DNA of 64,000 nucleotides from positions 186,001 to 250,000 of the forward strand of contig NIVC01000035.1 in NCBI GenBank assembly GCA_002269645.1, in the 5' to 3' direction. This DNA is from Macrostomum lignano (lineage: Eukaryota). The notes beneath the pieces were generated by a model that was not told the origin of the DNA, did not search any database, and worked only from the letters and a program-made list of their open reading frames with translations. The translations under genes were made by a program, and so were the position numbers. Below are positions 1 through 64,000 of this stretch, one piece after another (within the stretch, counting starts at the first letter, position 1; each line of letters opens with the position of its first letter).

Positions 1-21560
<21,560 letters not shown>

Positions 21561-21739
21561 ACCAGCTAAAGAGTTATTGCAGAGCTCAGCTATTGCAGTG
21601 CCACATGCCACAGTGTATTGTAGTGTCCGTTACAGGTGCATAACACTCTGCAGCGCTATTCTTTCCAAACTATGAACATCACGTACATTTTCTTTAAAAT
21701 CACGTTTTTGATTCATTTTCAAAACATGCATCATCAGAT

Positions 21740-22003
21740 GGTTGTAGCCTAGTGGTCAGAGCGTCGGACTCTGATTCTCGACCCACTTCGGAACAATTTG
21801 TGTCTTGAGCAAGACACTTAACTCTACATTGCTTCAGTTCACCCAGCTGTAAAATGGGTGGTAATTGAGGGTGTGTGTGGCAACCCCCAGTCCTTGGACT
21901 GAACAGCCGTATGCAGCCTTCAAATGCGCCGCCTACGGCTGAGCTGTCGGTTGCACATAAAACCATTAGGACAGATGAAATCAAATTTTATTCCTATTAT
22001 TAT
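21740..22003 (+). mobile_element. Second copy of the CORE/Meta-like tRNA-SINE
   Basis: GGTTGTAGCCTAGTGGTCAGAGC head, GTGTCTTGAGCAAGACACTTAAC...CCCAGCTGTAAAATGGGT core, CCCCCAGTCCTTGGACTG body and tattattat tail align with 983-1303. Confidence 0.75.
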
Positions 22004-23163
22004 GTATATTTAGACACTATATTTGCAGTAATTATTCGAATACAAGTATATTTTACTCAAATTCGATAAAGATACTTTGTTATTGCGAAAATAAGTCGTT
22101 GAGTTTCTCAGTAGCAGCCTAAAATGCGTTTTTCTGCTGACTCAGTAAAAACCTTACTAGTATTGCACTCTTTCACCTGAGCTGGCCAAGTAGCATGGAT
22201 TTTGTGAGACTTCGTATCCAACTTGCCTATAATGTTGATAATTAGGACGATTTAGTAACTTGAAAATTAGGTTTAATAAATGCTGTCATCAGCCTGTACA
22301 GGCGCGTCTCATAATTTGAGCTTAACAAATAAATAGTTTATTCCTAAATTTTTTATTGTCTGTGTTTGGGCCTTAAAGACATGGAAGCCGCTTTCGCGGG
22401 GGGCGGCAACTCAAAGCAAGCGGTTTCGTTGAATTTTTGAACACTTGACCTGCCGCTCCGTGAATGAGCCGAGCCGACCTGCCCCACCTCAAGTCAGACT
22501 TTATCTCGTTAATTGCTAAAGTTTAAGTAGTCAAGTTTTTCTTTAAATTTGAATTTTTCTAAAGAAAATATCAGGCCGTAGGTTTCACTTTGAGGCTACT
22601 TTTCTAAGACAGCCACCTGTCAAAATTTGCAATCAAATTTGGAATCACCTTGAAGAGCAAATCCGATACCAGAGCCACACGTCGACATATTTCTGAACAT
22701 CTGCATGTCAACTGCATGTTTATTAATGCTAAAAAATTTTCAATCACTTATCAGAGGTGAGATGCTCTGCGAAACGAGGTTAATCCAATTTAGAGTTAAA
22801 TTGGTTGCCATTTCACTGCTCATTCTGCTGAGTTATTGTTCACAGTCAATGAGCAGTGCGCAGATTATTATGAAGCAGCCCCCAGGTAACCAGCAGGCCA
22901 TATCCGGCACCGCGTCTTTCTCGCAGCGGGGAGGCAACGTCACTTTTTGGGGCGGCGAAGAGCGCCCGGAGTCGGGCACCGTCCCTGATTCAGGTGCGAT
23001 GTATCTGGCACAACAACAACAACAACGACAACAGCAACAACAACAACAGCGACAGCAACAGCAACAGCAACAATTAACTTTTCTACCACAAACGTCCATA
23101 GAGTTGTCTTCAACCCCGTAAGTAACGGCATGCAGTCAGTCAATCCGTACTGTCTAATAACCG

Positions 23164-23327
23164 ATTCAGACACCTTCCGGCCAAATAAACAAAAATCTTA
23201 CAGAACCTATCTGCTGTTAGCGCCAAAGAAAATTCGTCCAGAGCAAATTCAGACACCTTCCGGCCAAATAAACAAAAATCTTACAGAACCTATCTGCTGT
23301 TAGCGCCAAAGAAAATTCGTCCAGAGC
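23164..23327 (+). repeat. 83-bp direct duplication spanning the Mcr-B intron 1/exon 2 acceptor
   Basis: attcagacaccttccgg...cttacag|aacctatctgctgttagcgccaaagaaaattcgtccagagc occurs twice; exon starts at 23204 and 23287. Confidence 0.95.
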
Positions 23328-25593
23328 AGAATCAGCATCACGGTATTCCGTCTCCTGCACGGCAGCCTCTCATTTAGAGTGTCTCTAAGAGCGAAGCCGG
23401 ACGCCAAATCTGGCAAAGCTGATCAACCGGAACGAGAACTGGCCTTCGCTTCAGAGAAATTCACTAAACCAGCAACCCGACCGCTTTTCCTAACGGTGAG
23501 TAAATTTGAGAGTCGGTCACTAGTGCGATTCATAGAAAGTTATTCTCTGCACCGCGGCAGATACTGTAATTTAGCGGACAGAACGCAATGCCAAATAGCA
23601 TATTCCACTCTAAAAGCGCTATAACAGAACATGCTGAACGCAATGCCAGGTAGAGAAGGACGAAGAGACCTGCTCAGGCTGAAAGATAAGATTTGAGATT
23701 TTTTGTTGCAACACAGCATGCAGAAAATAGCCAAAATCACTATCAAAGCATTCAACTAACGTGCGATACCAACAATATTGTGATGCCTTAAGCTTGAACT
23801 ACTCGTATTTGCACTTCAGGTGCCAGAGAATGCTCCATTGGGGAAGTACAGCATCCTTGTTGAAGGATCCATCGAGTCGAAGGCTGGTCTGTTGTTTCAA
23901 AACAGAACGGAACTGCTGGTCGAGCCCAAACTATTCTCAACATACATTCAGTTCTCAAAGCCAATTTATGCAATGGGCGATCTAATCAAGTTCCGAGTGA
24001 TACCGTATGGAGCTGATCTGACGGTCAAGAGTCGAGTATTGAACACCATCGAGGTTGTGGACTCAAACGGCATCGCCGTGAGACGATGGCTTTCACCAAG
24101 AACCAATGCCCGAGGCTATATTGAGTTGAGTTTCCAGCTGCCCCCAACCTGCAGTCACGGCGAGTGGAAGATTCGCTGCAGTCGCGAGAACTTCGCTACG
24201 GAGAAATCTTTCACAGTGTTCTACAACACCAACAGTGGCCCGCTGTCCGTCAACGTGAGCCTGCCGCTGAAACTCTCCGAGTTCTCCTTCGGTGTCTACG
24301 GCATTTTGGAGGCCAATCACACGACCAATGCGCCCACTACAGGAAATGCAACCCTGCGATTACAGTTTAGAAACAGAGGCGCGCTGACCGAGACTTCACC
24401 ATTGGGAACCATGTGGCGATTCATACCGTATGTAAGTACTTGTCGCTTATCTACATGTAGCTACCAAAGTTCTTTAAGACACCACCTACTGTAGCACTGA
24501 AAAGCCACATCAATTTTACACGAATCAACTTGACAGTTCAAAGGACGGGCTTCGTTTCTGTTCACGATGAGCGAGATCAAGAAGGAGCTGAAAATGGCAG
24601 CGCTAGTTGACGACATCGACGTGACAGTGGACGCCAGCGTACTGGACTGGTACTACCTGTTGAACATCTCGCACGCCGCTCACACGGTGATATTCCGAGA
24701 AACGCCGAACATCAAGTTCCTGGGCGGTCGAGTCAGTTCAAACCCGGATTTCCTTTCATCGCTTTGGTATGGCGTCAGTTTTAACTAGCCACTGTCCAAC
24801 CAGTGACATTGATTGGTTTGCTACCGCTGTGCTCGTCTGCTCAAATTTCAGATGCACATTTTTCAACCGGACGGCAGGAAGCCGAATCTGCGCAGGCGGC
24901 ACGTGAACGTGAATCTCTAATGCAACACTGGAAATTTGGTGAATGCGGATCGGGGGATTCCCATTCCTGATGACTCAATACTTCGCTACACTGTGCCGAC
25001 CACGAGAGACTGCATCAACTACAGGCTGGTGGCGGTGCTCCAGTCTGAAGGCAGTTCGGCCGCAAAGACTGCTGAGCAGTTCATCTTTCGTCACTACTCG
25101 GCCACAGGAGCTTATCTCAGAATGAGCACTTCTACTGACAGACCGGCCGCAGATCGCTACATGGTGTTCAACATTCGAACTACTCACTTTACGCCCGAGA
25201 TTCACCACCTCATCGAGGCTGGAGGGAACATCGCATTCAGCGACACTGTCAGCATGCCGAGCGGTGCTCTGGCCAAGACCTTCTCCATCGCGCTGTCGCG
25301 AGAGATGGCGCCAGTGGCAAGAGTTGTGGCCTACTTCATGAAGCCAGACGGAGAGCTGGTCACCGACGCTCTCAGCTTTTTTGTGAGCCCGCCAACCATG
25401 GACTCACTTCGGGTGAGCCTCACTGAAGGCTCCGACCTGAGCGGTAACAGCCTAACAGGTTAGTTCGAGGAACTCCTGGTTCATATATCCTGCTGTCCGC
25501 TCTGCCCTACGAGCTGTATGCGAGGTTCGGCGGCAGAGTCATATTGGAACCAAATGCTGTGAGTAACTGCTCAAAATATCTTAGGTTTGGTAA

Positions 25594-26171
25594 GTTTTCC
25601 TTTTGACTTACTTGACTCAGCTGCAGGGGTTCTGGGCATCCCGATACAACGCCGTTTCGCTAACCCCTGGCGACCACAGGCAGCTGGTGCTGCGGTGTCG
25701 CGCAGGGAGATCCGGTGGTGCTGGTGTCCGCAGCGCGGTCCCCCTCCGGAAAGTCCAGGAGGTGGATGGTCGCTCGCCCGGTAGACCAGGTAGCGGACAA
25801 GCTGGTAGAGATTCTCGAGGCCTAAAAACGTCAGAGGTCCGGGTTCGGGCCGAGGTAGTTGATCCTGTCCTGAGTAAAGGCGGGGCATTCACAAATGAAG
25901 TGCTCCGAGGGGAAGAATGCGCATTCCTCGCTACGGATTTTTACCTGTAGGCGACGATGCCTGGCAAAACAGCCCATGTCCCGAGAGGGCCATGGTCACC
26001 GCCCTGATGTCCCTGAGGTTGAGTCCAAGCAGGGCCTTACGGAGGGCAGGGGAAGGACTGGGGACAGCCGCGCGGGATTTCCGGCAGTCGGGGGCGTAAG
26101 ACCACCCCTCCCTCTGCTTTAAGAAGCCACCCACAGGTTGATCCGAGTGGTGAGAGTTTTCTAGTTTTTTA
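25594..26171 (-). mobile_element. 5'-truncated non-LTR retrotransposon 3' fragment (I/Loa/R1-group-like C-terminus)
   Basis: GC-rich insert in an AT-richer intron. Minus-strand peptides (with frameshifts) [19 protein letters not shown]... and [19 protein letters not shown] resemble the C-terminal CCHC region of ORF2 in these LINEs. Short AAGT(C) tail; GTTTGGTAA direct repeats at 25585-25593 and 26172-26180 (TSD candidate). Confidence 0.75.
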
Positions 26172-26749
26172 GTTTGGTAATCTCCGCGACGTGAGAAAAA
26201 TGATATATGCACGGGCAAGTTGCTCAAACTGACAAATAATTTCATATACTGACAAGATAGAACAGTACAGCAATAGCAACCTCGATATAGAAGGTATAAA
26301 CATCGATAATAGACTATGAAACCTGAAAACTTATCCAGACTTATGCACTGGAGCTTTCGTGTTTTGTGATTGAATCGAGCGCCATCTCGATACGCTTTCG
26401 TTGCTACATGCTACATGTACGAAGGGACACGAGATGCGGAGTCCACAACTCAGTGCTTTTCAGTAAAAAGTTCACTATTGAGCATAATGAGTTCAGCTCT
26501 TTGATCTGATGCATACCGAACTCCAACAGCTGATAGACGAGCTCCGCTCCTCCGATGCGCATTCGGAGCAGCCGGTGTCCTATCGTTGGTTCGAGGACGA
26601 CCGAGCCGACCAGGCCAGCGCTGTGCACTTCGCCACCGCCACGGCGGGTCCCGACGCGAATAAAACGATGAACTTTTCTGGACTGCTGCTGTTCACGGAT
26701 GCCAATTATAGGGCTGTCAAATTTTGGCGTGAGTTTCCTGATAGAAAGA

Positions 26750-26970
26750 AGTTTACCTGTTAATTACCTGTTAGTTATGGGAGATTTACCTGTCAATTAT
26801 TGGAGATTTACCTGTCAATTATTGGAGATTTACCTGTTAACTATAGGAGATTTGCCTGTTCGCCATGGGACATTTACCTGTTCGCCATGGTAGAGTTACC
26901 TGTTAGTCATGAGACATTCACCTGTTAGTTCCAGGATATTAACCTGTTAGCTGTGAGAGACTTACCCACA
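26750..26970. repeat. Degenerate 22-bp minisatellite (GGAGATTTACCTGTCAATTATT)
   Basis: ggagattt at 26780, 26802, 26824. Confidence 0.85.
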
Positions 26971-27333
26971 TAACTACGCTCGTATCTTGCGCAGTAGTGG
27001 GAAATGCACACAGCATTGCACTAAGATTCGCACCTGTGTTTGCCCTCCTGCAGACTCGTGCAACGAGACGCTCAATCCCGACAGAGCGTTCCCGTGCTAC
27101 TCAACTCCAGACAGGTGCTACGGGCATCGGCACCGGTGCGACGGTAACATCGACTGCGAGACCGGGGTGGACGAACTCAACTGCGAGTCAGTTCTGTCCG
27201 AGAAGGAAAAACCGCTTCCTGGACAAGTCACTCCGAGAATCGAACCGGTCATGCGACATTGTGTGTTCGACGATAACTGGCTGTGGCAGGAACTCTATGT
27301 TCGGTGTGTGGTTAGGGTGATCTAGCAGCTGGT

Positions 27334-27436
27334 GTGTGACACTGTCTAACAGGGTGTGACACTGTCTAACAGGGTGTGACACTATCTAACAGGGTGTGAC
27401 ACTATCTAACAGGGTGTGACACTGTCTAACAGGTGT
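27334..27436. repeat. 20-bp tandem repeat (GTGTGACACTGTCTAACAGG), about 5 copies
   Basis: Directly visible in Mcr-B intron 7. Confidence 0.95.
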
Positions 27437-27774
27437 GTGATCTTGATTATTTTTCCTCCACTTCCCCAGCCCAGACGGCACAGCGCCAATCAAGCGAGCC
27501 GGTATCCCTAAGCAAGAAACCACTTGGGTTGTCGGGGCGATTCAGATCGATCCAATCGGTGGGATTCGAGTGCAGACGTCGCCGATTCGGTTCACTCCCA
27601 GCCGAAGGTTCTACATGGTGTTGGAGGCGCCAAGGCGGCTGGTCCGTGGCGAGTACGCGGGCGTCAGGGTGGCCCTGTTCAACAGAGGCGACTACTGGGC
27701 TGAGGTAGGGACCGCTGGCAGTATCGCATTGAGATCCCACTGATGTACTCACTTCTACCCGTTTTCTTTTGTCT

Positions 27775-28330
27775 CCTCTACTTTCTCTCCTCTCCTCTCC
27801 TCTCCTCATCTCCTCTCCTTTCCTCTCCTCTCCTCTCCTCTCCTCTCCTCTCCTCTCCTCTCCTCTCCTCTCCTCTCCTCTCCTGTCCTCATCTCCTCTC
27901 CTCTCCTCATCTCCTCTCCTCATCTCCTCTCCTCATCTCCTCTCCTTATCTCCTCTCCTCATCTCCTCTCCTCATTTCCTCTCCTCATCTCATCTCATCT
28001 CCTCTCCTCTTCTCTCCTCTCCTCTCCTGTCCTCATCTCCTCTCCTCATCTCCTCTCCTCATCTCCTCTCCTCTCCTCATCTCCTCTCATCTCCTCATAT
28101 CCTCTCATCTCCTCATCTCCTCTCCTCTCCTCATCTCCTCTCCTCTCCTAATCTCCTCTCCTCTCCTCATCTCCTCTCCTCTCCTCATCTCCTCTCCTCT
28201 CCTCATCGCCTCTCCTCTCCTCATCTCCTCTCCTCTCCTCATCTCCTCTCCTCATCTCCTCTCTTCTCTCTCTCCTACTTTCTTCTCCCCTCCTTCGCTC
28301 ATCTACTCTCTTTTCTCTTCTCCCCCTCTT
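27775..28330. repeat. Polypyrimidine (CTCCT)n/(CTCAT) microsatellite
   Basis: Directly visible; explains the SSPLL/SSPHL repeat ORFs. Confidence 0.95.
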
Positions 28331-28804
28331 TCTCTACTACTATCTACTCATTTCTCTATCCTCTCTTCCAGTTTCTCCGTTTTCCCGTTTAACTACGAGC
28401 GTATGGCCAGCCAAATAACAAAAATGCAGTCGCTCTTCATCATGGCTGACCCAATGCTTCAAGAGCTTCTCACGATGTCACTCGAAAACAGATTCTGGTC
28501 GAAATGAAGAAAAGCTCCGAAGTCGAATTCATCCAAGTCGACGCGTTGAGTCGGCAAGGCAGCTACTCCGTAAGATCGCTGGCCAATCACAGCGCTCACA
28601 CGATGGTATACCTTCCCGCCGGCAGCACCAAGATGGTTAAATTTCCCGTGCTGCCAAAGAAGCTCGACCTGAATCTCGTCACTTTTTGTTCGTTCGCCTT
28701 CTTGGGCGGAGTGCTCACCGCACTCACACTCTCTGGCGCTGAGCCGCTCTCCCTGGTTGCAGAGGACGCCAGCTCGACAGTGACTATTGATGTGGCGGTA
28801 AGAC

Positions 28805-29090
28805 ATCCTCAATCCTGACCTTCATCTCGCTTTAGATCTTCATCTAAATCCTCTCAATCCTCTCAGTCCCATCTAGATCACATCTTAATCCCCATCCAGC
28901 TCCAAATCTAGATCCCATCAAGGTCCCATCTAGATAATCATCTACATGTAGATCTCCATCGATAATCCTTGTCTAGATCCTCATCCAGATTCTCATCCAG
29001 ATTCCCATCCAGTTTCTCATCTAGATCCCCATCTAACTACTCGTCTAAATATTTATCTAGTAGATCCCCATATCCCATCAAGATCCCCAT
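28805..29090. repeat. Degenerate CATCTAGATCC-type low-complexity repeat
   Basis: Recurring catctagat/gatccccatc motifs; abuts the truncated TED fragment of Mcr-B. Confidence 0.6.
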
Positions 29091-29284
29091 CGGGTAGCGA
29101 GAAATTCGCGGCCAGAGACTTGTTGCAGAGGACGGCCAGGACTGATAATTACCTGTACTGGGCTGCGGAGAGGGTGCGACCGGCTGCCAGGGAGACCGAC
29201 TCCGCTGGGAGAACTCTGATCAGGTTTGGGGAGCTCGCTGCTGAGCAGCAAATGCATTGCTGGGTATCTGATGGGAGTTCGGAT

Positions 29285-29603
29285 TGAGGATCTGGGAGGC
29301 TGGTGGCCCAGCAACTGAGGATCTGGGAGGCTGGTGGCCCAACAACTGAGGATCTGGGAGGCTGGTGGCCCAGCAACTGAGGATCTGGGAGGCTGGTGGC
29401 CCAACAACTGAGGATCTGGGAGGCTGGTGGCCCAGCAACTGAGGATCTGGGAGGCTGGTGGCCCAGCAACTGAGGATCTGGGAGGCTGGTGGCCCAGCAA
29501 CTGAGGATCTGGGAGGCTGGTGGCCCAGCAACTGAGGATCTGGGAGGCTGGTGGCCCAGCAACTGAGGATCTGGGAGGCTGGCCCAGCAACTGAAGATCT
29601 GGG
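29285..29603. repeat. 31-bp minisatellite (TGAGGATCTGGGAGGCTGGTGGCCCAGCAAC), about 10 copies
   Basis: Directly visible, inside the Mcr-B-specific intron 29224-29717. Confidence 0.95.
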
Positions 29604-30454
29604 ACTAAAAAATCTGTTCTGGACCACAAGCCAACAAGAAAAAAGTTCACACAAAAGATCAGCAATGTTTCCAGCGCACGGGAGTTTTACAGATGCATTA
29701 AAATCATTCCATCGCAGAGCTCGCATCGAAGGCGCAAACGACGCTTACGCGGTTCAAGCCTCGTCATTCGCTCTGCTCGCCTTGTTGAAGTCCAAACCAA
29801 CCAATGCGGCAGAGAGCATGAGCGCAAGCCTGCAGCATAACGTTACTAAAATCGTAAACTTCATAGCCGAGACCAAAAATTCGGCAAACGGCTGGGTGTC
29901 GACTCAGGACACAGCGTTTGCAGTCAGAGCGCTGCGGGATCTGGCCCAGCGCGATCTCAACAGGAACATCTTAGCAATTTAGCATCATTCAAGATGAACA
30001 ACATGACCTGATTCAAACGTCATTTCCCAGATGGACTTGGACAGAACGCTCCGAGACTAGCGGCATGGGTCTGCTGTCCTTCACCTTTCCCACTGGCTAC
30101 CATTCGAGCAACTACGGCCTGAGAAATTTCCTGCTAGCGTTGAGGCCAACCGTGCCCAACCTCAGGCACCTGTGGAATGACGGGTCGCTGTTAAGGCCTT
30201 CTTTACTAATGTGAGAACCGATGTGATAAAATAATAAATTATAATTCGCCCCCTCGGTGAGCGACACCAACCAATAAAAAATCATGGCTCTGCAGATTTC
30301 ATCCCGTCAGTCGACTTGTCTGACCATCCGCATGCCCCGATGGCACCCAGTGGCCAACACGACCATCGAGCAGAGCTGCCAGATCTACGAGTACTTTGAG
30401 GCTAGTCAGTAATAAGGAGAAAGAATTGTGGCTCATATAGTGAGTCTGTTAGCG

Positions 30455-31330
30455 CATTCAGTGGCATTCCCTCCTGACCAAACTGGAGAATTCAGTGGCA
30501 TTCCCTCCTGACCAAACTGGACAATTCAGTGGCATTCTCTCTTGACCAAACTGGAGAATTCAGTGGCATTCTCTCCTGACCAAACTGGAGAATTCAGTGG
30601 CATTCTCTCCTGACCAAATAGACAATTCAGTGGCATTCCCTCCTGTCCAAACTGGAGAATTCAGTGCCATTCTCTCCTGTCCAAAATGGAGAATTCAGTG
30701 CCATTCTCTCCTGTCCAAACTGGAGAATTCAGTGCCATTCTCTCCTGTCCAAAATGGAGAATTCAGTGCCATTCTCTCCTGTCCAAAATGGAGAATTCAG
30801 TGCCATTCTCTCCTGTCCAAAATGGAGAATTCAGTGCCATTCTCTCCTGTCCAAAATGGAGAATTCAGTGCCATTCTCTCCTGACCAAACTGTAGAATTC
30901 AGTGGCATTCCCTCCTGACCAAATTTGAGAATTCAGTGGCATTCCCTCCTGACCAAACTGTAGAATTCAGTGGCATTCCCTCCTGACCAAATTTGAGAAT
31001 TCAGTGGCATTCCCTCCTGACCAAATTTGAGAATTCAGTGGCATTCTCTCCTGTCCAAAATGGAGAATTCAGTGCCATTCTCTCCTGACCAAACTGTAGA
31101 ATTCAGTGGCATTCCCTCCTGACCAAATTTGAGAATTCAGTGGCATTCCCTCCTGACCAAACTGTAGAATTTAGTGGCATTCCCTCCTGACCAAACTGGC
31201 GAATTTAAAGGAATTCCCTCCTGACCAAATTGGCAAGTTCAAAGGAATTCCCTCCTGACCAAACTGGCGAATTCAAAGGAATTCCCTCCTGACCAAACTG
31301 GCAAATTCAAAGGAATTCCCTCCTGACCAA
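30455..31330. repeat. 34-bp minisatellite, about 26 copies
   Basis: ttcagtgg recurs at 30491, 30525, 30559; the variant changes along the array (GGAATTCCCTCC type at the right end). Confidence 0.95.
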
Positions 31331-31975
31331 ATGGTATAACTGAGATGACCAACTAACTAGTATAAAACTTTATTACAAATTTTGAAACAAAAACCATTAC
31401 AGACAATGGAAACTACACAATGTACAGCACAAGGTCATTGCAGGCCAACGACCTCTGCAGAGTTTGCGGCTCGTTCCAGTGCCCCTACTGCGTAGACTAC
31501 AACAGCTCGACCAGTTTGTTAAATTCGTCCAGCACGCTCTGGTTGGTGTTGCTCAGTATTGCAGCAACCGTAGCTACTCTGCAAACACAGCTACTAACAG
31601 TAGCCAGTTCGGGATATTTCTAAAATTTTTCTTTAATTAACTAACAGACATTTACTTCCCAGCCTAGCACTGCAACTCTAGCTGGAATAATTTTACTGGC
31701 GTTAAAAAAGCAAGCAAAAATCCACGCACCAAAATTTTTAAAGTACTCGTAGTATAACCGCAAATTTTAATGCAACTGAACAGAAACTCGACAATCAGTA
31801 TATTTTTAATAATCAACAAAACAGGAAGAACTGGAGAAAAATGCTTAGCTACTGAAAAGAACAAGTTGAAATGCATGCAAAATAAACTGTTTAAAAATAG
31901 ACAGACTGGAACACAAAACTAAAGATTGCCTTCGTTTCTAGACTTTGTAGCAAAAAATGAAGTCCAAAGCTACGA

Positions 31976-32645
31976 TGCAATGTACACATGCTTTAGCTCG
32001 AACCCTCCATGTAGACGCTCTAGCCCAACCTCTCAGTGTACACACGCTCTAGCCCAACCTCTCAATGTACACACGCTCTAGGCCAATCCTCAATGTACAC
32101 ACGCTCTAGCCCAACCCCTCAATGTACACACGCTCTAGCCCAACCCCTCAATGTACACACGCTCTAGCCCAACCTCTCAATGTACACACGCTCTAGCCCA
32201 ACCCCTCAATGTACACACGCTCTAGCCCAACCTCTCAATGTACACACGCTTTAGCCCAAACCTCAATGTACACACGCTCTAGCCCAACCTCTCAATGTAC
32301 ATACGCTCTAGCCCAACCTCTCAATGTAGGCACGCTCTTACCCAACTTCTCAATGTACACAAGCTTTAGCTCGAACCCTCCATGTAGACACGCTCTAGCC
32401 CAACCTCTCAGTGTACACACGCTCTAGCCCAACCTCTCAATGTACACACGCTCTAGGCCAATCCTCAATGTACATACGCTCTAGCCCAACCTCTCAATGT
32501 ACATACGCTCTAGCCCAACCTCTCAATGTAGGCACGCTCTTACCCAACTTCTCAATGTACACATGCTTTAGCTCGAACCCTCCATGTAGACACGCTCTAG
32601 CCCAACCCCTCAATGTACACACGTTATAGCTAGCCCAACCCCTCA
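31976..32645. repeat. 28-29-bp minisatellite (AATGTACACACGCTCTAGCCCAACCTCTC), about 23 copies
   Basis: Directly visible. Confidence 0.95.
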
Positions 32646-32768
32646 ACGCCGACAACTTAACATAGAAACGCTAAAAAAGTTAGCCAGTCAATGTCCAATG
32701 GCTCAAGACATGGATCAATGTCGCGTTACGGAAGACCAAGTCACCCCTAGAAAAACTCGCCAAATGCC

Positions 32769-33323
32769 CTAAGAAAACAGCTGAATCATCAGATCGATCG
32801 CATAGAACTCTGTAGCCACCGAGCAAGCCAAATGGAATCCGTCGCCTTCCTCGTAGCAGCCGCCTTCAACGAATTCCACGCTCCAATTGCTGCCCTCGGC
32901 TGCGTCCGGTGGAATCGGCAAGACGCTCAACGCTAACAACAGGCGACAGAACGCCGACTGCAGCTCAGCTAGGGGCCAATCAACCAGATGAGTGACATCC
33001 AGAGTGAAGGCATCGCTAGAACGTGGCCGCAGTCGCAGTCTCAAACGGCGCCGTCTGCCTAAAAATAAATCTATCGCGTCAACGTGACGAGCATCTGCCT
33101 CGTACGCCAAGGCCAGTTCGCCAACGTAATTAGAAACTTGAACGTCAGCGCAGCGGTACACCGGGGCGGACGAATCGTACACCACTCGTCGAGAGAAACA
33201 GCCAGGTGGATAAGCGCCCGACAGACGAAGCGCTTGATGAAGAAATACTTCGAGAAATTCGGCCACTAGGGTGGTCGGAGTGACGCCTGACGGCACTGAC
33301 GATCGACGGTCTGATTGGCTCGA
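32769..33323 (-). CDS. MAD2L2: REV7/MAD2L2-like HORMA-domain protein (start codon not found; upstream exon or pseudogene)
   Basis: [45 protein letters not shown] parallels REV7 [58 protein letters not shown] parallels EQLLRAFILKISV. In-frame TAA at 33336-33338 upstream and no ATG; possible acceptor tttgcag| at 33324/33323. Confidence 0.75.
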   Translation of the reverse strand, partial: [184 protein letters not shown]

Positions 33324-33368
33324 CTGCAAATTTAATTAACGATCAGGCTCTCTGCAGTTAATAGGAGA

Positions 33369-33472
33369 CTTCTCAGTTCACCCAACTGTAAAACGGGTGT
33401 CAGCATTAGCTGGGGTAATTGAGGGTTGCACATCTGTGCCAATTGGAGCAGGTGTAACAAATTATTATTAAT
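33369..33472 (+). mobile_element. Internally deleted fragment of the CORE/Meta-like SINE
   Basis: CAGTTCACCCAACTGTAAAACGGGTGTCAGCATTAGCTGGGGTAATTGAGG and an ATTATTATT tail match the 983-1303 copy. Confidence 0.7.
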
Positions 33473-33869
33473 TTTTACATCTTAAAAACCATAAAAAGCT
33501 TTTTAAAACTGTATCAGCAATCTTAGCCTCTCAGCAGGGAGACAACAAAGGATTGAAGGAATAGAAAAGCCTTATATAGTAACTGCCCCAGCGTTATTTT
33601 TGTAGAGATTAAAATGTCTGAACTAGAAAAACTATTAGCCTTTCTGACAAAAATTTCCAGTTCACAATATCTGCAGACAGACTTTGGCAGCTCAGCAATC
33701 TACCGAAACCACTGAATTGTACAATTGTAATGCCTGACGATTTGAAAGTCACAGCTGCTGTACATCCGTGTGAGTGTGTGACTGCATGAGTAGAGTGTGC
33801 AGGACTTTTAATACAAGGCAGTCGCAATTCTAAGGGGCGCCAACAGTTGGTCTCTTGGACGGTGCCCTT

Positions 33870-34585
33870 GTCGCTTGGTTGGCGCCCCGGTTTCTTGGTT
33901 GGCGCCCCTGTCTCTTGGTTGCGCCCCGGTCTCTTGTTTGGCGCCCCTGTCTCTTGGTTGGCGCCCCTGTCTCTTGGTTGGCGCCCCTGTCTCTTGGTTG
34001 GCGCCCCTGTCTCTTGGTTGGCGCCCCTGTCTCTTGGTTGGCGCCCCTGTCTCTTGGTTGGCGCCCCTGTCTCTTAGTTAGCGCCCCTGTCGCTTGGTTG
34101 GCGCCCCTGTCTCTTGGTTGCGCCCCGGTCTCTTGTTTGGCGCCCCTGTCTCTTGGTTGGCGCCCCTGTCTATTGGTTGGCGCCCCTGTCTCTTGGTTGG
34201 CGCCCCTGTCTCTTGCTTGGCGCCCCTGTCTCTTGGTTGGCGCCCCTGTCTCTTGGTTGGCGCCCCTGTCTCTTGCTTGGCGCCCCGGTCTCTTGTTTGG
34301 CGCCCCTGTCTCTTGGTTGGCGCCCCTGTCTCTTAGTTGGCGCCCCTGTCTCTTAGTTGGCGCCCCTGTCTCTTAGTTGGCGCCCCTGTCTCTTGGTTGG
34401 CGCCCCTGTCTCTTGGTTGGCGCCCCTGTCTCTTAGTTGGCGCCCCTGTCTCTTAGTTGGCGCCCCTGTCTCTTGGTTGGCGCCCCGGTTTCTTGGTTGG
34501 CACCCATATCTTGGTGCAGGCGCCCATCTCTTGGTGCAGGCGCCCATCTCTTGGTGCAGGCGCCCCTGTCTCTTGGTTGGCACCC
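33870..34585. repeat. 20-bp GC-rich minisatellite (TTGGTTGGCGCCCCTGTCTC), about 36 copies
   Basis: Directly visible. Confidence 0.97.
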
Positions 34586-35410
34586 CTAGAACTTGACAGG
34601 CATGGCACATCAGCTGCTGTACCGCAATCGACTATATCGAAGATAAAGATCGACTATAAAAAGAAAATCAAGTCATCAGTGTTTTTTATAAAAAGGAGAA
34701 ACAGTAGCGAACCGTAAGTATATATTTTACTATAAAAACACAACACTAATCTTCTACATATGAATAAGTTAGTTTATTACACATTCGAACAGAAAAAATG
34801 CCAAATATTCAATTTTCAAATTCAAACGAAAAAATTGCAGCAATCAATTAAAACAAATACTCGCAAAAAACTGCAGCAGAAGAGAAAATGTCAAGTTACA
34901 GCAGCAGCATAGGTGAAGCCATGACGATTAAGTCAAAATTCATTTGGCGCAGGAGATCAAACTCTGCATTGAGCGGGGATGCATTGAAAATTAAAGCCAG
35001 AACCAGCTGCTTTAAATTCAGTTGTAAAAAAGAGAAAATAATTTGGCAAGAGATTGGAAAGCTGATTGGACCAAGGGTATAATTTGCATTATTTATTTAT
35101 TTGTAGTATCTACAATGCAAAAAATTAGGGTAAAATAGAAATTAGCTTGATAGAGATACCTAAGATCGTATATCCGTTTTTGAATGAATTGATATCAATT
35201 GCTTTACGACTACTGTAAGTATTATATTAGAACTGCTGCTTTGTGGAATGGTCTTCTATTGTCAATTGAGATGGAAAGTGAATAGAAGTTACTAAAACTA
35301 AAAGGAATGTTTGTATTTTACTGTTTTAGTTCAAGGGAATCTATTCGATTGCTTTTTATTACGCTTTTCGTAAAGCCTTTAAAATATATAACAAGCGCAC
35401 TGATAAGCTG

Positions 35411-36204
<794 letters not shown>

Positions 36205-37586
36205 AATTATCAACGAAGTTGCTAAACTGTAACAATAATTAACAGTTGGTGAATTTATATTTTAAACTATTTTAAGTTGCACATATTCGACTGATACTAC
36301 TTCTACTACTGACTTTTTAGTCCAGCTAAAGTTATGGCACAGTAATTGAATAATAAATTTTGTTTAGTTGTCAAAAAGCAGAAGCTTCTGCCATCAGATT
36401 TGAGTACTTTTATTTGTAGATTAAGCGCGTGCGCAGCGGGTGAATAAGGACGGTGCTTGAATTTACGCAACATATTTGTACAAGACGAAAAAATGTTAAC
36501 AAGAACAAGTCAATACAAGGGAATTGCAATAAATAAACAATTATAGAAATCAATGTACATCAGTTGGTTGTGCAATCGTGCATTTAGAAGGCCGCGTGTT
36601 CCTGTGGACAGACAGACAAACAAAGATTAGCACACAGAGAGATAGAAAGCTCTTTTGAGTATTATATATATACTAAAATAGGATAGGAAACTTAAGCGGC
36701 GGTTGAAGCTGTTTAAGATGCTTATAGGCAGTATTAATTAATAATCCTAGATAAATATTGTACAATTTTTTTAAGTTAAAAAATTAATAATGAACAAAAA
36801 TCACAGAAAGGCTACCATTTTTCTCAGTGTGGAACAAAATTTATGTTTAAAAATAAACAACCGGAATTGATTTAGAATACGTCGAGATGACTGGAAAGTG
36901 GCCTGAATGCAGTGGGAGCTGAACTAACTGGGGTATTAATTGATGGATTAAGTATATATAAATTGTAACCGGTTTTCTGAACTCCATCCTACTTTGCTAT
37001 CCAGACTTTCTAACAAAAGCTGCAAGATACTATAATAACTCTAATTCTTTTTTTCTAATAAAAAAAACATCTTCACTACTTTCAGCTTAAGTAGCAGGAA
37101 GGAATGTGTAAGCTATTTTATTAGACAGGAGTAAAAAATGTTGAAAAACTTGCAAAAAGTCAATGACCAAGTCTGAAAAACACTTTATAAAATGATTATT
37201 GTAAGCTAACCAAGTTGAGAATTGGTCATTGGTTGTGCCCATAGACAGAAAAAGGCAAGGCAAGTTGATGTTTCGGCCATAGACATCAACAAAAAGATAG
37301 ACGCGAGCAGAAACCACTCTCAAAGATTGTCTCTCTCTCTGTCTCTCCCCCTCTCTCTCTCTCATTCCATGCGGTAAGGCTCAGAATTATCAATTCGCTT
37401 GCCTCTATTCCGGCTATGTCTATGGGCCAGACCAAATCTACTGCTCCCAAATGGTCGAATTCTCAACTTGGCTGACAAAAGCAATACTGTTTTTCTTTCT
37501 AGAAACTTCACTAGTCCGCTGGATAGCAAAAAACTTGATGCGAGGGCAAGATGGCAACTACGTACTAAACAGTTGTTGTTAAACAG

Positions 37587-38899
37587 TCAGTTCGGTAAGA
37601 TGACCATAGCTGAAGCGGAACTGCCCCTGGTATTCATCCGCCTTCTAGCCAGTTGTACAGTGGGATAAGGATGCTGCAGCTGGTAACAGCAGCCGGTCCC
37701 GGCGCCGCCGCCAACACCGTTGCCATGGCATTTCAACACGCTGGCTAATTTCTTTCTGTAGCCTCTACCAGTGAGCGTAAGCAGCGCCCAGTTGCTAGCG
37801 TTATTAACTAACGACACCAGGTACAAGATGGTGAAAGCGGAGAACGTAGGCGGAAAACCCGACTGCCTACTGAAAGTAGTATATAGCAGTACAACAGTCA
37901 GCGGGTAGTTAGTAACCAGATAGAGCCCGTTCATAGCCAGCGACACAACGCAGATTCTTTGCTGTCGTTTGCGCCTCTTGCCAGACGAATGCACCCGACT
38001 GTCATTAGCCACGGCCGAGGCGGCTAAAGCCTGCGGCGATGGAGTTGACCGGGACCCGGCCAGCATCTCTTTGTGCGACAGCAGGGCACCTGAGATCACA
38101 ACGGTGCCAGTGAGCATAATTAGCAAAGGCAGCACACTTCCAACTAGCAGATCGGCCAAGCCAACAACTTTCAAACCGATGTAGGCCCACTCTGAGCACA
38201 TCAGCCAAACTGTGCTATCAGCTGCCACGCTCGACTCGGCAAAATTGTAAGTCAGAAAAGCGACAGGTAAGTTGAGCAGAGCCAGCGTGCCAAGCAAAAT
38301 AGCAATGCATAGCTTGGCCCGGCCGCGTCTTAAATAAGTCTTGGCTAGCATTGGATCGCGGACAACTAGCATTCGTTCCACAAATATGAAGGCCTGCAGC
38401 CAGCCGGACAGGTGAACAAGAAGATAATTAGCGTAGTTAAACACGGCGCTTAGTAGGGCGTAGCTGTTGCGGAAATCCGCACCGAATACAGTGTAGGACC
38501 ACCAGCGCAGGCCTACAATGCTCAGCACCAGAGCGTCACAATGAATAGACTAACTAATAGTACTCTAGTAGTTGATGGAATCACTTTAGGATGCTTGCGA
38601 ACGGTAACTAAGGTAACGGTGATGCCAACGACAGCCACTAGCCACATTAAAGGGAATAGCCACGACACACAGCCGTATCTCAGCCAATAGTCGAATTCAC
38701 TGATTGCTCTGCGACTGTCGATTGCTGAGTTGTATGTGCCATTGCCTAGGATATGCGGTGAGCACAGTTCTCTGTTGTTATCCAGACTGCTATCATTGCT
38801 GCTATCCTCCTTAGACCTGACACTATTTACACTGTCTATTGGGGCTCGCAGCAGTTGATAACGATGCCACAAGAAATCCGCTAGGTAGGGCTCGCGCAT
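37587..38899 (-). CDS. Class A (rhodopsin-family) peptide-receptor-like GPCR, single coding exon, interrupted by a 1-nt frameshift
   Basis: ORF 38522-38899 gives the N-terminus, TM1 and start of TM2; ORF 37587-38528 gives TM2-TM7 (FIFVERMLVV for DRY, LLNLP, GSVLPLLIML, TNYP, NNASNWALLTLTGRGYR). Adding one base at ~38538 restores SLFIxDALVLSIVGLRWW. Confidence 0.85.
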
Positions 38900-39929
38900 T
38901 TGGACTGGATTTCTTCAAGCTGCGATTTTGATTATGCGACAGAGAGACGACACGACAAACGAACGACCTCGGGTCTTACAGCTCCACTGACGATAGTCTT
39001 AGCCACTTAGATGAGACGTCTGGAAAGTTAAAAAATGGATATCAAATCTTTATTTGATTGATGAAACAGGATAAAAAGGTTATAATTCCCCTAAAAACTG
39101 AGAGTTCAATTAAATACTCCGGCAAACTCCGGCCCACGAAGCCTCTCTGTCCGGCCTTCGGGTCCTCTCAAGTCTCATCTTTCGTCGTCTTCTATTCCCT
39201 TTACTTTGCTTTCTCATCTAGCTTGCAACCATGAGCTGGTTTCTTTATCTGGCCTACTAGAATCAAAAACCAACTCAACAACCTGTGGCAATAGGATTTT
39301 ATTAGTTGACCACTCGGTTACTGCATTCATTCACTGGCCAAAAAAATTGAACAAAAAATTTCCACTCAAATTTTCCAACGCTTGGCTTTAATTTTAAACG
39401 TTAACTACGGACTGCACTGTGATAGGGTTTTTTTAAACAGAAAGTTTATCCTATCCAAGCGCGAATGCAGTCCTGTGGGCACAGATAAGCTTAGCAAGCG
39501 CCTGTATCTATTTGTGGAGGTTTCTTGCTTTGACTTTTCAAATTTTGAGAAAAGGCGAACGTGTACTAAGCCTGCATGTTGGGTGACAGCATGCTAAAAA
39601 ATTGTTTTGATAGCGCGCGGCTCACGTGAGCACAAGTGAATGATTATGTATATTAACTAATAACATATTAGTAACTCTATTAGGGCCAATTGGTTGTTTA
39701 TTTAAGTCTAAGGCAGTGCATACACGGCGAGAACAAGACCGTGTGGATGAATAATGAATATGGTTATACAGTGCTAATAATTGACCGAAAAAAACTATTT
39801 GGAATCTAGATTATCTCTCGGGGCATGCGTGATACACATTGCGGGGGCGACACCTTGGAAATCTTTTAATAGACAAGAATGAAACACACGATTAAACAGA
39901 TACGTATACGAAAAAATAGGTCGGTAGGC

Positions 39930-40980
<1,051 letters not shown>

Positions 40981-42005
40981 TGCATTAAGGCACTTACAAA
41001 GCTCGCAAAGTGCGGGAAGATTCTGATGCAGACTTCTAGCAGAAGCAGTCAAAGCAGATTTGCTACTGTAGTTGCCTTTCACAGACGGGAAATGGCAATA
41101 ATAAGGGTACTTGCTGTGATCAAAGACTTGAATATGGTGCAGCCATGCGCTGCTATCCTCCATAACTCAAAAAACGAAGCTAAAAAGCCCTAGCAGCCTA
41201 ACTTGTGCTGTCTATAAAATAGACTGCGTGAAAGTTTTACTAAGAAATGGAAACAATCGCAAGTATATTCTGTATAACAGAATACCTTTTAAGTCGGTGG
41301 CGATGGAGAACTTGTTTTTCAGACCAAGTGCCTAACAACAGTTTGGTTTGTTGAGTTTTTAGCTGGAAAACTATATTCTCTGAGCCTTCGTCTCACCCAT
41401 TTCTCCACCACTCTGCCAGTCTCCAAAATCTCAGCCAATGAGCAGCCGAGGTTTGTGTAAAAAACTTTTCTTTCTACACCGAACTCTCGGTCCAAATATT
41501 GAGTACAATTTTCTATGGTTACTCAGAGTATATGAGACTGCACATTGAACAATTATAGAAATGTACAGTCCGACAACGTCATCACTGAGATGCTTAACAC
41601 AGAGCAGCGCGGAGCATGGGTCCCAAGCCAAAAGCAAACAAGTACTCCAACTACGCATTCTCTTTCGGTCATAAAAATAATGTACAACAGAACCCCTTGC
41701 CAGCTACTTCTAATACTGAAGAGTGGTTTTTGTTGGTCACATGATTAAACCTGACAACCATATATGCTTAGCCGCACCTTGTTCTATCTTCTCTATCCTT
41801 CTCTCACTCTCTCTCCCCTCTCATCCACGTTTTCTTTTCATTTCATCTTTCTTTCCAGAGACTTGACAAGCAACAAAAACTGCATCGGTATAGACAAAAG
41901 AATAGTTATTAAAAATCTGGAAAATTCTGGAAATAAAAAAGTTATTTTTATCTCTCATAACTAGATATAGAACACACAAAGAGGTGCTGTATTATCTATC
42001 TAAAA

Positions 42006-42288
42006 CAGGGGTTGGCCAAATTTTTTTTGGCCTTAAGGGCCAGATAAAAAGTACAGCTAATGACTGCGGGCCAGATGAGGGAACAGACAGCTAATAGAAT
42101 GATGAAGAGGAAAGATGAGATGAGAGAAGGGAGAGAAGATAAAGAGAAAGATGGGAGAGAAGAGGGAAGAGGAAAGAAGAGAGATAAGAGAAGAGAGCTG
42201 AGAAGAGACACAAACCTTGAGCGGGCCAGATTTGTATTGTGAAGTTTCAAAGGACCCGAGGGTCAGATATGGATTTTGCCGACCCCAG
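42006..42288. mobile_element. hAT (Charlie-like) MITE remnant
   Basis: CAGGGGTTGGCCAAA at the left, TTTGCCGACCCCAG at the right, repeated GGGCCAGAT subterminal motifs; 8-bp TSD not conserved. Confidence 0.6.
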
Positions 42289-42754
42289 ATTCCCGTAGTC
42301 GTAAGAATCTTGAACTGCACAACAGCAGAGATGGAAGCACTGTAGGAAATGAAACAGAAAATAACCATACTCACTGCCCCCCCTCATCATAATGAAACTG
42401 TCATAGTTATAAGGCCCAAACAGGCCACGAAAACTGGCACAAATGCAAGGCAAATGCTCGCGCCACTGAACACGGAGAGGAGAGAGAATAAAAGAAGCCA
42501 AAGTCGACCGCTTCGCTTGGATTGCAACTCAAATCTCCAACGATTTACCAACGGAAAAGCAGAAGAGAGCACAGCTTGATTGCTTGAAAAGGCGCAAGGA
42601 ATTTATAAACTCAAAGCAGAATGATTCAAAAAAGTGAATAACTTCTGTGGGAATTTACTTTCTAAATTTCGATACAATCGATTCTTTAAATGCGCAGTTG
42701 ACTCAATTTTAATCAACCCTATTAATCAAGAAAAAGATTCTATCACTCAAGTTT

Positions 42755-43060
42755 TGGCGCCTATTTAGCGCCACTGAATCAATTGGCGCCTTTTAACGCC
42801 CTTTTTAGCGCTCCTTGAATTAACTGAAACCCTTTTTAGCGCCCCTTTAATCAACTGGTGCCCTTTTAACGCCCCTCGAATCAACTGGCATCCCTTTTAG
42901 CGCCCCTTGAGTCAAGTGGCATCCTTTTTAGCGCCCATTCAATTTACTGGCGCCTTTTTTAGCGCCCCTGAGTCAACTGGGACCCTTTTTAGTGCAACTT
43001 TAATTAAATGACGCCCTTTAAGGTGCCCCCTGAATTAAATGGCGACCTTCTTTGCTACTT
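42755..43060. repeat. Degenerate ~21-22-bp repeat (TTTTAGCGCCCC..AATCAACTGG)
   Basis: About 12 decayed units with GCGCC cores. Confidence 0.7.
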
Positions 43061-43537
43061 TAAATCTACTGGGCTCACAATATCTAGATTTAGCTTTTAA
43101 ATTCTATACAAGTTTATTGTCGAATCAAAATACTTGATGTCTGAAGTTAAAAAATGCAGCGTATAGATTTGACTATATATAAAAGCCACCCTTTGATAAG
43201 AAGGCCAACTTAGAAATATGTATAGAACTGCAATAAATAATTTGATCTAATCACATTTACATTTGAATACTACAAAAATAAAAAAATGTAATAAATAGAA
43301 ATCTAAGAAATAGAAAATAATATTCACACATTTTTACTTTAAGTAGAACAGTTAATGTTTACAGTTATTTTAAATGAATGCAAATAAATTCAACAAATTC
43401 AACATCCAGTTAAGCTAGTTAATATGTAAAAAATAACAATTAAGACTTGAAGCAAGAGCAGAAAGATAAATAGAAAACAAATAAGAAATGAAAAATAATG
43501 AGGCAATAGGAAAATTATAGAAGAATATAGATGCATA

Positions 43538-43683
43538 ACCTTGGGAATCACCCAGCCATTTCTATTGGCAACACATACATGTAAGTTGCTAGTGGCTAAG
43601 AGCATTCACGTGACTACTATTCTATCCAATAGTGACTTATAAGTGTGCGTTGCCAATAGAAATGGCCAAGTAAATCCCAAGGT
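43538..43683. mobile_element. Short palindromic MITE-like element
   Basis: ACCTTGGGAATCACCCAGCCATTTCTATTGGCAAC vs reverse complement of GTTGCCAATAGAAATGGCCAAGTAAATCCCAAGGT. Confidence 0.65.
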
Positions 43684-44238
43684 GGCACCCAAACATATAG
43701 AAAAACAAATATAAATTGGAAATATAGAGTCAACTAAGTATTTTTATTAAACTAAGTAGCACAGTGGGTATAGATAGAGAGACTATGTAGTTGTTTAAAC
43801 CATTTTAGTAATTAATAAAAAAGAAAACTCCCAAGAATATTCTCAAATTTTATACCTACCTTAGCAAAATATTTAGCAAATGTATAGATTACTAAAAATC
43901 TAATATATTATTATAACTAAAGAACAAAAAAGTTTTGAGCTTTGTTTTAATAAATTGTTTATTGATTATGACTAGCTAGTCCAAGTAGCAGAGATCAAGG
44001 AAAATACTTTATTACTAAACATAGAGTACTAATATTATCTATAAATATTTGACTGACCTAGTTTTGCAATTCTATAACTTTGAATAGCTTGTCTTAACAA
44101 TTGATACCTTAGATTCTAAGACTATTTCTAGCATAAGCAAAAGCCTAGAAGTCTTTAAAGAAATCACTTTTAAAATTTGCAAGCTTGTTCAATATATAAA
44201 ATTTGTTGTTAATGCAATTAATAATCTAAAAATAATAA

Positions 44239-45024
44239 GGCTCATTCCATATAAGATGGACATATTTGGAAAATAGAAAAAAGTCAATATTTTTGCTTGC
44301 CATTGCCTAATTAGCCTATTTTTTTACCAAATGTTTATATTGTGCAATATATACAATCTAAGAATAAAGGAATGGTAAAATGTTGGATTAGTATGTTATC
44401 AATTGGCAAAAAGTCATTTTTGTAAAAATTTGGCCTTTTTTTGAAGCAAAAGACATCATTAAGATTTTGTACCTTTTAAAAACAAATAGAAAGCTTTTGA
44501 AGGTTGAAACAAACTATAGATAAAAGTATAGTACTTGCATCATCAGATAAAAGCATTGGTGACCAAATAATCTATTATATTTTTAATGTATTAGTACCTC
44601 AAAGTTACTGAATTGACAGAAAAAAATATGTTACGACCATAATGTTACGACCATAAGGCTGCCTTTTCTTTTGTATCTTTGTTGCCTTTTGAGTTTATAT
44701 ATTCTAATAAAAGAGTATGCTTTCTAAAGATGTTCTTAGTCAAATTTTAAAAATGTATTGCAAAATATCAAAAATGAAAAATGTTATAAGACTTTTACCT
44801 TTTAGTTTCTATATGTCAAAAATCCTGTCGTTACGACCATAAGTGTCATTTAAGGTTTAATAGCATCTATACTAATGATGATATCTATATGAAACTCTAT
44901 AAATATATTCTAGACAAAATAATCTTTTATTTAAAATATTGGTTTAGTATATTCTATTATTAGATTTCATTTTATAAGTAAAAATAACCTGTCATGTTAC
45001 GACCATGCTTATATAGAATGAGCC
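44239..45024. mobile_element. AT-rich MITE with 17-bp TIR
   Basis: GGCTCATTCCATATAAG vs reverse complement of CTTATATAGAATGAGCC (1 mismatch); GTTACGACCAT repeated four times internally. Confidence 0.65.
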
Positions 45025-48000
45025 ATAAGAATTTTTATATTGTAAACTACATACTATGTCAAAAGCTTATTTCCTACTATTTAGGCTTAATTGACTTACT
45101 TATTCTTACAACTTTCTATCCATAAATAGCAAAAATATACCAAATAGCTTGCATGTTTTTAGTCTTACCTTTTTTAGTAGAATTGCATAGTATAGGCCAA
45201 TTATTTTTATTATAGTTTTTGTTTACATTTAAAAGAGCTTTTTAAACTAAAATCTAATTAAACTTTTTTTCTAAGTATGAAGTATATCATTTTTTATATA
45301 TTATATATGACAATCATGGAATTGACTATAGCATATGACTATGCCCATGGCCATGGGAATATTTTAACCATTTAAAATACAAAGAGGAAGATATTAGGCC
45401 ATTCCTTCAGTTTACAATCACCCCAAACAGTGACAATTACCTTAAACAGTGACGATCACCACAAAAATAACAGTTGTATTTATAAGACATAAAATCCATA
45501 ATTCCCAATGAAACAAAATCAAGTATTGGCAAACTGACTTTGTTTATTTCAAAAGATGATAAGATTGTCATATATTTCACTTTTGGTTTATGATCACTCA
45601 AACGTATGTTGCCCATTAAAATGATCATGAACCAAAGCTGGCCATAAGAAAGTGTACTAAGGGTTGACATGCTTTCTTATAACCAGCTTTGGTTCACAAT
45701 CATTTCAATGGAGTGCATGTGTAGAAGTGATCATAAGTGAAGGGGGGGTGTGGCGCTAAAGATTAATTATATTAAGCTGGGGTTGACAATCTTGACATGC
45801 TTTCCTACGGCCAGCTTTGGATGTTTGTAAACCAAAGGTGTAATATATATAAGCTACTAATGAACTGATGTATAATCTTTTCAATTTCAAATAAATTAGT
45901 TGATCAGCCAAATTTTGCTTTCTTTTCATTTGAAACTAGGCCTACTATCAGTTTTAATGTCTTAGTTTTGAACATGCCATTTTTGCATTGCAGTAAGCAA
46001 AATATAAGGTGATCGTAAACCAAAACTGGAAAAATAGAAGGTGATCATAAACCGATACTGGAAAAATAGACAGTGATTATAAACTGAAGGATTGCCAATT
46101 TTAGGACATTTTATGTTTTTTAGTTAGGCCCTAGTATTTATAAATTCATATTTAAAATAATTTTGCATGTTGCCATATGAACAAATTGGATATAAGCATA
46201 TTGTCAAAAAACATTAATAAACAAAAATGATAAGCATTTATGAAATGGGCCTATATTTTTAAGCCACAATTTTTCATAGATATTTATATAGGCCTACTTA
46301 AAAACATATACTAGTGAAACAGTGCATTAATAATAGTATGATACTGTACGATAGTGCTAATAGTAACTCATTTTCTTAGAAACTTTAGTTCAAATCCGCG
46401 CTAAAAAGAAATTACTAGTATTTTGTTTAAATGTTGTGATTTATAAAAATACTTTTCACAATTATTTGTTTGACTTGATGAGAGACTCTAGTATAAATAG
46501 AAGCCCCGAGTGGGCCAAGAAGTCAACTTGTTCTTTTTGTGTGTTCTAACAGTAGCTAAAACTTGATCAGAAAATTGTTCAAAGTGACACTGGGACACTA
46601 GGCTACTAGATCTTTTCATTTTGGCAATTGGCATCTTCAATTTGGATCAATAATACTTCTAAACTAGGCCTAATATATTTTTGCTTTTGCATAATACAGA
46701 TTTATTAGGGCCTACTTAATTTAAAAAAGAAAAAAAACTACAAAGTACAAACTAATCAACTACATAATTATAAGTCTAAAAACAAATTTTCTCAATTATT
46801 ATCAATTGGCATATTTTAGGCCTAATCAATAAAATGCACAATTGTGTAGAATTACGTAATGTATTAATATATAATTAAATAATGTCTGTGATATGTACAT
46901 AAATTTGAACCCACACTGTCACTGTGTCAGTTTAACTACACCAGCCTTCTACTACAATTCTTGTCTACAACTAGGCCCTACAAGTACAACTATAAAATTC
47001 TTCGACACAGCTGTACGCTGTACATATTTGAGTAAAAATGGATACATAGTTACGCCCTAGGCTATTTCCTAGTAGCTCTAATATATAGTGTTATTTAAGC
47101 TACTAGGAGGAAAAACCTGGTCAGGTTTGAATCCAACCCGTGTGGGTCCCCACTCCCCTGGCCAAGTCTCACTAAGGCGCTGGCTAGCGCGCGTGTGCAC
47201 GCTTGACCATCGTCATTTCACTTAAACGAAGCGCGAATTTTCCGGGAACTTTTAGTTGGTTATAAGAAATGTTCCTTGGTTTAAGCGACTCCGTTCATAA
47301 TTATTTCAGAGAAGAAGTTACTAAGTGGCTCTGTGGTACAAGCTATGAATGCAAAAATCAAGCTTAATTATTAAGATGCGATAAAGACTTTACTTGTTGT
47401 CCGGATCGGATGTCATTGCCAAGGTCAATTTTAGTATCTCCAAGCCAAATCATCAGTTGCCCTTGGCTCATGGTGAAAATTCTGCCTAAAATTTGTCACT
47501 CCACTTACTTCATTAAAGCTAAATAAAGTTTCTGCGCGTGTACAGTCTCACAAGTCGCTATAATGTTACTCGTGTACAGTTCTCTTATTAACGAAGAATA
47601 GAATAAGCACGTCGTATATCTAAATGTATATATAATTTTTCTTGTAAGAGTCCAGGACTACATGTACTACTTCATGCACAATAAATTAGCTATAGATCAG
47701 CAACTATTAGCTACACCTGTAAGGACTAAATTAAGGTAAGGTTCATTATAAGACTGCATGGTGACCGAACTGACTTTCTCAATGAAGTATCCGACGAAAA
47801 TTGGACTACGCAATACACTTTACAATGAATACACAATGCATAATGTTATTATAGGTTTTTGGTGTGACATAATTTTACATTTTTTACTTTGTAAATGCAT
47901 TTGTACACTATATGTACTACAATACAGCGTCAGCTGTACAATACAATTTGTAAAAATGTACCGGCGTCACCGTACAAGTTAATTATTAACACTTCTCATT

Positions 48001-48902
48001 CAAAAAGGTTGACTAATGAATCTGTAGTTGAACATAAAGAAATGATCGAATGTTTCACTTATTTTTACTCTCTTTCCTGGCATCTACATGTGTAGCAGCT
48101 CTTAGTCTAGTCTTGTATCAGCTCATCCCTTCGAGTCAGCCCCAAAGTCTCGAGCTGCAGCTACCTGTACATGTACAAAATCCAATCCAACGATGCTATA
48201 CGAGAGAGGCTCCATGAATACAAGCAACAACTGATGGTGATGGGTTTCCAGCATCAGGCTTCCTGCAGTATAGTGAGAGTTTAGATTTTATCGATCGCTC
48301 CGTGTGCAGAGGGCGCAGTTGTGTGTGGGGGGTGTGGAAACTACTCAGCCTTGTCTCCCGAATTCTTCCTATCCTCTCCTCGACGTAAGCTTACTAAGAG
48401 GATCCATGCTCCCAGACAAAACGGCTTTCCTCCTCTGATGAATAACCCTCCACACAAGCGTTTTTGGGAGAAGCGGAGCTCCCAAGCGCTGGGGATCGAG
48501 CTGCATAGCTCGTGTTCGAGGGGGGTCGCGGGGTCCGTTTTCCCTTTCTCTCTTGCCCCCACCCCATCACCTCCAAACCTATGCGGGACCGCAGTCCTCC
48601 CCATCCTCCTCTTATCTCTCTCTCAGCTTCTGCTTCAGCTCCATCTCGTCTCGCTTGCCGCAAAATAGCAAAGGTGATCCGAGGGTGGAGGAAGGAATAG
48701 GGGAGAGAGGTGAAGTTGGAGGATTGGATGGAGGAAGCTGGAACCAAGCGCTGAACCCGCCATGCCACCAGAGACTGAAGTGGAGGATCCAAAGGCTGCC
48801 CCCCTGCCTCAACCCATAAAATGCCATCCCATCGCTTTGCGGTGTCTGCATTGCTGAATCACACAGAAGCAGTCTGCTTGATCAACAAACACAGCAGCAG
48901 TC

Positions 48903-51900
48903 ATGACAGTGGACTCCGAGCCAAACAATAATTCCAGCAAATTGCTGCCGTCATCTCCGAAGCCCCTGATCCACGTTCTCTGCTGTCCCAGCTGTCCCTA
49001 CATGTGCCTGCAGGAGAGCGTCTTGATCGACCACGTGACCGGCGCTCACCCGGAGCCGCCATCCGCCGACGCCGGCGCAGAATCCGTTAACCAGCTGAAG
49101 TTGTACCGCTGCAAGCTGTGCGACTCCGTGTCAACGCAGAAGTGCCTGATGTTGGAGCACGCCGCCGTGTTTCACGGTGCCGAGTCGCGTCAGGTGAGGC
49201 GGTGGCTGTTCTTAGAATTTCGAATAATTTGAGCAAACTGATGAAAAGAATCAATCAGTGTAGCATCAGCCAATGAGAATGTGCAGGGAGTGAGTGCTGC
49301 CTTCTTTCTCCCTTAGATCCTATTGGTAACTATAGGCTCTAACGCCAACAACAGACACAATGAGGCCCCTCAACAGACACAATGAGGCCCCTCAACAGAC
49401 AATTAGGCACCCTCAACAGACACAATGAGGCCCCTCAACAGACACAATGAGGCACCCTCAACAGACACAATGAGGCCCCTCAACAGACACAATGAGGCAC
49501 CCTCAACAGACACAATGAAGCACCACCATCAGACACAATGAAGCACCACCAACAGACACAATGAGGCATCACCAACAGACACAATGAGGCATCACCAACA
49601 GACACAATGAGGCATCACCAACAGACACAATGAGGCTTCCTCAACAGACACAATGAGGCACCCTCAACAGACACAATGAGGCACCACCAACAGACAATGA
49701 GGCACCCTCAACAGACACAATGAGGCCCCTCAACAGACACAATGAGGCCCCTCAACAGACACAATGAGGCACCCTCAACAGACACAATGAGGCCCCTCAA
49801 CAGACACAATGAGGCCCCTCAACAGACACAATGAGGCCCCTCAACAGACACAATGAGGCCCCACAACAGACACAATGAGGCACCCACAACAGACACAATG
49901 AGGCCCCTCAACAGACACAATGAGGCCCCTCAACAGACACAATGAGGCCCCTCAATAGACACAATGAGGCCCCTCAACAGACACAATGAGGCACCCTCAA
50001 CAGACACAATGAGGCCCCTCAACAGACACAATGAGGCCCCTCAACAGACACAATGAGGCCCCTCAACAGACACAATGAGGCCCCTCAATAGACACAATGA
50101 GGCCCCTCAATAGACACAATGAGGCCCCTCAACAGACACAATGAGGCCCCTCAACAGACACAATGAGGCCCCTCAACAGACACAATGAGGCACCCTCAAC
50201 AGACACAATGAGGCCCCTCAACAGACACAATGAGGCCCCTCAACAGACACAATGAGGCCCCTCAACAGACACAATGAGGCCCCTCAATAGACACAATGAG
50301 GCATCACCAACAGACACAATGAGGCACCCACAACAGCCACAATGAGGCATCACCAACAGACACAATGAGGCACCCACAACAGCCACAATGAGGCACCCAC
50401 AACAGACACAATGAGGCACCCACAACAGACACAATGAGGCACCACCAACAGACACAATGAGGCATCACCAACAGACACAATGAGGCACCCACAACAGCCA
50501 CAATGAGGCCCCCCAACAGCCACAATGAGGCACCCACAACAGACACAATGAGGCACCCACAACAGACACAATGAGGCACCCACAACAGACACAATGAGGC
50601 ACCACCAACAGACACAATGAGGCATCACCAACAGCCACAATGAGGCCCCCACAACAGCCACAATGAGGCCCCCACAACAGCCACAATGAGGCCCCCACAA
50701 CAGCCACAATGAGGCACCCACAACAGACACAATGAGGCACCCACAACAGACACAATGAGGCACCCACAACAGCCACAATGAGGCACCACCAACAGACACA
50801 ATGGGGCGCTACCAAAAATTTTAAAAAGGCTCTCAGAGAGAAAGTTGCTGACTTTTTAGCTGAATTACAACTTGAAACATTTTTGTTGCAGCAAGAAGAT
50901 GATTTGCTTGTGGTTCGAGACTTAAAGCTGCCAGGAAATTATGGAGCACCAGCATGCCAGGAGCAGAAAACTCAGAACTCCGCTTTGAAGCAGCAGGCAT
51001 CAACAAGCATTGCTACCGGATCAAGAAAGCGGAAACTGACAGTTCCGGTGAGGGCTCTGACAATGTCTACTCTCACCTCACTGACAGTGTCTACTCTCAC
51101 CTCTCTGACAATGTTTACTCTCACCTCTCTGACAGTGTTTACTCTCACCTCTCTGACAATGTCTACTTTGACCTTTCTGACAATGTCTACTCTCACCTCT
51201 CTGACAATGTCTACTCTCACCTCTCTGACAATGTCTACTCTCACCTCTCTGACAATGTCTACTCTCACCTCTCTGACAATGTCTACTCTCACCTCTCTGA
51301 CAGTGTCTACTCTCACCTCTCTGACAATGTCTACTCTCACCTCTCTGACAGTGTCTACTCTCACCTCTCTGACAATGTCTACTCTGACCTCTCTGACAAT
51401 GTCTAATCTCACCTCTCTGACAATATCTACTCTCACCTCTCTGACAATATCTACTCTCACCACTCTGACAATATCTACTCTGACCTCTCTGACAATGTGA
51501 CCTACTCTCACCTCTCTGACAGTGTCTACTCTCACCTCTCTGACAATGTCTACTCTCACCTCTCTGACAGTGTCTACTCTCACCTCTCTGACAATGTCTA
51601 CTCTCACCTCTAACAATGTCTACTCTAATTTCTCTTATGTCTACTCTACCAAACCCCCAGCTGTACGGAGCACTGGTGTCCCGCTTATTTAATTCCATTA
51701 AACTCCCCAGGAAAAGTTGCCAACCGATCCCAGCCAAGGGCCTGAGAGTCAGCCAGCAGTGAGAGCTGAAGCTGACACCACTGCTCAGCCGCTGCCATCG
51801 CTGGAGTTCCATCCCAGAAACGGCGTCGCTGAGAACCTGAACTTAATTCGAAGTAGCAGCCAACAGCATCAGCTGGTTGTGAGACAGGCAAATAAAAGCA

Positions 51901-54018
51901 ACAGACAGCAGCATCAGAAATTTCTACCACAGCAACAGCAGAATCTGCTGCAGTCTCCGTCACAGAGAACTGACACCACCGTTCTAGCCATTGGCAACTA
52001 CCCAGCAACCGGCACCACAGCTTTGGCAATTTCATCTGGACTTTACCTGCCGTTTAAACTGTGGGAGGCGGCCAGACTCACTCAGCAGCAGCAGCAGCAG
52101 CAGCAGCATCTTCATCATCAGCTGCTCACGTCTGCTGCCGCTGTGACCGCCGTGACCGGGACGCCGCTCCACAGCCTGAGCTTCAATGGTGCCACCGCTA
52201 TGCAGCTGGGAGCCGCCACCCCTGCGGCACTGCAGGTGAGGAAGAGGGTGGGAGAGAGTGAGAGGGTGAGGGAGAGGGAGAGGGCGAGGGAGGGGTTGAG
52301 GGAGAGGGTGAGGATGAGGGAAAGAGGGGGTGAGAGTGAGAGAGAGAGGATGAGAGAGAGGGTGAGAGAGAGAGGGTGAGAGTGAGGGTGAGGGTGAGGG
52401 TGAGAGGGTGATGTGAGGGACAAAAGTGAGAGGGAGAATTTGAGAGTGGGTTAGATTGATCTAAGAAATCGTCCAACTGAAACTTAGAGAATAAATAAAA
52501 ACTGGTTTCATTTTCAATTTTATTTTCCATTAAAAATCTATCCTTAGTATGCTGCTACACTACTAATAAGTAGCAATGCTAGATAGTGATATTTATTGTT
52601 GGCCAATTGCCAATCAAACCCTTTGCCAGCTCCCAGTGACAGCCGTGGAACCGAAGCAGCAGCCGCAGTCGCAGGAAGACTTTGCCTCATCAGTGTTGGA
52701 CTTATCCGTGAAGGAAGCAAAACTCTTGGCGTCTCTTCAGCAGCAGCAGCAGCAGAAGCAGCAGAAGCAGTCAGCAGCCGCTTCTTCATCGAATTCAAAG
52801 CGGTCAGCCGGGCGCATCCGGCGACAAAATCGACAACGAGCCGGAGGTGCTCGCGGCGCGCGCGGTCGCAGTCATCAGAGCAGCCCGTCGTTGAAGGACC
52901 CGACGCTGGACACGGCTACAGTCGACTCCGAGCAGCAGCGAGCGGACTCGCCGCAGTCGCAGGGCAAAACTCAGCGTCAGAATTTTACTCCGACTCAGAA
53001 TCGCCAGCTGTTGAAGTGGTTCTGCGAGCACAGCGACAAGCCCTACCCGACTGGGGAGGACACCAAGGCGCTATCGGCTCTCACCGGATTGAACTATGCT
53101 CAGGTGAAGAAATGGTTCGCTAATAAACGGATGCGATCCAAGTCTACCGTAGCTTCGACTGTCGCTGATGGCGAGGTTGACGATGCAGCCTCCGATGGAG
53201 TCGAGTTGGTGATCCCCGTACCAGCGCAACCCGACTGGGAAGAAGAGGCTCAGATGAGAGAGGTGAGCGAGGGGATTTCAATCTGGGGACTTACATCTTT
53301 TTAGCATGGAGATCAAGGGAATCCTATTCGGAAGTCTCAATTGGGAAATCCGACTTGAGAAATCTAATTCGGAGAATTCTTTACGGATTATTTCATTCAT
53401 CTGGGGAATCCCATTCGGGGAATCCCATTCGGGGAATCTCATTCGGGGAATCCCATTCGGGGAATCCCGTTCGGGGAATCCCATTCGATGAATCTCATTC
53501 GGGGAATCCCATTCGGGGAATTCCATTCGATGAATCTCATTCGGAGAAGCCTGTTCGGGGATTTCCATTCAGGGTATTTAATTCCTGGAATTCGATTAGA
53601 GGATCACATTCTAGGAATCTAATGGGGGATTTCTATTTGGGGAATCCTACTCTGAGAATCTCCATTCTGAAAATCTCATTCGGAAATCCAATTCGGGAAT
53701 CCGACTGGGGAATCCCTTGCGGGAAATTCCGTTTGGGACATTATATTCGGGGAATCCAATTTGAATCTCATTCGTAAAGTACGAGGTATTCTTTCTGGTA
53801 ATTTTAAATTTCTACATGTATTGAGGTGAATATATGTAAACATGTAACGAAATCTCGAAATGGAAATTCTCAAAGAAAACTCTTTTATGCTGAAAGAGTC
53901 TATAATTACAATATTCTATAATTAAACTGCAATATTTTCGCGATTTCAGCAGTCCGATGATGGAAATCAATTGCAAGATTGCGAGCAACATCTCTTGGAG
54001 GAGAGTTCCACCGCCTGA
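48903..54018 (+). CDS. C2H2 zinc-finger + TALE-class homeodomain transcription factor (spiralian TALE/SPILE-like)
   Basis: Exons 48903-49193, 50892-51047, 51711-52235, 52630-53262, 53950-54018(TGA), all phase 0 and GT-AG. Exon 1 has two CxxC..HxxxxH fingers. Exon 4 has VLDLS (52693-52707) and the homeodomain QRQNFTPTQNRQLLKWFCEHSDKPYPTGEDTKALSALTGLNYAQVKKWFANKRMR with the TALE PYP loop. Confidence 0.8.
49340..50800. repeat. 22-bp minisatellite (CAACAGACACAATGAGGCCCCT), about 66 copies
   Basis: Directly visible in intron 1 of the TALE gene. Confidence 0.98.
51056..51640. repeat. 24-bp minisatellite (CTGACAATGTCTACTCTCACCTCT), about 24 copies
   Basis: Directly visible in intron 2; source of the TMSTLTSL repeat ORF. 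Confidence 0.97.
52236..52440. repeat. GA-rich polypurine low-complexity tract
   Basis: gagagggtgag-type repeats right after the exon 3 donor. Confidence 0.85.
53395..53770. repeat. Degenerate 15-bp repeat (GGGGAATCCCATTCG)
   Basis: Directly visible in intron 4. Confidence 0.8.
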
Positions 54019-54629
54019 ACTTTAAATGAAGGAAGTTTGGAATAAGTTTTAAATTACAATAACAACAGTATTGTACGTTGGTTTCACTGTTGTTTAAACG
54101 CTCGAAGTTTCATTAATTTTCTTGTAAAAATAAATTTTTCAGTGTGCTAAACCGTACCAGTAAAACAAAAAAATTAACGTAATCAAAGTTCAGTCGATAA
54201 ACCATGATGTAATGTGGTAGGCCGATGCCGATAAATATTAAAACAAAATATTGCAATTTTTTTTTTTTTAACAACAAATTTGGGTCAATGTTTACCTAAT
54301 AAAACGCTTTTTCGTAATGATATTTAAGTACACTACTTACTAAAGTAGTATCCGTGACTGTGTATTTTTATCTACAGTACATATATGTTCGTGTGAGACT
54401 TTAAATGAGACAAAAAAGTTTGTATATTATTAACGTGAAGACCTTACCCATCAGTGAGAGTAGACCCTTCTAAACAGTGAGAGTAGACCCTACTCATCGC
54501 AAAGAGTAGACCCAGCTGCTCTACTCATAAATATTTGGTGTTGTCTGTACAGTCGTGAATAAAGAGAAGGGGATTGCTATTCAAAGTCACATCGAGTCGG
54601 TGAGACGAAGACGGTTTGCATCGAGTCAA

Positions 54630-57608
54630 TCAATCCCGCACCTCCGCCTGCTGCATCAGCAATTTCTTCTGTTTCATACGTCGATTTTGAAACCAAGTTT
54701 TCACCTGGGCGTCGGTGAGGCCCAAAGCCTGGGCCAGCAAATCCCTGTCAGTCGGACTCAGGTAGGCCTGCTCGCGGAATGTGGCCTCCAGCTGGAGCAG
54801 CTGCAGGTCGCTAAAAACCGTTCGGGGCTGACGGCGGCGCTTCAAATTGCCAGCACTTGATGATGATGAAGAATCGGCTGCTGGGAGGGCTGACGCTGAA
54901 GTTGCTAAGTCAAGCGGGGAGGATAATAGAGAGATTTGCAGTTAAACTGAATTTAATGTAATTTTATCAACACACTTTAGACCGCTGACCCGCACCCTGT
55001 GGACACACGCTCACACAGCGTGTACAGCAGCCCTGACTTTCGAATCGTCAGTCATGTACACTCTGTGTCTTGAGGGTTGGCCCTCATGGGCTACAGTCTG
55101 TGATTGTTTGGCGCTACAGTCTGTCATGGTTTGGCGCTACAGTCTGTTCACGGTTTGGCGCTACAGTCTGTCATGGTTTGGCGCTACGGTCTGTGGTGGT
55201 TTGGCGCTACAGTCTGTTCACGGTTTGGCACTACAGTCTGTCATGGTTTGGCGCTACAGTCTGTCATGGTTTGGCGCTACAGTCTGTGATTGTTTCGCAC
55301 TACAGTCTGTCATGGTTTGGCGCTACAGTCTGTGATTGTTTCGCACTACAGTCTGTCATGGTTTGGCGCTACAGTCTGTCATGGTTTGGCGCTACAGTCT
55401 GTTATGGTTTGGCGCTACAGTCTGTCATGGTTTGGCGCTACAGTCTGTCATGGTTTGGCGCTACAGTCTGTGATTGTTTCGCGCTACAGTCTGTCATGGT
55501 TTGGCGCTACAGTCTGTCATGGTTTGGCGCTACAGTCTGTCATGGTTTGGCGCTACAGTCTGTGATTGTTTCGCGCTACAGTCTGTCATGGTTTGGCGCT
55601 ACAGTCTGTCATGGTTTGGCGCTACAGTCTGTCATGGTTTGGCGCTACAGTCTGTCATGGTTTTGCGCTACAGTCTGTTATGGTTTGGCGCTACAGTCTG
55701 TTATGGTTTGGCGCTACAGTCTGTCATGGTTTGGCGCTACAGTCTGTCATGGTTTTGCGCTACAGTCTGTGATTGTTTCGCGCTACAGTCTGTCATGGTT
55801 TGGCGCTACAGTCTGTCATGGTTTGGCGCTACAGTCTGTCATGGTTTGGCGCTACAGTCTGTGATTGTTTCGCGCTACAGTCTGTCATGGTTTGGCGCTA
55901 CAGTCTGTCATGGTTTGGCGCTACAGTCTGTCATGGTTTGGCGCTACAGTCTGTGATTGTTTCGCGCTACAGTCTGTCATGGTTTGGCGCTACAGTCTGT
56001 CATGGTTTGGCGCTACAGTCTGTCATGGTTTGGCGCTACAGTCTGTCATGTTTTGGCGCTACAGTCTGTCATGGTTTTGCGCTACAGTCTGTTCACGGTT
56101 TGGCGCTACAGTCTGTTCACGGTTTGGCGCTACAGTCTGTTCACGGTTTGGCGCTACGGTCTGTGGTGGTTTGGCGCTACAGTCTGTTCACGGTTTGGCA
56201 CTACAGTCTGTCATGGTTTGGCGCTACAGTCTGTCATGGTTTGGCGCTACAGTCTGTGATTGTTTGGCACTACAGTCTGTCATGGTTTGGCGCTACAGTC
56301 TGTGAATTTTAGCGCTACAGTCTGTGAATTGTTTGGCGCTACAGTCTGTGAATTTTAGCGCTACAGTCTGTGAATTGTTTGGCGCTACAGTCTGTGAATT
56401 GTTTAGCGCTACAGTCTGTAAGTATAAATTTGTAGTTTTACGTTGCAGAAACTCCAATTATAACCTGTAGATTTGGGATGCCATGTCTGTCAGCAAACAG
56501 GCAGCATTGGCAAATATCCAAACAATTAAGCATCTCAACTCATCTCAATGACACTCGTTGCTGCTATGCAAGCTTATTATAAAAACTCATTGTCTCAAAT
56601 TTGTTATTTCGATTCTCTCGCAGCTGGAGCCGTCTCAAAATGCATCAATCAAAATTATTGCACAAGATAAAATTACCGTTTTTATTTTCATGAGAACAGG
56701 CCACTGAGAGAAGTTTACATTGTTATCATTTAGATGGTTAAGAGTGAAAGTGACTGTTTTAACTGGCTCATACAGTTTGGGTTAAACAATTGAGCCTATC
56801 AATTAAGACTGCTTCCAGCCCTTAACCGCAATAATTTCAGACAGACCAGCGCATGCTAGGTGTCACATTACAGTCAGACTATACAGCTATAAGCTCAATT
56901 TCTACATTTGAGTCTCTCCGGCTCTGAGACCACCGCAGTGTCCTCTCAGTGTGTGGCGTTTATCCTCATGGAGCTTTGTTTGAGAACGATTAGATTATTT
57001 GAGCTGAATTCCCGAGCTTGCTTGACTGACAATTGTTTAATTAGGCATTTGGGTGTTCCTTAATAGCTGCTAATGCAGTAACGAACGATATGGATTTAGC
57101 TGTGAAAATTAGTAAAATTTATAAATCAATGGACTAGTTGCGTTTATTATCTATATCTGCTTATGAACTGACTGACTGACTGACTGACTGACTGACTGAC
57201 TGACTGACTGACTGACTGACTGACTGACTGACTGACTGACTGATTATTGATTTTAGATGTAAGATTTCAATTTCTGAAAAACACACCAGAGAGTTTTTCG
57301 CTGCAAAGTGCAGTCAAAAACTCAGCAATAACGTGGCCATCAATCTTACCGGTCTTATCGACTTGAAGATCATTACAAGTTTTGTCAACGGAAGAGTTGG
57401 GGGCCGCTGCATGATCTCTTTTTGTGACCCTTCTTTTTTCGTTTCGTTGCTGCACGCTGCTATAACTTGCAAGAGCAGATGATGGAGCAGCCAGCATCCA
57501 GTAGTTGAACAGGGCAATTTCCATCAATTGAAGAGTTTCCGTCTTGCTCCGACTCGTCACCGGAGGTCGAAGCAGATTCTCAATCATAAAACTATTTGCT
57601 TGTTGCAT
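54630..57608 (-). CDS. ANTP/NK-class homeobox protein, Bsx/Barx-like, 177 aa
   Basis: Exons 57608-57350 and 54904-54630 join in phase 1 (acc g|gtaaga...gacttag|ca act). N-terminal eh1/TN-like SFMIENLL; homeodomain RRRQPRTVFSDLQLLQLEATFREQAYLSPTDRDLLAQALGLTDAQVKTWFQNRRMKQKK. Bsx versus Barx cannot be resolved by eye. Confidence 0.88.
55088..56420. repeat. 23-bp minisatellite (GGCGCTACAGTCTGTCATGGTTT), about 58 copies
   Basis: Directly visible in the homeobox intron. Confidence 0.98.
57166..57243. repeat. (TGAC)n microsatellite
   Basis: Directly visible. Confidence 0.98.
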
Positions 57609-57791
57609 GCTTTTTTTCTCAATTCTTTTACAGTGGGCTTAACATGCATACGTATGTGCGTAGAATATTGATCAATTTGTAATTTTTTAATCGTATTAAA
57701 TCTTGATTTTTAATCATATTTGTTCCTTTTTTTATAGAACTTTACGCATGGAACGACTTCCTACACATTTGAGCCCAAATTTCTTATTCTC

Positions 57792-57800
57792 AGCCAATCA
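57792..57800. promoter_or_regulatory. Possible CCAAT (NF-Y) box upstream of the NK-class homeobox gene
   Basis: AGCCAATCA matches the NF-Y consensus about 190 bp upstream of the ATG; motif match only. Confidence 0.25.
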
Positions 57801-58044
57801 GAGGAAAGAGGGCAGTTGCGTGTATTACATGCATTTTATCAAATACTGCTGTAGCAGTAAAGACCAAGATACTTAATTACGTACTATTGCTACTAATGAC
57901 TTCTATTGTTTATTCGTCACAGTTGACGTATCCACAAATACGTATCTTATACTTTTTTGAAAACAGCCGAAACCCTACTTAATTGCCTCGTTTTGAGCTT
58001 TCTAATTAAAATAATAGCATCTTAACTACGCTATCAACTAATTT

Positions 58045-58785
58045 TAGGCTTTTCATACTGTATTACCGATTCCAGAACCTGAATCGGTTTGAAACTTTTC
58101 ATTTTGTCTGTTCCGTTTTCAGAATTGGTTCCAGAACCGTGTTCTGGTTCTGGAATTTGGATCGAGAAATTTTCTTGATCCGTTGTCATGTTTACACCAA
58201 GGACGACTTAAGAAGAAGGACGGGAGGCATGTTAAATTCATGAAAACAATTCATGTTAAATTGGTCTGTCATTATTTTAAGGTGACAGACCGATTTAACA
58301 TAAAAAATCGAATGATGCGTCGTTAGAGCAGCATGTGAGGCACAAAATAGTGTGATTAGTACTTTCTCTGACACTGTTAAGAGACCCAATCGCTGTTTAG
58401 TGTTGAAAATCGTGAAATATCCTATCTCCGTAGTGTATTTTTTCCGGAAAACCTGCCTTCTAAAATTTTCTAAGAAACGAGGTTTCCCGTCCTTCTACTT
58501 AAGTCGTCCTTGGTTTAGACTTTGACAGTAAAATATATTTGAAACCGTCAAATTTTTTTTATATTATTACTCTGTTTTTTTGTCATATATCCAAAAGAAA
58601 GCGAAGTCAAGGAAAGACAAAATTAAATTGTAAAGACTGACAAACATAAAATAGGTTCGAAGCTTTTCATTTTCCTACGGATTCTGGTTCTGGAATCGGA
58701 ATTATTCTGGTTCTGGAATCGGAATTATTCTGGTTCTGGAATCGGAATTATTCTGGTTCTGGAACCAATCTTCGTGAAAAGCCTA
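58045..58785. mobile_element. hAT-like MITE with TAGGCTTTTCA TIR and inverted subterminal TTCCAGAACC repeats
   Basis: TAGGCTTTTCA (58045-58055) / TGAAAAGCCTA (58775-58785); TTCCAGAACC motifs at left and (TTCTGGTTCTGGAATCGGAATTA)x3-4 at right. Confidence 0.6.
58195..58515. mobile_element. TA-flanked (Tc1/mariner-type) MITE nested in the previous element
   Basis: CCAAGGACGACTTAAGAAGAAGGACGGGA vs reverse complement of TCCCGTCCTTCTACTTAAGTCGTCCTTGG (1 mismatch in 29); TA on both sides. Confidence 0.75.
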
Positions 58786-59067
58786 GATTAGTTGCGATTG
58801 CGCACAAGGAAATGTGTGATGCTTTGATAAATTTAGTTAACCCTATTAACATTAAAAATTGTATTTTTTTCCAGCGTATATGTATTACAGCTGCTTTCAA
58901 AAATTTTATTTTATGCTTTGTTAAAACCGATAATCGCTAGACGCGAAAACAAATTTAGTTTGAACACCAGGAAACAAATATAGCTTTAATTTCATATCTA
59001 TCCTACAATAGTATAAATAAAGGCAGCAATAGTCTGCATTTCTCCAGCAATTGAAAGCTCTCGTACA

Positions 59068-60212
59068 ATGGCGACTGCTCAAAATGGACGATCACATTAT
59101 GCAGCACCAAATACCCAGACCCATCTTCAGCCACCCACTGCGAATCCGCCTCGATCATATCGAGCAAGTCAAGCTGGCAGTATGGTTGGCAGTAGTGTCC
59201 CAGTTGGATATCCAGGTGTATCAAATCCTAACCCATCAATGAGCCACTATCAAAGCGGAAAATTTGCACGCGGCTCTATGATGGGTCAAAAGAGTTTCTC
59301 TCGCAATAGCTTGGTGCGACAATCGCGCAGTCTTGGCGCATCTAAAGCTTCAATAGTGAGTCAACTAAGTGGCAAAACTAGCATTCAACAAGAATACCAC
59401 GACAGCAAACTTCGAGGCAACTTGATGGCACCCTACTACGGAAAGGGTCGAACTCCGTTTTTATTATCAATCTTCCTTGCCATTCTTGGTGCTCTTTTTA
59501 TTATTGCTGGTGGCACAGTGCTTGGACTTCGATTTCACAATAACATTATGCTTTCTATTGACAAAGGAGAAATCGTTGGCCCAATTCTAATTGCATTCGG
59601 CATTGGATGCTTCGCAGGCGCATTCAAGATGTACTATGATGCATATATGATTAGCAGCAAGGAGAGGAGGAAAATTAAAGTGAGTTTAGTTTACTTTAAA
59701 TGTTTAATTTTTAAAGCTATATATCCCCTGCAATTTTTTTCTATAGTATGGTTATTACAGCCCTAAAAATCTTTGGAATTTTTATACATAAATTTATAAC
59801 TGATTTAAAATGATAATCTAATGACTTGCTTTATATGGATGCACTAAGTATTTTTATTTCAATTCAAGATTTCAAATATCATAACTCAATTGTTCAACTA
59901 CTTATTTTATTTTTAGTTTGCTGCTGCCAATGAGTCCATGATCTCAATCAACACTGTCAGTTCTCGGCAAATGAGACAGCCAGGGTAAGTAAAAATTTAA
60001 AAAGTTAATATATACTCAATATTTCTTCTACTGATATTCTATTACTTCTTTGCTTCACTTGACAATAATAATTATTTTTTAAACTTACTGATATTTTTTG
60101 ACATTATTAAATACATGTCCTTTAACTTTTGACATTTTTCAGTGAAGCTCTGGTTAGTGGAACAGCATCAATGTATGCAGTAACTCGCACTCCACAAGGC
60201 TCTGTGGTCTAA
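59068..60212 (+). CDS. Small two-transmembrane protein (PIRT/TMEM100/TMEM200-like topology), ~250 aa
   Basis: Exons 59068-59679, 59917-59984, 60143-60212(TAA) join in frame with GT-AG. Long polar N-terminus, two hydrophobic helices (FLLSIFLAILGALFIIAGGTVL; IVGPILIAFGIGCFAGAF), C-terminus GSVV. Family assignment is tentative. Confidence 0.75.
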
Positions 60213-62153
60213 GTCTAAGAGATCAACTCTACTGCTATACTGTGCTCAGTTGAACTGTTTTGCTGTTTTATTTGCTTCTGACCTGCTTCCAAAGGTCATC
60301 TGTGTTGACTCTATATTGATTGTATATAGTCACCTATTAATCAATTTTTTTAAACTTTCTGAGTTTCTGTGTCATATGTGATATATAGTTTTTTAAATAT
60401 TTTACAGTTGTTTTAATGATGCATGACTGAAATGATATATCTAAAGTATACTTCTGGAACTTGCTGCATTCCACATTTTTTTACTTTCTAACACTTAGAA
60501 TTGATCTCGCTATTTAATGGGAATCTCAGTGTCAAAGTATAATATTTTATCATCTTTATAATAAAACAACTGATATCAGGTAGCTAGCATTGTTATTACC
60601 ATATTAATTTCGATTTTGAACAGCTGGGTTTTAATTGCATTCCACTCATTTCCTACATGTATGCCATTATTTTAAGCATAAAGTACATTTCGATTCTAGG
60701 TTTTTATTTTTGTATATGCCTACTTGTTTTTCATGTATTTTTGATGTGTTCATCTGTGATGAAAAACAATTGACTTTTTTCCTGCAACCTAGGCTTCACC
60801 AACTGATATGCCTCTGTAGTTTATTTCGTTTCATTATTTTTACTTTTTATACTTAAATTCGAATCATCAATCGATTTTAGGAATATATATTTATTCCTAA
60901 CAAACAAATTAAGGATATATGTTTTCAATTTTGACTTGTTGCTGGTATTAGAGTATAAATTTATGCAAATAAAAGATGGAACAAAAACTGGGGATTCTTG
61001 AGCCAATGGCTAGCTAAACAAATTAACAAAGCTCCCCAATGAATTTATTGGTGCCTCAAACAAATAGTCGACACTTTTAACAAAACAAAAATTGTTCCGT
61101 TCCTACTGATAGTAGCTACTGGTGGGTGTACTTGTTACAATATTTTTGGCTTTAAATTATAACTATTTAAGGCAGCCTCTGCATGCAGCCAGGCCATTCT
61201 AGCAAAGATAAGTTTTATTCTTACAAAATTAACCTAGAAAATTCTTCCGACAAAGTATTTTTTGCATGTTATTTTTATTGGGATATTCGTGATTTTAGCA
61301 AACCTTTCTGTGGAATCTTCGCCTTAAACACACTCTGTATTTCTAAAGTCCTATAATTGCAGCACCAAAGAAAACCACGACGCGTTACGTTCATCTTTTT
61401 AACTGTATTGCATATTTAATAGTAATGTATATAGTATAATAGTATAATATAAATGTCATATATTTTGTTTAAATAAAGTTGGCCATAAATTCTTTACCTC
61501 GACATGGATTTTGGTTATACTAATTGTTAGCAGTAAATTTAAGTAAAATCTTTACTAGAGCTTCATATTATTAACTTTTGGTTCGTTTTATTAATATTGC
61601 ACTACAGTTATTAGAGGATCGTGAGCTTACATGTGTTGCTTTAATGCTCTAGACGTCTCACAAAAAATGCATTTTTTTACTAAACTCGAAGTACTCCAAT
61701 TGTATTTTGATGTTTCAACACTGCAAGTGGTACCGAATTTTATAATTCTAACACAGTAGGTTAATATTTGATTTTTGTCTGCAAGACTGCGCCCATGTGG
61801 GGCCGATGATTGATAGATGACTGATGGAGTTGCGTTGGTAACTCGGAATATTTATTTGTTAATTAAAGCATATCGCAATAGAGTATATGCTGGTACAATA
61901 TGGTAGCATAGACATACGAGTATACATTGTATGTAACCTAAACTTAATGAGGATAAACAAGCTAGATTGAACAGATAAGGATGGATCCTTAAAACCGTAA
62001 ACTACTATAAACCCTTATAGTTTTATATGCAAGTGAATTTAGACAATTGTTACTCGCATTTATGCATGTGCTGTTACATGTATGCAGAGTAAGCTAGGAG
62101 AAGAATGGTTAATGTCAAGTTCACCGTGAACTTCTCACTCTTGATCGCAGGCC

Positions 62154-63353
62154 TTATTTAATCCAGTCAGCATCGCGAGAAGCCGCAGGCCAGATGCACA
62201 GAAAGAAAAGCGCATTGAACGCGCTGGCGCCCAAATAGCTAGCAAAGCAGATTTTGTCTTTGTGTCGCACTAAAAAGGATAGAAAAACGGCCAAGCGTCG
62301 GGCAATTATCGACCGTCGTTTCTCAGCGGACTCGGACTGCGTGCGATGAGCTGCCACTTGAGGAAAACGGAAAACTGCAACAAAGGTGAAGAAGATCAGT
62401 ATAAGCATCTGGGTGATTAGGAATGTTCCAACCAGAGGAATGATGTTCATCGACTTGGGCGCGGATTGGGAAGCGATGAGGACGTACAGCGTCATAGACA
62501 TGATGATGGCGATTGACACGTTAGCTCGGTCGCCTTGCTGCTCAGCGAAGAACATGATACTAGCCAGTAGCGACAACAGTTCGTACGGCACAATCATCAG
62601 GATTGCGTAATACGTCACGCGACGTTGCAGAAAGAATCGCAAATTGACAAACTGGAACGTGGAGCTGTTATCTACAACCATGTACTTGACGCTGTGGGTG
62701 AGTCCGGCCAAGTCCCACTCGCCTACACTAAAAAAAGCGCTGCTATCAGACGTACTGGCACTCATTCTGCTGGTCAGAGTAAAGCTAAAAACGCTGGATG
62801 GCGAGTTGATAGCTCCGATTTCCAGTGTGCACACCTGTCGATCAAATGGAAATAAACGCATATCCAGAGAGCAAGGAAATTGGATCACTGTGTAAATGTA
62901 GGTAAATACGGAACCATCCGGAGACGCGATTGTTTCGAGGAATTTCGAGTTGCGCAAATCGAACAACTCGACCGATTTAGCGTTCCAATAGCCGATGTCG
63001 GGTATTCACAGGCTGTTCCTGTCAAGTCGTATCTGATTCACGCCAGTCTCAGTAGCGTTCCAGGCTAGTCTTGGATCGCGCCACGACATCAGTACCCAGC
63101 CGGACCATTCTAGCAGTTCTTCATCACCTAGTCCGTAGACTGTCTTCACATCAATGTTCACATGTACGGTGGTGTTGTAACCACTGAGACTGGGTGGCTG
63201 CATAGACCGGCACTGGGACAGATACTGCGGGCCGACGCTCTGAGTCAGGGCTCTGCAGACGGGTCCGTCAGTGTTGGTTGACGGATCCAGGCAGTCTGAA
63301 GGCTGCAGCGTTAGAGCCAAGGCTAGAAACAGTAATTGCATGTGTTCTTGCAT
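62154..63353 (-). CDS. Intronless nAChR-like Cys-loop ligand-gated ion channel subunit with one in-frame TGA (63006-63008); pseudogene or recoded
   Basis: ORFs 63006-63353 and 62154-62966 are in the same frame. Joined they read signal peptide...WRDPRLAWN...RNSL*IPDIGYWN...CSLDMRLFPFDRQVC (Cys loop)...M1 YYAILMIVP, M2 GDRANVSIAIIMSMTL, M3, short loop, M4. Confidence 0.88.
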
Positions 63354-64000
63354 AACTATATATTACTCTAGACTTATTGCTTAATGATGGACAGTTGGAA
63401 TTTGTGAGCACTTGTCTGAGACAAGCTTTCTGCCTCACTAATTATAATACCAAGGGATATGGAGCAGTGGAGACAAGTTGCAAGCTTTTGATTGGCTAGC
63501 GGAGCTGCGTACGATAGAAGTCAATTATTAAGGGAATGCGAAATCCATGGCAGTTCGGCAGACATAAGCTGAACATTTTAGAGGCAATCAGACACAGGCT
63601 TCTTGATATTACGAACTGATGCGATAAGTTACAATGCCCAAGTTTTATTAAAGCAGTGGAAACTGCACTGGTATCGAAGCTATGCTCAGTGAATTCAGCC
63701 AGATACTTTACCCAGTAAATATTTCAAGCAGGTTGAACAAACTCCGTCGAAGCAAGAGTACCAGCTTGAACCAGCTAAACAAACTACTTGAGAACCTCTT
63801 GTTTCATCTGTAGAAAAGCAAAAGCAATTTTTTTTGATTCGAGAAAACTTTCAGTCAGCAGCAGCGGTGACTTAGCTGTCGGTTTGGTAAGCAAAGGAGA
63901 TTAATAATTTACCGATATGGGACTGCAGAAAAGGAATAGGACTAGACAGCAACTGTTTACCTGCTAAAACACTTCACAGTGATGAAATGTTTGAAAAGTG

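What the first reader, a model, noticed from the sequence alone, without database searches (positions are those of the whole stretch)
48903..54018. Zinc-finger + CtBP-motif + TALE homeodomain gene resembling spiralian-specific TALE (SPILE) genes
Seen: two C2H2 fingers, a VLDLS motif and a TALE homeodomain with HSDKPYP and QVKKWFANKRMR in one five-exon frame. Established: canonical TALE families have WFxNxR variants WFINAR (Meis/Pknox/Tgif), WFANAR (Irx/Mkx) or WFGNKR (Pbx), whereas WFANKR occurs in the lophotrochozoan TALE expansions tied to early spiral-cleavage patterning; PxDLS/VLDLS recruits CtBP. Inference: a lineage-specific TALE repressor whose domain combination may be undescribed in this clade. 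This is the best candidate for new developmental biology in the window.
Basis: partly seen in the sequence, partly recalled or inferred. Interest (0 to 1): 0.7.

Follow-up and report, generated by a model that had tools for sequence, protein, structure and literature searches.

The report
Flatworm zinc-finger TALE homeobox gene
This is a real five-exon gene of the flatworm Macrostomum lignano for a transcription factor that joins two zinc fingers, two short co-repressor docking motifs and a TALE homeodomain; the same layout occurs in flukes and tapeworms, so it is an uncharacterised flatworm-wide gene family, not a one-off.

Summary
Exons 48903-49193, 50892-51047, 51711-52235, 52630-53262 and 53950-54018 (+ strand, all phase 0, all GT..AG) read as one 557-aa protein. 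It has two C2H2 fingers, VLDLSVK and a 63-aa TALE homeodomain (Pfam Homeobox_KN 1.4e-12; best structural matches Exd/PBX).

The window is Macrostomum lignano or a very close relative. A second, homeologous locus keeps all five exons intact. No single public model joins fingers and homeobox for this gene.

Trematode and cestode proteins, and one M. lignano paralogue, carry the same blocks in the same order: finger, finger, RKxxxPx[KR], [AVI]LD[LM]Sx[KR], one TALE homeodomain. It fits the published internal NuRD/RBBP4-binding consensus and is completed only when exon 2 is spliced to exon 3.

The homeodomain is not Pbx, Irx or Mkx. It sits among the spiralian WFANKR-type TALEs, but without support. 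It lacks their usual NT[KRL] tail and has a Pbx-like RQNF arm.

Best reading: a flatworm-specific zinc-finger TALE factor that probably represses through CtBP and NuRD. SPILE membership and an early-cleavage role are untested. Interest is moderate.

The parts
48903..49193 (+). Exon 1 (aa 1-97): start codon and both C2H2 fingers
   Evidence: ATG with an in-frame stop 8 codons upstream, and donor CAG|gtgagg. It is 99.7% identical in the homeologous locus L001, with one synonymous change. The UniRef model P0002 has the same start and the same junction.
48984..49049 (+). Zinc finger 1, C28-x2-C31-x12-H44-x4-H49
   Evidence: All four ligands are invariant in 5 of the 6 sequences of the finger alignment; the M. 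lignano paralogue P0006 has a degenerate first finger. AlphaFold2 pLDDT is 85-90, with helix 38-48.
49110..49175 (+). Zinc finger 2, C70-x2-C73-x12-H86-x4-H91
   Evidence: All four ligands and an S-T pair are invariant in all 6 sequences of the finger alignment. pLDDT is 78-90, with helix 80-91. A profile of the finger pair matches solved C2H2 pairs (CTCF, ZHX1).
50892..51047 (+). Exon 2 (aa 98-149): a short strand and helix that pack on the finger domain, a linker, and the first six residues of the RKxxxPxK motif
   Evidence: acceptor ttgcag|, donor CCG|gtgagg. The P0002 model uses both junctions. Residues 99-108 are folded, with pLDDT about 86.
51030..51047 (+). RKLTVP, the first part of the internal NuRD-interaction-type motif RKLTVPEK (aa 144-151). 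The last two codons (EK) are at 51711-51716 in exon 3
   Evidence: RKxxxPx[KR] occurs in the window protein, the P0002 model of the homeologous copy, the three near-identical Mlig033171 paralogue models (P0012, P0151, P0152), the cestode P0078 and the trematodes P0016, P0159 and P0020. It appears in 1.8% of shuffles of this protein. The consensus RK(x)xxPxK/R comes from PMC11602157.
51711..52235 (+). Exon 3 (aa 150-324): disordered, Q-rich linker
   Evidence: pLDDT below 50 except for helix 265-284. Models P0001 and P0002 overlap here.
52630..53262 (+). Exon 4 (aa 325-535): LDLS motif, basic stretch and the whole homeodomain
   Evidence: The exon 3-4 and 4-5 junctions are the same as in the NCBI model P0001 of the homeologue.
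52693..52713 (+). VLDLSVK (aa 346-352), a CtBP-type motif with V in place of P/G
   Evidence: [AVI]LD[LM]S.[KR] is present in all 12 family models that extend that far, always between the RK motif and the homeodomain. It appears in 0.16% of shuffles.
52963..53151 (+). TALE homeodomain, 63 aa (aa 436-498), not interrupted by an intron
53950..54018 (+). Exon 5 (aa 536-557 plus the stop codon), an acidic tail
   Evidence: The C-terminus is the same as in P0001.
54129..54134 (+). AATAAA, the likely polyadenylation signal
   Evidence: Read directly from the sequence; it starts 111 nt after the stop codon.

Best explanation
The locus is an intact five-exon gene of Macrostomum lignano (or a very close relative). 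It encodes a 557-aa nuclear transcription factor of a flatworm-wide family. The family layout is: an N-terminal pair of C2H2 fingers, a long disordered linker with two conserved short linear motifs, and one C-terminal TALE homeodomain.

Proposed mechanism. The homeodomain binds DNA; it keeps R5, W48, F49, N51 and R53, has A50, and has a Pbx/SPILE-like recognition helix. The finger pair adds a second nucleic-acid or protein contact. RKLTVPEK recruits NuRD through RBBP4. VLDLSVK recruits CtBP. The protein would therefore act as a sequence-specific repressor, working much as ZEB/zfh-1 proteins do.

Shown: the gene structure, the folds, the family and the conservation of the motifs.
Inferred: DNA binding, both co-repressor contacts and repression itself.

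Origin: a non-canonical TALE gene of the Pbx/SPILE neighbourhood that acquired fingers at or before the split of Macrostomorpha from the lineage leading to the parasitic flatworms (Neodermata).
For: Gene model:
- All exons are phase 0 and all introns GT..AG.
- The homeologous locus L001 keeps all five exons open and all splice sites.
- The finger and homeobox exons show 6 synonymous and 1 non-synonymous changes. The three other exons show 3 synonymous and 8 non-synonymous.
- Two independent partial public models of the homeologue cover exons 1-3 and exons 3-5 with the same junctions.
- The fold continues across the exon 1/2 junction.
- The conserved RKxxxPxK motif is completed only by exon 2-3 splicing.

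Organism: 97% identity to BOX15_Mlig026076g1.

Family: Schistosoma mekongi, Heterobilharzia, Calicophoron and Mesocestoides proteins have the same blocks in the same order. The Echinostoma model and a second Heterobilharzia model lack the N-terminal finger part. The M. lignano paralogue P0006 has both fingers (the first degenerate) and the homeodomain but not the RK motif.

Folds: Pfam, PDB, AlphaFold2 and Foldseek all agree.

Motifs: the internal NuRD-interaction consensus is published with crystal and mutational data (PMC11602157). CtBP is present in flatworms (PMC9907507). Both motifs lie in segments with pLDDT below 50, as docking motifs usually do.
Against: - No cDNA or RNA-seq was seen for this locus. 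The only public models of this gene are partial, and one (P0001) has a non-canonical 5' junction.
- The two copies are too similar (98.9% in exons, about 96.6% in unique intron sequence) for a strong test of selection: 9 synonymous and 9 non-synonymous changes overall.
- The LDLS motif lacks the P or G that the CtBP consensus (recalled from the ELM resource and the HIC1 GLDLSKK example) requires.
- The paralogue P0006 lacks the RK motif.
- No binding or repression data exist.
- The finger pair matches only generic C2H2 pairs, so its role is open.
Confidence: 0.6

Rival explanations
1. It is a true SPILE gene, the flatworm representative of the spiralian TALE expansion (for example the counterpart of TALE-IV/SPILE-B). 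As in limpets, it would act in oocytes or cleavage stages to specify blastomere fates.
For: - QVKKWFANKR is typical of the SPILE-type clades.
- The 17 reference homeodomains that score best against the flatworm profile are all SPILE-type.
- The neighbour-joining tree puts the flatworm clade next to the first homeodomain of TALE-IV.
- Most of the top non-flatworm hits are mollusc or annelid-like proteins with two homeodomains, WMANKR plus WFANKR.
- Five of those carry a canonical PLDLSx[KR] motif.
Against: - There is no bootstrap support. The sister group is purely SPILE-type in only 106 of 500 replicates.
- 0 of 8 flatworm homeodomains have the NT[KRL] tail that 44 of 61 SPILE-type references have, and the N-terminal arm is RQNF, as in Pbx (RRNF).
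- The protein has one homeodomain and two fingers, unlike any published SPILE.
- No expression data are available.
- Pbx homeodomains themselves score 85 bits on a SPILE-type profile, so profile scores do not discriminate.
Confidence: 0.2
2. It is a much-diverged member of the zinc-finger class of homeobox genes (ADNP-like or ZHX-like). Its fingers would be the ancestral part and its homeodomain would only look like a TALE domain.
For: - Pfam ADNP_N matches the finger pair of the cestode orthologues: 28.9 bits (cut-off 27) for P0163 and 26.3 bits for P0078, at profile positions 73-133, that is the first two ADNP fingers.
- ZHX1 fingers (PDB 2ghf) match in one ungapped stretch.
- ZHX N-termini carry an RRKSTTP-like motif (from memory).
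Against: - The window protein and the trematode proteins do not reach ADNP_N at E<=1.
- CTCF finger pairs score as well as ADNP or ZHX1, so the similarity may be generic.
- The homeodomain has the three-residue TALE insertion. It scores 62-72 bits against Pbx and SPILE-type domains but only 9.5 bits (ADNP) and 20 bits or less (ZHX1) on the memory sequences.
- There are two fingers, not nine, and no PxVxL motif was seen.
Confidence: 0.08
3. The fingers and the homeobox belong to two separate transcription units, or to mutually exclusive isoforms. In that case the 557-aa protein is not made.
For: No public model of this gene joins them. P0002 stops at the end of exon 3 and P0001 starts inside exon 2 in another frame. 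M. lignano uses trans-splicing (own knowledge).
Against: - The frame is continuous and phase 0 through all junctions in both homeologues.
- P0001 and P0002 overlap in exon 3.
- The 5' junction of P0001 is non-canonical and sits on a microhomology, so it looks like an artefact.
- Orthologues and the paralogue P0006 carry both domains in one model.
- The RK motif spans the exon 2/3 junction.
Confidence: 0.07

Closest known systems
Spiralian non-canonical TALE genes (SPILE; TALE clades II-XIX of Barton-Owen et al. 2018, PMC6118893), especially the two-homeodomain TALE-IV/SPILE-B group
   Same: A 63-aa TALE homeodomain with PYP and QVKKW[FM]ANKR. Restricted to Spiralia. These are the best-scoring relatives outside flatworms. 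Some members also carry a PLDLSx[KR] motif.
   Different: One homeodomain rather than two. Two N-terminal C2H2 fingers. An RKxxxPx[KR] motif. No NT[KRL] tail after the homeodomain. A Pbx-like RQNF arm. Phylogenetic placement is unsupported.
Pbx/Extradenticle (PBC class)
   Same: Best sequence and structure matches among solved structures. Shares the RxNF arm and the N51-K52-R53 triplet.
   Different: No PBC-A or PBC-B domain. A50 instead of G50. Only 32-43% homeodomain identity. Sister to Pbx alone in 2 of 500 bootstraps.
ZEB/zfh-1 (zinc-finger class homeobox repressors)
   Same: Works alike on paper: C2H2 fingers plus a homeodomain plus a CtBP-type motif plus a NuRD-interaction motif in one protein. 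ZEB2 is listed among the proteins carrying an internal NuRD-interaction motif in PMC11602157.
   Different: ZEB has two finger clusters flanking a 60-aa non-TALE homeodomain. No sequence relationship was detected here.
ADNP and ZHX/HOMEZ (zinc-finger class)
   Same: An N-terminal pair of CX2CX12HX4H fingers with a long linker. Weak ADNP_N and ZHX1 matches.
   Different: Their homeodomains are 60 aa and unrelated in score. The number of fingers and homeodomains differs. The finger similarity is no stronger than to CTCF.
TGIF (a TALE repressor that binds CtBP through PLDLS; own knowledge)
   Same: A TALE homeodomain plus a CtBP-type motif, so the same logic of repression.
   Different: TGIF has WFINAR and no fingers. 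Homeodomain identity is about 32%.
Unassigned TALE genes of parasitic flatworms (Tsai et al. 2013, as cited by Olson et al. 2018, PMC6225667)
   Same: That paper cites at least eight unassignable TALE genes as an expansion 'specific to parasitic flatworms', with extradenticle as the best BLAST match. The trematode and cestode orthologues found here probably belong to that set.
   Different: The correspondence was not checked gene by gene. The presence of the family in free-living Macrostomum shows it is not specific to parasites.

Membership tests
TALE class homeodomain | Three extra residues between helix 1 and helix 2 (a 63-aa domain) | tested here: met
   Pfam Homeobox_KN E=1.4e-12. Gapless alignment to Exd/PBX1. 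Fits the 63-column published TALE alignment. AlphaFold2 helices at 445-457, 466-476 and 480-498. Top Foldseek hits are Exd/PBX.
TALE class homeodomain | PYP at positions 24-26, with W48, F49, N51 and R53 | tested here: met
   KPYP and WFANKR are read directly from the sequence.
SPILE / spiralian non-canonical TALE | The homeodomain falls in the SPILE clade in a phylogeny | tested here: inconclusive
   The neighbour-joining tree nests it there. Support is absent: flatworm monophyly in 236 of 500 replicates, and a purely SPILE-type sister group in 106 of 500.
SPILE / spiralian non-canonical TALE | W[FML]ANKR-type recognition helix | tested here: met
   VKKWFA followed by NKR in 7 of 8 flatworm homeodomains (P0006 has WFANRR). 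The same type is common in the published clades.
SPILE / spiralian non-canonical TALE | NT[KRL] at homeodomain positions 61-63 (a frequent signature, not a formal criterion) | tested here: not met
   44 of 61 references have it; 0 of 8 flatworm homeodomains do.
SPILE / spiralian non-canonical TALE | Maternal or cleavage-stage expression and a role in blastomere specification | not testable with these tools
   No expression data could be reached. The gene identifiers were not found in the paper library.
Pbx (PBC) | PBC-A and PBC-B domains upstream of the homeodomain | tested here: not met
   Only homeodomain families were hit in Pfam at E<=1.
Pbx (PBC) | WFGNKR, and the homeodomain clustering inside Pbx | tested here: not met
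   A50. Scores of 37-53 bits on a Pbx profile. Sister to Pbx alone in 2 of 500 replicates.
Irx / Mkx | WFANAR, and the homeodomain clustering inside Irx or Mkx | tested here: not met
   K52 instead of A52. 29-37% identity. Irx or Mkx was never the sole sister group in 500 replicates.
Zinc-finger class homeobox (ADNP) | ADNP_N region (PF19627) above its cut-off | tested here: inconclusive
   Window protein: no hit at E<=1. Cestode fragment P0163: 28.9 bits against a cut-off of 27. P0078: 26.3 bits. Trematodes: none.
Zinc-finger class homeobox (ADNP, ZHX) | A 60-aa homeodomain of ADNP or ZHX type | tested here: not met
   The TALE insertion is present.
CtBP-binding proteins (PxDLS motif) | [PG]-[LVI]-D-L-S-x-[KR] in a disordered region | tested here: inconclusive
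   The LDLSVK core is present, conserved and in a disordered segment. Position 1 is V, A or I, not P or G.
CtBP-binding proteins (PxDLS motif) | Physical binding to CtBP | not testable with these tools
   Flatworms do have CtBP (PMC9907507).
NuRD/RBBP4-binding proteins (internal NuRD-interaction motif) | RK(x)xxPx[KR] at an internal position | tested here: met
   RKLTVPEK at residues 144-151. RKATTPG[RK] in trematodes and the cestode. RKSHVPER in a paralogue. The consensus is from PMC11602157.
NuRD/RBBP4-binding proteins (internal NuRD-interaction motif) | Physical binding to RBBP4 | not testable with these tools
   This needs a pull-down or fluorescence-polarisation assay.

The most novel reading that the evidence does not exclude
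Flatworms as a whole, from Macrostomorpha to flukes and tapeworms, possess a previously undescribed homeobox architecture: a TALE homeodomain fused to an N-terminal C2H2 finger pair, with paired NuRD-type and CtBP-type docking motifs. This family would be the platyhelminth offshoot of the Pbx/SPILE radiation. If so, the spiralian TALE expansion reached flatworms in a remodelled, repressor-dedicated form that could be studied by RNAi in M. lignano.
Probability: 0.35. Interest if true: 0.55.

Novelty: new variant of a known kind. Interest (0 to 1): 0.42.

Why it matters
TALE homeobox genes are core developmental regulators. The spiralian-specific TALE expansion has been tied to spiral-cleavage fate specification in molluscs and annelids, but flatworms were left out of the latest classification because few sequences were available (PMC6118893).

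A conserved flatworm family that joins a TALE homeodomain to zinc fingers and two co-repressor motifs adds a new domain architecture to the class. It also shows that the 'parasite-specific' unassigned TALE genes have free-living relatives. It offers a tractable candidate, since RNAi and transgenesis exist in M. lignano, for asking what lineage-specific TALE repressors do in flatworm development, the germline or regeneration.

The finding is not a surprise at the level of mechanism. Every part is a known kind of module.

Tried and rejected
- The word-indexed search with the whole protein returned only the homeologue, because poly-Q words filled the candidate list.
- The word-indexed search with the finger profile found only cestode N-terminal fragments.
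- Scoring against family profiles was dropped as a classifier. Pbx homeodomains score higher on the SPILE-type profile than the flatworm ones do.
- My first impression that introns are about 8-10% diverged between the homeologues was wrong; it came from the minisatellite arrays. Unique intron sequence is about 96.6% identical, against 98.9% for exons.
- AlphaFold2 of the N-terminal 123 residues without an alignment failed (pLDDT 39.8) and was not used.
- Tsai et al. 2013 is not held in the library, so the published list of unassigned flatworm TALE genes could not be matched to this family.
- The gene identifiers Mlig026076 and Mlig033171 occur in no searchable paper.

Full report
**The observation.** I read window 48500-54500 and joined five + strand segments: 48903-49193, 50892-51047, 51711-52235, 52630-53262 and 53950-54018. 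Every segment length is a multiple of three. Every intron begins with GT and ends with AG, and the junctions look like ordinary metazoan splice sites. The joined frame is 1674 nt, that is 557 codons and a stop. An in-frame stop lies eight codons upstream of the ATG. AATAAA starts 111 nt after the stop codon.

The protein has two CX2CX12HX4H fingers (C28..H49 and C70..H91). It has VLDLSVK at residues 346-352 and a homeodomain at 436-498 with HSDKPYP and QVKKWFANKRMR. Pfam gives Homeobox_KN E=1.4e-12 and Homeodomain E=2e-11. The best solved relatives are Extradenticle and PBX1, aligned without a gap through the helix 1-helix 2 loop.

**The organism and a second copy.** A protein search returned BOX15_Mlig026076g1 of Macrostomum lignano at 97% identity. 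The window is therefore from this flatworm or a very close relative. The contig of that protein (L001, NIVC01000981.1) is a second, homeologous locus and not the window itself.

All five exons, their splice sites and the open frame are kept in L001, giving a 553-aa product. The exons differ at 19 of 1674 positions (98.9% identity). Unique intron sequence is about 96.6% identical, and the intron minisatellite arrays differ in length. The copies are too similar for a strong test of selection: 9 synonymous and 9 non-synonymous codon changes overall. The split is suggestive, though. The finger and homeobox exons have 6 synonymous and 1 non-synonymous changes. The three other exons have 3 synonymous and 8 non-synonymous.

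**Is it one transcript?** No public model joins the fingers and the homeobox for this gene.
- UniRef A0A1I8H3Y9 (P0002, 232 aa) covers exons 1, 2 and 3 with my junctions. It also removes an in-frame GT..AG segment inside exon 3.
- The NCBI model P0001 (360 aa) covers part of exon 3 and exons 4-5 with my junctions. However, it starts at an out-of-frame ATG inside exon 2 and reaches exon 3 through a junction that can only be CA..AG or AG..GC, on a CAGCAGGCC/CAGCAGCC microhomology. I take that 5' end to be an artefact.

The two partial models overlap in exon 3 and together span all five exons of the homeologue. Three further points link the exons. First, AlphaFold2, run with an alignment of relatives, folds residues 99-108 (exon 2) onto the finger domain (exon 1) with pLDDT about 86. 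Second, the conserved motif RKLTVPEK is split by intron 2 and exists only after exon 2-3 splicing. Third, orthologues and one paralogue carry fingers and homeodomain in a single model (below).

**The family.** I ran an exhaustive HMMER search of 1.84 billion representative proteins, then sequence inspection and name look-ups. These showed the same layout in the following proteins:
- Schistosoma mekongi (P0016, 1732 aa)
- Heterobilharzia americana (P0159)
- Calicophoron daubneyi (P0020, 1850 aa)
- Mesocestoides corti (P0078, 1017 aa)
- the M. lignano paralogue P0006 (419 aa), whose first finger is degenerate and which lacks the RK motif

Echinostoma caproni (P0018), a shorter Heterobilharzia model (P0034), and the M. 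lignano paralogues P0008 and P0012 have the C-terminal part only.

The conserved blocks, always in this order, are: finger 1, finger 2, GSR[KR]RKxxxPx[KR][IL], [AVI]LD[LM]Sx[KR], and the homeodomain. The homeodomain consensus is RQNFTPTQNRxLxxW[FY]xxHxxKPYPSxxDTKxLAxxxGLxYxQVKKWFANKRxRS. No protein outside flatworms among the 150 best hits combined fingers with the homeodomain. A relative as distant as the trematode ones (about 80 bits) would have ranked in the top 20. The family thus spans Macrostomorpha to Neodermata and looks flatworm-specific, within the limits of the database and of gene-model quality.

**Folds.** With the family alignment, AlphaFold2 gives three confident modules and nothing else:
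- finger 1, pLDDT 85-90
- finger 2 plus a short extension, pLDDT 78-90
- a three-helix homeodomain, pLDDT 90-96

The other 393 residues are below pLDDT 50, including both short motifs. Foldseek against the PDB returns Exd and PBX1 first (TM 0.76-0.91 on the target, rmsd 0.9-1.7 Å), then PKNOX1, MEIS1 and TGIF1. A profile of the finger pair matches tandem C2H2 fingers of CTCF, HIC2, ZHX1 and BCL11A. These are genuine C2H2 fingers, but that comparison does not place them in any subfamily.

**Which TALE family?** I used the published spiralian TALE homeodomain alignment (Barton-Owen et al. 2018, supplementary file 8).

In a neighbour-joining tree of 93 references, 8 flatworm domains and 16 domains from the new hits, the flatworm sequences form their own clade (bootstrap 47-51%). 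That clade sits inside the non-canonical WFxNKR assemblage, next to the first homeodomain of TALE-IV and a leech clade. Support is lacking. In 500 bootstraps the sister group was purely SPILE-type 106 times, another non-canonical group or a mix of non-canonical groups 106 times, and Pbx alone twice. It was never Irx or Mkx alone, and was otherwise a large mixed clade.

The flatworm profile scores SPILE-type domains best (up to 71.5 bits; the top 17 are all SPILE-type). Pbx follows at 62-64.5 bits and all other families score 53 bits or less. The reverse test does not discriminate, because Pbx scores 85 bits on a SPILE-type profile.

Two details argue against simple membership. None of the 8 flatworm domains has the NT[KRL] tail that 44 of 61 SPILE-type references have. 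And the N-terminal arm is RQNF, like RRNF of Pbx and unlike the SPILE-type references. There is no PBC domain. Positive assignment to SPILE did not happen either. I describe it as a flatworm-specific branch of the Pbx/SPILE neighbourhood.

**The fingers and the zinc-finger homeobox class.** Pfam ADNP_N matches the finger pair of the cestode orthologues at the position of ADNP fingers 1-2: 28.9 bits (cut-off 27) for fragment P0163 and 26.3 bits for P0078. The trematode proteins and the window protein give no match. ZHX1 aligns ungapped at 20 bits. These are leads only, since CTCF pairs score as well. The homeodomain test fails: 9.5 and 20 bits or less against those proteins, compared with 62-72 bits for Pbx and SPILE-type domains. 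I keep a distant ADNP/ZHX relationship of the fingers as a low-probability rival.

**How it probably works.** The homeodomain has the usual DNA-contact residues (R5, W48, F49, N51, R53), so DNA binding is the default inference. The two linear motifs suggest the output.

RKLTVPEK (144-151) fits the internal NuRD-interaction motif RK(x)xxPxK/R. That motif was defined by the crystal structure and an alanine scan of ZNF512B bound to RBBP4, with R, K, P and the last K/R being the essential positions (PMC11602157). The same pattern, RKATTPG[RK] or RKSHVPER, is present in the three trematode orthologues that include this region, in the cestode orthologue and in one M. lignano paralogue group. It occurs in 1.8% of shuffles of this protein.

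VLDLSVK belongs to a motif, [AVI]LD[LM]Sx[KR], present in every family member that reaches that region. It occurs in 0.16% of shuffles. It has the DLSxK core of CtBP-binding motifs, but V, A or I where the consensus has P. From memory, HIC1 has G at that position. CtBP exists in flatworms (PMC9907507).

Both motifs lie in disordered sequence. I therefore propose a sequence-specific repressor that docks NuRD and CtBP. This is the logic of ZEB/zfh-1, without being a ZEB relative. The folds, the family and the motif conservation are shown. Binding and repression are inferred.

**Novelty and literature.** I found no paper describing a finger-plus-TALE protein in flatworms. Olson et al. 2018 mention at least eight unassignable TALE genes called an expansion 'specific to parasitic flatworms', with extradenticle as the best BLAST hit (PMC6225667). 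The orthologues found here are probably among them. The source list (Tsai et al. 2013) is not held. Barton-Owen et al. 2018 deliberately left flatworms out of the revised TALE classification. All database entries for the family are unnamed, 'Homeobox domain-containing protein' or 'C2H2-type domain-containing protein'.

I rate this a new variant of a known kind. The architecture is undescribed as far as I can tell, every module is familiar, and function is unknown. Interest is moderate.

Noticed in passing
window 54633-54845 (- strand): A second homeobox exon lies about 600 bp beyond the stop codon of the TALE gene, in convergent orientation. It is a standard 60-aa NKL-type homeodomain (KRRRQPRTVFSDLQLLQLEATF...VKTWFQNRRMKQKK). 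Pfam Homeodomain gives E=4.5e-22, and the best solved single-domain relatives are BarH-like 1 and 2. The rest of that gene was not modelled.
   Followed up: partly
window 49349-50807, 51055-51626, 53403-53761, 55090-56000+: Large minisatellites fill introns 1, 2 and 4 (23 bp x 65 copies, 24 bp x 24, 14 bp x 26) and the region downstream (23 bp x at least 40). The array lengths differ between the two homeologous loci, and this inflated my first estimate of intron divergence.
   Followed up: partly
L001 10001-10600 (NCBI model BOX15_Mlig026076g1): The annotated coding sequence of the homeologue starts at an out-of-frame ATG inside exon 2 and joins exon 3 through a non-canonical junction (CA..AG or AG..GC) on a short microhomology. 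This is probably an annotation or cDNA artefact that hides the zinc-finger exon.
   Followed up: yes
window 62154-63353 (- strand): Two reading frames match the ligand-binding and transmembrane regions of neurotransmitter-gated (Cys-loop) ion channels (Pfam Neur_chan_LBD 6.1e-14, Neur_chan_memb 2e-08). These are exons of an unrelated neighbouring gene.
   Followed up: partly
proteins P0003-P0005, P0007, P0009, P0010, P0013-P0015, P0024, P0027: The highest-scoring non-flatworm hits are proteins made of 4 to 10 tandem TALE homeodomains (KWYDEHESNPYPTKEEK...WF.NER.RRKKAAG). Those whose source was looked up come from unnamed ENA or Logan contigs of a few kb. Their organism and function are unknown.
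   Followed up: no
proteins P0047, P0048, P0069, P0077, P0079: Five TALE-IV-like proteins with two or three homeodomains (one is from the bivalve Tegillarca; the others look annelid-like or are unidentified) carry a canonical PLDLSx[KR] motif upstream of the first homeodomain. CtBP recruitment may therefore be widespread in this TALE group.
   Followed up: partly
window 20001-22000 and 40001-42000: There are strong local GC-skew excursions (+0.36 and +0.28) in 2-kb bins. They are probably further strand-biased repeat arrays and were not examined.
   Followed up: no
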